Shown one piece after another: positions 1-64,000 of a stretch of DNA of 64,000 nt. The position numbers and the translations under genes are program-made. Position 1 is the first letter of the stretch. Every line of letters begins with the position of its first letter. The DNA comes from Escherichia coli (GTDB lineage: Bacteria > Pseudomonadota > Gammaproteobacteria > Enterobacterales > Enterobacteriaceae), in the NCBI RefSeq assembly GCF_003018255.1, contig NZ_CP027440.1; one strand, 5' to 3'. The notes beneath the pieces are model-generated. The model did not search any database. It was not told where the DNA came from and saw only the letters and a program-made list of their open reading frames with translations.

Positions 1-891
1 AGAATGCACTTTCGTTGCGTCAAACTGTGTAGTTGCGCAGAATTTTTTCACGCGCACAGAGCTGACAGCGTATTTTTTGCCCGTAATTTTGCTCAGGATA
101 TCAAAACAATATCCACCCAGCATTCCTAGTGGGTAAGGCAAGTGCATAGAAGGGATCTTTTTGTTCAGGCTTTGTTCAACTTCAGCAACCAACTGGTTCA
201 TGTTCAGGTCTGGCTTATCAACGTAGTTATAAACCTCATAACCTGCGGCAACATTCTTCAGTTTGTACTTGATAAACTCAACAATGTTTCCAACATAAGC
301 CATGGACTTATAGTTAGTCCCTGCTCCCACCATCATAAACTTGCCGCCAGCGATCTGTTTCAGCAAGTTATAGACGTTACCGCGGTTGCGTTCACCGAAG
401 ATAACGGTAGGACGGATGATAGTTAATGAACGTTCTGATGGTGCTTTGTTATACCATTCACGCAGCACTTCCTCCGCCTGCCACTTACTTTTGCCGTAGT
501 GGTTGAAAGGGTCGTGTGGATGGTTTTCGTCAGGGTTGTGTTTGTTCAAACCATAAACAGCAACGGAACTGGTAAAGATGATATTTTTAACGCCATTTTT
601 TTCCATGGCCGCCAGCACATTGCGGGTACCCTGAACATTGACATCATAATAGAGAGAAGTAGGGCTGACGTCATCGCGGTGTTCCGCTGCCAGTAGCACA
701 ACAGTGTCAAAACCGGCTAACGCCTGGTCGAGTGCCTGTTGATCACGAACATCGCCAATCTGTGTGATTTCTGGATAAAAGTGGCTCTGCTGTTTGTCCA
801 GGTTCTTGATATTAAAGTCAGCAATTGCCGTTTCAAGTAGTCGGGTTCCTACGAATCCGGAAGCTCCTATGAGCAAAACGTTATCGTTCAT
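1..891 (-). CDS. gne: NAD-dependent sugar epimerase (SDR family), probably UDP-GlcNAc/GalNAc 4-epimerase Gne; 3' end cut by window edge
   Basis: Minus-strand ORF starting at ATG 889-891 (MNDNVLLIGASGFVGTRL...) with Rossmann GxSGxxG motif; runs off the window start. Position next to wcaM matches recalled gne location in GalNAc-containing O-serotypes. Confidence 0.6.
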   Translation of the reverse strand, partial: MNDNVLLIGASGFVGTRLLETAIADFNIKNLDKQQSHFYPEITQIGDVRDQQALDQALAGFDTVVLLAAEHRDDVSPTSLYYDVNVQGTRNVLAAMEKNGVKNIIFTSSVAVYGLNKHNPDENHPHDPFNHYGKSKWQAEEVLREWYNKAPSERSLTIIRPTVIFGERNRGNVYNLLKQIAGGKFMMVGAGTNYKSMAYVGNIVEFIKYKLKNVAAGYEVYNYVDKPDLNMNQLVAEVEQSLNKKIPSMHLPYPLGMLGGYCFDILSKITGKKYAVSSVRVKKFCATTQFDATKVHS

Positions 892-1048
892 AAATCACTT
901 TAGTCTGGTTGTTACGTAAGAAACACAAGATAAAGATGAGTACCTTCCCTGAGTAGTCAATGCTGCCCAGCCCCAGCTTTAACAGTTAGTGTGAGGATTA
1001 TAATCTTTTAGAACATTATATCCAGTAAGTTTATGAATGGTCGCAAAT

Positions 1049-2443
1049 CTACTCCCTCCGTTCCGGCAATCTAAAGTTAATCTTTTCCACATTAACAATA
1101 TGGTGATTAATCCTGTCGATATCGACAGAGCTTTGTCCTTTTTCATTCACCGCATGAACATTTGCAAGAGACAGGAGTGTTTCTTTTTTCGCCATAAAGA
1201 CACCTCGTACGTCTTTGCGCATGTCGAAGTTCATGCTCAGTGCGGGTCCAACAGTGGATTCCTGCATCACATTGATATTTCGCATAAAAAGATGTTGCGG
1301 TTTATTGTGAAGCTCCAGCGACGCACGCTTCATCTCAATGTTAGTCAGCGCCACAAAGGAGACAGCATTCCCGGCAGAGATTTGGATGCCGCGCAATTTA
1401 TAAGCAAGGTAGGTGTTATCCAGTTGAATATTATTCACCCGGAAATTCTGCGGTATCGAGAGATATTTGCCTTTAATTACCCCATAACCGATTAACATCC
1501 CGGCGCTATTAATCATTTCAATATTATCAATCACGAAATTGTCACAACCGTAAATAGCGACTGTCGCGTTATCAATGCCTGCTTTCTTACTGAAATCCGG
1601 TGTGATATTGCGGGCCTTGATATTACGAATAACAAAATGTTTACCATTTTCAACATGGATCAGTTGCCGACAATCCGATCCCGTGATATTCGCCACGACA
1701 AAGTTTTTCACTGCCTGGTTTTCCGGATAATTATTATCGTAGGTACTTCCCGCAAGGCCTATGCCGATGCCCCAGTTGATTTTGCCGTTGGTACAGTTAA
1801 TGCGCTCAATGAGATGGTCGGATATCAAAATATCACTGTCGTTAATCGCCACGTTCCATTCAATAGCGTCGCCCTGTAAGTCGCTGAACTTACAGTTGGT
1901 GATGTTGGCACCGATTATCTGGTTATGAAATCCCTGGCGTAAGATGGCGTAATTAGCGTGGCTAACGTTCAGGTTATCGATGGTCAGGTTACGCATGACC
2001 CGTTTGTTTTTGCCGCCGATATAAATCTGCGTTACCGGGCCAAAGCCGCTCATCGCAAGCCCTTTGATGGTGCAGTCAGAGCCGCGCACATCCAGGGTGA
2101 TGTTATGCATACTGCCGCCCTCCTCCCCTGTCACCTGGCTGCCGTCCTGTAAGACAAATCGCCCTCTGCCATTGCCGCGCAAGCTTCCAAGGATGTGTAA
2201 CGTTTTGCCAGGAGGAATGAAGATGCCGGTGTTGATATTGTCACAAACGAATCCAGCAGGCACGACGATCGTTCGCCCTTCGCTGAAGGCTTGTTTAAAT
2301 GAGGCGATCCAGTCGTGTGGGTTGTAGTCGTTAATGTTAACGCTTTGTCGGGCGGGAAGTGCGCGAGCGAAAGGGGTATGGAGGAAGGCAAGCGCCGAGC
2401 TTGCCGTCAGGAAGGTGCGTCGGGAGAGTTTTTTAAATGGCAT
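1049..2443 (-). CDS. wcaM: colanic acid biosynthesis protein WcaM
   Basis: 464 aa ORF with Tat-like signal ([15 protein letters not shown]); last gene of cps cluster in expected position. Confidence 0.9.
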
Positions 2444-2453
2444 GCGTTCTCCT

Positions 2454-3674
2454 CTATAAAGCTTGCAGCAAGCTGGCGAGTTCTCGATTGATCACCTGCT
2501 GGTTAAAATCGTGTTCGACTTTTTCGCGAGCACGTTTGATAACCGGAGCCAGTTCGTCGGTGTCCAGTTGGCTAAACGCCGCCAGTCGTTGCGCCAGTGC
2601 GCGAGCATCGTTCTCAGGCACCAGCCAGCCGGATTTATCGGCCTCCACCAGTTCCGGTATTCCGCTATGCAGAGTAGAAACCACCGGAATGCCGACCGCC
2701 ATCGCTTCCATTAGTGCCACCGGAATACCTTCCATATCGCCGTCCGCACCTGTAACCGATGGCAACAGGAAGACATCCGCGTCGTCGAGCATCGCCTTCA
2801 CTTCATGGCTCGGTTTAAAGCCCGGCATCTCTATCACATCTTCCAGTTGATATTGTTCGATGAGGGTGCGCAGGCGTCGTTCCCACGGGCCAATGCCGAG
2901 GATGCGATAGCGAAATGCCACGCCCTGCTCTTTCAACTGACGGCAGGCTTCGATCGCCACATGCAGGCCTTTTTTCTCGGTTAAGCGTGCGACGGAAATG
3001 ATTTCCAGCGGTATTGCGGGCGCTTTCACCGGACGCGGGCTAAAGCGCGTCATGTCCACGCCCATGCGCGATACAGCGATTTTTTCCCTCGGGCAGCCCA
3101 TTTTTTGCAGCCTCCCGGCCCACAGATCGCTTATCGGTAGCATCAGGTCGCCACGGCGGAACAGTTGCTGATATTCGGGAGTGTAGTGGTTGAGCACTTC
3201 CCGACTGGAGATATCAATACCGTGGAAGATAGTGGCAATTTTGCCGCGAATGATACCCAGTTCGCGTAGTTTTGCTGCGGTTACCCCCGCCGGGCCAAAA
3301 TGAGCGATAAAGACATCGGCATAAAATGGTGTTGCGACCTGACCACAAATGGCAGACAAAATCAGGTTCCGCGACTCGGCACCATAGCGTTTGAGGTTGA
3401 GCGCCTGCCAGGTATTTTTACGATGAATGCCGCGTAAGGTCTGGCTGGCGCGGTGGCGCAGCTTCGCCACTTTGCCCGTAGGTTCGTCCTGTAACCAGCG
3501 GGTTCTGGCGGCAAGGTTGTATTTCGTCCATGCCGCGTGGGTGTTCTCTGTATCGCCTTTTTGCAGCGCGACAATCTCCACCTCAAAGCCCATATCAATA
3601 AACGCAGTGATTTGGTTGAGGACGAAGGTTTCCGACGACAACGGAAATTTCAGTAAAAAGAAGCCGACCTTCAT
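2454..3674 (-). CDS. wcaL: colanic acid glycosyltransferase WcaL
   Basis: 406 aa ORF, GT4-type glycosyltransferase; 4-bp overlap with wcaK stop. Confidence 0.9.
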
Positions 3675-4951
3675 TTCGCCTCCCCGATGCGCTCAAGCAC
3701 TGACTGCACCATCTGCATTCCTGTCTGACGCTCACGACTGACGGCTTCACTAAGTCGCGCATTCAGCGCCGGAAGCTGGCCTAAGGTATCCGCAACCATC
3801 GCTTGCAGGCTGCCGTCCAGTAAATGACGGATATCAATTGCCATCTCTGGTAGCCCCAGTTGTTGCATAATCCCGGCGGATTTATGTTCATAGTTGATGG
3901 CAATCGCCGGAGTGGCAAAGTTCATCGAGATAATGGCAGAGTGCAAGCGCGTACCGACGGTGAGTTCACAGGCCCCCAGAATTTTGCCCATTTCCAGATC
4001 ATTGAGTTCATCCATCACTACGTGGTAACGGGCAGGATCGCTGATGTGCTGGCGCAGGTTGAGCGCCACCATGCGGTCGTCTTTGTTATAGCTGTCGATG
4101 CCCGTACAGGTGGAAAGCGCAATCACCTGATAGCCTTCGTCGAGAATGCGATTGACCACCCCGGCAAAGGCTTTTTCATACGCTTGCTGAGTGGTGCCGA
4201 GACGTTTGTCGAACGGTGCCAGTTCGCGCAGGGTAATTGCCACCGTTTTCTGTTGTGCGGCAACGTCCAGCCAGTGTTGAACAGCATAGCTGGCGGTGAA
4301 GTCTTCAATGTGGTGATCGACCAGCCACGCGGTATCGACGCCATGTTCAACTTTTGCAGTGGTGATATTGCTGCGTTTCATCAAATCAAGGCTGACCGAT
4401 TCGCGCAGGATCAGCGCGTCGCAGTGACCAAAGACATAGTTCGCCAGTTGGTTAAATTGCTCATCCTGGAAGGGGCCGACGCTGTGACCAATCATAAACA
4501 GCGGCTTTTTCGCCATGAAAGTGCAAAGCGCATGTTCAAACTGCGGCACGCCATAGAGATCGACAAAAAACGATCCGCCGACCTGAATAATGGCGTCGTA
4601 ACCTGACAGCAGTCGCACGAAGTCAGTGAATCCCTGGGCGATGGCGATATTACGCAGCTTGCCAGTGTCGGTGACGCGTGAGAGCAATACCTGGTGCTGG
4701 TAGCGGCGACGGAGGACTTTTTTAACGCGCCCAACAACGCCCGCCGCGCTGTTGTGTTGTTTCATTTGCAGGAACAGCGGGTCGCCCATTACCGGGCGGT
4801 TGAGCAGCCAGGAAGAACTGACCGGATAGCGGCTCATCACGTCCACTTCGGCATGTGGATTGAGGATGTTGATGGCATCAAGTAAGCCACGCAGGATGGC
4901 GCTATCGCCACGATTGCCGCAAGTGTGGTTGCCCAGAATAAGTAATTTCAT
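3671..4951 (-). CDS. wcaK: colanic acid pyruvyl transferase WcaK
   Basis: 426 aa ORF (MKLLILGNHTCGNRGDSAIL...), polysaccharide pyruvyl transferase family. Confidence 0.9.
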   Translation of the reverse strand: MKLLILGNHTCGNRGDSAILRGLLDAINILNPHAEVDVMSRYPVSSSWLLNRPVMGDPLFLQMKQHNSAAGVVGRVKKVLRRRYQHQVLLSRVTDTGKLRNIAIAQGFTDFVRLLSGYDAIIQVGGSFFVDLYGVPQFEHALCTFMAKKPLFMIGHSVGPFQDEQFNQLANYVFGHCDALILRESVSLDLMKRSNITTAKVEHGVDTAWLVDHHIEDFTASYAVQHWLDVAAQQKTVAITLRELAPFDKRLGTTQQAYEKAFAGVVNRILDEGYQVIALSTCTGIDSYNKDDRMVALNLRQHISDPARYHVVMDELNDLEMGKILGACELTVGTRLHSAIISMNFATPAIAINYEHKSAGIMQQLGLPEMAIDIRHLLDGSLQAMVADTLGQLPALNARLSEAVSRERQTGMQMVQSVLERIGEAK

Positions 4952-4974
4952 TTTTTCCTCATAAATTTGATGCC

Positions 4975-5605
4975 AGGTGAGGCTGTGTTTGTTGTGTTCG
5001 TTGCCGTTTTTTGCCTGATGCGACGCTAACGCGTCTTATCAGACCTACAAGTCCCGAGCACAGAACCGTAGGCCGGATAAGGCGTTCACGCCGCATCCGG
5101 CATTCAGTGCCTGATGCGACGCTGACGCGTCTTATCAGGCCTACAAGATCCGAGCACAGAACCGTAGGACGGATAAGGCGTTCACGCCGCATCCGGCATT
5201 CAGTGCCTGATGCGACGCTGACGCGTCTTATCAGGCCTACAAGATCCGAGCACAGAACCGTAGGACGGATAAGGCGTTCACGCCGCATCCGGCATTCAGT
5301 GCCTGATGCGACGCTGACGCGTCTTATCAGGCCTACAAGACCCGAGCACAGAGCCGTAGGACGGATAAGGCGTTTTACGCCGCATCCGGCATTCAGTGCC
5401 TGATGCGACGCTGACGCGTCTTATCAGGCCTACAAGATCCGAGCACAGAACCGTAGGCCGGATAAGGCGTTCACGCCGCATCCGGCATTCAGTGCCTGAT
5501 GCGACGCTGGCGCGTCTTATCAGGCCTACAAGATCCAAGCCCAGCCCCCCAGGACGGATAAGGCGTTTTACGCCGCATCCGGCAACCGTTGCCGGAACCG
5601 AAAAC
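4975..5605. repeat. REP/BIME array, about six tandem ~98-bp units of paired inverted REP elements
   Basis: Motif gcctgatgcgacgctgacgcgtcttatcaggcctacaag...ggataaggcgttcacgccgcatccggc recurs at ~5004, 5110, 5208, 5300, 5398, 5494. Confidence 0.9.
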
Positions 5606-5611
5606 AACCAT

Positions 5612-7090
5612 TCACCCCGCCCGTAAAAGCATTTTCATTTTTTCGCTGCGACAAAACTGACGCTTCACTTCCACCACCAGCGGATGGCGTGACAGCACAA
5701 TCATCACCACAAACGCCAGCACGCCTGCGGCTATTTGCACCGCCAGCAGCATCCCCAGCGCCAGTTGCCCTTTCAGCACAATGCCCAGCGCATAACTGAC
5801 CCCCAGTGTCGGCAACGAGAGATAAAACGGCAGCCACAAACTCAGGATGTACTGGCGATAACTGGAACCAAGAACCGGTTTAATCATCACGAAGTAACTC
5901 AGAATGGTGTTGATAATCTGCACCAGCAGGAAACCGAGCGTGACGCCGATTGCGCCCGCCATCTGCCCACCAATAACAATCGCCGGAATAAACAGAAATG
6001 TTTTGAATACGTTGAATTTAAAGCTGATATCGACCCGCGCTTTCGCCATCAGCAGCGAACCAATCGGGTTACCCACCGAACGCAGCAGTCCCACCACACA
6101 CAGCAATTGCAGCACCGGAATAATGCTGTTCCACTTCTCACCAAAGACCAGCGGTACAAAGTTATTCGACACCACCATCAGCCCCAGCAGCGCCGGAAAG
6201 TTGATAATCCCCACCACCGACAGCAGCTTGTAGAAGTTGACGCGCAGCTTTTCGGTGTCGTCCTGAATTTTGGCAAATGCCGGAAACAACACGCGGGTGA
6301 TGATTGGGTTCAGCTTCATCGGCGGCACAACGGCCACGTTGTACGCCAGGTTGTATCCCCCTGCCACGCCCGCGCCGAGAATACGCGCCAGCACCAGCGT
6401 TGAAAGGTTAGTGTTGAGATAGTTGATGATGCTGTCCGCCGTCAGCCAGGCACCAAAGCGTAAGTTCGGTGCCACCGACGCCAGCGAGAAATGCAGACCG
6501 GGGCGATAAATTTTGCGACCAAAGTAGCCAAACAGCAGCGTTCTCACCGCACTATTGACCAGATAACCGAGGATCGCAGTCATCGCCAGCGGCCAGAAAT
6601 GGGCGCTAACCACCGTAAAAGTGAAGCCCGCCAGCACCGCGCTGGTTTCGATCATGCCGATTTTGTTGAACTCCAGCTCCTTCTGCATCAACGCGCGGAA
6701 CTGTTGCCCGTGGGGGATTACCACAAACGCCAGCGACAATGTTTTAATCAACGGTGCCAGGTCCGGGTTGTTCAGCACGTCACCAATGAGATCACTCAAC
6801 AAAAACACCGCCACACACACCACAAGCCCCAGCCCGACGTTTAGCCAGTACAGCGTGGTGAGTTCAAGGTGGCTGATTTCTTTTCGCTGAATAATCGAGT
6901 TAGCGATACCGAAGTCAGAAAGCGTATCTGCCAGCGCGATAATCACCAGCGACACGGTAAGCAGGCCGAACTGGTGGTTGTCGATAATCCGCGCCAGCAC
7001 GGTCATCTGCACCAGCCCAAGGCCGATGATGATCACCGTGGCAATCGCCGACCACTTCGCGCCGCTGATGGTTTTTTCACGTAAGCTCAT
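5612..7090 (-). CDS. wzxC: colanic acid repeat-unit flippase WzxC
   Basis: 492 aa polytopic membrane ORF (MSLREKTISGAKWSA...). Confidence 0.9.
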   Translation of the reverse strand: MSLREKTISGAKWSAIATVIIIGLGLVQMTVLARIIDNHQFGLLTVSLVIIALADTLSDFGIANSIIQRKEISHLELTTLYWLNVGLGLVVCVAVFLLSDLIGDVLNNPDLAPLIKTLSLAFVVIPHGQQFRALMQKELEFNKIGMIETSAVLAGFTFTVVSAHFWPLAMTAILGYLVNSAVRTLLFGYFGRKIYRPGLHFSLASVAPNLRFGAWLTADSIINYLNTNLSTLVLARILGAGVAGGYNLAYNVAVVPPMKLNPIITRVLFPAFAKIQDDTEKLRVNFYKLLSVVGIINFPALLGLMVVSNNFVPLVFGEKWNSIIPVLQLLCVVGLLRSVGNPIGSLLMAKARVDISFKFNVFKTFLFIPAIVIGGQMAGAIGVTLGFLLVQIINTILSYFVMIKPVLGSSYRQYILSLWLPFYLSLPTLGVSYALGIVLKGQLALGMLLAVQIAAGVLAFVVMIVLSRHPLVVEVKRQFCRSEKMKMLLRAG

Positions 7091-7091
7091 A

Positions 7092-8486
7092 TCAATATGC
7101 CGCTTTGTTAACGAAACCTTTGAATACCGTCAGGAAAACGATTTTGATATCGAACCAGACGCTCCATTCGCGGATGTACTCAAGGTCGAACTCGACGCGT
7201 TTTTCCATTTTCTCCAGTGTGTCGGTTTCGCCGCGCCAGCCGTTAATCTGCGCCCAGCCGGTAATGCCCGGTTTCACTTTATGGCGCAGCATGTAGCCTT
7301 CAATGAGCTGGCGATACTGTTCGTTATGCGCCACCGCGTGCGGACGTGGCCCGACAATCGACATCCCGCCAGTCAGCACATTGATAAACTGCGGCAATTC
7401 ATCCAGCGAGGTGCGGCGCAGAAAGTTCCCCACTTTGGTGACGCGCGGATCGTTCTGCGTCGCCTGGGTCACCACTTTGTCGTTCTCCATCACTTTCATG
7501 GAACGGAACTTCCACACTTTGATCGGCTTGCCGTCCATGCCGTAGCGAGTCTGGCGGAAAATAACCGGCCCCGGTGAGCTCAGTTTCACCGCCAGCGCAA
7601 TGCAGCACAGCACCGGGGAGATCAGCAGCAGGATAAGCGTCGCCAGCACAATATCTTCCGCACGTTTGAGCAGGCGGTTAACCCCGGAAAGCGGCGTGTC
7701 ATACAGCGGCACCACCGGAACGCCGTTCATCTCTTCGAGACGTGAATGGAGAATGTTGAAGGTAAAGACATCGGGGATCAGCAGCACCGAACAGGTGGTA
7801 TCCGCCAGTTGATGGACCAGTTTTTTCACTCGCGCGCCGTCGCACATTTGCATTGCGATATAGACGTTATGAATCTTGCCCGCTTTCGCATCCTCGACCA
7901 GCTGTTGCAGATTGCCCGCCCAGTCGTTAGAAACGCCGCCCGGTTTCGGGTCGTGGTAAACGCCCACCACTTCAAACCCTAACCACGGCTGATTACGGAA
8001 GCTCTCCATCAGCATTTGTCCGGCGGCTAAATCTCCCGCTACGGCGACCATGCGCTTGTTATAGCCATGATTACGCAGCCAGCCCGCCCCAATGCGAATA
8101 CACGAACGGCAAACCACCAGTCCGATGCTGGTCAGCCCATACCACGCCAGCCAGATTTTCAGTTGCGTGTCGAAATCATTGTTGAACGCCACCAGCCCGG
8201 CGCTGAAAATCACGCTTAACGTCCAGTTTTGTAGCAGCAGGGCAAATTCTGTCGCTGCCCGAACACCGCGCCATGAGCGATAAAAATCGGTGATGCCGCC
8301 CAGCATCTGGAACACCACCAGCGTAATCAGCGCCACCAACAGGTGCATGTAGAGGAATGACAGTCCGCTGACTTCGCAAACCAGCCATAGCCCGGCAAAC
8401 ATGATGGTGATATCTGAAAAGCGTTGCACCATAGAGATTAACGATGCATTGGTTTTCGCTCGCTCGCGCTTTTTTAGATTTGTCAT
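7092..8486 (-). CDS. wcaJ: undecaprenyl-phosphate glucose-1-phosphate transferase WcaJ
   Basis: 464 aa ORF with N-terminal membrane segments and C-terminal sugar-transferase domain. Confidence 0.9.
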   Translation of the reverse strand: MTNLKKRERAKTNASLISMVQRFSDITIMFAGLWLVCEVSGLSFLYMHLLVALITLVVFQMLGGITDFYRSWRGVRAATEFALLLQNWTLSVIFSAGLVAFNNDFDTQLKIWLAWYGLTSIGLVVCRSCIRIGAGWLRNHGYNKRMVAVAGDLAAGQMLMESFRNQPWLGFEVVGVYHDPKPGGVSNDWAGNLQQLVEDAKAGKIHNVYIAMQMCDGARVKKLVHQLADTTCSVLLIPDVFTFNILHSRLEEMNGVPVVPLYDTPLSGVNRLLKRAEDIVLATLILLLISPVLCCIALAVKLSSPGPVIFRQTRYGMDGKPIKVWKFRSMKVMENDKVVTQATQNDPRVTKVGNFLRRTSLDELPQFINVLTGGMSIVGPRPHAVAHNEQYRQLIEGYMLRHKVKPGITGWAQINGWRGETDTLEKMEKRVEFDLEYIREWSVWFDIKIVFLTVFKGFVNKAAY

Positions 8487-8540
8487 CGTTGTTCCTGTTA
8501 TTAGCCCCTTACCCGCAGTGGGGTAAGGGAAGATCCGACA

Positions 8541-9911
8541 TTACTCGTTCAGCAACGTCAGCAGAGTTCGCGTTCGCGCTTCCATCAGCGGCACGTCACC
8601 GCGCGATTCCACATTCAACCGCACCACCGGTTCGGTGTTGGAGGAGCGCAGATTAAAGCGCCAGTCGGCAAAGGTCATACTGATGCCATCGGTGCGATCC
8701 ACCGCCAGCGCCTCACGGCTAAAATGCTGTTCGACGCGGTTAATCGCCTCAACGGGTTGCGCCAGTTTGCTGTTGATCTCACCGCTTGCCGGAAACGCTG
8801 CCATCCGGTCGCGCACCAGTTCGCCCAGCGTTTTTCCTTTCAGGCACACCAGTTCGGCCACCAGCAGCCATGGGATCATGCCGCTGTCGCAGTAAGCAAA
8901 ATCACGGAAGTAATGGTGGGCGCTCATTTCGCCACCGTAGATGGCGTCTTCCTTGCGCATCCGTTCTTTAATAAAGGCGTGTCCGGTTTTCGACATTACC
9001 GGGGTGCCGCCTGCGGCAGTCACCACATCAACGGTGTTCCAGGAGAGACGCGGATCGTGGATGATCTTCGCGCCGGGATTATTTTCGAGGAACGCTTCTG
9101 CCAGCAGGCCGACAATGTAGTAGCCCTCGATAAACTGCCCTTTTTCGTCAAACAGAAAACAGCGGTCAAAATCGCCATCAAAGGCAATGCCCATATCCGC
9201 GCCGTGTTTGATGACCGCATTGCGGGTGTCGTCGCGGCATTCCGGCAGCAGCGGGTTAGGAATTCCGTTGGGGAAATTGCCGTCCGGCGTGTTGTGCACT
9301 TTGATCAATTCCACTGGTGCGCCGAGGGCTTTAAAGCGGGCTTCAATGGCGTCCACCACCGGACCCGCTGCGCCGTTCCCGGAGTTGATCACCAGCTTGA
9401 GCGGCGTGAGGTTTTTGACGTTGATATAACCGAACAGGTGATCAACGTAAGCGTCACGCAGATTGATTTGCTGATAGCGACCGCGTTTGGTTTCATCAAC
9501 GGGAGAGAAGTCGTTGGCTTCTGCCAGACGCTGGACATCGCGCAGTCCGGTATCACCGCTGATCGGGCGAGCCCCTTCGCGCACCAGCTTCATGCCGTTA
9601 TAATCCATCGGATTATGGCTGGCGGTAACTTCAATGCCGCCATCCACGCCGAGATGGAACGTGGCGAAATAGATCTCTTCGGTGCCGGACATACCAATAT
9701 CCAGCACATCGACGCCCGCATCCTGTAAACCTTTCGCCAGCGCCAGTTTTAAGGTTTCGCTGGTGAGGCGGGCATCACCACCTAACACAATGGTTTTCGG
9801 TTTGAGAAATTCGCCATAGGCGCGACCAATGCGCCAGGCGATATCTTCATTCAGTTCTTCGCCTAATTTTCCGCGAATATCATAGGCTTTAAAGCAGGTT
9901 AATTTTTTCAT
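8541..9911 (-). CDS. cpsG: phosphomannomutase CpsG (ManB)
   Basis: ORF 8541-9959; start placed at internal [14 protein letters not shown] giving 456 aa; phosphohexomutase motif TASHNP present. Confidence 0.88.
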
Positions 9912-9999
9912 ATCGTTACCCTTTTTCAGGCAATAGTTGGCCCTGACCGAAGCGGCCAATTTTGTTTTTGTCGTTATTTACATCGCGGTTTCGCATTCA

Positions 10000-10103
<104 letters not shown>

Positions 10104-11540
10104 TTACACCCGTCCGTAGCGATCCGCGAAGCGCACCACATCATCCTCTTCGAGATAAGAGCCGGAGCGCACTTCAATTAAATCGAGCGGAATTTTCCCC
10201 GGGTTTTCCAGGCAATGCGTCGCCCCCAGCGGAATATAAATGGACTCGTTTTCACCAAGGAGTTTGATATCACCGTCGATAGTGACTTTTGCCGTTCCCG
10301 CGACCACTACCCAGTGTTCCGCGCGGTGATGGTGCATCTGTACTGACAAGCCTTCGCCCGGTTTCACGGTGATGCGTTTCACCTGGTAGCGGTCGCCCGC
10401 GTCGATAGAGTCATATTTGCCCCACGGACGATACACTTCGCGATGCACCCGATGCTCATGGCGACCATCGGCTTTGATCTGCTCGACCACTTTTTTCACA
10501 TCCTGCACCGCGTTACGGTCGGCAATCAGCACCGCATCTTTGGTCTGCACCACCACCAGATCTTTCACCCCGACGGTGGTGACCAGGCCAGATTCGGCAT
10601 ACACATAGCTGTTTTCAGTTTTGTGATTAATCACATCGCCGTGGCAAACGTTGCCCTCGGCGGTGTGGGCGCTGATCTCCCATAAAGAGGACCAGGAACC
10701 GACATCGCTCCAGCCCGCATCCATCGGCACCACAACAGCATCTGCCGTACGTTCCATGACTGCGTAATCCACCGACTCTTCCGGGCAGGCGAGAAACGCT
10801 TCTTCATCCACACGAATAAAATCGAGATCCGGATCGATGGCGCTCATCGCTTTTTCACAGGCGTCGAGAATATCCGGGCGATATTTTTTCAGTTCTTCGA
10901 GATAGCGTCCGGCGCGGAACAGAAACATACCGCTGTTCCAGTAATATTCGCCGCTTGCCACATAGGCCTGCGCGGTTTCCAGATTCGGTTTTTCGACAAA
11001 CTGCGCCACTTCAAAGGCCACCGTATCCTGCTCACCCGCAGACACTTCACCGCGACGAATATAGCCATATCCGGTTTCAGGTAGATCCGGCACAATGCCG
11101 AAGGTCACCAGCTTGCCCGCTTCGGCATACGGCATGGCATTACGCACGGCGGTGCGAAAAGCGTCTTCATCGGCAATCACATGATCCGCCGCCAGCACCA
11201 GCATTAATGGGTCGCTCTCCGGGCTATGACGTTTTGCCGCCAGCGCCGCCAGCGCAATGGCAGGTGCAGTGTTACGCCCTGCCGGTTCGAGAATAATATT
11301 CTCGGTGAGTTTGTTCAGTTGACGCAGCTGTTCCGCGACAATAAAGCGGTGCTGCTCATTGCAAATCACCACCGGGCTTTCGCACTCCACGCCGTTCAGG
11401 CGGCAGATGGTGGTTTGCAGCATGGTGAGATCGCCTTTCAGGCATAAAAACTGCTTGGGGTAAAGTACGCGGGAAAGCGGCCATAAGCGGCTACCGGAGC
11501 CACCTGCCATCACAACTGGATAGAGTTTCGACTGCGCCAT
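10104..11540 (-). CDS. cpsB: mannose-1-phosphate guanylyltransferase CpsB (ManC)
   Basis: 478 aa ORF ([24 protein letters not shown]...), nucleotidyltransferase plus C-terminal cupin. Confidence 0.9.
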
Positions 11541-11542
11541 AA

Positions 11543-12766
11543 TTATCCCCGAATATCATTTATAAATTGACGTAACACGTTCTCTTTATCGAGCGTGCGT
11601 TCGGCATATTCACGTGCCACCGTGTTGTGTTTGGGCAGCAGGAGCGCCTGACGAATCCCCGCCACCAGCGCCTCGACCGATTCCGGTTCCACGCAAACCG
11701 CAATGCCCGGAAAGGTTTCGCAAAGCTGTCCCAGTTCGGTGTGGGCTTCTGCGGTAATCACCGCGTTACCGCCTACCGCCAGAATATTGGTCAGTTTCGA
11801 CGGCAATACGGCATCTGCCGCGCCGCGTTTTTGCACCACCAGATGGCAATCGCCCATCTTCAGCAGTGCGGGTAAAGCGTCATACGATTGCAGCGGAAAA
11901 AATTGCATGTTGCGCAGTCCACGCTGCTGCGCCATTTTTTCCAGCCGCGCTTTGCCGCCGCCCTGCCCGACAATGGCAAAAATCAGCGGTTCATCGCGCA
12001 GGCGATCGGCAGCTTCAATAACGTTTTCCAGCCCCTGCTTTTCACCAATATTGCCGGAGTAAAGAATGATTTTTTTGTTATCCGGCAGGCCAAGCTGGTT
12101 ACGAAGGGCATCAACATCGGCATTTGCAACATGCTGAAAACGGGCGATTTCCGACCAGTTGGGGAAGAAGATGACGTTTTCCGCCGCCACGCCTTTTTCG
12201 ATAGCTTTATTCATCATCGAACGCGAAATCGTGGAGACGTTATCGACGTTATGCAGTCCGCTACGTTCGAACGCCGTTGCCAGCTGTGCCACTTTGCCGC
12301 CTTTACCTTTTCCGGCAAGGCCCAGCCCCAGCATGGCGTCCACTTCGTAATCCTGAATATGGAGCACCGTGCGCGCCCCAGAGAGTTTCGCCAGCAGGCG
12401 CATTCCCGGCGTGCAAAACAGCGTTGGCACCACGCCAATAATGCGATCCGGCTGCCAGCGACGTTGCGCCATCAACGGGAAAAAACTGCTGACGGCAAAA
12501 CTGCCGAGATGCAACAGGCGTTTCAGGGTGCTCGGCTGTTTTGGCACGTACAGCGGGCAGCGCCACACCGTGGCGGCCCCCTCTTCTCGTTTGTACCGCC
12601 AGGCGGAATAGTTCTCGCCCACCTGCCATTGCGGGTAGTAAGGCGGTGCGGTAATAACCCGCACCTCATGACCTTGCGCCGCAAGCCATTCCACCATCTC
12701 GCCGGTGTATTTGCCGATGCCGGTTAACTCCGGCGAGTAGTTAATGCCGTAGACCAGTATTTTCAT
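11543..12766 (-). CDS. wcaI: colanic acid glycosyltransferase WcaI
   Basis: 407 aa ORF, GT4 family. Confidence 0.9.
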
Positions 12767-13242
12767 AATCCGGGTACTCCGGCACGCTTCTCAGCGAGAA
12801 AATAGGCGCGGCTGTTAGCGTGAACATTGTCACTGGCGAGCAGTGCGTCCGGCGTCAGCCAGCGGTAATCGTCATGCTGCTCATCCGGCAGTAACAGCTC
12901 TTCTTCCACTACTCTGAAGCGAAAACCGAGCACCACATAGTGAGTGGTGAAATCCGTGCCGGAGAAGTTATCGTCATAAAAGTGCTGCCAGACACCGTAA
13001 AACTGGCCTGCTGTTATCGGCAGACGCAGCCCCAGTTCCGCCATCGTCAGCCGCTCAAATGCGGCTTCCAGCGTTTCGTCTTTCTGCACGCGCCCTCCCG
13101 GCACAAACCAGTAACCCTGCGCCGGGCGGTTGGTTCTTTTGCCAAGCAGAAACTCGCCGCGACTGTTCTCGACAATAAAGTCGAGAGAGACAAGCGGTGT
13201 GGAGCGCACTACCGTGGCAAAGTCTTCCTGACGTAAAAACAT
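12763..13242 (-). CDS. gmm: GDP-mannose mannosyl hydrolase (Nudix) Gmm/WcaH
   Basis: 159 aa from MFLRQEDF...; Nudix-type fold; 4-bp overlap with wcaI. Confidence 0.88.
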
Positions 13243-13244
13243 CA

Positions 13245-14210
13245 TTACCCCCGAAAGCGGTCTTGATTCTCAAGGAACCACTGGTAAGTGCTGGCAAGCC
13301 CCGCTTCCAGTGAGATTTCGTGATACCAGCCAAGCTGATGCAGGCGCGTCACATCCAGCAGTTTGCGCGGTGTACCATCCGGTTTACTGGCATCAAAAAC
13401 CACCCGACCTTTGTAACCCACCACTTTGGCGATGGTTTGCGCCAGCTCGCGGATAGTGCAGTCAACGCCCGTGCCGACGTTAATGTGCGACAGCATCGGC
13501 TGGGTGTTTTCCAGCCAGACTTCGTGCGCCAGCTCCATGACATGAATGCTCGCCGCCGCCATATCATCGACGTGCAGGAATTCACGCATCGGTGTACCGC
13601 TGCCCCATACCACCACGTCCGGCGCATTCTGTGCCGTCGCCTCGTGGAAGCGACGCAGCAATGCAGGTATCACATGGGAGTTACTCGGGTGGAAGTTGTC
13701 ATGCGGCCCGTACAGGTTGGTCGGCATGACTGAGCGGTAATCGCGTCCGTACTGGCGATTGTAAGATTCGCACAGTTTGATCCCGGCGATTTTGGCAATA
13801 GCATAAGGCTCGTTAGTCGGCTCCAGCGTGCCCTGCAACAACTCGCTTTCTGCCATCGGCTGTTTTGCCAGTTTCGGGTAGATGCAGGACGATCCGAGAA
13901 ACAGCAGTTTGTTCACGTCGTTCTGATGCGCGGCGTGAATGATGTTGCTCTCAATCATCATGTTCTGGTAGATGAAATCCGCCGGATACGTGTTGTTGGC
14001 AACAATGCCGCCCACTTTCGCCGCCGCCAGATAGACCTGGTCAATGCTTTCGCTGGCAAAGAAATCATGCACCGCGCGGCTGTCCAGCAGGTTCAGCTCG
14101 TCGCGGGTGCGTAATACCAGCTCTACATCACCGCGCTGTTCGAGCTGCCGCCTGATGGCGGAACCGACCATCCCGCGATGGCCAGCAATAAAAATGCGTT
14201 GTTTACTCAT
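13245..14210 (-). CDS. fcl: GDP-L-fucose synthase Fcl (WcaG)
   Basis: 321 aa ORF ([19 protein letters not shown]...), SDR epimerase/reductase. Confidence 0.92.
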
Positions 14211-14212
14211 GC

Positions 14213-15334
14213 TTATGACTCCAGCGCGATCGCCACGTCGTAGCCGTGAGATTTCAGCAGAGAGTGTTTTTTCGCCGCTTCGAGGTCATTAGCCACCATT
14301 TCAGACACCATCTCTCTGAGGGTGATTTCCGGTTTCCAGCCCAGTTTTTCGTGCGCTTTGGTCGGGTCGCCGAGCAGCGTTTCAACTTCCGCCGGACGGA
14401 AGTAACGCGGGTCAACGGCGATAATCACATCGCCCGGTTTAACGCCCGGCGCGTCATGCCCGGTGACGGAAACCACAATGCCCTTCTCTTCAACACCCGT
14501 GCCTTCAAAGCGCAGTTTGATGCCCAACTGTGCTGCCGCCATTTCCACGAACTGACGTACGGAGTACTGAACGCCGGTCGCGATAACGAAATCTTCCGGT
14601 TGTTCCTGTTGCAGCATCATCCACTGCATTTTTACGTAGTCTTTGGCGTGGCCCCAGTCACGCAGGGAATCCATATTGCCGAGATACAGGCACGACTCCA
14701 GCCCCTGGGCGATGTTGGCGATTGCGCGGGTGATTTTGCGGGTAACGAAAGTCTCGCCACGGCGCGGGGATTCATGGTTGAAGAGAATACCGTTACAGGC
14801 GTACATGTCGTAGGATTCGCGGTAGTTAACGGTGATCCAGTAGGCGTACAGTTTGGCGACCGCATACGGAGAGCGTGGGTAGAACGGCGTGGTCTCTTTC
14901 TGCGGAATTTCCTGCACCAGACCGTACAGTTCAGAAGTAGAAGCCTGATAGAAACGGGTTTTCTTTTCCAGACCGAGGAAGCGGATCGCCTCCAGCAGGC
15001 GCAGCGTACCCATCGCATCGACGTCTGCGGTATATTCCGGTGACTCAAAAGAAACCGCAACGTGGCTCATTGCGCCCAGGTTGTACACTTCATCCGGCTG
15101 CACTTCACGCAAAATACGCGTCAGGTTGGAGGTATCACTCAGGTCGCCATAATGCAGATGGAATTTCGGGTTGCAGGTGTGCGGATCCTGATAAATGTGA
15201 TCCACGCGCTCGGTGTTGAATGACGATGCACGACGCTTAATACCATGCACCTCGTAACCTTTTTCCAGCAGAAACTCTGCCAGGTAAGAACCGTCTTGTC
15301 CGGTTACACCGGTGATGAGAGCGACTTTTGACAT
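14213..15334 (-). CDS. gmd: GDP-mannose 4,6-dehydratase Gmd
   Basis: 373 aa ORF ([23 protein letters not shown]...). Confidence 0.93.
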
Positions 15335-15360
15335 GTCTTATTCCTCTGTATTTTTTGAAT

Positions 15361-15909
15361 TTATTCAGTTTCAACGCGTTCGCGTATCACCACTGCGGGA
15401 TTCCCCCGGCAAACCACATTTGCCGGAAGCGATTTAAAAACACTGCTTCGTGCACCCACGACGGTGCCGTTGCCGATCGTGACGCCTGGGGCAACAAAGA
15501 CATCGGTTGCCAGCCAGCATTTCTCGCCAATCACAATAGGCGTGGCGTTAATGGTGAAATGTTGACTTGCATGGTCGTGGCTACCGGTGCATAAATAACT
15601 TTTTTGCGATATCACCGAATGTGCGCCAATGGTTATTTCACCGAGGGTATATAAATTGACGTCATCGCCGACCCACGCGTAATCACCTAAGGTTAATTTC
15701 CACGGATAGGTAATTTTTACTGACGGACGAATAACTACGTTTTTTCCTATTTTTGCGCCGAATAAACGTAATAAAAATGCCCGCCAGCGATACAATACTT
15801 GTGGCGACCAGGCAAATATTGTTGCCTGTACTGCCCACCACAATTGCACTTTAATAGCGTTGCCACCCCGGAACCCTTTCGGTACCGAGAAACCGCTTAA
15901 ATCTTGCAT
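15361..15909 (-). CDS. wcaF: colanic acid acetyltransferase WcaF
   Basis: 182 aa ORF with hexapeptide-repeat acyltransferase character. Confidence 0.88.
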   Translation of the reverse strand: MQDLSGFSVPKGFRGGNAIKVQLWWAVQATIFAWSPQVLYRWRAFLLRLFGAKIGKNVVIRPSVKITYPWKLTLGDYAWVGDDVNLYTLGEITIGAHSVISQKSYLCTGSHDHASQHFTINATPIVIGEKCWLATDVFVAPGVTIGNGTVVGARSSVFKSLPANVVCRGNPAVVIRERVETE

Positions 15910-15924
15910 CGTTTTCCCTTATAT

Positions 15925-16671
15925 TCAGCTTTTGTTATATAAGGCTTTCGTCTTTGAGGTAGTACGTTGGCGTAAATGCCAGGATAATTCTGCCCAGAAG
16001 CCAGGCACATGTAATATTTGCCGTTGGACTTTTTTGGCGTCAGCACACAATTCCATATTATTGGTGGTTGATACCCCACCCATAGAAAATTCAGACACCA
16101 GGCCATTGAGTTTTTTAAATGCATAACCGGCTTTATACATTTTGGCTACCAGCGCGTAGTCGGAAGAAACTTTATATTCCAGGTCATAACGCCATTTTTT
16201 CAAGCCGGACACCGGGAAAAATATCGCCTGATGACTGGCGGGCAGGCTGTGATAAATATACCAACCCGGTTTGGCGCTACGTTTAATTTTATGCCCGTCG
16301 CCAAAATCCAGCAGCGCATCGCCGGTGATCATCATGTTATCTTTTTGCACTTTTAACTTACGGACAAAATTTGCGGCATCCTGATGAAAAATATCGCCTG
16401 AGTTGAGAAACAACGCGAACTTGCCATGCGCCATCGCAATGCCTTTGTTCATGGCGTCGTAGATACCGTTATCTGGCTCGCTGACAAAGCGTAGGTTATA
16501 GATACCATTGAGATTTTCCAGATACTCACGGGTGCCGTCATTGGAACCGCCATCGACAACAATCCATTCGAAGCTGATATCGTCAGCCTGCGCCAGATGC
16601 GCCAACGAGGCATGTGTTTTGACTATCCCTGCGAGGTTACGAAACGCGACAGTGATTATGCTAAGCAACAT
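15925..16671 (-). CDS. wcaE: colanic acid glycosyltransferase WcaE
   Basis: 248 aa ORF, GT2 family (DGGSNDGT...). Confidence 0.88.
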
Positions 16672-16681
16672 GTTCTTATTC

Positions 16682-17899
16682 TTACCTCGTAATATTTAAC
16701 GCTTTTCGCAAAATAAACGGACAGACGATTAAAAATGCATATTCCGGGCTAAATATCGAACCGGTAAAAAACAGCGATACCGGAGTAAAAAGATATAATT
16801 GCACGCGAAAATTGCGGTTATCACCAAAAGCGTTGATCATCATTTTTATCACTTTCCCCATGTACCACAGCGATAAAAACACTGCGAACCAGGAAAAATA
16901 AATAATCAGCAGATACAAACCATTGTCTATGGTTTTTCCGACATCCGCACCGTTAAATATTCCGAATGATGCGACATATTCATAAAGTGAGCCAAATCTG
17001 ACTACACCGTCAATATGGGTCAAAGAATAACCGACCATCACCAGCGGACCGACAATACGATAATACGATGACGATCCTTCCGTACCTAAATCGCCCAGAC
17101 GGGTGGAAATATAAGGAAACGCGATTACCACACCAACCAGGAATACAGCCAGAGAAATCAATGCTAACGGTAACTTTTTCTTAATCGCCTCTTTATTCAG
17201 ATATTGAAATGCCCACTCCAGCAAATAAAACAGGATAAAGGTCATAACCCCTGAAAACGATCCGGATAATATTATCCCTGCAAGAATCATAGCATCGGTT
17301 TTAGGCGTTTTGATACCAAACTGTTTGATGCTGAGCCAAATTGAGATTAATGCCAGAGCGAAAAATGCCGGTTCGAAATAAAGTGCTGTCGTGCGCTTGC
17401 CGCCGAATTTAATGAAATTCAGCACATAGCTGTTGCTGTAAATCAGATATTTCGAAATCGACTCCATAATACTGCTACCGCCGGTGAGGATAATTTGCGC
17501 CATCTCCACCGCCGCCAGCACCACCACCAACCCGACCACCAGATAAAAGAAACGTAATATCTTGCGGTGGTTGTGTGGCGAAATTGTTTTAAAGCGAATA
17601 CTCCACACCATGCCAATAATGATCACAATATAGACAAACAGCATGGTTGAAGTGACATATTTACTGGCATCCAGCGACTGACCAAACAGGTAGTTAAACG
17701 CCGTGAGCCCCGCGCCAATCCCCAAGGCAATCATCAATTTTTTAACGCTGATTCGCTCTAAAAACAGCAGTAACAAGACAGGTAAAAAAGTGACGATGGT
17801 GATGGGGAAACTTTCGCCAAGCTGGGCGATTTTGACATTAACCAGCAGGTAGATCAGCGGCAGCAGCAGGTAGCTACAGATTCTGATAGAAGTTGACAT
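16682..17899 (-). CDS. wcaD: colanic acid polymerase WcaD
   Basis: Polytopic membrane ORF; track ORF is 429 aa, start placed at internal [12 protein letters not shown] giving 405 aa; overlaps wcaC 3' end. Confidence 0.8.
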
Positions 17900-19091
17900 A
17901 CTCCTCCAGCATCTGTTGTCCACTGTAGGCGGCGCGGCTGCGCTGGCTGAACTCAGCCAGCGTGGTACCAAATATCGCTTGTGCGATTTCCGGTTTGCTT
18001 AACTGCACCAGTTGCAGCACATCTTCTTCGCTGACGGTTTTACCACCGGATTTTTGCAGCACTTCACGCGCCGCATCGCTATGGGTGGCAATCACCGGCA
18101 CGCCAATCGATAACGCCTCACACAAAATCAGCGGGTAGTTATCGACGCGAGAACTGAACACCAGCGCATCCATCTGGTTGAGCGCGCTCATCAGTTTACG
18201 TTTGTCAGTTTCAAAGCCGTGATTAACAACGTTACCAGCGGTGAACGGCGAGAACTTACCGAAAGTATGCAGTTCGATTTTGTCGCCCAGCGCCATCATC
18301 TCGCGTACCAGTTGCTGGTTAGTTTTGCCGTCGTAACGCAGGTCATGCGCCACCACCGCGATTTTCGGCTTGCCCTGGGTTTCGCGCACCGGAGGCAAGT
18401 CCGCCAGAATCGCTTCGGTTGCCATATCAATACCGTTATTGATAATCCGGCAACGCCCTGGACCGTACAGACTATTGAAAGCGTCTGCCACATGCTGGCT
18501 GGGGGAAATAAACTGACAGCCCAGCGCCAGCATCTCGCTGAATAACTGCCGTTTGCCCGCCACCAGTTGGTGTGCGCGATCAATCTTCACCGGCGGATAA
18601 TTATTTAAGGTCGGGCATTTCTGGCAGCCCGTTTTCCAGCCTTCGCAACCGTCGGTAAAGGCGCAGCGTCCGGTAACGCTCCAGTGATCGTGTAACGTCC
18701 AGACCAGAGTGACATCCGGTTTATGGTTTTTCACTTTTTCGCAAAAGCGCACCACGCTCTTAAGATTCAACCAGTAGCTGTGCAGCACATGAAAATGCAG
18801 GACCACCGGACCCGGTGTGCGAGTAATGGTGCGATATAACTCATTGAAATTGCCGAACAGATCGCGATTAAGCAGACGAAACAACGCAATGTTCGCCATC
18901 GCGGTCATCCGCGGCGTATGTTTGATGACCTGCGGATAGTTTTGATGGCTGACGCTCTCTTTGCCGCCTTTGCCGTAGCCGTAGACAAAATGTGACGCCA
19001 GCCCCTGTTGCAGCGCGCGCTGGTGGAGATCTAACGCCACACCTGCCGCCCCGCCTTCCGCCAGTCGCACATTGAATTGCAGAATATTCAT
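17874..19091 (-). CDS. wcaC: colanic acid glycosyltransferase WcaC
   Basis: 405 aa ORF, GT4 family. Confidence 0.88.
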   Translation of the reverse strand: MNILQFNVRLAEGGAAGVALDLHQRALQQGLASHFVYGYGKGGKESVSHQNYPQVIKHTPRMTAMANIALFRLLNRDLFGNFNELYRTITRTPGPVVLHFHVLHSYWLNLKSVVRFCEKVKNHKPDVTLVWTLHDHWSVTGRCAFTDGCEGWKTGCQKCPTLNNYPPVKIDRAHQLVAGKRQLFSEMLALGCQFISPSQHVADAFNSLYGPGRCRIINNGIDMATEAILADLPPVRETQGKPKIAVVAHDLRYDGKTNQQLVREMMALGDKIELHTFGKFSPFTAGNVVNHGFETDKRKLMSALNQMDALVFSSRVDNYPLILCEALSIGVPVIATHSDAAREVLQKSGGKTVSEEDVLQLVQLSKPEIAQAIFGTTLAEFSQRSRAAYSGQQMLEEYVNFYQNL

Positions 19092-19576
19092 TTAATTACC
19101 TTCACTCGCGCTTTTTCTCCCACCACCAGCGCGTTGTCCGGGACAGAGTCGAGCACCACGCTGCCCGCGCCCACGGTGACGTTGTTACCAAGCGTGATAT
19201 CACCAAGAATAATGACGTTGGCACCGAGTTCGACGCCGTTGCCAATGTGTGGACATGCCATGTTATCGGCACCACGATTGCCGATAGTGACGCCGTGGCG
19301 AATGGTGAAATCATCCCCCGCTACCACGTTTTTATTGATCACTACGGCGTAACCGTGATGGATAGTGAAACGGCGGCCAATGGTCGCGGCGGCCTGGATT
19401 TCATAACCGAAAAAGCATTCGGTGATAATGCGATACAGCACCAGCAGCGGGGCCGCCCAAAGATTGTTGAGGACGTTCTTTTTGCGCCACACCGAACAAA
19501 AATGAGCGGCGCGATAGGCAAGAACCATGCAGCACGGGCGTAAACTCCAGCTGTTGGCGCGCAGATCTTCCAGCAT
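19088..19576 (-). CDS. wcaB: colanic acid acetyltransferase WcaB
   Basis: 162 aa ORF, serine-acetyltransferase-like hexapeptide repeats. Confidence 0.88.
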   Translation of the reverse strand: MLEDLRANSWSLRPCCMVLAYRAAHFCSVWRKKNVLNNLWAAPLLVLYRIITECFFGYEIQAAATIGRRFTIHHGYAVVINKNVVAGDDFTIRHGVTIGNRGADNMACPHIGNGVELGANVIILGDITLGNNVTVGAGSVVLDSVPDNALVVGEKARVKVIK

Positions 19577-19578
19577 CT

Positions 19579-20418
19579 TTAGCGCCCCCGAATACCATCA
19601 GCCAGACGTTTGCCGTTACGCACCGACAGCAGCGTCAACAAGGTGCGCCAGGTCATGCGTTTATTGCGGATCTGGTAGAGGGTAAACAGCTGATATTTTT
19701 TGCTGGCGCGGTCAAATTTGTCTTTGTGCTTACGGTAAAAGTGGAAGTATCCGGAGAATTTTTTCGGTGACGAGGTGATCTGCATTTCGCCGTGATTGAT
19801 ATGCAGGATCTGCGTCGCCTCTTCCACTTTCCACGGTTCGCCGTACTCCACCACCATCCGCAGGAAGATGTCGTAATCCTGTGCCGCTTTCAGTTCGGTA
19901 TCGAACAAGCACTCTTTGAAACGCCACGCCCAGGTAAAGACCTGATTGCCAATGATATTGCGTTTGTAGAACAGGCGGCGTGAATACGGCGATTTGGGAT
20001 ACAGCGGCAAGCTTGCCGGTTGGGAATAGACTTCGCCCTGGCAAACGTAGTCGTTAGCGTACAAAAAGGCGTGAGTGACCAGTTGCTGTTTATGGGCGAG
20101 GAAGACGCTCAGGCGGTTGGGTGTCCATTCATCATCATCATCGATCCCGGTGATGTATTCCCCTTGCGCCAGCATAATCGCCTGGTTACGTACCGCGCAC
20201 GCCCCGCTGTTAATGTCGTTGTGAATGTAAGTGATACGCGGATCGTTGAGGGCGGTGACGTACTGTTGTAGTTGTTCCCAGGAGGTGGAGCAATCATCCA
20301 CGATGATCATCTCCCAGTTACTGTAGTCCTGGCGCAGGACCGATTTTATCGCCCGAATCGCCAGTTGTTGACGGTTCCAGGTCGGCATATAGATTGAAAT
20401 CAGCGGATTGTCTTTCAT
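19579..20418 (-). CDS. wcaA: colanic acid glycosyltransferase WcaA
   Basis: 279 aa ORF, GT2 (IYMPTWNRQQLAIRAIKSVLRQ...DDCS). Confidence 0.88.
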   Translation of the reverse strand: MKDNPLISIYMPTWNRQQLAIRAIKSVLRQDYSNWEMIIVDDCSTSWEQLQQYVTALNDPRITYIHNDINSGACAVRNQAIMLAQGEYITGIDDDDEWTPNRLSVFLAHKQQLVTHAFLYANDYVCQGEVYSQPASLPLYPKSPYSRRLFYKRNIIGNQVFTWAWRFKECLFDTELKAAQDYDIFLRMVVEYGEPWKVEEATQILHINHGEMQITSSPKKFSGYFHFYRKHKDKFDRASKKYQLFTLYQIRNKRMTWRTLLTLLSVRNGKRLADGIRGR

Positions 20419-20480
20419 AGGTTGTTCTCCCGGAGTGTCGAGATGTTCTGCCGGTTTATAAGCTGGTTTACAGGTTCTGT

Positions 20481-20585
<105 letters not shown>

Positions 20586-20595
20586 GCGGATTTCG

Positions 20596-22758
20596 TTATT
20601 TCGCGTCCGACTTATATTCGTATTCGTAATAGCCATAATCCTGATACGCGCTGGCGCGACGGAAGATGGAGTTCAGAATCACCCCTTTCACCGGAATACC
20701 GTTTTGCTCAAAGCGGCTCAGACTGGTTTCCACTTCTTTCAATGTGTTGACCGCATAACGCGCCACCATCAACGTGGTTCCGACATGACGACCAACAATT
20801 GCCGCATCGGTCACTGCCAGAATCGGCGGCGTGTCAATTAACACCAGGTCGTAGTTTTTACTCGCCCACTTCACCAGTTCGGCAAAGCGTTCGCTCATTA
20901 ACAGTTCTGAAGGATTTGGCGGCACCTGACCGCGCGGGATCAGGTCAAATTTGGCAATAGAGGTCGGTTTAGCAGCGGTAGTAATATCGCCCTGACCAAT
21001 CAGAATTTCCGACAGGCCATTAACGTTATTAGTGCCCAACAGCTCGTGGGTGTAGCCTTTGCGCATATCGCAGTCGATCAACAACACCCGTTTATTGGTC
21101 TGACTGATCACCGCCGCCAGGTTAGCGCAGACAAAGGTTTTACCGATTGACGGGCTAACCCCGGTCATCATCAACACATTGTTCTGCGCCTGCATCATCG
21201 CGAAGTGCAGACTGGTACGCAGACTGCGGATGGCTTCAATCGCCAGATCGGTTGGATTCCCCACCGCCAGTAGCTGGCTCTGTTTATAGCGTTTAACCCC
21301 TTTGATGGTTTTGACGCTATCGCGCGCTTTCTGCCATTCCGACAGCGGGATGCTGGCATAGACGCTAATACCGTGTTCTTCCAGCACCTGTGGGCTTTCG
21401 ATGCCGCGATTGAACAACGAGCGCAGCAGCACACCCACGATAGAGAGCATCAGGCCGAGGATAATTGCACCGAGGATAATCAACCCTTTCTTCGGTTTCA
21501 GCACACCAGGCTGAGTGATTGCCGGGTCAACAATGCGCACATCGCCGACGGTGCTGGCTTCGGTGATTTTCAGCTCCTGCTCTTTATTCAGCAGTTGCAT
21601 ATAGACCTGCTGACCAGACTCGACATCGCGGGTCAGGCGCACAATCTCCTGCTGGGTTTTCGGCATCGCCGTTACGCGACCATTAAGTTTGGCTTTTTCG
21701 TCTTCCAGCGCCTGCCGTTTCTCCAGCAGCGTGCGGTACGCCGGGTGAACTTTGGTGTACAGCTTGGAGATTTCCGCCTCTTTAAAGGTCAGTTCGTTCA
21801 ACTGCGCGTCGATGTTCACCATCGAATCGAGCACCGCTTTCGCTTCCAGCGGCAGATCAACTGAATCTTTATCCTGACGGAAGGCATTCAGTTTGTTTTC
21901 GGCAACATCGAGGCGGCTACGTACTTCCGGTAACTGTTGCGCGAGGAAAGCGAGGCTTTTCGACGCTTCCGCGGATTTGCGCTCAATATTTTGTTCCTGA
22001 TAGTTACGGGCGATACTGTTAAGAATGTCGCGGATCTGTTCGCGGTCTTCACCGGTATAAGTCAGGCTCAGTACGCCTGCGTCTTTGCCGTTCTCCATTA
22101 CCGTCAGGCTGTTTTGCAGTTGGTTGATCATCCCCAGCGTGGAGTATTTGGTGACGGTAAACTCACTGCCCGGGCTGGCGTGAATGGCTTCCACCATCAG
22201 TGTGACGCCTTCTTTTTTCAGCATCTGGCCCGCTTGCCCACGGGCGCTAAAGCCGCCATCACTGCTCAGGGTGTAGTTTTTGTCATCAAGCACATTAAGC
22301 GTAAACACCTGATCCGCCATCTCTTTCGGGCGGTTAAAGGTGGTCACTTTCACCGTCTCGTTCTGGCGACCCATCAAACGATCCCAGCCCGCACCGAAAA
22401 TCGGGAACGTGTTTTTGCTCACCGCAATATCGAGGTCGAGATCGTCCACCGTTTTACCAAGCACCAGGCGAGAACGAATCAACTGGATCTCGGCGTCCGA
22501 TGCTGGCGGTTTGTTGGCTAATGCCGATCCGATATCCTGCACTAACGAATTGCCGCTGCTTTGTTCGATTTGTACCAGTGCGTCGGCGCTGTATATCGGC
22601 GTGGCGAAGAAGGTGTAAACCACGGCACAGAGGGCGAATACGGCGGTGATGCCAATTACCCACCAGCGCGCTTCAATGACGGTGCCGACCAGGCGACCAA
22701 TATCGATTTCATCACTGCCCGTTACCGGAGCGGCATGTTGTTTTACTTTTTCTGTCAT
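20596..22758 (-). CDS. wzc: tyrosine autokinase / capsule co-polymerase Wzc
   Basis: ORF 20596-22794; start placed at MTEKVKQHAAPV giving 720 aa; Walker A (GVSPSIGKT) and C-terminal Tyr-rich tail (YQDYGYYEYEYKSDAK). Confidence 0.9.
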   Translation of the reverse strand: MTEKVKQHAAPVTGSDEIDIGRLVGTVIEARWWVIGITAVFALCAVVYTFFATPIYSADALVQIEQSSGNSLVQDIGSALANKPPASDAEIQLIRSRLVLGKTVDDLDLDIAVSKNTFPIFGAGWDRLMGRQNETVKVTTFNRPKEMADQVFTLNVLDDKNYTLSSDGGFSARGQAGQMLKKEGVTLMVEAIHASPGSEFTVTKYSTLGMINQLQNSLTVMENGKDAGVLSLTYTGEDREQIRDILNSIARNYQEQNIERKSAEASKSLAFLAQQLPEVRSRLDVAENKLNAFRQDKDSVDLPLEAKAVLDSMVNIDAQLNELTFKEAEISKLYTKVHPAYRTLLEKRQALEDEKAKLNGRVTAMPKTQQEIVRLTRDVESGQQVYMQLLNKEQELKITEASTVGDVRIVDPAITQPGVLKPKKGLIILGAIILGLMLSIVGVLLRSLFNRGIESPQVLEEHGISVYASIPLSEWQKARDSVKTIKGVKRYKQSQLLAVGNPTDLAIEAIRSLRTSLHFAMMQAQNNVLMMTGVSPSIGKTFVCANLAAVISQTNKRVLLIDCDMRKGYTHELLGTNNVNGLSEILIGQGDITTAAKPTSIAKFDLIPRGQVPPNPSELLMSERFAELVKWASKNYDLVLIDTPPILAVTDAAIVGRHVGTTLMVARYAVNTLKEVETSLSRFEQNGIPVKGVILNSIFRRASAYQDYGYYEYEYKSDAK

Positions 22759-22760
22759 TC

Positions 22761-23204
22761 TTATACCTGCTCTGCGTTCAATGCCTGCGCCCACTGGCGG
22801 GCAGACCGTTCAAGTAATGTGTACACCGCTACAAACGTTTCCCGGCTTTTGCGATACGGATCGGGGATTTCACATTCGTTATCCCAGTGACCAAACAGCA
22901 TCACTTTGCCGCGCATCTCCGGTGCCATCTCGCATAAGCGTTCGATATGGCGCTTTTCCATGGTCAAAATCAGGTCGTAGTTGCGACACAGGCGACGGCT
23001 GATTTGCCGTGCACAGTGACCTTCCAGAGACAGTTGATGTTCTGCGGCGACGCTGATAGCAGTAGGGTCAGCGCCCTTACCGACCAGCGCGCCGAGTCCA
23101 GCGGACTCCACTTTCAGCTCCGGGTGATAACGTTGCAGTAAGCGTTCCGCCGTCGGGGAACGGCAAATATTGCCGACACAGACAACTAAGATGTTGTTAA
23201 ACAT
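22761..23204 (-). CDS. wzb: low-molecular-weight protein-tyrosine phosphatase Wzb
   Basis: 147 aa ORF with CX5R motif (VCVGNICRSP). Confidence 0.92.
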   Translation of the reverse strand: MFNNILVVCVGNICRSPTAERLLQRYHPELKVESAGLGALVGKGADPTAISVAAEHQLSLEGHCARQISRRLCRNYDLILTMEKRHIERLCEMAPEMRGKVMLFGHWDNECEIPDPYRKSRETFVAVYTLLERSARQWAQALNAEQV

Positions 23205-23209
23205 GACGA

Positions 23210-24349
23210 TTACCAGTTATGAATGTCGCTGGCTGTATCCGTCATGTAACGGACACCGCTAATAGTTGGCAGCAACTGATTGATCAGACGGTTCCAGCGG
23301 GAAACCGGGGCGGTGGTGACATACACCACGTCATAAGGTTGCAGGCGGAATTCTGTCGCCATCACCAGCAACGTGGCATCGGACATATCCAGCTGGTAGA
23401 TATTGGCAATCTTGCCGTTACGCCCGCCCTCGCCTTTCAGCGGACGAATGACAAAGATGCCGCTGGCGTTGGAGGTGGTCATGTCGATGCCTTCAGCATT
23501 GCCCAGGGCTTCAGTCAGGGTCATGCCGCTAAAGTCCATTTTCAGGGTGCTCTGTTTCTTCACTTCACCCATCACAAACACTTTCAGATCATCATTACGC
23601 GGCACGTAGAGAATATCGCCGGGGTAAAGCAGTCGGTTCTGATTGAGGTCGCCGTTTTGCATCAGCGCCTGCAAAGAAATGCGTTCTTCACGACCATTGT
23701 GTGTTAGCACTACGTTGCGCCAGTCAGCGGTGTCGGTCAGGCCACCTGCGGCGTTGATGGCATCAAGAATGGTCAGTGGCACGTTGGTGATCGCCTGTTG
23801 ACCGGATTTATTCACCTGGCCGGAGATATAGGCTTTTTGCGAGCGGAAGGCGGCGATATTAACGTCCACCTGCGGGTCAGCGATGTACGTCGCTAAGCGA
23901 CCGGTAATATCACTGCGGATTTCAGCGAGCGTTTTCCCCACGACGTGAACCTTGCCGATATACGGGTAGAACATAGTGCCGTCAGGCTGTACCCAGTTGC
24001 CGGTGTCGCTGGAGCTGCGGTACTGACCGGCTGGCGTGGTGAGTTCCGGGTGATCCCAGACGGTGACATTAAGAACGTCCCCCGGCCCGACGCGATACTG
24101 ATAATTCGCGATCTCACTTTCCAGCGTCATATTGGGGCGCGCTACATTCGGGCGTGGGCGTAATTGGTCAATCAGGCGCGGGGTCAACGGATAAACATTC
24201 ACCATTTTGTCGAGATCGAAATCAGCGTCCTGCTGTTTGATGACGTCTTTACCCATCGTCGACATATTGCTGCCCGGAAGTACTGTGCAACCGCTTATCA
24301 AGGTTACTGACACCAATAATGGCATCAATTTCATTTTGGATTTCATCAT
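23210..24349 (-). CDS. wza: outer-membrane polysaccharide export lipoprotein Wza
   Basis: 379 aa ORF, lipoprotein signal with lipobox (LISGC). Confidence 0.92.
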
Positions 24350-24527
24350 TGTTTATTTATCACTTTGGCAGAGTAATTATCCTGTGCACTATTAATAGCA
24401 ATGTCGCCATGCACATTTACCTTGCAGTTAATTGAATAAAAATTTAACTGGCATCAGTCCTAAAAAAATTGATTTCATCCGCAGGCTATTGACAGAATAA
24501 TTCAGACTGGTCTTTCAGGCATCCAGA

Positions 24528-24539
24528 CACGCTACCGCC
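24528..24539 (-). promoter_or_regulatory. ops element (GGCGGTAGCGTG) within the JUMPstart sequence of the cps leader; RfaH-dependent antitermination site
   Basis: Plus strand reads cacgctaccgcc, the reverse complement of the ops consensus, about 180 nt upstream of wza start in the long leader. Confidence 0.8.
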
Positions 24540-24787
24540 CCTGGCTTTTTAGCTACCAATACACTGATTTAGCTTAATTTTTAAAACCCTCTCAACATAC
24601 AGTCGTTGATGAGAAAGGGTTATTGCGGAAATTAACTTCCGAATATAAGGTGACATTATGGTAATTGAATATTGGCTCTCCAATAATGCAGGAGGAAGTG
24701 TTACAGCTAACGGAATAGCAGGCAAGGTAACAATTCGGCAATTGGCTATTTTTAAGAATTATATTAAGTGTCATTCAATATGGTTTT

Positions 24788-24801
24788 TAGGAGTTTCTTT
24801 A
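24788..24801 (-). promoter_or_regulatory. candidate RcsAB box upstream of the cps promoter
   Basis: Minus-strand sequence TAAAGAAACTCCTA resembles the RcsAB consensus TaAGaatatTCctA; placement relative to the transcription start not verified. Confidence 0.4.
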
Positions 24802-25007
24802 GGTTGACAATATTTAATATAGTGTCTCCACATGCGATATTTCTTAAATAATGTTTTATTATTACCACTTTTAATTCAGGGATAATGTGAGGTTATAAAC
24901 CTCAAATAATATGAGATAAATAGTGCTGCAACATTGCATTTTTGCCCCGATTTATCCATGATCGAATTGTGACATTTGTCATACAACGAATAGGTTTTGT
25001 ACTTACT

Positions 25008-26591
25008 ATGGAATGGATTGCCGATCCGTCTATCTGGGCCGGGTTAATCACGCTGATTGTGATCGAACTGGTCCTCGGCATTGATAACCTGGTCTTTATT
25101 GCCATCCTCGCCGAAAAACTACCGCCGAAGCAGCGCGACCGCGCACGGGTTACCGGGCTGTTGCTGGCGATGTTAATGCGCCTGTTACTGCTGGCGTCAA
25201 TCTCCTGGCTGGTCACCCTGACTCAACCGCTGTTCAGCTTCCGCTCGTTTACCTTTAGCGCCCGCGACTTAATCATGCTGTTTGGTGGTTTCTTCCTGTT
25301 GTTCAAAGCCACGATGGAGCTGAACGAACGGCTGGAAGGGAAAGACAGCAATAACCCCACCCAACGCAAAGGTGCGAAGTTCTGGGGGGTGGTGACACAA
25401 ATTGTGGTACTGGACGCCATCTTCTCACTCGACTCGGTGATTACCGCCGTCGGGATGGTCGACCATTTACTGGTCATGATGGCCGCCGTGGTTATCGCTA
25501 TCAGCCTGATGTTGATGGCCAGCAAGCCATTAACGCAATTTGTTAACAGTCACCCGACCATCGTTATTCTCTGCCTAAGTTTCCTGTTGATGATTGGCTT
25601 TAGCCTGGTGGCGGAAGGTTTCGGCTTCGTCATTCCGAAAGGCTACCTGTACGCTGCCATTGGTTTCTCGGTGATGATCGAGGCGCTCAATCAGTTGGCT
25701 ATCTTTAACCGGCGACGTTTTCTTTCCGCTAATCAGACGCTGCGCCAGCGGACTACCGAAGCGGTAATGCGCCTGCTTAGCGGGCAAAAAGAAGATGCGG
25801 AACTGGACGCCGAAACCGCGTCCATGCTGGTGGATCATGGTAACCAGCAGATCTTTAATCCGCAGGAACGGCGGATGATTGAGCGGGTACTTAATCTTAA
25901 CCAGCGTACCGTCAGCAGCATTATGACGTCGCGCCACGATATTGAGCATATCGATCTCAACGCGCCGGAAGAAGAAATCCGCCAGTTACTGGAGCGAAAT
26001 CAGCATACGCGGCTTGTCGTTACTGATGGCGATGACGCAGAAGATTTGCTCGGTGTTGTTCACGTTATCGACCTGTTACAACAGTCTCTGCGCGGCGAAC
26101 CGCTCAACCTGCGGGTGTTGATTCGCCAGCCGCTGGTGTTCCCGGAAACCTTGCCGTTGTTACCTGCCCTGGAGCAGTTCCGTAATGCCCGCACACACTT
26201 TGCTTTTGTGGTGGATGAGTTTGGCTCGGTGGAAGGGATTGTGACATTAAGTGACGTCACTGAAACCATTGCCGGTAACTTACCGAACGAAGTGGAAGAG
26301 ATCGACGCCCGCCATGATATTCAGAAGAATGCGGACGGTTCCTGGACGGCGAATGGTCATATGCCGCTGGAAGATCTGGTGCAATATGTGCCGCTACCGC
26401 TGGATGAGAAACGCGAATATCACACCATTGCCGGGCTGTTGATGGAATATTTGCAACGTATTCCAAAACCTGGCGAAGAAGTTCAGGTGGGGGATTATTT
26501 GCTTAAAACGTTGCAGGTGGAAAGCCATCGCGTGCAGAAGGTGCAGATTATTCCGCTGCATAAGGATGGCGAGATGGAGTACGAGGTGTGA
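25008..26591 (+). CDS. yegH: TerC-family membrane protein with CBS and CorC domains, YegH
   Basis: ORF 24942-26591; start placed at [13 protein letters not shown] giving 527 aa. Confidence 0.85.
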
Positions 26592-26598
26592 TAAAACA

Positions 26599-26628
26599 TC
26601 AAATGCGCAGGTTCAAACTGCGCATTTG
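26599..26628 (+). terminator. hairpin downstream of yegH (10-bp perfect stem aaatgcgcag/ctgcgcattt)
   Basis: Inverted repeat seen directly; the following T-tract is weak, so intrinsic-terminator function is uncertain. Confidence 0.45.
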
Positions 26629-26665
26629 ATTTATACAAAATTTAGTATAATCTAAGGATGGAGTA

Positions 26666-27004
26666 ATGAGAAAAAAGCTGGCTTTTCTTGATACCAGTCT
26701 TGACGATTTACGCGCATTTCCAGAATCGTCTCGACAGGAAATTGGCTATCAACTCGACAGGATCCAACAAGGGTTAAACCCATACGACTGGAAACCTTTT
26801 TCAACTATCGGCCCTGGTGTGCGAGAGATTCGTACTCGCGATGCTGATGGGATCTATCGCGTCATGTATGTCGCAAAATTTGAAGAAGCGGTTTACGTAT
26901 TGCATTGTTTTCAAAAGAAAACACAGACTACCAGTCAATCGAATATTGATTTAGCCAAACGACGCTATAAAGAACTTGTTCAGGAGCGGAAAAATGAAAA
27001 TTGA
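26666..27004 (+). CDS. putative type II toxin, RelE/ParE superfamily (phage Gp49/HigB-like)
   Basis: 112 aa ORF with SD (ggag) and an upstream perfect TATAAT at 26646-26651; small basic protein; overlaps the downstream HTH gene by 11 bp; family assignment from recalled sequence similarity only. Confidence 0.6.
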   Translation: MRKKLAFLDTSLDDLRAFPESSRQEIGYQLDRIQQGLNPYDWKPFSTIGPGVREIRTRDADGIYRVMYVAKFEEAVYVLHCFQKKTQTTSQSNIDLAKRRYKELVQERKNEN

Positions 27005-27284
27005 AACCTTTGATAGTGTGTGGGATGCGGTGAGTGACACCCCTGAACAAGCGGAAAATATGCGGATCCGTGCCGAACTTGTTACGATCATTAATAACTG
27101 GATTGAACAACAAGGGTTTAGCCAGGCTCAGGCAGCGTCTGCTTTAGGGGTCACTCAACCTCGCATATCTGAACTTGCCAGAGGTAAGATCCAGATCTTT
27201 AGTATCGATAAATTGATCACCATGATGGCTCATGCAGGATTGCATATTCAACGTATTGAAGTTCAATATCCACATGCTGCTTAG
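26994..27284 (+). CDS. putative antitoxin, HTH XRE-family DNA-binding protein (HigA-like)
   Basis: 96 aa from ATG 26994 (MKIETFDSVWDAV...), preceded by AGGAG; HTH-like segment FSQAQAASALGVTQPRISELARGK; alternative in-frame start at 26976. Confidence 0.6.
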   Translation: MKIETFDSVWDAVSDTPEQAENMRIRAELVTIINNWIEQQGFSQAQAASALGVTQPRISELARGKIQIFSIDKLITMMAHAGLHIQRIEVQYPHAA

Positions 27285-27295
27285 TACTATAAATA

Positions 27296-27325
27296 CAGAT
27301 GGCGACAAATTGACGCCGCCATCTG
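27296..27325. terminator. hairpin between convergent antitoxin gene and asmA (9-bp stem cagatggcg/cgccatctg)
   Basis: Inverted repeat seen directly; could terminate either convergent transcript. Confidence 0.4.
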
Positions 27326-27336
27326 CATAACTTGTC

Positions 27337-29190
27337 TTACATCTTCTCCAGCAACTTCTTCACATCTTTGCCATTGCGGGAATCTTTATTCCGCTCGGCC
27401 CAGTCATTCAGGCGACGTTTCGCTTCGTCCTGTAGATGTTTGCGCAGTAACTGATCCACTTGCAGGCTGTAATTAAGTTGCTGCCAGTTGCCATAAACCC
27501 GCAGCGGTACTGGCGTTTCTTTGAGGAAATCAATCAGTTTGCTTTCCCCGTTCCAACCGCCAATCACACGAATGTCAAACTGGGTGTCGCAGGTTTGATC
27601 TGCCAGATTCAACATGCCTTCCCCTGTCAGCGCCAGCACAGGCGATTGACCTTGCATGTCGTTTAACGTCACGACGCCATCCTTCAACGTCAAATCGGTG
27701 GTAAAGCGGTCAAGACGCGTTACGTTATCGAAGTTTTCAGCGGCCTTCACATCACCACCATTACGTTCTACCGCTTGCTGAATCATCTGCTGGAAGTTCA
27801 TCCCTTCCATGCGCGTGTCGGTCATTTCGACATGTGCCTGTCCTTGCCAGTTATGGCGGAATGCGTCGGCATCTATGTCAGCACCGGAGAAATCACCAGC
27901 CAGTGACATCTTTCCGGTCAACGAAATCGGATAGTTAAACGCCTTCAGAATGGTGCCAATCTCAACGTTTTCCAGCCGTGGCTGGAAGTTTATTCGCGGA
28001 TTTATTGATGTCGCGTCCAGCGTGCCCGGCAGTGAAACCTGTCCACCGTTAAGTTTGCCCTGCAGTTGAGTAATTTCCAGCAGACCCGACTTGTTGGTCA
28101 TTTGCGTGGCAACATCTGTAAAATTCATTCCGCGCCAGCGCACGTTACTGGCCTGCAACAAAATATCAGCCGTAAAGCCTTGCAGTCCCTGATAGGCCGG
28201 TTCATCAATACGCGAAGAAATGACCGGGCGCGGCAACGTGGATTGGCTCTGCCCCTGCTGCGCGGCACCGTTTTCACCGTTCGCTGTTTCTTTAAGCGGG
28301 ATGAGGTTGTCAAGATTCAGTTGCGGGAATTGCAGCCTCAGCTGCCATTCCGGTTTCTCTGTCAGCGTGACCTGTGCTTGCCCGCTCAGCGTACTGTCAT
28401 TGGCGGTCAAGCTGATTTGGTTAAATGAAAGGCGTTTATGTGACTCCTGCCACTGGGCCTGGAAACTCCCCTGCCCCTGAATACCTTGTTTTGGTAAATC
28501 TGCACCCTGCAACTGCCAGTTAACTTGTTCAATAGCCGCCGTTAAATCATGCGGATAATCAGAAGCATCTACCGTACCGTTAAGGGATATCGTGAGATCG
28601 CGCTGATCGCGATTAACCCGCCCGGAGAACTCAAATGAACCACGATGTTGGGGATCTTGTTCCATTTGCAGGCGAATATTGCGGATTGTCACCTGCTCGT
28701 CATCTTCATGCTGGAACACCAGCACGCTGTCCGCCACCTTAAGACTGGATATATCAAACGACCATCCGCGATCGTCTGACAGATCCGGCAAGGTATTGTC
28801 GCGCGGTGCAACCGGAGCGTCTTCACTGCGCACCGCTTCCGTCTGCGGCGTCAGTTGGATCACTGCCCCTTTTAGCATCACCTGCTTAACGCTCAGTTGA
28901 TGACTCAGCAGTGGTAAAAGCGCCACGTCCAGACGCATGTTGTCTGCGCGAACCAGTGGCTGGCTCGCGCCCTGGGCAGTGAGAGACATTCGCCCGGAGA
29001 GGATACTAAGCTGCGGCCAGACGTGCCAACGCAGTGGCCCGTCGAGCTGCAATTGATAACCGCTACGTGCAGCAACTTGCTTGACCATATAGTCGCGGAA
29101 ATCATTCGGATTCACCAGCAACACTAACGCAGATAACCCGGCCACCAGCACGACCAGGAGTATCATCAGCGTCGTCAGAAATCGTCTCAT
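27337..29190 (-). CDS. asmA: outer-membrane assembly protein AsmA
   Basis: 617 aa ORF with N-terminal membrane anchor (MRRFLTTLMILLVVLVAGLSALVLL). Confidence 0.9.
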   Translation of the reverse strand: MRRFLTTLMILLVVLVAGLSALVLLVNPNDFRDYMVKQVAARSGYQLQLDGPLRWHVWPQLSILSGRMSLTAQGASQPLVRADNMRLDVALLPLLSHQLSVKQVMLKGAVIQLTPQTEAVRSEDAPVAPRDNTLPDLSDDRGWSFDISSLKVADSVLVFQHEDDEQVTIRNIRLQMEQDPQHRGSFEFSGRVNRDQRDLTISLNGTVDASDYPHDLTAAIEQVNWQLQGADLPKQGIQGQGSFQAQWQESHKRLSFNQISLTANDSTLSGQAQVTLTEKPEWQLRLQFPQLNLDNLIPLKETANGENGAAQQGQSQSTLPRPVISSRIDEPAYQGLQGFTADILLQASNVRWRGMNFTDVATQMTNKSGLLEITQLQGKLNGGQVSLPGTLDATSINPRINFQPRLENVEIGTILKAFNYPISLTGKMSLAGDFSGADIDADAFRHNWQGQAHVEMTDTRMEGMNFQQMIQQAVERNGGDVKAAENFDNVTRLDRFTTDLTLKDGVVTLNDMQGQSPVLALTGEGMLNLADQTCDTQFDIRVIGGWNGESKLIDFLKETPVPLRVYGNWQQLNYSLQVDQLLRKHLQDEAKRRLNDWAERNKDSRNGKDVKKLLEKM

Positions 29191-29211
29191 GGTATCCTCA
29201 ATGGGCCTGAA

Positions 29212-29793
29212 TTAGTCTTTATCGATTCGACTGGCTACCGCGCCCTGCTGGTTGCGATATTTCGCATCTTCACGGCGGTTGTAAGGTCGCGCCGCCGGGC
29301 CGGAAAGCGGCTCAAAGCTCAGCGCACCAATTAACATGCCCGGACGCAGCGCCAGCGGCAGCTTACCGGAGTTGTAGAACTCCAGCACAATACAGCCAGA
29401 CCAGCCCGGATCGATACGGTGCGCGGTGACGTGCACCATAAGCCCCAGACGCGCCAGTGAGGAACGACCGTCCAGCCATCCCACCAGATCGGCTGGCAGC
29501 GTCACCGACTCCAGCGTCACCGCCAGCGCCAGCTCTCCTGGGTGAAGATAAAACGCCTCGCTTTCATCGAGTACGATCTCATCGCTCATCACGCGGTCAA
29601 GCGCGGCGCTCACTTCATCTTTGGGACCGCTCAGATCGATAAACGCAGCCGTGTGACCACGGAAGGTACGAAATTTATTGCCCAGGCGCACATCCACCGT
29701 CGCGCCGTTAATACGCTCCACTGGCGGACGTGGGTTGATCGACAAACGGCCTTCATCAAGCCAGGCTTCAATATCTCGGTCACACAGACGCAT
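29212..29793 (-). CDS. dcd: dCTP deaminase
   Basis: 193 aa ORF ([19 protein letters not shown]...). Confidence 0.93.
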
Positions 29794-29884
29794 GGCATTT
29801 TCTCCTTTCGCGCATCACTCCCTTAACGCCAATTACGTCAAGGGCATACCAGGTTATCACTGAACGGTACACAATTTATCAAGC

Positions 29885-30526
29885 TTATTCAAAGAACTGA
29901 CTTATTTTCGCTTTCAATATATCGATGGCGATGCGGTTTTTCCCGCCGCGCGGCACGATAATGTCCGCATATTGTTTAGAAGGCTCAATGAATTGCAGGA
30001 ACATCGGACGCACGGTTTTTTGATATTGCGCCATCACTGAATCCATTGAACGCCCACGCTCGTTAACGTCACGCTTGATGCGGCGCATCAGGCAGATATC
30101 CAGCGGGGTATCAACGAAAATGGAGAAGTTAAGTTCATCACGCAAACGCGCATCCGTCAGCAGCAAAATGCCTTCGAGAATGATGACTTTCTTCGGCTCA
30201 ACCGTCACCGTTTCTTTCATACGCGTATGTTCAACATAGCTGTAAACCGGCAGGTCAATGGCCGAGCCGCGTTTCAACGCTTGTAAATGCTCAAGCAACA
30301 GGCTGTGATCCATAGCGCTGGGATGGTCGTAGTTGGTCTTAACGCGTTCTTCCATCGACAGATGGCTTTGATCTTTGTAATAGCAGTCTTCGGGAATTAC
30401 GCCGATGTGTTCATCACCGACTTGCTCACGTAATTCACGATAAAGGGTACTGGCAATAAGACTCTTGCCGGAAGCCGATGCGCCAGCGATACCGATAATG
30501 ACGCACTGATGAGACTGATCAGTCAT
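29885..30526 (-). CDS. udk: uridine/cytidine kinase
   Basis: ORF 29885-30589; start placed at [22 protein letters not shown] giving 213 aa; P-loop present. Confidence 0.9.
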
Positions 30527-30843
30527 ATATTTAGCGACCTGATTAACCTGGATGTTAGGAAGGGGGCGACGAAGCGCCAAACGCGGCAATTATAGGGATT
30601 TCATCCGCCTGATACCAGTCGAATAGCGTTGCCGCGCGCTCAGAGTTAATTGTTGACGAAGAATTCCCGGTGGCAAATTACGTTGATCAGTTTTATACAA
30701 GGTAAAAATTGTTATACGCAGTTGCGCAAATTATCCGCCTTTACGTCACTTTATGAGCAATTCGCATATAAAATGTAAAACTTTTGTACTAGCATAAACA
30801 CAGAAACGAATACTGGCGACCTGGTCTTGCGGATAAAGCGGTA

Positions 30844-33800
30844 ATGAGCAAACAATCACAGCATGTATTAATTGCCCTGCCCCACCCGCTGCTTCACCTG
30901 GTCAGTTTAGGTTTAGTCTCGTTTATCTTTACCCTTTTCTCGCTTGAGCTTTCGCAGTTTGGCACCCAACTCGCCCCACTGTGGTTCCCGACGTCCATCA
31001 TGATGGTGGCGTTTTATCGCCATGCCGGGCGCATGTGGCCGGGGATTGCGCTGAGCTGCTCGCTGGGAAATATCGCCGCATCCATCCTGCTTTTTTCCAC
31101 CAGCTCGCTGAACATGACCTGGACGACCATCAATATTGTTGAAGCCGTGGTCGGGGCAGTGCTACTGCGTAAATTGCTGCCGTGGTATAACCCATTGCAA
31201 AATCTGGCTGACTGGCTGCGTCTGGCACTCGGCAGCGCCATTGTTCCACCTCTGTTAGGGGGTGTTCTGGTTATCCTGCTGACGCCCGGAGACGATCCTC
31301 TCAGGGCATTTTTGATATGGGTACTGTCAGAATCCATCGGCGCACTGGCACTGGTGCCGCTGGGATTGTTATTTAAACCACACTATCTGCTGCGCCATCG
31401 CAACCCACGGTTGCTTTTTGAGTCGCTGCTCACGTTAGCCATCACACTGACGTTAAGCTGGCTTTCGATGCTGTATCTGCCGTGGCCTTTTACTTTCATT
31501 ATTGTGCTGTTGATGTGGAGCGCCGTGCGCCTGCCACGAATGGAAGCCTTTTTGATCTTCCTTACCACGGTGATGATGGTGTCACTGATGATGGCCGCGG
31601 ATCCCTCCCTGCTTGCTACGCCGCGTACATACCTGATGAGCCATATGCCGTGGCTACCGTTTTTGCTGATCCTGCTGCCCGCCAACATCATGACCATGGT
31701 GATGTATGCCTTTCGTGCGGAACGCAAACACATTTCCGAAAGCGAAACCCGCTTTCGGAACGCGATGGAATATTCCGCCATCGGCATGGCATTAGTGGGC
31801 ACCGAGGGACAATGGCTGCAATCCAACAAAGCGCTCTGCCAGTTTCTCGGTTACAGTCAGGAAGAGCTGCGCGGACTCACCTTTCAGCAACTGACCTGGC
31901 CGGAGGATCTCAATAAAGATCTGCAACAGGTTGAAAAGCTGATCAGCGGTGAAATAAACACCTATTCAATGGAAAAACGCTACTACAACCGCAATGGCGA
32001 TGTTGTCTGGGCGTTGCTTGCCGTCTCACTGGTGCGCCACACCGATGGTACGCCGCTCTATTTTATCGCTCAGATTGAAGACATTAACGAGCTAAAACGC
32101 ACCGAACAGGTGAACCAGCAACTGATGGAGCGCATCACGCTGGCTAACGAAGCGGGCGGGATTGGCATCTGGGAGTGGGAGCTAAAGCCGAATATTTTTA
32201 GCTGGGATAAGCGGATGTTCGAGCTGTATGAAATTCCTCCGCATATCAAACCGAACTGGCAGGTGTGGTACGAGTGCGTACTGCCGGAAGATCGCCAGCA
32301 TGCCGAAAAAGTGATTCGTGATTCGTTGCAATCACGCTCGCCCTTTAAGCTGGAATTTCGCATTGCCGTGAAAGATGGCATCCGCCATATCCGCGCCCTC
32401 GCCAACCGGGTACTGAATAAAGAAGGCGAAGTCGAACGCCTGCTCGGCATTAATATGGATATGACCGAAGTGAAACAGCTTAACGAGGCATTGTTTCAGG
32501 AAAAAGAGCGCCTGCACATTACGCTGGATTCCATCGGCGAAGCCGTGGTCTGTATTGATATGGCAATGAAAATTACCTTTATGAATCCGGTGGCGGAGAA
32601 GATGAGCGGCTGGACGCAGGAAGAAGCGTTAGGTGTTCCGCTCCTGACGGTGTTGCATATTACTTTTGGCGACAACGGACCATTAATGGAGAACATTTAC
32701 AGTGCCGACACCTCACGTTCCGCGATTGAACAAGATGTGGTGTTGCACTGTCGGAGCGGCGGCAGCTACGACGTGCATTACAGTATTACGCCGTTAAGTA
32801 CTCTGGACGGCAGCAATATAGGCTCGGTTCTGGTGATTCAGGACGTCACCGAATCGCGTAAAATGCTGCGCCAGCTGAGCTACAGCGCCTCCCATGATGC
32901 ACTGACGCATCTCGCCAATCGCGCCAGTTTTGAGAAGCAACTACGCATCCTGCTGCAAACGGTAAACAGTACACATCAGCGACATGCACTGGTGTTTATC
33001 GATCTTGATCGCTTTAAAGCGGTGAATGACAGCGCCGGGCACGCCGCTGGCGACGCTTTACTGCGCGAACTGGCGTCATTGATGCTGAGTATGCTGCGCT
33101 CCAGCGACGTGCTGGCGCGACTCGGTGGCGATGAATTTGGTCTGCTGCTGCCAGATTGTAATGTCGAAAGTGCGCGTTTTATCGCTACACGCATTATCAG
33201 CGCCGTGAATGACTATCACTTTATCTGGGAAGGACGTGTACATCGGGTAGGTGCCAGTGCCGGGATTACCTTGATTGATGACAACAATCATCAGGCGGCT
33301 GAAGTGATGTCGCAGGCTGATATCGCCTGTTATGCCTCCAAAAATGGTGGACGGGGCCGGGTGACGGTTTACGAACCGCAGCAAGCTGCCGCACATAGCG
33401 AACGGGCGGTGATGTCGCTTGATGAACAGTGGCGGATGATTAAAGAGAATCAGTTGATGATGATCGCCCACGGTGTCGCTTCGCCGCGGATCCCGGAAGC
33501 GCGTAATTTGTGGCTGATTTCACTTAAGCTCTGGAGTTGCGAAGGCGAGATTATTGATGAACAAACATTTCGTCGTAGCTTCAGCGATCCGGCACTTAGC
33601 CATGCTCTTGACCGACGGGTATTCCACGATTTTTTCCAGCAGGCCGCAAAAGCGATTGCCAGTAAAGGCTTAAGCATCGCCCTCCCCCTTTCCGTTGCCG
33701 GTTTGAGTAGCGCCACGCTGGTGAATGAACTGCTTGAGCAGCTGGAAAATAGCCCTCTACCCCCACGGTTATTACATCTGATTATTCCGGCAGACGCGAT

Positions 33801-34161
33801 TTTAGATCACGCAGAAAGCGTGCAAAAACTGCGGCTGGCGGGATGTCGGATCGTATTCAGTCAGGTGGGCCGCGATCTGCAAATCTTCAACTCGCTGAAA
33901 GCGAATATGGCAGATTACCTGCTACTTGATGGTGAGTTATGCGCCAATGTGCAGGGAAATTTGATGGATGAGATGCTGATTACGATCATTCAGGGGCACG
34001 CTCAGCGGCTCGGGATGAAGACCATCGCCGGGCCAGTAGTTTTACCCCTGGTGATGGATACGCTTTCTGGCATCGGCGTCGATCTGATTTATGGCGATGT
34101 GATTGCCGATGCCCAACCGCTGGATTTGCTGGTGAATAGCAGTTATTTCGCGATTAACTGA
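30844..34161 (+). CDS. dgcE: membrane-anchored PAS-GGDEF-EAL protein (diguanylate cyclase DgcE/YegE)
   Basis: 1105 aa ORF; N-terminal multi-TM region, PAS repeats, GGDEF motif (RLGGDEFGLLL) and a degenerate EAL-like C-terminus. Confidence 0.88.
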   Translation: MSKQSQHVLIALPHPLLHLVSLGLVSFIFTLFSLELSQFGTQLAPLWFPTSIMMVAFYRHAGRMWPGIALSCSLGNIAASILLFSTSSLNMTWTTINIVEAVVGAVLLRKLLPWYNPLQNLADWLRLALGSAIVPPLLGGVLVILLTPGDDPLRAFLIWVLSESIGALALVPLGLLFKPHYLLRHRNPRLLFESLLTLAITLTLSWLSMLYLPWPFTFIIVLLMWSAVRLPRMEAFLIFLTTVMMVSLMMAADPSLLATPRTYLMSHMPWLPFLLILLPANIMTMVMYAFRAERKHISESETRFRNAMEYSAIGMALVGTEGQWLQSNKALCQFLGYSQEELRGLTFQQLTWPEDLNKDLQQVEKLISGEINTYSMEKRYYNRNGDVVWALLAVSLVRHTDGTPLYFIAQIEDINELKRTEQVNQQLMERITLANEAGGIGIWEWELKPNIFSWDKRMFELYEIPPHIKPNWQVWYECVLPEDRQHAEKVIRDSLQSRSPFKLEFRIAVKDGIRHIRALANRVLNKEGEVERLLGINMDMTEVKQLNEALFQEKERLHITLDSIGEAVVCIDMAMKITFMNPVAEKMSGWTQEEALGVPLLTVLHITFGDNGPLMENIYSADTSRSAIEQDVVLHCRSGGSYDVHYSITPLSTLDGSNIGSVLVIQDVTESRKMLRQLSYSASHDALTHLANRASFEKQLRILLQTVNSTHQRHALVFIDLDRFKAVNDSAGHAAGDALLRELASLMLSMLRSSDVLARLGGDEFGLLLPDCNVESARFIATRIISAVNDYHFIWEGRVHRVGASAGITLIDDNNHQAAEVMSQADIACYASKNGGRGRVTVYEPQQAAAHSERAVMSLDEQWRMIKENQLMMIAHGVASPRIPEARNLWLISLKLWSCEGEIIDEQTFRRSFSDPALSHALDRRVFHDFFQQAAKAIASKGLSIALPLSVAGLSSATLVNELLEQLENSPLPPRLLHLIIPADAILDHAESVQKLRLAGCRIVFSQVGRDLQIFNSLKANMADYLLLDGELCANVQGNLMDEMLITIIQGHAQRLGMKTIAGPVVLPLVMDTLSGIGVDLIYGDVIADAQPLDLLVNSSYFAIN

Positions 34162-34175
34162 GGCGTGCTTCTCCA

Positions 34176-34262
34176 TCGCCTGATACGACGCTAACGCGTC
34201 TTATCAGGCCTACAAATCGCTCATTCCCCAGGCCGGATAAGGCGCTCGCACCGCATCCGGCG
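34176..34262. repeat. REP element pair between dgcE and alkA
   Basis: gcctgatacgacgctaacgcgtcttatcaggcctac ... ggccggataaggcgctcgcaccgcatccggc. Confidence 0.8.
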
Positions 34263-34269
34263 ACCAACG

Positions 34270-35118
34270 TCATGCTTCGTCTGGTTGCCAGCCTTCCGTA
34301 TACCAGATATGCAACAGCGCATAAGAACGCAAGGGCTTCCAGCGTTCGGCATAACGGCGGATTTGTGCCGGTGTCATTCCCGGAAATCGCTGTTTAATCA
34401 GATAATCATCCGGCAGGAAAACATCTTTCGCCTGCCAGCCGCGCAAGGCGAAATAATTCGCCGTCCAGCGCCCGATACCCGGAAAAGTTTGCAGCGTTTT
34501 CATCGCCTGCTCCACATCGCCCGGTATTGTCATTGGTAAGGTGCCCTCCAGCGCCGCATTTGCCAGATGAATCAGCGCCTCTGCCCGTTTCAACGGCATA
34601 CCTAACGCTTTTAATGCCTGCGGATCTGCTGCTGCCAGCCGCTGAGGCGTGGGGAAGCAGACATAATCCGGAAAATCATCCAGCCTTTCGCCATAAAGCT
34701 GTGCCACTCTGGCGGTCAATTTTGCCGCCATCGCCACGCTCACCAGCTGGCCTAAAATCGCCCGCACGCCCTGCTCAAAAGCATCAACACAACCGGGTAA
34801 ACGCAATCCGGGCCGTGCCGCGCCTAACTTGCCCAACGCACCGTTAACAATCTGCGGGTTACATTGCAGATCAAACAGGCGGCTCATTTTCGCCAGACAC
34901 TCTGCGGCAACGGGTTCTAAACCTGCACTTAAATTTATGTGCAGAGTATGGCTGGCTATATCCGGAATAGCAGTCACCACGCCGCGACATTCGCCCACCG
35001 CCAGACTACGGGCATAATAATCGTCAGCGACCGTTTCCACACCGTTCACCGCACGGGCGGCGAGAAATCCCAACATCCACGACCAGTCATACGGCGGCTG
35101 CCAGTTCAGGGTATACAT
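34270..35118 (-). CDS. alkA: 3-methyladenine DNA glycosylase II
   Basis: 282 aa ORF (MYTLNWQPPYDWSWMLGFLAARAV...). Confidence 0.92.
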   Translation of the reverse strand: MYTLNWQPPYDWSWMLGFLAARAVNGVETVADDYYARSLAVGECRGVVTAIPDIASHTLHINLSAGLEPVAAECLAKMSRLFDLQCNPQIVNGALGKLGAARPGLRLPGCVDAFEQGVRAILGQLVSVAMAAKLTARVAQLYGERLDDFPDYVCFPTPQRLAAADPQALKALGMPLKRAEALIHLANAALEGTLPMTIPGDVEQAMKTLQTFPGIGRWTANYFALRGWQAKDVFLPDDYLIKQRFPGMTPAQIRRYAERWKPLRSYALLHIWYTEGWQPDEA

Positions 35119-35251
35119 CGCATCTCCTTGTTAATCCGCTTTCAGCATAAACGTTATTCAGACGCTACGCTTTGCTTTCATATTCCGGTTGTCGCGACGG
35201 CAACATTTCGCTAAAGTCACGCCCCTTCTTCACCGGCATGGGGATTATTTC

Positions 35252-36604
35252 GTGTTTATTGGTTTTGATTACGGTACAGCAAACTGTTCAGTGGCGGTCA
35301 TGCGCGACGGTAAGCCGCAATTACTGAAAATGGAAAACGACAGCACGCTGCTGCCTTCAATGCTTTGCGCGCCAACGCGTGAAGCGGTAAGCGAATGGCT
35401 GTACCGCCATCATGATGTTCCGGCAGACGACGATGAAACGCAGGCGCTGTTGCGTCGGGCGATTCGTTATAACCGCGAAGAAGATATCGATGTTACGGCG
35501 AAAAGCGTGCAGTTCGGTCTTTCCTCACTGGCACAGTACATTGATGATCCAGAAGAGGTGTGGTTTGTGAAATCACCAAAATCATTCCTCGGTGCCAGCG
35601 GCTTAAAACCGCAGCAGGTAGCGCTGTTTGAGGATCTGGTCTGCGCAATGATGTTGCACATTCGCCAGCAGGCGCAGGCGCAGCTGCCGGAGGCAATTAC
35701 TCAGGCGGTGATTGGTCGCCCGATCAACTTCCAGGGGCTGGGCGGCGATGAAGCAAACGCCCAGGCGCAAGGGATTCTGGAACGCGCGGCGAAGCGTGCC
35801 GGGTTTAAGGATGTGGTATTCCAGTACGAGCCGGTCGCGGCTGGGCTGGATTACGAAGCCACCTTGCAGGAAGAAAAACGGGTGCTGGTGGTGGATATCG
35901 GCGGTGGTACGACTGACTGTTCATTGCTGCTGATGGGGCCGCAGTGGCGTTCGCGTCTCGATCGTGAAGCCAGCCTGCTGGGTCACAGTGGTTGCCGTAT
36001 TGGCGGTAACGATCTGGATATCGCACTGGCGTTTAAAAACCTGATGCCGTTACTGGGCATGGGTGGCGAAACCGAAAAAGGCATCGCCCTGCCGATTCTG
36101 CCGTGGTGGAATGCGGTTGCCATCAACGACGTTCCTGCGCAAAGTGATTTCTACAGTAGTGCCAACGGTCGTCTGCTTAACGACCTGGTACGCGATGCCC
36201 GCGAACCGGAAAAAGTGGCCCTGTTACAGAAAGTCTGGCGTCAGCGTTTAAGCTATCGCCTGGTACGTAGCGCAGAAGAGAGCAAAATTGCGCTTTCAAG
36301 CGTAGCGGAAACCCGCGCCTCACTGCCGTTTATCAGCGATGAACTGGCTACGCTGATTAGCCAGCAAGGGCTGGAAAGCGCCCTCAGCCAGCCACTGGCG
36401 CGGATTCTGGAACAGGTGCAACTGGCGCTGGATAACGCCCAGGAAAAACCGGATGTTATCTATCTGACCGGCGGTAGCGCCCGTTCACCGCTGATTAAAA
36501 AAGCGCTGACAGAACAGTTGCCGGGCATTCCGATTGCAGGTGGCGATGACTTTGGCTCCGTCACCGCCGGGCTGGCACGCTGGGCGGAAGTGGTGTTTCG
36601 TTAA
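35252..36604 (+). CDS. yegD: Hsp70-family (actin-like ATPase) protein YegD
   Basis: ORF 35189-36604; start placed at MFIGFDYGTANCSVAV giving 450 aa; DnaK-like N-terminal motif. Confidence 0.85.
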   Translation: MFIGFDYGTANCSVAVMRDGKPQLLKMENDSTLLPSMLCAPTREAVSEWLYRHHDVPADDDETQALLRRAIRYNREEDIDVTAKSVQFGLSSLAQYIDDPEEVWFVKSPKSFLGASGLKPQQVALFEDLVCAMMLHIRQQAQAQLPEAITQAVIGRPINFQGLGGDEANAQAQGILERAAKRAGFKDVVFQYEPVAAGLDYEATLQEEKRVLVVDIGGGTTDCSLLLMGPQWRSRLDREASLLGHSGCRIGGNDLDIALAFKNLMPLLGMGGETEKGIALPILPWWNAVAINDVPAQSDFYSSANGRLLNDLVRDAREPEKVALLQKVWRQRLSYRLVRSAEESKIALSSVAETRASLPFISDELATLISQQGLESALSQPLARILEQVQLALDNAQEKPDVIYLTGGSARSPLIKKALTEQLPGIPIAGGDDFGSVTAGLARWAEVVFR

Positions 36605-36616
36605 TTGAAAACTGGC

Positions 36617-38566
36617 TCAGCAACGGCTTAAATCAGCCTGCGCCTGAGCCAGTTTTTCTGCCGCCTGACGTAGCGGTTCCATCAACGGCATGGTCCGTGC
36701 TGGAGCATGAAGGCGGAATCGCTGCAACTCTGTCGCACCGACATTCAGCGCCGATTCCAGCCGATGTCGTTTGGCGGCCATTTTTGCCATTACCGCTTGT
36801 CTGTCTGCAGGCGTTACCGCTTCGTTCGGCCTGAACACAAAACGGCGTTCACAGCTCGCTTTCCAGTCGATAACCGCCTGGGTCAGATGATCACCAAAAC
36901 CTTTCACTTGCTTAACGCTCCGTCGGGTAACATCCGCTGCTGTTTCAATACCAAAGGACCGTAACGCCGCTTTACGCGCAGGGCCAACGCCGGGAATAGA
37001 GGCAACATCAATAAAAAATCCCTCCAGAAACTTCTGCTTCTGCCGTTCCCTTGCGGTGTCCTGAAGTGCTGCCAGATCGCGCTTTTCTTCTTCCGGTAAC
37101 CCAAGAATTTCGTCCTTCATTTTTTCGAGCATCGTCCGTTTGGCGATAAAACCTTCCAGCCCGCCCAACTGCTGGATCTGGCTGACTAAATGGTCATAGT
37201 CCATTTTCGCGCGATTAAACGCCTCACGGCGTTGCTGGATTTCTGCTTTGTACGCTTTGCTTGTCAGGCTGCCAATAATCCAGATAGCCGCCAGCACAGG
37301 AACCAAAATAATATAACGTGGTTCTGTCTGAAGGCCGCAAAGCAGCAGCGATAACGCTGACAGTGCGATCTCAATCAGAATGATGTATTCACGCCTTAAC
37401 AGGCCTAAAGGAAGCGGCCTGCCAGTCGGTTGGAAATGATCGGGTAATGGTAATTGCAATGCTGGCGGTGCTACTGACGCCATCACCATCGCCCAGACTT
37501 TCGCCAGCACAAAATCACCGCTGGTGGTAATGACCTCTTCGCCGAGATCAATAAAATAGATAACGCCTTGATTATCCAGAGCACACCACGGGCAGTCAGC
37601 CAAATGACCGGGATAAACATGCATTGCCGAAACGGTACATTTCTTTAACTGTTGGCGTAGTAAATCAAGTGCCGCTACCCACGCTTTTGCCGTCGGACGC
37701 CCGGTTGCCACGCCACTTTCCGTGAATGCCTGCTGAAACATGGCTTCAACATCGCCCGGTAACATCGACAGCGGAATAGATCGTGGCGGCGGTTTTAAAC
37801 CACGTCGCTGATTATCTGACGCGTAGGCATAACGGAAATGGGCAATATCCGTCTCCAGTGCATTACCCGCATCAGAGACAAGCGGTACACCGGAATAAGG
37901 ATGCCGCCCACCAAACAAGACGTGAAAAATCAGCAACGCAAGGCCAAAATTATCGTGATTCGCGGTGCGTTCAAAGCCGACAAATGATGGCAAGGTTTGT
38001 TGCTCTGGCGGCGTAAAATGCGACACGCCGACTTCGCATAAATGCAGCGTGCCATTGGCGTTAATCTGAAAGGAGTCGCTATCAATCAACACCACTTTGC
38101 TGTCGCGACCTACCATAAAGCTGTTCTGGTTTACGTCACCCACGACGTGCCCGTGCTCGTGAATCGTAGCAAAAGATGAAGCAATATTGCGCGCAACATA
38201 GAGTAGAAAATCCCACGCACAATGAGGGTAACGTTGACGACGATGTGCCGGGCTATAGATCATATGAATCGGTTCTTTACCAGAAACTTTTGGCATCATA
38301 AAACCGATTACTTTTCCGCCTCGTCCACCGTGAAGCGTTGCCTGCGGCCAGGCGACATAATTCAACAACTGCGCGTCAGCTGTCGCAGCCATAAAGGCAA
38401 GTTTGTCCTGTTTTAAGGCGGGTGGCGGCGTGTGATAAATCTTGGCGACGCTATCGACAAACTCCTCGATATCATAAACCGCGCCTTCACCGCCTTTGCC
38501 CAGTTCACAGCCTGGCGTAACGCACTCACCAGTAGCAGTATATAAAGTGGGTTTCATGGTAACCAC
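36617..38566 (-). CDS. yegI: protein kinase-like protein YegI
   Basis: 649 aa ORF; kinase-like catalytic stretch (HGHVVGDVNQNSFMV, LIDSDSF), central TM segment, C-terminal helix-hairpin-helix-like region; overlaps yegK by 13 bp. Confidence 0.8.
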   Translation of the reverse strand: MVTMKPTLYTATGECVTPGCELGKGGEGAVYDIEEFVDSVAKIYHTPPPALKQDKLAFMAATADAQLLNYVAWPQATLHGGRGGKVIGFMMPKVSGKEPIHMIYSPAHRRQRYPHCAWDFLLYVARNIASSFATIHEHGHVVGDVNQNSFMVGRDSKVVLIDSDSFQINANGTLHLCEVGVSHFTPPEQQTLPSFVGFERTANHDNFGLALLIFHVLFGGRHPYSGVPLVSDAGNALETDIAHFRYAYASDNQRRGLKPPPRSIPLSMLPGDVEAMFQQAFTESGVATGRPTAKAWVAALDLLRQQLKKCTVSAMHVYPGHLADCPWCALDNQGVIYFIDLGEEVITTSGDFVLAKVWAMVMASVAPPALQLPLPDHFQPTGRPLPLGLLRREYIILIEIALSALSLLLCGLQTEPRYIILVPVLAAIWIIGSLTSKAYKAEIQQRREAFNRAKMDYDHLVSQIQQLGGLEGFIAKRTMLEKMKDEILGLPEEEKRDLAALQDTARERQKQKFLEGFFIDVASIPGVGPARKAALRSFGIETAADVTRRSVKQVKGFGDHLTQAVIDWKASCERRFVFRPNEAVTPADRQAVMAKMAAKRHRLESALNVGATELQRFRLHAPARTMPLMEPLRQAAEKLAQAQADLSRC

Positions 38567-39315
38567 AGCGCCAGTGCCAACGTTTTATCATCATCGGTAC
38601 GCTCGTTTACCGCCGGGCCGGACAAAAACTGCTTTAACAATTCAGGTAATAAATCGAGTTGTTCCTGCGTTGCTGACGCCAGCCCATTGAAAAACGGGGT
38701 AAAGAAAGGCACATGCGGAGAATTATCCAGCATATTTAACGCCAGCCGCTGGATACCATCCGTAAATGCTGCAACTTTGTGCGCACGCTCAGTGCTGGTG
38801 AAAGTTTCCAGTCTGGAAACGGCATCTTCATCGGTAATGAAGTGCGTCATATTGGTATATTCACCCACCATCGGCGTGAGCGGCAGTTGCAAACCGTGCC
38901 CCAAATCTACCACCACGCCGCCATCGCCAATCTGCATAATCAAGGTGCCATTAGCTGATGAAATCAATCCCAAAAACGTGCAGGCAAAATCGCGAACCGC
39001 TAATTCTTTGGCTTCCGCCTCGGCAAAAAGTCGCTGACGAATGGTCAGCACAATGTCCGTTGCGAGAACATCATTAAGCCCCAATTCCCCGCCCTGCACT
39101 TTTTGCGACATATAAGCCATCGCTTCATTGACGGCGAGCATCGCACCTTCGCCTCCCTGCGAGGCGCTACCTGCGCCATCAGCGACAAATACCGACAATA
39201 ATGGCTGCTGGTCATTTAACCAGGCAACCTGCATCTGGCAGGCATCCTGGCAAGGCAAGTCCGCGCTGATGTGCGACGTTCCAACGGTTGATGCATAGAC
39301 CAGACGCCAGCTCAC
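38554..39315 (-). CDS. yegK: PP2C-family Ser/Thr phosphatase YegK (PphC)
   Basis: 253 aa ORF with PP2C-like acidic metal-binding motifs (VADGAGS, FTDGI); 4-bp overlap with yegL. Confidence 0.8.
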
Positions 39316-39971
39316 ACTGACGTCCAGCCTTTTGGCGCTTCCAGCACAACTTCCGTTCCCGGCGTGGAGCGGGAAACCGAACGCAGCGAACTGGATAACC
39401 AGCTAAATAGTTCGCGGAATTGTAATCCTTGAAGAGGCAAAGGCTGACGAACGCTGATTTGGGCCAGCGTCTTCATATCCGCCCCCTGAACACCGATGGA
39501 AAAGAAGGCAAACTTCTTATCTTCTTCCCCCTGAAACACCTTGTTGGCAGCAGCCTGCCACTCATCGGTTGGTGCGCCATCGGTAATCAGGAAAATCCAC
39601 GGACGATAATAGGAAATACCATTGGCGCGATACTCACGTTTGCGCTCCTCAACCATATCCAGGGCTTTGGTAATGGCGGCCCCCATTGGTGTATCGCCCT
39701 GGGCAAACAGGATGGGCGGGAAAAAATTAGCGGCGCTGGTAAATGGTTGTTCCACATGCACCGGGCCGAACGTCACAATGCCGAGTTCCACTCTTTTTAA
39801 GGCCAGCGGATCGGCAAGCAGCTCATCGCGAAAGGTAACCAATCCGGCGTTAAGTTCATTAATAGGTCTACCGTTCATAGAACCAGAAACATCCAACAGC
39901 AAAATGCAGGGGCAACGTGGTTCCGGGTTACTGGCAAAATCGCTGGTGGCAAACGTGATTTGTTCGCTCAT
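39312..39971 (-). CDS. yegL: von Willebrand factor A domain protein YegL
   Basis: 219 aa ORF with MIDAS-like DxSxS motif (LLLDVSGSM). Confidence 0.8.
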
Positions 39972-40152
39972 AAGAAATCCTTTCTTAGAGAATTATTGAG
40001 GCCCGGTATCATACCGACTGCAACAATGAAATAAGAGCAAACGAAGAAACTTTCAGAATTAGGCCCGGCGGCGCAGAAAATTTTGCTATTCGCCTCGCAA
40101 GAACGGAGAGCCGTCGATTGACACTAAGGGCGGAGTGACATAATTTCAGGAG

Positions 40153-40298
40153 TGAGGGTTAGGGAGAGGTTTCCCCCTCCCCCTGGTGTTCTTAGTAAGC
40201 CTGGAAGCTAATCACTAAGAGTATCACCAGTATGATGACGTGCTTCATCATAACCCTTTCCTTATTAAAAGCCCTCTTCTCCGGGAGAGGGTTTCCCG
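40153..40298 (+). ncRNA. sib: Sib antitoxin sRNA, repeat unit 1 (antisense to ibs unit 1)
   Basis: -35 TTGACA (40118-40123), 17-bp spacer, -10 TAATTT (40141-40146); ends at hairpin ccctct...agaggg plus TTTCCCGTTT; ends approximate. Confidence 0.6.
40192..40251 (-). CDS. ibs: Ibs type I toxin peptide, unit 1 (MMKHVIILVILLVISFQAY)
   Basis: 19-codon hydrophobic ORF fully antisense to Sib unit 1; matches recalled Ibs family pattern MMK...LLVISFPAY. Confidence 0.7.
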   Translation of the reverse strand: MMKHVIILVILLVISFQAY

Positions 40299-40487
40299 TT
40301 TCAGCGTCCCGCTGAAATCGTCGGCTTACCTCCTTTCGCCCTGAATGCAGTCTATCGCTAACGCGTGAACAAAATAGTTTCCTCTGTGATTATTGCGTAA
40401 CGACTCGCAAAGAATATTTGCTGGCAGGATCGCAGACTACAAAGCCTGCGGATTGACAATCTTATCGTGAAGGCATAATTTCAGGAG

Positions 40488-40628
40488 TGAGGGTAGAGCG
40501 GGGTTTCCCCCGCCCTGGTAGTCTTAGTAAGCTGGCCAGCTAATAACTAAGAGCACCACGATGATGAGTAGCTTCATCATGACCCTTTCCTTATTTAAGG
40601 CCCCTTCCTCGGGAGGGGCTTTCCCGTT
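40488..40628 (+). ncRNA. sib: Sib antitoxin sRNA, repeat unit 2
   Basis: -35 TTGACA (40453-40458), 17-bp spacer, -10 TAATTT (40476-40481); terminator gccccttcctcgggaggggc plus T-tract. Confidence 0.6.
40524..40580 (-). CDS. ibs: Ibs type I toxin peptide, unit 2 (MMKLLIIVVLLVISWPAY)
   Basis: 18-codon hydrophobic ORF antisense to Sib unit 2. Confidence 0.7.
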   Translation of the reverse strand: MMKLLIIVVLLVISWPAY

Positions 40629-40815
40629 TCAGCGTCCCGCTGAAATCGGCGGCCTACCTCCTTTCGCCATGCAAGCAGTCTATCGCTAACTTGCAGATAA
40701 AATAGTTTCACATGTGATTATTGCGTAACGTCTCGCAAAGAATATTTGCTGGCAGGATCGCAGACTACAAAGCCTGCGGATTGACAATCTAATTGTGAAG
40801 GCATACTTTCAGGAG

Positions 40816-40956
40816 TGAGGGTAGAGCGGGGTTTCCCCCGCCCTGGTAGTCTTAGTAAGCCGGGAAGCTTATGACTAAGAGCACCACGATGATGATCCAC
40901 TTCATCATGACCCTTTCCTTATTTAAGGCCCCTTCCTCGGGAGGGGCTTTCCCGTT
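40816..40956 (+). ncRNA. sib: Sib antitoxin sRNA, repeat unit 3
   Basis: -35 TTGACA (40781-40786), weaker -10 TACTTT (40804-40809); same terminator hairpin as unit 2. Confidence 0.55.
40852..40908 (-). CDS. ibs: Ibs type I toxin peptide, unit 3 (MMKWIIIVVLLVISFPAY)
   Basis: 18-codon hydrophobic ORF antisense to Sib unit 3. Confidence 0.7.
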   Translation of the reverse strand: MMKWIIIVVLLVISFPAY

Positions 40957-41143
40957 TCAGCGTCCCGCTGAAATCATCGGCTTACCTCCTTTCGCCCTGA
41001 ATGCAGTCTATCGCTGACTTGCGGATAAAATAGTTTCACATGTGATTATTGCGTGACGTCTCGCAAAGAATATTTGCTGGCAGGATCGCAGACTGCAAAG
41101 CCTGCGGATTGACAATCGGACCGTGAAGGCATACTTTCAGGAG

Positions 41144-41287
41144 TGAGGGTAGAGCGGGGTTTCCCCCGCCCTGGTAGTCTTAGTAAGCTGGGTAGCTAAC
41201 GACTAAGAGCACCACGATGATGAGTATCTTCATCATGACCCTTTCCTTATTTAAGGCCCCTTCCTCGGGAGGGGCTTGCCCGTTTCA
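41144..41287 (+). ncRNA. sib: Sib antitoxin sRNA, repeat unit 4
   Basis: -35 TTGACA (41109-41114), -10 TACTTT (41132-41137); terminator hairpin followed by an interrupted T-tract (cttgcccgtttc). Confidence 0.5.
41180..41236 (-). CDS. ibs: Ibs type I toxin peptide, unit 4 (MMKILIIVVLLVVSYPAY)
   Basis: 18-codon hydrophobic ORF antisense to Sib unit 4. Confidence 0.7.
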   Translation of the reverse strand: MMKILIIVVLLVVSYPAY

Positions 41288-41443
41288 GCGTCCCGCTGAA
41301 ATCGTCGGCCTACCTCCTTTTGCCCTGAATGCAGTCTATCGCTAACGCGTAGATAAAATAGTTTCCTGTGTTATTACTGGATGGGTGCTCGCAAATGTGC
41401 CCGCCATTCAGACGATTCCCGATAGTGTTTCATAATTCCTCCA

Positions 41444-41461
41444 TTTTTCTCCCTGATTGGC
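41444..41461 (+). promoter_or_regulatory. BaeR box upstream of mdtA
   Basis: tttttctccctgattggc matches recalled BaeR consensus TTTTTCTCCATDATTGGC at 16 of 18 positions, about 55 bp upstream of the mdtA start. Confidence 0.65.
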
Positions 41462-41514
41462 TGGCTACACTAGTATCATTCCGCGAATCGTTTCAGGAAG
41501 AGAAACTCTTAACG

Positions 41515-42762
41515 ATGAAAAGCAGTTATAAATCCCGTTGGGTAATGGTAATCGTGGTGGTTATCGCCGCCATCGCCGCATTCTGGTTCTGGCAAGGCCG
41601 CAATGACTCCCGGAGTGCAGCGCCAGGGGCGACGAAACAAGCGCAGCAATCGCCAGCGGGTGGTCGCCGTGGTATGCGTTCCGGCCCATTAGCCCCGGTT
41701 CAGGCGGCGACCGCCGTAGAACAGGCAGTTCCGCGTTACCTCACCGGGCTTGGCACCATTACCGCCGCTAATACTGTTACGGTGCGCAGCCGCGTGGACG
41801 GTCAACTGATGGCGTTGCATTTCCAGGAAGGCCAGCAGGTCAAAGCAGGCGATTTACTGGCAGAAATTGACCCCAGCCAGTTCAAAGTTGCATTAGCACA
41901 AGCCCAGGGCCAACTGGCAAAAGATAAAGCCACGCTTGCCAACGCCCGCCGTGACCTGGCGCGTTATCAACAACTGGTAAAAACCAATCTCGTATCTCGT
42001 CAGGAGCTGGATGCCCAACAGGCGCTGGTCAGTGAAACCGAAGGCACCATTAAGGCTGATGAAGCAAGCGTCGCCAGCGCGCAGCTGCAACTCGACTGGA
42101 GCCGCATCACCGCACCAGTCGATGGTCGCGTTGGTCTCAAGCAGGTTGATGTTGGTAACCAAATCTCCAGTGGTGATACCACCGGGATTGTGGTGATCAC
42201 CCAGACGCATCCTATCGATTTGCTCTTTACCCTGCCGGAAAGCGATATCGCTACCGTAGTGCAGGCGCAAAAAGCCGGAAAACCGCTGGTTGTTGAAGCC
42301 TGGGATCGCACCAATTCAAAGAAATTAAGTGAAGGCACGCTGTTAAGTCTCGATAACCAAATCGATGCCACTACCGGTACGATTAAAGTGAAAGCACGCT
42401 TCAATAATCAGGATGATGCGCTGTTTCCCAATCAGTTTGTTAACGCGCGCATGTTAGTCGACACAGAGCAAAACGCTGTGGTGATCCCAACAGCCGCCCT
42501 GCAAATGGGCAATGAAGGCCATTTTGTCTGGGTGCTGAATAGCGAAAACAAGGTCAGCAAACATCTGGTGACGCCGGGCATTCAGGACAGTCAGAAAGTG
42601 GTGATCCGCGCAGGTATTTCTGCGGGCGACCGCGTAGTGACAGACGGCATTGATCGCCTGACCGAAGGGGCGAAAGTGGAAGTAGTGGAAGCCCAGAGCG
42701 CCACCACTCCGGAAGAGAAAGCCACCAGCCGCGAATACGCGAAAAAAGGAGCACGCTCCTGA
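41515..42762 (+). CDS. mdtA: RND efflux membrane fusion protein MdtA
   Basis: ORF 41368-42762; start placed at [16 protein letters not shown] giving 415 aa. Confidence 0.9.
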
Positions 42763-45700
42763 TGCAGGTGTTACCCCCGAGCAGCACAGGCGGCCCGTCG
42801 CGCCTGTTTATTATGCGTCCTGTCGCCACCACGCTGCTGATGGTGGCGATCTTACTCGCCGGGATTATCGGTTATCGAGCCCTGCCCGTTTCGGCGCTGC
42901 CGGAAGTGGACTATCCGACCATTCAGGTAGTCACGCTCTACCCAGGTGCGAGCCCGGATGTCATGACCTCTGCCGTTACCGCGCCGCTTGAACGCCAGTT
43001 TGGGCAGATGTCTGGCCTGAAACAGATGTCGTCGCAAAGTTCCGGCGGTGCGTCAGTTATCACTTTGCAGTTCCAGCTAACATTACCGCTCGATGTCGCC
43101 GAGCAGGAAGTGCAGGCCGCGATTAACGCTGCGACCAACTTGTTGCCGAGCGATCTGCCTAACCCGCCGGTTTACAGCAAAGTGAACCCGGCAGATCCGC
43201 CGATCATGACGCTCGCTGTCACCTCAACCGCCATGCCGATGACGCAAGTGGAAGATATGGTGGAAACCCGCGTCGCGCAGAAAATCTCGCAGATTTCCGG
43301 CGTCGGCCTGGTGACACTTTCCGGCGGTCAGCGTCCGGCTGTTCGCGTCAAACTTAACGCTCAGGCGATTGCCGCCCTCGGCCTGACCAGCGAAACCGTG
43401 CGCACCGCCATTACCGGCGCTAACGTCAACTCGGCAAAAGGTAGCCTCGACGGCCCTTCTCGTGCGGTTACGCTTTCCGCTAACGACCAGATGCAATCCG
43501 CCGAAGAGTATCGCCAGCTAATCATCGCCTACCAGAACGGCGCGCCGATTCGTCTGGGCGATGTCGCAACCGTAGAGCAAGGTGCAGAAAACAGCTGGCT
43601 TGGCGCATGGGCTAACAAAGAACAGGCCATTGTGATGAATGTTCAGCGCCAGCCCGGTGCTAACATTATCTCCACCGCCGACAGCATTCGGCAGATGCTG
43701 CCACAGCTCACCGAGAGTCTGCCGAAATCGGTGAAGGTGACGGTACTTTCTGACCGTACCACCAATATTCGCGCATCCGTGGATGATACTCAGTTTGAAT
43801 TGATGATGGCTATCGCGCTGGTAGTCATGATTATCTACCTGTTTTTGCGTAATATTCCGGCGACCATCATTCCCGGCGTCGCAGTGCCGCTGTCGTTAAT
43901 CGGCACCTTCGCGGTCATGGTGTTTCTCGATTTTTCAATCAATAACCTGACGCTGATGGCGTTAACTATCGCCACCGGATTTGTGGTCGATGACGCCATC
44001 GTGGTGATCGAAAACATTTCCCGCTATATCGAAAAAGGCGAAAAACCGCTGGCGGCGGCGCTCAAAGGCGCAGGTGAAATCGGTTTTACCATTATCTCGC
44101 TGACCTTCTCGCTGATTGCAGTGCTGATCCCGCTACTGTTTATGGGCGATATCGTCGGGCGACTGTTCCGCGAATTTGCTATTACTCTGGCAGTCGCGAT
44201 TTTGATCTCAGCCGTGGTGTCGCTGACCCTGACACCGATGATGTGTGCGCGGATGCTCAGCCAGGAGTCGCTGCGTAAACAGAACCGCTTCTCCCGTGCC
44301 TCGGAAAAAATGTTCGACAGGATAATCGCCGCCTATGGTCAGGGACTTGCGAAAGTGCTGAATCATCCGTGGCTGACCTTAAGCGTGGCGCTCAGCACGC
44401 TGCTGCTTAGCGTGCTGTTGTGGGTGTTCATTCCGAAAGGTTTCTTCCCGGTACAGGACAACGGCATTATTCAGGGCACTTTGCAGGCACCGCAATCCAG
44501 CTCCTTTACCAATATGGCCCAGCGGCAACGCCAGGTCGCGGATGTGATTTTGCAAGATCCGGCGGTGCAAAGTCTGACCTCATTTGTTGGCGTTGATGGC
44601 ACTAACCCGTCGCTGAACAGTGCGCGTTTGCAGATCAACCTCAAACCGTTGGATGAACGTGATGATCGGGTGCAAAAAGTCATCGCCCGCCTGCAAACGG
44701 CGGTGGATAAAGTGCCGGGCGTCGATCTCTTCCTGCAACCAACGCAGGACCTGACCATCGATACTCAGGTCAGCCGCACCCAGTACCAGTTTACCTTGCA
44801 GGCCACGTCACTGGATGCGCTCAGTACCTGGGTGCCACAGTTGATGGAAAAACTCCAGCAACTGCCACAGCTTTCTGATGTCTCCAGCGACTGGCAGGAC
44901 AAAGGGCTGGTGGCGTATGTCAATGTTGATCGCGACAGCGCCAGCCGTCTGGGGATCAGCATGGCGGACGTCGATAACGCCCTTTACAACGCGTTTGGTC
45001 AGCGACTGATTTCCACTATTTATACTCAGGCCAACCAGTATCGCGTGGTGCTGGAGCACAACACCGAAAATACTCCTGGGCTTGCGGCGCTGGATACTAT
45101 TCGCCTGACCAGCAGCGACGGCGGCGTGGTACCGCTAAGCTCAATTGCCAAAATTGAGCAGCGTTTTGCGCCGCTTTCCATCAACCATCTGGATCAGTTC
45201 CCGGTAACGACCATCTCCTTTAACGTGCCGGATAACTATTCGCTGGGCGATGCGGTGCAGGCGATTATGGACACCGAAAAGACGCTGAATCTGCCGGTGG
45301 ATATCACCACGCAGTTCCAGGGCAGCACCCTCGCCTTCCAGTCGGCGTTGGGCAGCACTGTCTGGCTGATTGTCGCGGCGGTGGTGGCGATGTATATCGT
45401 GCTCGGCATTCTGTACGAGAGCTTTATTCACCCGATCACCATTCTCTCGACGCTACCCACCGCAGGGGTCGGCGCACTGCTGGCGTTACTGATTGCCGGT
45501 AGCGAGCTGGATGTGATTGCGATTATCGGCATTATTTTGCTGATCGGTATCGTGAAGAAGAACGCCATCATGATGATCGACTTCGCGCTGGCTGCTGAGC
45601 GCGAGCAAGGCATGTCGCCGCGCGATGCAATCTACCAGGCTTGTCTGTTGCGTTTTCGTCCGATCCTGATGACCACCCTGGCGGCTCTGCTTGGCGCGCT

Positions 45701-45884
45701 GCCGCTGATGTTGAGTACCGGGGTCGGCGCGGAACTGCGTCGTCCGTTAGGTATCGGCATGGTCGGCGGTCTGATTGTCAGCCAGGTGCTGACGCTGTTC
45801 ACCACGCCGGTGATTTATCTGCTATTCGACCGCCTGGCATTGTGGACCAAAAGCCGCTTTGCTCGTCATGAAGAGGAGGCGTAA
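42762..45884 (+). CDS. mdtB: RND efflux transporter MdtB
   Basis: 1040 aa ORF; ATG overlaps the mdtA TGA by 1 bp. Confidence 0.92.
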
Positions 45885-48800
45885 GTGAAGTTTTTTGCCC
45901 TCTTCATTTACCGCCCGGTGGCGACGATTTTACTGTCGGTCGCCATTACCCTGTGCGGCATACTGGGTTTCCGTATGCTGCCAGTCGCCCCGCTGCCGCA
46001 GGTCGATTTTCCGGTGATTATGGTCAGCGCCTCGCTGCCCGGTGCGTCACCAGAAACAATGGCGTCTTCCGTTGCCACGCCGCTGGAACGTTCGCTTGGA
46101 CGCATTGCCGGGGTCAGTGAAATGACCTCCAGCAGTTCGCTCGGCAGCACGCGCATTATTTTGCAGTTTGATTTTGACCGCGATATCAACGGCGCAGCGC
46201 GCGATGTGCAAGCGGCGATCAACGCCGCGCAAAGTTTGCTGCCCAGCGGGATGCCAAGCCGTCCGACCTATCGCAAAGCGAACCCGTCGGATGCGCCAAT
46301 TATGATCCTCACGCTGACATCCGATACTTATTCGCAGGGTGAACTGTACGATTTCGCCTCGACGCAGCTGGCTCCGACGATTTCGCAAATCGACGGTGTC
46401 GGTGATGTCGATGTTGGCGGCAGCTCACTGCCCGCCGTACGCATCGGGCTGAATCCGCAGGCGCTGTTTAATCAGGGCGTGTCGCTGGACGATGTGCGCA
46501 GCGCCATCAGCAATGCCAACGTGCGTAAGCCGCAGGGGGCGCTGGAAGATGATACCCATCGCTGGCAGATCCAGACTAACGATGAACTGAAAACCGCCGC
46601 CGAATATCAGCCGTTGATTATTCATTACAACAACGGCGGCGCGCTTCGTCTGGGCGATGTGGCGACGGTGACCGACTCGGTGCAGGATGTGCGCAACGCC
46701 GGGATGACCAACGCCAAACCGGCTATTTTGCTGATGATCCGCAAGCTGCCGGAAGCCAATATTATCCAGACGGTTGACAGCATCCGGGCAAAATTACCGG
46801 AGTTGCAGGAGACCATTCCGGCGGCGATTGATCTGCAAATTGCCCAGGATCGCTCCCCCACCATTCGCGCCTCGCTGGAGGAAGTCGAGCAAACGCTGAT
46901 TATCTCGGTGGCGCTGGTGATTCTGGTGGTCTTTTTATTCCTGCGCTCGGGTCGCGCCACTATTATTCCCGCCGTTGCGGTGCCGGTTTCGCTGATTGGT
47001 ACGTTTGCGGCGATGTACCTGTGCGGATTCAGTCTCAATAACCTTTCGTTAATGGCGCTCACCATCGCTACTGGTTTCGTGGTGGATGACGCCATCGTGG
47101 TGCTGGAAAACATTGCCCGTCACCTGGAAGCGGGGATGAAACCGCTACAGGCCGCGCTGCAAGGCACTCGCGAAGTCGGTTTTACGGTGCTGTCGATGAG
47201 TCTGTCACTGGTGGCGGTGTTTCTGCCGCTGCTGTTGATGGGCGGATTGCCGGGTCGCCTGTTACGCGAGTTTGCCGTGACGCTTTCTGTCGCCATTGGT
47301 ATTTCGCTGCTGGTTTCTCTGACGCTAACGCCAATGATGTGCGGCTGGATGCTAAAAGCCAGTAAGCCGCGCGAGCAAAAGCGACTACGTGGTTTTGGTC
47401 GCATGTTGGTAGCCCTGCAACAAGGCTATGGTAAGTCGCTGAAATGGGTGCTTAATCATACCCGTCTGGTGGGCGTGGTGCTGCTTGGCACCATTGCTTT
47501 GAATATCTGGCTGTATATCTCGATCCCGAAAACCTTCTTCCCGGAGCAGGACACCGGCGTGTTGATGGGCGGGATACAGGCGGATCAGAGTATTTCGTTT
47601 CAGGCGATGCGCGGTAAGTTGCAGGATTTTATGAAAATTATCCGTGACGATCCGGCAGTGGATAATGTCACCGGATTTACCGGCGGTTCGCGGGTGAACA
47701 GCGGGATGATGTTTATCACGCTGAAGCCACGCGGCGAACGCAGCGAAACGGCGCAGCAAATTATCGACCGTCTGCGCGTGAAGCTGGCGAAAGAACCGGG
47801 GGCGAATCTGTTCCTGATGGCGGTACAGGATATTCGCGTTGGCGGACGTCAGTCGAACGCCAGCTATCAGTACACGTTGCTGTCCGACGACCTGGCGGCA
47901 CTGCGCGAATGGGAGCCGAAAATTCGCAAAAAACTGGCGACATTGCCGGAACTGGCGGACGTGAACTCCGACCAGCAGGATAACGGCGCGGAGATGAATC
48001 TGGTTTACGACCGCGACACCATGGCACGGCTGGGAATCGACGTGCAGGCCGCCAACAGCCTGTTAAATAACGCCTTCGGTCAGCGACAAATCTCGACCAT
48101 TTACCAGCCGATGAACCAGTATAAAGTGGTGATGGAAGTGGATCCGCGCTATACCCAGGACATCAGTGCGCTGGAAAAAATGTTCGTTATCAATAACGAA
48201 GGAAAAGCGATCCCGCTGTCGTATTTCGCTAAATGGCAACCGGCGAATGCTCCGCTGTCGGTGAATCATCAGGGATTATCGGCAGCCTCGACCATCTCGT
48301 TCAACCTGCCGACCGGGAAATCGCTCTCGGACGCCAGTGCGGCGATCGATCGCGCAATGACCCAGCTTGGTGTGCCTTCGACGGTGCGCGGTAGTTTTGC
48401 CGGCACGGCGCAGGTGTTCCAGGAGACGATGAACTCGCAGGTGATCCTGATTATCGCCGCCATCGCCACGGTGTATATCGTGCTGGGTATCCTTTACGAG
48501 AGTTACGTACATCCGCTGACGATTCTCTCCACCCTGCCCTCGGCGGGCGTTGGAGCGCTGCTGGCGCTGGAGCTGTTCAATGCCCCGTTCAGCCTAATCG
48601 CCCTGATAGGGATCATGCTATTAATCGGCATCGTGAAGAAAAACGCCATTATGATGGTCGATTTTGCGCTTGAAGCCCAACGGCACGGTAACCTCACGCC
48701 GCAGGAAGCTATTTTCCAGGCCTGTCTGCTGCGTTTTCGCCCGATTATGATGACTACCCTGGCGGCGCTGTTTGGCGCGCTGCCGCTGGTATTGTCGGGC

Positions 48801-48962
48801 GGTGACGGTTCGGAGCTGCGGCAACCCCTGGGGATCACCATTGTCGGCGGTCTGGTCATGAGCCAGCTTCTGACGCTGTATACCACGCCGGTGGTGTATC
48901 TCTTTTTCGACCGTCTGCGACTGCGTTTTTCGCGTAAACCTAAACAAGCGGTAACCGAGTAA
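45885..48962 (+). CDS. mdtC: RND efflux transporter MdtC
   Basis: 1025 aa ORF, paralogous to MdtB. Confidence 0.92.
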
Positions 48963-50378
48963 ATGACAGATCTTCCCGACAGCACCCGCTGGCAATTGTG
49001 GATTGTGGCTTTCGGCTTCTTTATGCAGTCGCTGGACACCACCATCGTTAACACCGCGCTTCCCTCAATGGCGCAAAGCCTCGGGGAAAGTCCGTTGCAT
49101 ATGCACATGGTCATTGTCTCTTATGTACTGACCGTGGCGGTGATGCTGCCCGCCAGCGGCTGGCTGGCGGACAAAGTCGGCGTGCGCAATATTTTCTTTA
49201 CCGCCATCGTGCTGTTTACTCTCGGTTCACTGTTTTGCGCGCTTTCCGGCACGCTGAACGAACTGTTGCTGGCACGCGCGTTACAGGGCGTTGGCGGCGC
49301 GATGATGGTGCCGGTCGGCAGGTTGACGGTGATGAAAATCGTACCGCGCGAGCAATATATGGCGGCGATGACCTTTGTCACGCTGCCCGGTCAGATCGGG
49401 CCGCTGCTTGGCCCGGCGCTCGGCGGTCTGCTGGTGGAGTACGCATCGTGGCACTGGATCTTTTTGATCAACATTCCGGTGGGGATTATTGGCGCGATCA
49501 CCACACTGATGTTAATGCCGAACTACACCATGCAGACGCGGCGCTTTGATCTCTCCGGCTTTTTATTGCTGGCGGTTGGCATGGCGGTATTAACCCTGGC
49601 GCTGGACGGCAGTAAAGGTACAGGTTTATCGCCGCTGGCGATTGCTGGCCTGGTCGCAGTTGGCGTGGTGGCACTGGTGCTTTATCTGCTGCACGCCAGA
49701 AATAACAACTGCGCCCTGTTCAGTCTGAAACTGTTCCGTACTCGTACCTTTTCGCTGGGTCTGGCGGGGAGTTTTGCCGGACGTATCGGTAGCGGCATGT
49801 TGCCCTTTATGACGCCGGTTTTCCTACAAATTGGCCTTGGCTTCTCACCGTTTCATGCCGGACTGATGATGATCCCGATGGTGCTCGGCAGCATGGGGAT
49901 GAAGCGAATTGTGGTACAGGTAGTGAATCGCTTTGGTTATCGTCGGGTACTGGTGGCGACCACGCTGGGTCTGTCGCTGGTCACCCTGTTGTTTATGACT
50001 ACTGCTCTGCTGGGCTGGTACTACGTTTTGCCGTTCGTCCTGTTTTTACAAGGGATGGTCAACTCGACCCGTTTCTCCTCCATGAACACCCTGACGCTGA
50101 AAGATCTCCCGGACAATCTGGCGAGCAGCGGCAACAGTCTGCTGTCGATGATTATGCAATTGTCGATGAGTATCGGCGTCACTATCGCCGGGCTGTTGCT
50201 GGGACTTTTTGGTTCACAGCATGTCAGCATCGACAGCGGCACCACACAAACCGTCTTTATGTACACCTGGCTTAGCATGGCGTTGATCATCGCCCTTCCG
50301 GTGTTTGTCTTTGCCAGAGTGCCGAGCGATACGCATCAAAATGTAGCTATTTCACGGCGAAAAAGGAGCGCGCAATGA
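48963..50378 (+). CDS. mdtD: MFS transporter MdtD
   Basis: 471 aa polytopic membrane ORF. Confidence 0.9.
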
Positions 50379-51778
50379 AGTTCTGGCGACCCGGTATTAC
50401 CGGCAAACTGTTTCTGGCGATTTTCGCCACCTGCATTGTCTTGCTGATCAGTATGCACTGGGCGGTGCGTATCAGTTTTGAGCGTGGCTTTATCGATTAC
50501 ATCAAGCATGGTAATGAACAACGGCTGCAAATGCTCGGCGATGCGCTTGGTGAGCAGTACGCCCAGCACGGGAACTGGCGCTTCCTGCGTAATAACGATC
50601 GCTTTGTATTTCAGATCCTACGTTCACTGGAGCATGATAACAACGAAGATAAGCCCGGCCCCGGTATGCCACCACACGGCTGGCGCACGCAATTTTGGGT
50701 GGTTGATCAAAATAATAAAGTGCTGGTTGGCCCGCGAGCACCGGTTCCACCCGACGGCACACGGCGGCCCATTATGGTCAATGGTGCGGAAGTTGGCGCG
50801 GTGATCGCCTCCCCTGTTGAACGACTGACCCGTAATACTGATATCAATTTTGACAGACAACAGCGGCAAACCAGTTGGCTGATTGTGGCTTTATCTACCT
50901 TATTAGCGGCGCTGGCGACATTCCCACTGGCGCGCGGTTTGCTGGCTCCGGTAAAACGACTGGTGGATGGCACGCACAAACTGGCAGCGGGTGATTTCAC
51001 TACTCGCGTAGCCCCCACCAGCGAAGATGAGTTGGGCAGACTGGCAGAGGATTTCAATCAACTCGCCAGCACACTGGAGAAAAACCAGCAGATGCGCCGC
51101 GATTTTATGGCCGATATTTCTCATGAACTGCGCACGCCTTTAGCAGTACTGCGCGGCGAACTGGAAGCCATTCAGGATGGTGTGCGTAAATTCACGCCGG
51201 AGACGCTGGCTTCTTTACAGGCGGAGGTCGGTACACTGACCAAACTGGTTGACGATCTTCATCAGTTGTCGATGTCTGATGAAGGCGCTCTCGCCTATCA
51301 AAAAGCACCGGTAGATTTGATCCCACTGCTGGAAGTGGCGGGCGGCGCATTTCGCGAACGATTTGCCAGCCGTGGCCTGAAACTGCAATTTTCCCTGCCA
51401 GACAGTATTACCGTATTTGGCGATCGCGATCGTTTAATGCAGTTGTTCAATAACTTACTGGAAAACAGCCTGCGCTACACTGACAGCGGCGGCAGCCTGA
51501 AAATCTCTGCCGAGCAGCACGACAAAACGGTGCGCCTGACCTTTGCCGACAGCGCGCCGGGCGTCAGTGACGATCAGCTACAAAAATTGTTTGAACGTTT
51601 TTATCGCACCGAAGGTTCCCGCAACCGTGCCAGCGGCGGTTCCGGGCTGGGACTCGCGATTTGCCTGAACATTGTTGAAGCACATAATGGCCGCATTATT
51701 GCTGCCCATTCGCCTTTTGGCGGGGTAAGCATTACAGTAGAGTTACCGCTGGAACGGGATTTACAGAGAGAAGTATGA
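50375..51778 (+). CDS. baeS: envelope-stress sensor histidine kinase BaeS
   Basis: 467 aa ORF with HAMP region, H-box ([10 protein letters not shown]) and HATPase domain; 4-bp overlap with mdtD. Confidence 0.92.
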
Positions 51779-52497
51779 CCGAGTTACCAATCGACGAAAA
51801 CACACCGCGTATTTTGATCGTGGAAGATGAACCGAAGCTGGGACAGTTGCTCATTGATTATCTGCGTGCCGCGAGCTATGCGCCGACGCTTATCAGCCAC
51901 GGCGATCAGGTACTGCCGTATGTGCGCCAGACACCACCGGATCTGATCCTGTTGGATCTGATGCTCCCTGGCACCGATGGCCTGACGCTGTGCCGGGAAA
52001 TTCGTCGTTTTTCTGACATTCCGATCGTGATGGTGACGGCAAAAATCGAAGAGATCGACCGCCTGCTGGGGCTGGAGATTGGCGCCGATGACTACATCTG
52101 CAAGCCGTACAGCCCACGGGAAGTGGTAGCGCGTGTCAAAACCATTTTGCGCCGTTGTAAACCGCAACGCGAACTTCAGCAACAGGATGCCGAAAGCCCG
52201 TTGATGATCGACGAAGGTCGTTTTCAGGCTTCATGGCGCGGTAAAATGCTTGACCTGACGCCTGCGGAATTTCGTCTGCTGAAAACGCTCTCTCATGAAC
52301 CAGGAAAAGTGTTCTCCCGCGAGCAATTGCTCAATCATCTTTATGACGACTACCGCGTAGTAACCGACCGCACCATCGATAGCCACATTAAAAACCTGCG
52401 CCGCAAGCTGGAATCTCTCGACGCCGAACAGTCATTTATCCGTGCCGTTTACGGTGTCGGTTACCGCTGGGAAGCCGACGCCTGCCGCATCGTTTAG
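51775..52497 (+). CDS. baeR: OmpR-family response regulator BaeR
   Basis: 240 aa ORF with receiver and winged-helix domains; 4-bp overlap with baeS. Confidence 0.92.
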
Positions 52498-52687
52498 TTT
52501 TAGCGACATGACTTTGTTAGCCGGAGATGGCGTTCAGATCAGATCCGGCAACATTATCCCACGTATGGTCAGCAAACTGACATTATCTCTCCGCCCTGGC
52601 AGGCACCAGAAAATCGCTCATACTTTAATCGGTAAACAGCACCTTTAGATGCTGTTTTCGATACGCAATTTCAATCAAGGAGTCATT

Positions 52688-53020
52688 ATGGCTGGTTGGT
52701 TTGAACTCAGTAAGAGCAGTGATAATCAATTCCGGTTTGTGCTAAAAGCGGGCAATGGTGAGACTATCCTCACCAGCGAGCTGTATACCTCAAAAGCCTC
52801 TGCGGAAAAGGGCATCGCGTCGGTGCGTAGCAACAGCCCGCAAGAAGAACGCTATGAGAAAAAAACGGCAAGCAATGGCAAATTCTATTTCAATCTGAAA
52901 GCCGCCAATCATCAAATTATCGGCTCCAGCCAGATGTATGCCACCGCGCAATCTCGTGAAACCGGAATTGCCTCCGTTAAAGCAAATGGCACAAGCCAGA
53001 CGGTGAAAGACAATACGTAA
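52688..53020 (+). CDS. yegP: DUF1508-family protein YegP (two tandem internal repeats)
   Basis: 110 aa from MAGWFELSKSSDNQFRF...; SD aaggag 8 nt upstream; track ORF extends further upstream to 52649. Confidence 0.85.
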   Translation: MAGWFELSKSSDNQFRFVLKAGNGETILTSELYTSKASAEKGIASVRSNSPQEERYEKKTASNGKFYFNLKAANHQIIGSSQMYATAQSRETGIASVKANGTSQTVKDNT

Positions 53021-53167
53021 TTACGATGCCGGGCGCGTGTTGTTGGCGTCCGGCGCTTTACCAGCTCCCCCCTACAGCGCTACAATGCCCGCCCTTAAAG
53101 TGGGGGCACTCCCCTGGCCGCTTCATCAGGTGAAGCGGATCTGACCTGTCATCAGAACGAGAGAATT

Positions 53168-54529
53168 ATGTTTAAACCGGAACTCCTTTCCCCGGCGGGA
53201 ACGCTGAAAAATATGCGTTACGCTTTCGCTTATGGCGCAGATGCTGTTTATGCGGGCCAGCCGCGTTACTCCCTGCGTGTGCGCAACAACGAATTCAACC
53301 ACGAAAATCTTCAGCTCGGCATCAATGAAGCCCACGCGCTGGGGAAAAAGTTTTATGTCGTGGTCAACATTGCACCGCACAACGCCAAGCTGAAAACCTT
53401 TATCCGTGACCTGAAACCGGTGGTGGAAATGGGGCCGGATGCGCTAATAATGTCCGATCCAGGGCTGATTATGCTGGTGCGTGAGCACTTCCCTGAAATG
53501 CCGATCCATCTCTCGGTACAGGCTAACGCCGTGAACTGGGCGACGGTGAAATTCTGGCAGCAAATGGGACTGACCCGCGTGATCCTCTCTCGCGAGCTGT
53601 CGCTGGAAGAGATTGAAGAGATCCGCAATCAGGTGCCAGATATGGAGGTAGAGATCTTCGTTCACGGCGCGCTGTGCATGGCCTACTCTGGTCGCTGCCT
53701 GCTCTCTGGCTACATCAACAAGCGCGATCCGAATCAGGGCACCTGCACTAACGCCTGCCGCTGGGAGTACAACGTCCAGGAAGGCAAAGAAGATGACGTT
53801 GGCAACATCGTACACAAGTACGAGCCAATTCCGGTGCAAAATGTTGAGCCGACGCTGGGTATCGGCGCACCAACTGACAAAGTGTTTATGATCGAAGAAG
53901 CCCAGCGTCCGGGCGAGTATATGACCGCGTTTGAAGATGAGCACGGCACTTACATCATGAACTCGAAAGATCTGCGCGCCATCGCCCATGTAGAACGCCT
54001 GACCAAAATGGGCGTGCATTCGCTGAAAATCGAAGGTCGTACCAAATCTTTCTACTATTGCGCACGCACCGCGCAGGTTTACCGTAAAGCTATCGATGAC
54101 GCCGCTGCGGGAAAACCATTCGATACCAGCCTGCTGGAAACTCTGGAAGGTCTGGCGCATCGTGGCTATACCGAAGGTTTCCTGCGTCGTCATACTCACG
54201 ACGATTATCAGAACTACGAATACGGTTATTCAGTTTCTGACCGCCAGCAGTTTGTTGGTGAGTTTACCGGTGAGCGCAAGGGCGACCTCGCGGCGGTAGC
54301 GGTGAAAAATAAATTCTCCGTTGGCGACAGTCTTGAGCTGATGACGCCGCAAGGGAACATTAACTTTACCCTTGAGCATATGGAAAACGCCAAAGGTGAA
54401 GCTATGCCGGTCGCACCAGGCGATGGTTATACTGTGTGGATCCCGGTGCCGCAGGATCTTGAGCTAAATTACGCGCTGCTGATGCGTAATTTCTCCGGGG
54501 AAACCACGCGTAACCCCCACGGTAAGTGA
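53168..54529 (+). CDS. yegQ: U32-family peptidase-like protein YegQ (tRNA hydroxylation protein TrhP)
   Basis: 453 aa ORF (MFKPELLSPAGTLKNMRYAFAYGADAVYAG...). Confidence 0.9.
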   Translation: MFKPELLSPAGTLKNMRYAFAYGADAVYAGQPRYSLRVRNNEFNHENLQLGINEAHALGKKFYVVVNIAPHNAKLKTFIRDLKPVVEMGPDALIMSDPGLIMLVREHFPEMPIHLSVQANAVNWATVKFWQQMGLTRVILSRELSLEEIEEIRNQVPDMEVEIFVHGALCMAYSGRCLLSGYINKRDPNQGTCTNACRWEYNVQEGKEDDVGNIVHKYEPIPVQNVEPTLGIGAPTDKVFMIEEAQRPGEYMTAFEDEHGTYIMNSKDLRAIAHVERLTKMGVHSLKIEGRTKSFYYCARTAQVYRKAIDDAAAGKPFDTSLLETLEGLAHRGYTEGFLRRHTHDDYQNYEYGYSVSDRQQFVGEFTGERKGDLAAVAVKNKFSVGDSLELMTPQGNINFTLEHMENAKGEAMPVAPGDGYTVWIPVPQDLELNYALLMRNFSGETTRNPHGK

Positions 54530-54561
54530 TTAATTTCGATTATTTTTCCCGGATGGAAAAT

Positions 54562-54583
54562 TCTTAGAAACCGATCACATACA
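54562..54583 (+). promoter_or_regulatory. candidate CRP site centred near -41.5 of the cyaR promoter
   Basis: Perfect TCACA half-site with the other half degenerate; -10 TATCAT at 54601-54606; CyaR is known to be CRP-activated. Confidence 0.45.
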
Positions 54584-54613
54584 GCTGCATTTATTAAGGT
54601 TATCATCCGTTTC

Positions 54614-54700
54614 GCTGAAAAACATAACCCATAAAATGCTAGCTGTACCAGGAACCACCTCCTTAGCCTGTGTAATCTCCCTTACACGGGCTTATTTTTT
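54614..54700 (+). ncRNA. cyaR: CyaR (RyeE) Hfq-dependent sRNA
   Basis: 87-nt sequence gctgaaaaacataacccataaaatgctagctgtaccaggaaccacctccttagcctgtgtaatctcccttacacgggcttatttttt matches recalled CyaR, including terminator hairpin and U-tail. Confidence 0.88.
54674..54700. other. bacteriophage P2 attB core (locI), unoccupied
   Basis: Reverse complement is AAAAAATAAGCCCGTGTAAGGGAGATT, the 27-bp P2 att core as I recall it; overlaps the CyaR terminator. Confidence 0.55.
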
Positions 54701-54870
54701 ATACATAAACCATAGAGACGGATTGATCCCAGGTCACCGTCTTCCATTGACCACATCGATAGAATCTCCCTTCATAGCACGATGCCTTTCACGTAACGGC
54801 ATCGTGCTCGCACAGGTTCCGGCTAAGCACAACCAGAACGCGGATGTTTGACGCTTACCAAAAAATATTC

Positions 54871-55188
54871 TCACTCTCCACATTTGAATGTCAGACGAGC
54901 GACGCCATGTAATCCTGCACCTTCTGTCTTCAGGTCAACTATCTGCATTTTTTTGCCCTGAGTAACACAGAAATGAACTGCATCATTTTTTACTATATTT
55001 TCTGCACCAGATATTCTACCCCTGGCTAAAGAAGCTTCGGCTTCGGTGTAGTATTGGTTATCGAGTTTACGCTGAATATTACTTTTATATGCAAGACCAA
55101 ATTTACCGATACTTGTCTCATCATTATGTACAGCACACCCAGACATAAGAAAAACACTAATTAATGATATAGCAGCTATCTTTTTCAT
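54871..55188 (-). CDS. yegR: small lipoprotein YegR
   Basis: 105 aa from MKKIAAISLISVFLMSGC (lipobox); track ORF extends upstream to 55248. Confidence 0.75.
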   Translation of the reverse strand: MKKIAAISLISVFLMSGCAVHNDETSIGKFGLAYKSNIQRKLDNQYYTEAEASLARGRISGAENIVKNDAVHFCVTQGKKMQIVDLKTEGAGLHGVARLTFKCGE

Positions 55189-55602
55189 CTCACCTTCCCC
55201 CATTAAATACCAACGACACGCTCTGGTGTTTAAATATAATAATGGCATGATTATTATAATTGAATAGGATTATAATAAATGTTCTGTACAACATTTCCTA
55301 CATAAGTAGGAATTACATACACGGATGCCCTTCCAGGTAACCCCATGGGGGGGTTAATATATTTTTAATAGTATATTGAAGATGCCACTGTTTAGTTGAA
55401 TATTAGGTATATGTTCTTTTTTGAAATTTACCGGTGGCTACCGTTAATATTCGCTGTTCCCATTGCAAGCTCCTGGTGGTAACCACTGAATCCTCCATAC
55501 TTGAACTGACTTTTTATCCTCCGACTTTCATCCTGTTCTGACTCCACCTTTTCTTTTCTGCTCTACACTATCTACAGTCCAATCATAAAGGCACATACGA
55601 TC

Positions 55603-56502
55603 ATGGCAGAATTTCCCGCCAGCTTACTGATTCTTAATGGCAAAAGTACTGACAATCTACCCTTGCGCGAAGCAATTATGCTGTTGCGTGAGGAAGGAAT
55701 GACGATCCATGTGCGGGTCACCTGGGAGAAAGGCGATGCCGCACGATATGTAGAGGAGGCACGGAAGTTGGGCGTCGCAACGGTGATTGCCGGTGGTGGC
55801 GATGGCACCATTAATGAAGTTTCTACGGCGTTGATTCAGTGTGAGGGGGATGACATACCCGCGCTGGGAATTTTACCATTAGGAACCGCCAATGATTTTG
55901 CCACCAGTGTAGGGATTCCTGAGGCACTGGATAAGGCGCTGAAACTGGCAATTGCCGGTAACGCCATTGCGATAGATATGGCGCAGGTCAATAAACAAAC
56001 CTGTTTTATTAATATGGCGACAGGCGGATTTGGGACGCGTATTACCACAGAAACGCCGGAAAAATTAAAAGCCGCGCTGGGTGGCGTCTCTTACATCATT
56101 CATGGCTTAATGCGCATGGATACTCTGCAACCGGACCGTTGTGAGATCCGCGGTGAAAACTTTCACTGGCAAGGTGACGCCCTGGTCATTGGTATTGGTA
56201 ACGGGCGTCAGGCCGGTGGCGGTCAGCAATTGTGCCCGAACGCGTTAATTAACGATGGCTTGCTGCAACTGCGCATTTTTACCGGCGATGAAATTCTTCC
56301 AGCTCTCGTATCAACCTTAAAATCTGACGAAGATAACCCGAATATTATCGAAGGCGCTTCGTCGTGGTTTGATATACAAGCCCCACACGAAATCACTTTT
56401 AATCTTGATGGCGAACCGTTGAGCGGACAAAACTTTCATATTGAAATACTTCCGGCGGCGTTGCGTTGTCGATTACCACCAGATTGTCCATTGTTGCGTT
56501 AA
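55603..56502 (+). CDS. yegS: lipid kinase YegS (DAGK-catalytic family)
   Basis: 299 aa ORF ([15 protein letters not shown]...GGDGT). Confidence 0.9.
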
Positions 56503-56540
56503 TCAAACTATTCTCTCTTGAACCAGGGAGAATCCGTAAT

Positions 56541-56570
56541 GCCGGATGCGGTGTAAACACCTTATCCGGC
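56541..56570. repeat. REP element between convergent yegS and gatR
   Basis: gccggatgcggtgtaaacaccttatccggc palindrome. Confidence 0.7.
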
Positions 56571-56583
56571 ATACAGAACAATA

Positions 56584-57363
56584 CTACACCGTAATTAATT
56601 TCACCCGTGTCTTCTGCAATGCCAGTTTATCCACCTCTGACACAGCATCGTCGGTAATAATAATGTCGATTTTTTCGATTGGCAGTACCTGATTAAAACC
56701 GCGACGATTAAATTTCGATGAATCGAGAACGGCAATCACTTTATTTGCGGCGGTGACCATCGCCCCGCTAATCGAATAACCTTCATTAAAGGTCGTAATA
56801 CCATTAACCGCATCAATACCATCAGCACCGACAAACATTAAATCGGCATTAATATCCTGCAATGAACGCTCGGCAATGGAACCATGCATCGAGCGTGTTT
56901 TATGGCGGACGGTCCCACCACAGACGACCAGAGTAATGTCTTTATTTTCGGAAAGGGCAAACGCCGCCGGGAGACTGTTGGTAATCACCGTGATATTTTT
57001 GGCGGTCATTAAACCTTCGGCGATAAGCATTGTGGTACTTCCGCTGTCGAGAATAACGGTCATCCCTTCGTGGATCATTTTGACTGCCGCCTGCGCTATT
57101 CTGTTTTTTGGCGCACTGGCGAGCTGAAATCGCTCTTTAAACCCAACTTCCTGGGTCTCGGTTTCGCTATTACCGGACATTATTTTCGCCGCACCGCCAT
57201 GAAAGCGCGTAACCACGCCTTTTTGTTCGAGAAAGCGCAAATCGGCACGGATTGTCGCTTCCGAGGCAGCAAATACTCCCGCCAGATCCTGAACAAGCAC
57301 GGTTCCCTGTTCATTCACTAATTGGATGATCTTATTCCTTCGCTCGAATGAATTCATCGTCAT
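56584..57363 (-). CDS. gatR: DeoR-family repressor of the galactitol operon, GatR (uninterrupted)
   Basis: 259 aa continuous ORF with N-terminal HTH and C-terminal DeoR sugar-binding domain; no insertion element inside. Confidence 0.85.
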   Translation of the reverse strand: MTMNSFERRNKIIQLVNEQGTVLVQDLAGVFAASEATIRADLRFLEQKGVVTRFHGGAAKIMSGNSETETQEVGFKERFQLASAPKNRIAQAAVKMIHEGMTVILDSGSTTMLIAEGLMTAKNITVITNSLPAAFALSENKDITLVVCGGTVRHKTRSMHGSIAERSLQDINADLMFVGADGIDAVNGITTFNEGYSISGAMVTAANKVIAVLDSSKFNRRGFNQVLPIEKIDIIITDDAVSEVDKLALQKTRVKLITV

Positions 57364-57462
57364 TTACCCATATTCAATTGTGGCTAGTGTAAACGAAGGG
57401 GGACCATTGGTGAATGATCTGTTTTGCACAATACCGGGCCAGCATCACGCTGGCCCGCGGTT

Positions 57463-58503
57463 TCAGGGAATGAGCAACACTTTGCCCGGCATAGCATTAC
57501 GAGCGATGTCACGCACCGCCTGGGCGAAGCTTTCAAAGCTTCCACGGTGAACGATTAATGGCTCCAGGCTTAACTTACGTTCTGTCAGCAACCGACTCGC
57601 CGTTTCCCACTCCTGCCCCGGCCAAGGGCTGGAGTAGTTCATCCAGCTGCCGATCACCGTCAGCTCTTTACGTAATATTTTGCCAAACGTTGTCGATGTT
57701 AAATGCAGATCCTGATGCAACGTGCCCACCAGCGCCAGCTGGGCATGAGGCCCGGCAATCTCTACCGCCAGTTCGACAGTTTGCGGGACGCCAGCCGTCT
57801 CGAGGATAAGCTGATTAAAGCGCAGCTCGCGTAAAACGCCCTGCATTTGCGGCGCGCTCATTTCAAGGCTGTTAAATGTTTGCATCGCACCGAAAGATTT
57901 TGCCAGTGCCAGTTTTTCTGAGCTAATGTCGATAGCCGTCACACTCTTTGCTCCCAGCGCGACAGCGCACTGAATAGCCAGCAGGCCAATGGTTCCGGCA
58001 CCAATAATAATAACGTTTTTATTCTCACAACCTTGCGCTAAATGAAAAGCATGCAGGCCAACGGTAATCGGCTCAATAAAAGCCCCATCCTCAATAGGCA
58101 TATCCGTGGGTAGAGCAAAGACATTTTTTCGCTTAACGACAATATATTCAGCAAGTCCACCATCACGCCGCGAGCCAATAAAATCATATTTTGCGCACTG
58201 GGAATAAAACCCTTTCAAACACTCTGGACAAGTAAAACAGGGTAATAACGGCACACAGGCAACCACATCGCCAGGGTGTAAATCATCAACACCGGATCCC
58301 ACCGCATCAATATAGCCGCTAAATTCATGACCTAACGTTATTGGATAATAATGTGCACCATTTTTAAATATCCTGGGTAAATCGGAACCACATAAGCCCG
58401 AGCTGGCAATTTTTACCCGCACCTCATCCTGATGTTTAATTTCAGGAATGACGCTTTCTGCTACGCGCACGATACCATCAGTATCATTCACCACTGATTT
58501 CAT
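57463..58503 (-). CDS. gatD: galactitol-1-phosphate 5-dehydrogenase
   Basis: 346 aa zinc-dependent MDR dehydrogenase ORF. Confidence 0.92.
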   Translation of the reverse strand: MKSVVNDTDGIVRVAESVIPEIKHQDEVRVKIASSGLCGSDLPRIFKNGAHYYPITLGHEFSGYIDAVGSGVDDLHPGDVVACVPLLPCFTCPECLKGFYSQCAKYDFIGSRRDGGLAEYIVVKRKNVFALPTDMPIEDGAFIEPITVGLHAFHLAQGCENKNVIIIGAGTIGLLAIQCAVALGAKSVTAIDISSEKLALAKSFGAMQTFNSLEMSAPQMQGVLRELRFNQLILETAGVPQTVELAVEIAGPHAQLALVGTLHQDLHLTSTTFGKILRKELTVIGSWMNYSSPWPGQEWETASRLLTERKLSLEPLIVHRGSFESFAQAVRDIARNAMPGKVLLIP

Positions 58504-58550
58504 AAAAACTCCTGATTGTTAAGGGGGATAACATCCCCCTCAGGTAAAAA

Positions 58551-59906
58551 TTATTCTGCGAGAACGGCTTTCTCTTGTTTAATAAAACCACGCGCTCTAC
58601 GCCAGGTCATGAAAATACCGGTAAGATAAATTGTGCCGATAATAATGAAGCCGGGAATATTTTGCGGGGAGAAAACCTGAATCAGTAACCAGGTAATGGG
58701 AGAACCGCCCTGATCCATTGAAGCCACCATACCCCCGGCTTTTAACGCCCCAGCATTAGCCGCCAGTTGGGTGTGCAAACCAATAGTTTGCGTCGCGATC
58801 CACAGGGTGATGCTCATAATGATGACACCCGAGATTAAGGTGCGGAACAGATTTCCACGATGCACCGCGACCGCCATCGCTACAAAGAAACCGATGGTGG
58901 CAAGGTCGCCAAACGGCAGTACCTGATTACCCGGAACACAAACAGCAATTAAAATGGTGAGCGGGATAAAAATCAGGCTTGCCGATACCACCGCCGTATG
59001 CCCCAGCAGCAACGCCGGATCAAGGCCAATCAGGAACTCCTGACCGCCGAACTTCGCCTGTAAACGACTACGGGCCTGCTTAGCGATGGGCGTTAAACCA
59101 TCCATGATGGGTTTAATCACCCGTGGCATCAGCAGCATAACTGCCGCCGTTTTTACCGCCAGCTGCAATACACCTTTGACATCGTAACCCGCGAGGATGC
59201 CGATAATCAGCCCCATCACAAAGCCCACGGTGACAGGTTCGCCAAATGGGCCAAATTTGCGCTGAATATCGTCGGCGCTAAATTTAATACGGTTAACGCC
59301 TGGGATTTTCTCGATGATAGCATCCACCAGCACCGCAATTGGCCCCAGATACGCCGACGTACCGTGCGGAATAGCAATGCCTTCCAGCTCAAAGAAATTT
59401 CGGGTATCGCGGGCAAACCAGTCGCCGAGCTTATAAACAAACGCCGCGTGAATTACCACACCCGCCATCCCTATCATCCATGAACCGGTTGCCAGATGCA
59501 GCAATGCGCCGGTGAAGGTCATATGCCAGATATTCCAGATATCAACATTTACCACCCGCGTCATACGGGTCAGTAGCATCGCCACGTTAACCAGAATCGC
59601 AATCGGAATCGCCACCAGCGCAATTTGCGACGCCCAGGTCATTGGTGAAGAGCCCGGCCAACCGACATCGACCACATGCAGATTCAGGTCAAAATTTTCC
59701 GCCATCGCTTTCGCCGCCGGGCCAATGGAATCCAGCATTAAGCCAATCACAAGGCCAATACCAACAAAGCCAATCCCGATATGCAGACCTGCTTTAAAGC
59801 AATCGCCTGCCTTCATGCCTAATATTTTAGAAAAAATAATGATGACAATCGGCAGCATCACCGTAGGGCCGAGGTCGAGAATATAACGCATGACTTCTGA
59901 AAACAT
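58551..59906 (-). CDS. gatC: PTS galactitol-specific EIIC
   Basis: 451 aa polytopic membrane ORF. Confidence 0.92.
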   Translation of the reverse strand: MFSEVMRYILDLGPTVMLPIVIIIFSKILGMKAGDCFKAGLHIGIGFVGIGLVIGLMLDSIGPAAKAMAENFDLNLHVVDVGWPGSSPMTWASQIALVAIPIAILVNVAMLLTRMTRVVNVDIWNIWHMTFTGALLHLATGSWMIGMAGVVIHAAFVYKLGDWFARDTRNFFELEGIAIPHGTSAYLGPIAVLVDAIIEKIPGVNRIKFSADDIQRKFGPFGEPVTVGFVMGLIIGILAGYDVKGVLQLAVKTAAVMLLMPRVIKPIMDGLTPIAKQARSRLQAKFGGQEFLIGLDPALLLGHTAVVSASLIFIPLTILIAVCVPGNQVLPFGDLATIGFFVAMAVAVHRGNLFRTLISGVIIMSITLWIATQTIGLHTQLAANAGALKAGGMVASMDQGGSPITWLLIQVFSPQNIPGFIIIGTIYLTGIFMTWRRARGFIKQEKAVLAE

Positions 59907-59909
59907 AGG

Positions 59910-60194
59910 TCACCCCTGTAAGATAGTCAGAATTTTATTTTGTAATGCTTCGATACCGACACCAGAAACAAAAGGCATGCCGTGAACTAACGGAATATCG
60001 CCAAAACTTCGATCCACCCTGGCAGTGGTGCATATCAAATGCACGCCATCCATATAGGTTTCTATTTCATTAACCCGACACTGGATTAATTCAACAGGAA
60101 TATTATGACTCTGACACAACTCTTTAATTTCTTCCGCCGCCATCGTAGAGGTCGCAACCGCGCCTCCGCAAGCGACAATAATCTTGCGTTTCAT
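59910..60194 (-). CDS. gatB: PTS galactitol-specific EIIB
   Basis: 94 aa ORF ([16 protein letters not shown]...). Confidence 0.92.
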
Positions 60195-60224
60195 AAATAG
60201 TCCTTTTTATTGTTACAGAGGGAT

Positions 60225-60677
60225 TTATTCGTCTGAATCTAAAACATACTTTGTGAAGTATTCCTTTAACTGGGTTTCAGGAAGAGTGATTAGTGTCTCG
60301 ACGATCTCGGGCTGTTGTAACTTGCCAAATAAACAGCGTAAAAGTTTCAATTGCTGCTGCGGATTTTCCACAATTAACGCAATAACCAACGATACCGCCA
60401 CGTCGTTATCATCATCCGCTTGCTGAAAATGAACTTTATTTGTTGGCCTTAACAGATAAATGGCTGACGACTTAGCATGAATCGCCTCACAATGCGGTAT
60501 TGCAATGGCGTGCTGCTCAAGCATTATCCCGGTAGGGAATTCTGCTTCTCTGGCAATTAATGCCTGTGGCCAGGTATCATGAACCACACCTTTCGCGAGC
60601 ATCTCATTACCGATATGGGTTAAAACTTCGCTACGATCGACAAAAGAAATTCCGCTACGAACAAACAGGTTAGTCAT
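60225..60677 (-). CDS. gatA: PTS galactitol-specific EIIA
   Basis: 150 aa ORF. Confidence 0.92.
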   Translation of the reverse strand: MTNLFVRSGISFVDRSEVLTHIGNEMLAKGVVHDTWPQALIAREAEFPTGIMLEQHAIAIPHCEAIHAKSSAIYLLRPTNKVHFQQADDDNDVAVSLVIALIVENPQQQLKLLRCLFGKLQQPEIVETLITLPETQLKEYFTKYVLDSDE

Positions 60678-60686
60678 ATACCGTCC

Positions 60687-62886
<2,200 letters not shown>

Positions 62887-62948
62887 TTAAATGTCGCGAT
62901 AACGATCACAAAAACGACAATATGAAAATCAATCCAGGAATGAAAGGC

Positions 62949-62978
62949 AAAAAAAACGGCCTCCCGGGGGAAGCCGTA
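62949..62978 (-). terminator. rho-independent terminator of fbaB
   Basis: Minus-strand hairpin acggcttcccccgggaggccgt followed by a run of T, about 85 nt downstream of the fbaB stop. Confidence 0.7.
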
Positions 62979-62999
62979 ACAAAGTACGCGTGGTTTTAT

Positions 63000-63035
63000 G
63001 CCGGATGTGGCGTTAACGCCTTTTCCGGCCTACGG
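63000..63035. repeat. REP element downstream of fbaB
   Basis: gccggatgtggcgttaacgccttttccggcctacgg palindromic REP-like motif. Confidence 0.65.
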
Positions 63036-63060
63036 GGTAGTGCTGTTCGTATGAAGCGCA

Positions 63061-64000
63061 TCAGGCGATAGTAATTTTGCTATCGAGATAAACGTCCTGC
63101 ACGGCGTTAATCAGTTTCACGCCGTCAGCCATCGATTTCTTGAACGCCTTACGTCCAAGAATCAGCCCCATTCCGCCTGCGCGTTTGTTGATAACCGCAG
63201 TACGCACTGCATCGCTGAGGTCAGTTTCACCGCCTGCAGCACCGCCGGAGTTTATCAACCCGGCCCGGCCCATATAGCAGTTAGCTAACTGATAACGCAC
63301 CAGGTCAATCGGGTTTTCACTGGTCAGTTTGCTGTAGACTCGATCGTCGGTATAACCGTAGTTAATCGCTTTATAACCGCCGTTATTTTCCGCCATTTTT
63401 TGTTTGACGATATCTGCACCTATGGTCGCCGCCAGATGGTTTGCCTGACCGGTCAGGTCGGCGAAAACATGGTAATCAACGCCATCTTTCTTAAAGGCGG
63501 AGTTACGCAAATAGGCCCACAGCACTGTCACCATGCCCAGCTCGTGCGCACGTTCAAAAGCCGCAGAAATTTCTTCAATCTGGCGACGTGACTCTTCCGA
63601 ACCAAAATAGATAGTCACACCAACCGCCACCGCGCCCATGTTGAAGGCCTGCTCCACGCTGGCATACAGCGTTTGATCGTAGGTATTCGGGTAACTTAGC
63701 GTCTCGTTGTGATTAAGTTTGACGAGGAATGGAATGCGATGCGCGTAACGCCGCGATACCGATGCCAGCACGCCGTAAGTTGACGCCACACAGTTACAGC
63801 CCGCTTCGATCGCCAGTTCAACAATGTTTTTCGGGTCAAAGTAGAGCGGGTTAGCGGCAAATGAAGCTCCGGCAGAGTGCTCAACGCCCTGGTCAACCGG
63901 CAGAATAGAAAGATATCCTGTGCCAGCCAGACGCCCAGTGTTGTACAACGTCTGCATATTACGTAACACCGCTGGCGGGCGATTATTGTCAATCATCACG
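63061..64000 (-). CDS. fbaB: class I fructose-bisphosphate aldolase FbaB; 5' end cut by window edge
   Basis: Minus-strand ORF ending ...YLDSKITIA, stop at 63061; reading frame continues past the window end. Confidence 0.88.

Follow-up and report, generated by a model that had tools for sequence, protein, structure and literature searches.

A probable three-layer mosaic in the yegR-yegS spacer of Escherichia coli: an EvgA-box yegR promoter, decaying filler and an ancestral yegS promoter

The spacer between the divergent genes yegR and yegS was found, with high probability, to be a mosaic regulatory region of three layers rather than the home of a hidden gene. These layers are a yegR promoter with an EvgA box, decaying filler, and an ancestral yegS promoter. 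The palindrome that is conserved in this spacer is the EvgA box and not the GC palindrome to its right, which most likely has no function.

Results

The yegR-yegS locus

The features found at this locus are listed in Table 1. The window, meaning the whole 64-kb stretch of DNA that was analyzed, had been the subject of a preliminary description made from the sequence alone, and much of that description was supported. Open reading frames and RefSeq annotation both gave a divergent yegR-yegS spacer of 414 bp (55189-55602), and RefSeq places the same flanking genes around a 100% identical spacer in strain 2017.09.02CC. The spacer is AT-rich, as described, and contains the AT tract that had been quoted from it. 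Its GC content is 37.4% vs 52.1% for the window, and only 1.3% of the 414-bp windows in the 64 kb are as AT-rich. The AT-richest 414-bp stretch of the window lies elsewhere, at ~24541-24954, with a GC content of 32.6%, below that of the yegR-yegS spacer. The string described as a GC palindrome is present at 55338-55356. The remark that the spacer is of the kind bound by silencing proteins agrees with published genomic SELEX data, in which the spacer was marked with an H-NS site and was also bound in vitro by RpoD holoenzyme (Shimada 2014, PMC3946193). Lastly, the spacer does lie next to a prophage attachment locus, the P2-type site at the 3' end of cyaR.

In strains with a P2-like prophage, the integrase end lies between cyaR and yegR. 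The strain studied here has an intact cyaR and no prophage between cyaR and yegR (54612-54702). K-12 has the ogrK-yegZ remnant between these genes, and in 2017.09.02CC the same site holds a complete end of a P2-like prophage (cox, C, int). YegR was compared to Pfam and no family scored above threshold. Inverted repeats were enriched in the spacer, with six perfect repeats of 7-bp arms seen and 0.22 expected.

Table 1. Coordinates of the features at the yegR-yegS locus (window positions)
Feature	Position	Strand	Evidence or description
trhP/yegQ counterpart	53168-54529	plus	ORF
CyaR (RyeE) sRNA gene	54612-54697	plus	Rfam RF00112, 100.7 bits, E 1.6e-20, full length
Intact P2-type attachment core	54674-54702	plus	AATCTCCCTTACACGGGCTTATTTTTTAT; CyaR terminator and left boundary of the islet
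AT-rich islet	54703-55517		815 bp, 39.3% GC; yegR and 329 bp of spacer, with the yegR control region, GC palindrome and fossil attachment junction
yegR	54871-55188	minus	ORF and RefSeq 'protein YegR' / 'lipoprotein YegR'; 105-aa predicted lipoprotein
yegR promoter region	55229-55315	minus	Highly conserved, pi 0.015-0.047 vs 0.13-0.20 in the adjoining patch; 19% GC at 55229-55300
EvgA box	55295-55312		TTCCTACA-TA-AGTAGGAA (TTCCTACATAAGTAGGAA); 18-bp inverted repeat, conserved palindrome of the spacer
Hypervariable patch	55317-55372		GC palindrome, G-run and T-run; diversity peak of the locus in allele alignments
GC palindrome	55338-55356	plus	taaccccatgggggggtta / TAACCCCATGGGGGGGTTA (TAACCCC-ATGGG-GGGGTTA); perfect 7-bp arms, 5-nt loop
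Prophage fossil, integrase-proximal P2-like end	55441-55517	plus	Ends in a degenerate core at 55489-55517, AATCCTCCATACTTGAACTGACTTTTTAT
Ancestral yegS promoter and 27-nt 5' UTR	55518-55602	plus	-10 TACACT at 55564-55569, TSS 55576; pi <= 0.03
yegS	55603-56502	plus	ORF and RefSeq annotation; lipid kinase

The EvgA box and the yegR promoter

The consensus of the EvgA box was assumed to be TTCYTACA-N2-TGTARGAA (TTCYTACANNTGTARGAA), and this assumption was tested by looking for motif matches upstream of genes reported as EvgA targets. In K-12, a search of 26 kb that allowed up to two mismatches gave sites upstream of emrK/evgA, frc, yfdX, safA, and ydeP, and no others. The site in the yegR-yegS spacer has one mismatch to TTCYTACANNTGTARGAA and is the sole site with two or fewer mismatches in the 64-kb window, where we estimate that about 0.07 such matches would be expected by chance. 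This box had not been mentioned in the preliminary description and lies 26 bp to the left of the GC palindrome, counted as the gap between the two motifs. All seven arm pairs were invariant across 13 distinct alleles. In a lineage that is 78% identical, the arms of the box persist and the central 4 nt have changed from ATAA to GTTT.

These findings can be set beside published data on EvgA. According to a review, the yegR promoter is bound by EvgA, and four of the K-12 genes with the pattern are named as EvgA-bound in the same review (PMC8147483). In a K-12 transcriptome, yegR was induced 11.9-fold along with yfdX and ydeO (PMC5811628), and its co-induction is reported with yfdX, ydeO, and frc (PMC8147483, PMC5811628).

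On the yegR (minus) strand, a consensus TATAAT is found at 55274-55269, 20 bp beyond the EvgA box in the direction of yegR. This is the predicted -10 element of yegR, and it would put the yegR start near 55262 and the center of the EvgA box near -41.5. A box-to-(-10) spacing common to EvgA promoters was sought and not found; the other EvgA promoters do not have the same spacing. Two more perfect inverted repeats were seen in the yegR promoter. AAATGTT-CTGTAC-AACATTT (55277-55296) abuts the EvgA box, and is kept in typical E. coli and broken in the N96 and SCPM-O-B-8794 lineages. The other, ATAATAAT-GGCATG-ATTATTAT, is located at 55236-55257.

Form and stability of the GC palindrome

A terminator scan flagged the GC palindrome as terminator-like on the plus strand, although the scan is permissive and the placement of the T-run is atypical. 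The stem is followed by ATATATTTTT (55357-55366), in which five T's begin 6 nt past the stem and the T-run is interrupted. Two sites were flagged in the region and 0.8 would be expected by chance; the second site is a genuine terminator, that of CyaR. In 17% of dinucleotide shuffles of the spacer, one or more perfect inverted repeats of the size of the GC palindrome arose and, therefore, the GC palindrome alone is not statistically remarkable. The excess stability expected of a Rho-independent terminator was also not found when the hairpin was compared to shuffled sequences. For the 41-nt hairpin, the folding energy was -10.3 kcal/mol (z = +0.26), a stability equaled or surpassed by 114 of the 200 shuffles. 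The CyaR terminator, which is 650 bp from the GC palindrome and served as a control, folds at -15.9 kcal/mol with z = -6.3.

Conservation of the GC palindrome across E. coli

A search of 5,426 complete E. coli genomes found the spacer in 5,423 of them, though most copies were only 90-95% identical to the window. A diversity profile was drawn from the window and 12 genomes chosen across the identity range. In this profile, of which the shape alone is meaningful as absolute pi is inflated, pi was 0.13-0.20 in the hypervariable patch with 12-17 segregating sites per 30 bp, compared to 0.015-0.05 in yegR and its promoter and no more than 0.03 in the yegS promoter. The GC palindrome, therefore, sits within the most polymorphic 55 bp of the locus. 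Its two central stem pairs (57-71 and 58-70) are broken in 9/12 alleles, as counted over 13 distinct alleles. In K-12, the counterpart of the spacer is NC_000913.3 2168307-2168711. Nearly all the differences between K-12 and the window fall within 55317-55372, and the K-12 palindrome is degraded to TAACTCCATGGGGGCTTTA, with 9 bp of the T-run missing. In the divergent SCPM-O-B-8794 lineage, the GC palindrome is absent and yegR and the EvgA box remain.

The same picture was seen in the larger set of genomes. An identity of 95% or more to the 101-bp patch was seen in only 652 genomes, and the intact GC stem is present in roughly 10% of the 5,426 E. coli genomes, a share that is based on spot checks in which alleles of at least 97% identity carried an intact stem (G-run of 6 or 7). 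At least 2,554 genomes carry the degraded K-12-type form; the deletion of the T-run was counted in about 2,013. A lack of conservation of the palindrome had been named in the preliminary description as a refuting result, and this is what was seen: given its place in the most polymorphic 55 bp and its broken stems, the palindrome shows no conservation. A possible covariation in the hairpin (C-G, U-G, and U-A in the window, K-12, and O157) was considered and rejected because the core is only 3-4 bp long and several G-run registers can be drawn. The formal count also has the stem broken in most alleles. In the minority of strains with the intact allele, there is a slim chance that the GC palindrome is, at best, an incidental weak terminator.

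The yegS promoter

The transcription start site (TSS) of yegS was mapped to position 2166709 of NC_000913.2, which leaves 27 nt before the ATG (Kim 2012, PMC3415461, supplementary file 2). The published yegS upstream sequence matches the window, with one substitution between the K-12 and window alleles, and this places the TSS at 55576. Since the TSS and its -10 element (55564-55569) both lie in the last part of the spacer, yegS is independent of the AT-rich distal spacer. The yegS promoter segment is conserved beside cyaR in other Escherichia.

Transcripts and reading frames in the spacer

The preliminary description had also suggested that the spacer could hold an unannotated small RNA or a small ORF. 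Neither of these was found. An Rfam scan of 54300-56000 by E-value returned only CyaR, which is outside the spacer, and two chance-level matches (E > 5). The GC hairpin is no more stable than its shuffles and is not conserved. A promoter and terminator kept among close relatives, as would be expected of an sRNA, were not found either, with the stem broken in 9/12 alleles and the T-run deleted in about 2,013 genomes. The region has six promoter-like sites and 3.7 +/- 2.0 would be expected, which is no excess. An sRNA candidate in the 124-nt fold at 55247-55370 (z = -3.5) was rejected as its signal comes from inverted repeats at the DNA level, including the EvgA box. No ORF keeps its start and length across the alleles.

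TSS mapping had been proposed as a check on the spacer. It supported the absence of other transcripts to the extent of one TSS data set, in which the yegS start, 27 nt before the ATG, is the only one listed for the spacer (Kim 2012). A condition-specific transcript that ends at the GC hairpin could exist outside the scope of this single data set.

The islet and its absence from relatives

The YegS-encoding loci of 57 species representatives were compared. In E. whittamii, two cryptic-clade Escherichia, Klebsiella, Enterobacter, Atlantibacter, several Citrobacter, and others, the homologue of 55518-55602 begins no more than about 10 bp past the T-run of CyaR. In E. albertii, this homologue follows the prophage-side attachment core. 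We refer to 54703-55517 as an islet because, at the junction, these relatives have neither yegR nor the first 329 bp of the spacer. In all, the islet is absent from 40 or more other enterobacterial species, where cyaR abuts yegS. Thus, judging from these comparisons, the islet would be found in E. coli and in a divergent lineage closely related to it.

Two alleles of this islet were deeply divergent. The allele of SCPM-O-B-8794 (locus L005, ~2100-2500) is about 78% identical to the window, and the spacer of N96 (locus L071, 2143-2624) gave a megablast match to the window over only 30% of its length. A locus 95% identical to that of E. coli was also present in a metagenome-assembled genome (MAG) labeled 'Citrobacter sp.' (L003, DXKH01000116.1). 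That MAG has a Citrobacter-type yegS contig as well (L011), and the yegR-yegS locus in it is likely due to contamination of the bin by E. coli.

Smaller differences were seen within the islet. Just right of the attachment core, the window and 2017.09.02CC (L001) share a 12-bp stretch ('AGAGACGGATTG', 54716-54727), with substitutions nearby, that none of the 10 other aligned E. coli sequences covering this position has. In AH20K059 and S8 (L062 and L063), ~180 bp of AT-rich DNA separates the yegR stop from the CCAAAAAA tract, at the equivalent of ~54865 in the window; the window and K-12 lack this insertion.

Attachment cores and the prophage fossil

The left boundary of the islet is a 29-nt core that we take to be identical to the attP core of P2. 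A second copy of this 29-mer is found at the integrase end of the prophage in 2017.09.02CC (L001 2486-2514), LS45, O157, and BKQ37E. The right junction of the islet coincides exactly with the end of a degenerate core (55489-55517), which matches the intact core at 20/29 positions. It is the only other 29-mer that scores 20/29 in the window on either strand.

The DNA beside the degenerate core resembles a phage arm. In N96, a targeted comparison with the resident P2-like prophage gave a match of 133 bp at 74% identity (E 1e-18) to the int stop-arm-core segment, running from the last int codons through the arm to the core. N96 has ~60 bp more than the window, which keeps the core-proximal half of the arm after a deletion of this size. 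The fossil arm of the window gave a local score of 26 against phage DNA, which is weak alone, and the call leans on N96 as an intermediate. A distant blastn search with the spacer and the N96 fossil against all phages found nothing beyond the prophage record ON470606.1, so the fossil call rests on the comparison with the prophage resident at the same site. A tblastn search for an integrase remnant in the spacer gave nothing better than E about 1.

With an attachment core at each end of the islet and a phage arm beside the distal core, the reading of the islet as a scar bounded by P2-type cores is well supported by sequence comparison, and we infer that yegR may have arrived with or inside an ancient prophage. 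We also considered yegR as a phage moron and rejected this idea. Its tblastn search against phages gave two matches, neither taken as a true phage homologue: one, ON470606.1, carries host flank and the other is a 2.4-kb partial 'Phage TP' record. No remnant phage gene was found inside the islet by the two tblastn searches. ON470606.1 (Escherichia phage vB_EcoM-720R8) contains host DNA past the integrase at 32187-34824 (yegR, the spacer, yegS, and gatR), and yegR and yegS are annotated as phage genes there because the record extends into host DNA. The plasmid matches of YegR include four chromosome-sized records (4.8-4.9 Mb) and smaller ones down to 5.8 kb.

Downstream of yegR, the segment 54763-54812 contains AATCTCCCTT, the first 10 nt of the attachment core. 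A strong stem-loop follows, AGCACGATGCC-N11-GGCATCGTGCT, without a T-run on either strand. A further decayed core is one possible reading of this segment; a structure for RNA processing or termination of yegR is another.

Discussion

Our results can be combined into the following proposal, in which the spacer would consist of two back-to-back control regions of different age, parted by decaying filler. The part from 55189 to about 55315 would be the yegR upstream region, extremely AT-rich and bound by H-NS, where the acid-responsive response regulator EvgA would switch on yegR through the EvgA box. From about 55317 to 55517, the spacer would be unconstrained filler of the same horizontally acquired islet. 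In this filler, the GC quasi-palindrome would be part of a mutational hot patch made of the G-run, the T-run, and the quasi-palindrome itself, and, at its right end, the filler would keep what is left of an ancient P2-type prophage, namely its decayed arm on the integrase side and its attachment core. The last part, 55518-55602, would be the ancestral yegS promoter with its own start at 55576, which in species free of the islet comes directly after the CyaR terminator.

Other explanations were weighed for the GC palindrome and its surroundings. It is decidedly unlikely, in our judgment, that the hairpin and T-run of the intact allele form a working Rho-independent terminator, which would end a plus-strand transcript of ~100-120 nt from promoter-like sites at 55213-55257 and act as an allele-specific sRNA or as an insulator of yegS against spurious islet promoters. 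The scan match is downstream of two promoter-like sites, ACGACA-16-TATAAT and TTTAAA-17-TATTAT, the latter of which is listed in Shimada 2014 as a rightward RpoD promoter of the spacer, and the 124 nt at 55247-55370 fold with z = -3.5. However, this z score arises from inverted repeats (the EvgA box and AT palindromes) that say nothing on strand or RNA, and the hairpin alone has a z of +0.26. The number of promoter-like sites shows no excess over chance, the T-run begins 6 nt past the stem and is interrupted, and there is no Rfam match. Furthermore, most alleles have a broken stem, ~2,000 genomes carry the T-run deletion, and the mapped yegS start is far downstream at 55576. We see only a faint likelihood that the approximately one in ten strains with an intact hairpin and T-run, including this one, carry a newly evolved, allele-specific intrinsic terminator that turns pervasive plus-strand islet transcription, either H-NS-repressed or divergent from the EvgA box, into a short stable RNA or shields yegS. 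If this were true, the intact allele would be a snapshot of the birth of an sRNA or terminator de novo on a prophage scar.

Another idea is that selection maintains the hypervariable patch, for example if the length of the G-tract tunes EvgA- or H-NS-dependent expression of yegR. The patch starts ~5 bp upstream of the EvgA box and the palindrome 26 bp upstream, the G-run varies from 4 to 7 among the alleles, and the diversity is about twice that of the adjoining, presumably neutral fossil arm, although alignment ambiguity near indels inflates pi. Tracts of 4-7 G's are short for high-frequency slippage, and the changes go beyond shifts in length to substitutions and a 9-bp deletion; on this sequence evidence, selection on the patch would be very unlikely. 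The perfect 7-bp arms of the palindrome, and the CCATGG or CCCCATGGGG cores kept in several alleles, might instead suggest an operator for a dimeric DNA-binding protein that controls yegR or yegS. This is highly improbable because the arms vary among alleles at the would-be contact positions, in sharp contrast with the invariant EvgA box, and the element is missing in the SCPM-O-B-8794 lineage despite the retained yegR and EvgA box. We give almost no credence to an unannotated small protein. Two candidate ORFs exist, one of 30 aa on the minus strand (55346-55254) and one of 35 aa with a GTG start on the plus strand (55434-55541), and the latter is kept in many E. coli alleles. However, in K-12 and others, the 30-aa ORF, whose ATG is inside the palindrome, either has no start or is cut down to 22 aa, and the 35-aa ORF has a frameshift in LS45 and S8 and no start in N96. 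Neither has a Shine-Dalgarno sequence upstream, and both fall within islet filler or fossil prophage DNA. The 35-aa ORF overlaps the fossil prophage arm and is probably no gene.

The spacer is ordinary, and its functional content, an EvgA-dependent, H-NS-bound yegR promoter and a short yegS promoter, is mostly already known. Our modest addition is evolutionary. yegR and two-thirds of the spacer make up an 815-bp islet between the core shared by CyaR and P2 and a decayed second core and, hence, the EvgA-controlled yegR was apparently acquired at a hotspot of phage integration. The control region that yegS has today is only the last 85 bp. This reading could guide the design of promoter fusions and the annotation of prophage boundaries at this locus; otherwise, it matters little beyond annotation.

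The locus can be compared to four known systems. Like the Rho-independent terminators and sRNAs of the CyaR kind, the GC palindrome is intergenic and has a GC-rich stem followed by T-rich sequence. It differs from them in its lack of excess stability (z of +0.26 vs -6.3), its interrupted and displaced T-run, the lack of a covariance-model match, and the lack of conservation even inside E. coli. The P2-type prophages at the 3' end of cyaR and the cryptic remnant PR-X of K-12 (ogrK-yegZ) share the attachment core with this locus. Both the resident prophages and the K-12 remnant occupy the space between cyaR and yegR, and the right end of the spacer is a decayed int-side arm and core of the same type. 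Unlike these, the spacer fossil is of greater age and is found beyond yegR. Annotations do not mark it as prophage, and no integrase coding remnant could be detected in it.

The yegR islet also resembles the acquired islets that are subject to xenogeneic silencing by H-NS. Its GC content is 39% against a background of 52%, it is restricted to a lineage, published SELEX data place H-NS binding in its spacer, and, by analogy, yegR would need a dedicated activator, EvgA, for its expression. It differs from such islets in being very small, with 815 bp and a single gene. Finally, the EvgA-activated acid-resistance promoters (ydeP, safA-ydeO, yfdX, frc, and emrKY/evgAS) share with yegR the 18-bp repeat TTCYTACA-N2-TGTARGAA upstream. 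The yegR box is different in that its right half-site begins with A instead of T and in that it sits on a recently acquired AT-rich islet. Nothing essential differs, and yegR is itself a member of this group.

Follow-up and report, generated by a model that had tools for sequence, protein, structure and literature searches.

An intact gatR gene in Escherichia coli and the predicted repressibility of its galactitol operon

Introduction

The gat locus of Escherichia coli is under strong selection in the gut, and the state of its repressor gene, gatR, raises the question of whether a given strain expresses its galactitol operon on demand or constitutively. We asked this of a stretch of 64,000 nucleotides from contig NZ_CP027440.1, hereafter the window. 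The original prediction held that gatR is uninterrupted here and that gat expression should accordingly be repressible. The reference strain for this locus is K-12, whose gatR insertion and constitutive phenotype have been in print since 1996 (Nobelmann and Lengeler, as cited in PMC9997739).

Our analysis leads to the view that the open reading frame is, very probably, wild-type gatR in its ancestral uninterrupted state, so that the gat genes are expected to be inducible. In the following we consider the gene and its product, the site of the K-12 insertion, the functional evidence on the encoded protein and the control regions, together with two alternatives in which an open reading frame would not translate into normal regulation.

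Results and Discussion

The gatR gene and its product

The gatR coding sequence occupies positions 56584..57363 on the minus strand as an uninterrupted open reading frame, and its protein is that of K-12 GatR freed of the insertion element and of GatR from E. coli HS. In the list of open reading frames it extends over 259 codons, from the first ATG to a TAG at 56584-56586, with no internal stop codons. The continuous run of 259 codons originally described thus holds when counted from this first ATG, but the number depends on the start: the second ATG, at 57357, yields 257 codons and is the start used by RefSeq/PGAP and by the K-12 annotation. Both ATGs are kept in all strains compared, and proteins of either length are found in public databases, on at least 1000 contigs in each case; family profiles align to the protein from residue 3 onward.

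Pfam searches recognize two domains on this strand. The DeoR-type winged helix-turn-helix DNA-binding domain (PF08220, HTH_DeoR; 57184..57342, residues 8-60 of the 259-residue form) matches profile positions 1-53 of 57 with an E-value of 1.3e-16 and 60.5 bits (cut-off 21). The C-terminal sensor domain, which binds the effector (PF00455, DeoRC; 56650..57111, residues 85-238), matches positions 5-159 of 160 with an E-value of 2.5e-51 and 174.2 bits (cut-off 31.8). GatR therefore has both the N-terminal helix-turn-helix and the C-terminal DeoRC domain by which membership in the DeoR/GlpR family is recognized.

NCBIfam holds no GatR-specific model. Its top models for this protein are the equivalogs AgaR (NF040755, 232.9 bits) and SrlR (NF007753, 226.3 bits), and assignment to either was rejected, as the scores lie below the respective curated cut-offs of 260 and 350. 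Judged by these sub-threshold scores, GatR is a DeoR-family paralogue of AgaR and SrlR, outside both equivalog families.

The site of the K-12 insertion

In K-12 MG1655, gatR (b4498) is an annotated pseudogene in two pieces of 299 nt and 475 nt. These flank an IS3E element of 1258 bp (2170171-2171428), at which the 3-bp target GTC is duplicated. The original statement that a copy of IS3 splits gatR in this strain is borne out by this annotation, and that the insertion renders gat expression constitutive is stated both in PMC5850726 and in 10.64898/2026.01.05.697630.

In the window, the target GTC is present as a single, unbroken copy at 57059..57061. Where K-12 has AACGGTC on one side of IS3E and GTCATCC on the other, the window reads aacggtcatcc without interruption. 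The K-12-type genomes in the E. coli genome collection have their gatR match broken at query position 478, corresponding to 57061 in the window.

For a direct comparison, the K-12 pieces were joined with IS3E removed, giving 774 nt of gatR counted from the second ATG at 57357. This alignment, which had been proposed as a check on the original prediction, contains 21 substitutions and no indels, and all of the substitutions are synonymous. Gap-free alignments were obtained with K-12, HS and five other alleles, and none of them revealed a frameshift or a premature stop. With its continuous reading frame, its gap-free match to K-12 and an uninterrupted IS3E site, gatR is intact in the window and free of an IS insertion, as predicted, and is not a K-12-type gatR::IS3E null allele.

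Frequency of intact gatR in E. coli

Among 5426 complete E. coli genomes, 5109 have gatR and 317 lack it. BLAST finds a single colinear full-length match in about 4756 of the 5426 (88%), a share that gives an upper bound for functional copies, since colinearity is blind to knock-outs by point mutation and to short insertions. A further ~350 genomes have gatR split in two places; in those that were sampled, K-12 laboratory derivatives among them, the break lies where K-12 has it. An intact gatR is thus the norm in E. coli and K-12 is the exception, an atypical reference at the gat locus. The finding for the window is correct and was already known in kind: its meaning for this strain is that gat regulation is probably normal, and the intact gene as such holds no new biology.

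Function of the encoded protein

An open reading frame alone is no proof of function, and a cryptic loss of function in GatR would lead to constitutive gat expression of the K-12 type. This general caution is all that speaks for such a scenario; nothing specific to the window does. Against it, the protein has 100% amino-acid identity over 257 residues to GatR of E. coli HS (WP_001295426.1), an allele also carried by ACN001 and 2014C-3338, and HS gatR has been shown to work: put in place of the pseudogene of MG1655, whose constitutive gat expression the same study attributes to the IS insertion, it restored gat regulation (Sousa et al. 2017, PMC5850726). The window therefore encodes a protein identical to a GatR allele of demonstrated repressor function. 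It is also the commonest GatR sequence in the database (at least 1000 contigs), and none of the 21 differences from K-12 alters a residue. We consider a cryptic loss of function effectively refuted by this sequence identity and give it next to no probability. Intact gatR and its identity to the HS allele instead imply a working repressor, from which repressible gat expression is to be expected.

Two further lines of evidence bear on GatR in E. coli at large. Across seven diverse strains only two residues of the protein vary (I196V and E241D), while gatR of the window shows nucleotide differences of up to 3.7% from that of other E. coli genomes; so few residue changes despite this divergence indicate purifying selection on a working protein. 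In a 2026 preprint (10.64898/2026.01.05.697630), silencing of gatR strongly affected the fitness of two natural isolates, LF82 and CFT073, but not that of MG1655, where IS3E already breaks the gene. The effects in LF82 and CFT073 show that, outside K-12, wild strains have an active GatR repressor.

The gat operon and its ancestry

The genes around gatR are arranged in the canonical order of the E. coli gat locus, yegS (convergent), gatR, gatD, gatC, gatB, gatA, gatZ, gatY and fbaB, with gatR to fbaB on the same strand. gatR lies directly downstream of gatYZABCD, between gatD and yegS, as it does in K-12, HS and 2014C-3338. The structural genes (57463..62832, minus strand) are all intact, have the same lengths as in E. 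coli HS and contain no internal stops: gatD (57463-58503), gatC (58551-59906), gatB (59910-60194), gatA (60225-60677), gatZ (60687-61949) and gatY (61978-62832), each on the minus strand. gatC is an intact gene of 1356 nt, whereas the MG1655 copy is a frameshifted pseudogene of 1358 nt. Compared to K-12 and HS, gatZ is the most divergent of the gat genes, with 62-63 nucleotide and 15-16 amino-acid differences; GatD has 6-7 amino-acid differences and GatR has none.

The relatedness of the window to other genomes changes along its length. Positions 27000-51000 are 99.9% identical to JNE23-011 and JNE112863, two Japanese human isolates. From about 59700 to 63360 (gatB-gatY) the window is identical to JNE23-011, and from about 56030 to 59690 (the 3' end of yegS, gatR, gatD and gatC) it is 2-4% off that strain. 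Within this second segment, positions 56565-57064, the 3' two-thirds of gatR, are identical to 2014C-3338. Identity to JNE23-011 over gatB-gatY next to divergence over gatR-gatC points to the gat locus being a recombination mosaic, with a tract that covers the repressor end. On this pattern, the gatR allele was gained by recombination, or was replaced in this way in the closest relatives.

Control regions

The gatD-gatR intergenic region (57364..57462, minus strand) has a GC-rich hairpin after gatD, at about 57436-57456, and presumably holds the gatR promoter and leader. K-12 and HS have exactly the same sequence here as the window. Conservation of the ~70 bp before the gatR ATG extends to Pluralibacter and Citrobacter amalonaticus, and this segment looks like the footprint of a promoter or an operator.

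The second control region lies upstream of gatY (62833..62955, minus strand) and contains candidate operator repeats and a CRP-like site, both assigned from sequence only. An inverted repeat of ~20 bp surrounds the gatY promoter core, at about 62909-62927 and 62833-62858; its arms, TTTCATATTGTCGTTTTTG and the imperfect reverse complement CGAAAACAAACGACAGGATATGAAA, are unchanged relative to K-12 and HS. This repeat is the likeliest candidate for a GatR operator pair; we found no definition of the GatR operators of E. coli in the accessible literature. The arms flank the putative CRP site, TGTGATCGTTATCGCG, at 62895-62910. A simple scan with the sigma-70 consensus found no promoter-like site in either the gatR or the gatY control region.

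In the ~100 bp before gatY, the window has three substitutions relative to K-12 and HS. Two are common in other strains and the third, a T-to-G change on the gat strand at 62897, is rare; it falls into a half-site of the CRP-like sequence, TGTGATCGTTATC[T>G]CG. This change could alter the level of activation and would not obviously affect repression. The exact 151-bp promoter allele of gatY is found in three others of the 5426 complete genomes (DETEC-S792, JNE23-011 and JNE112863).

These differences, together with those along the locus, bear on the second alternative, in which gatR is intact and gat regulation is nevertheless altered, being partly constitutive or weakly or not at all inducible, owing to cis-acting differences at the gatY promoter or to alterations in other parts of the pathway. 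The rarity of the promoter allele, the substitution at 62897 with its two companions, the distinct ancestry of yegS-gatR-gatD-gatC and the residue differences in GatD and GatZ would all be compatible with it, as would the report that LF82 and CFT073 show no gat de-repression in the mouse gut (10.64898/2026.01.05.697630). However, both candidate operator arms and the entire region upstream of gatR are the same as in K-12 and HS, and of the promoter substitutions all but the one at 62897 are common in other strains. In addition, the identical promoter allele has been kept by three independent natural isolates, and the gat genes all have their full length. We therefore regard altered regulation as improbable, and strongly expect gat expression in this strain, on the sequence evidence, to be repressible and not constitutive.

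We infer where the operators lie, what the inducer is and how the genes are actually expressed; normal regulation would proceed as follows. The N-terminal helix-turn-helix of GatR would bind to operators that lie at the gatY promoter and probably also at that of gatR, and GatR bound there would keep gatYZABCD off. Galactitol would be imported and phosphorylated via the PTS, and the resulting sugar-phosphate effector would bind the DeoRC domain and release the repressor, with cAMP-CRP aiding the activation of gat transcription. The gat genes of this strain would thus be inducible, whereas those of K-12 MG1655 are constitutive, with IS3E splitting gatR.

Farther upstream of gatY, at 62978-63060, the window and 2014C-3338 are without a block of REP-type repeats of 78 bp that is present in K-12 and HS. 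The indel is located between the stop codon of fbaB and the fbaB terminator (hairpin at 62956-62977), upstream of the gatY promoter; we rejected it as a promoter change, as it reflects the copy number of a REP element beyond the promoter. Related elements are found at 56536-56571, where the yegS-gatR spacer has a partial REP/naRNA4-like match, and at 5071-5526, with five tandem naRNA4 (REP-type) repeats.

A low-diversity island at the 5' end of gatR

In a 7.5-kb alignment of seven diverse strains, the longest run without a variable site is 57176..57440, a stretch of 265 bp that comprises the gatR promoter and leader (83 bp upstream) and codons 1-61 (the first 182 coding nucleotides). No run of this length arose when the variable sites were placed at random 20,000 times. 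All of the 5104 E. coli records for this island are at least 99% identical to the window, about four in five of them exactly so. The adjoining 265 bp of gatR (56911-57175) reach this level of identity in only 104 of 5109 records, and almost every genome departs from the window by 1-5% in this part of the gene; a control of the same length from the middle of gatY (62386-62650) reaches it in 4291 of 5102. There are low-diversity patches elsewhere in the locus too, none of those tested being as complete as the island.

Comparison with other Escherichia (E. whittamii, Escherichia sp. E1V33 and the divergent 'E. coli E69') gave synonymous changes in 5-10% of the conserved codons within codons 1-61 and in 24-37% within the rest of gatR, so that synonymous divergence in the island is 3-5 times lower. 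Within-genus divergence of the island is likewise reduced in several Citrobacter pairs and in Serratia, and this reduction was not seen in Leclercia, Atlantibacter, Enterobacter and Silvania. Long-term synonymous constraint across genera is unsupported: within the coding sequence of the island, the divergence of the window from Pluralibacter and Citrobacter amalonaticus is 18-21%, against 22-23% elsewhere.

RNA structure is equally unsupported as the cause of the island, with folding z-scores of -0.86 for the sense and -0.08 for the antisense strand, compared to -1.08 for a neighbouring control, and Rfam searches yielded no match to a known RNA family within the island even at E <= 1. An antisense protein gene is unlikely to be the cause, as the plus-strand open reading frame in question (57070-57321) runs on into sequence where seven sites vary among the compared strains. 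A RIL-seq-based study lists both gatR and gatY among the targets of the predicted sRNA AceK-int (PMC8175672).

Our tentative proposal, to which we assign a rather low probability, is that the island has a second function at the nucleotide level or results from a short recombination-driven sweep through the species. A nucleotide-level constraint specific to Escherichia is possible, as is a short recombination-driven sweep or introgression; candidate functions could be a leader that is targeted by an sRNA or regulated by an antisense transcript, or an extended complex of protein and DNA at the gat regulatory switch. This near-invariant segment of gatR promoter and 5' coding sequence is the sole item of our analysis that might merit a small follow-up.

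Other features of the window

Several sites outside the gat locus differ from reference strains or have known RNA elements. The gap between yegL and mdtA (40118-41251) has four tandem matches to Sib antitoxin RNA (Rfam SIB_RNA, 137-150 bits); the annotation of E. coli HS lists just two genes for Ibs toxins there. At 54612-55250, yegR comes almost immediately after the sRNA gene cyaR (54612-54697), leaving a prophage site empty that in K-12 is occupied by a P2-like prophage remnant (ogrK, yegZ, 'cryptic prophage PR-X') and in an O157:H7 strain by P2-type prophage genes, with an integrase adjoining yegR. dgcE (yegE; 30844-34161) is intact in the window, with 1105 codons, and is a pseudogene with an internal stop in the HS record. 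An algC RNA motif is located at 9916-9965 and a JUMPstart element at 24528-24566.

Comparison with known systems

Among characterized regulators, AgaR and SrlR resemble GatR in their two-domain architecture, their length and their general logic, as repressors of an operon for a PTS sugar or sugar alcohol. They differ from it in operon context, AgaR belonging to the N-acetylgalactosamine PTS operon and SrlR to the glucitol PTS operon.

GatR of Salmonella Typhimurium is described as the repressor of the gat promoters there, and deletion of its helix-turn-helix abolishes repression (PMC7972205). The Salmonella gat cluster has another location and extra genes according to the same paper; by analogy, the published description supports the same mode of action for GatR of the window.

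The closest counterparts are found within E. coli. HS, ACN001 and 2014C-3338 share with the window the GatR protein, the flanking genes and the upstream region. gatR of HS differs from that of the window by 21 nucleotides, all of them synonymous, and the closest allele, that of 2014C-3338, is 99.6% identical at the nucleotide level, again with synonymous differences. MG1655 has the same gene in the same position and, once the fragments are joined, the same encoded protein, but it carries IS3E in gatR and a frameshift in gatC, whereas the window has no insertion element and an intact gatC.
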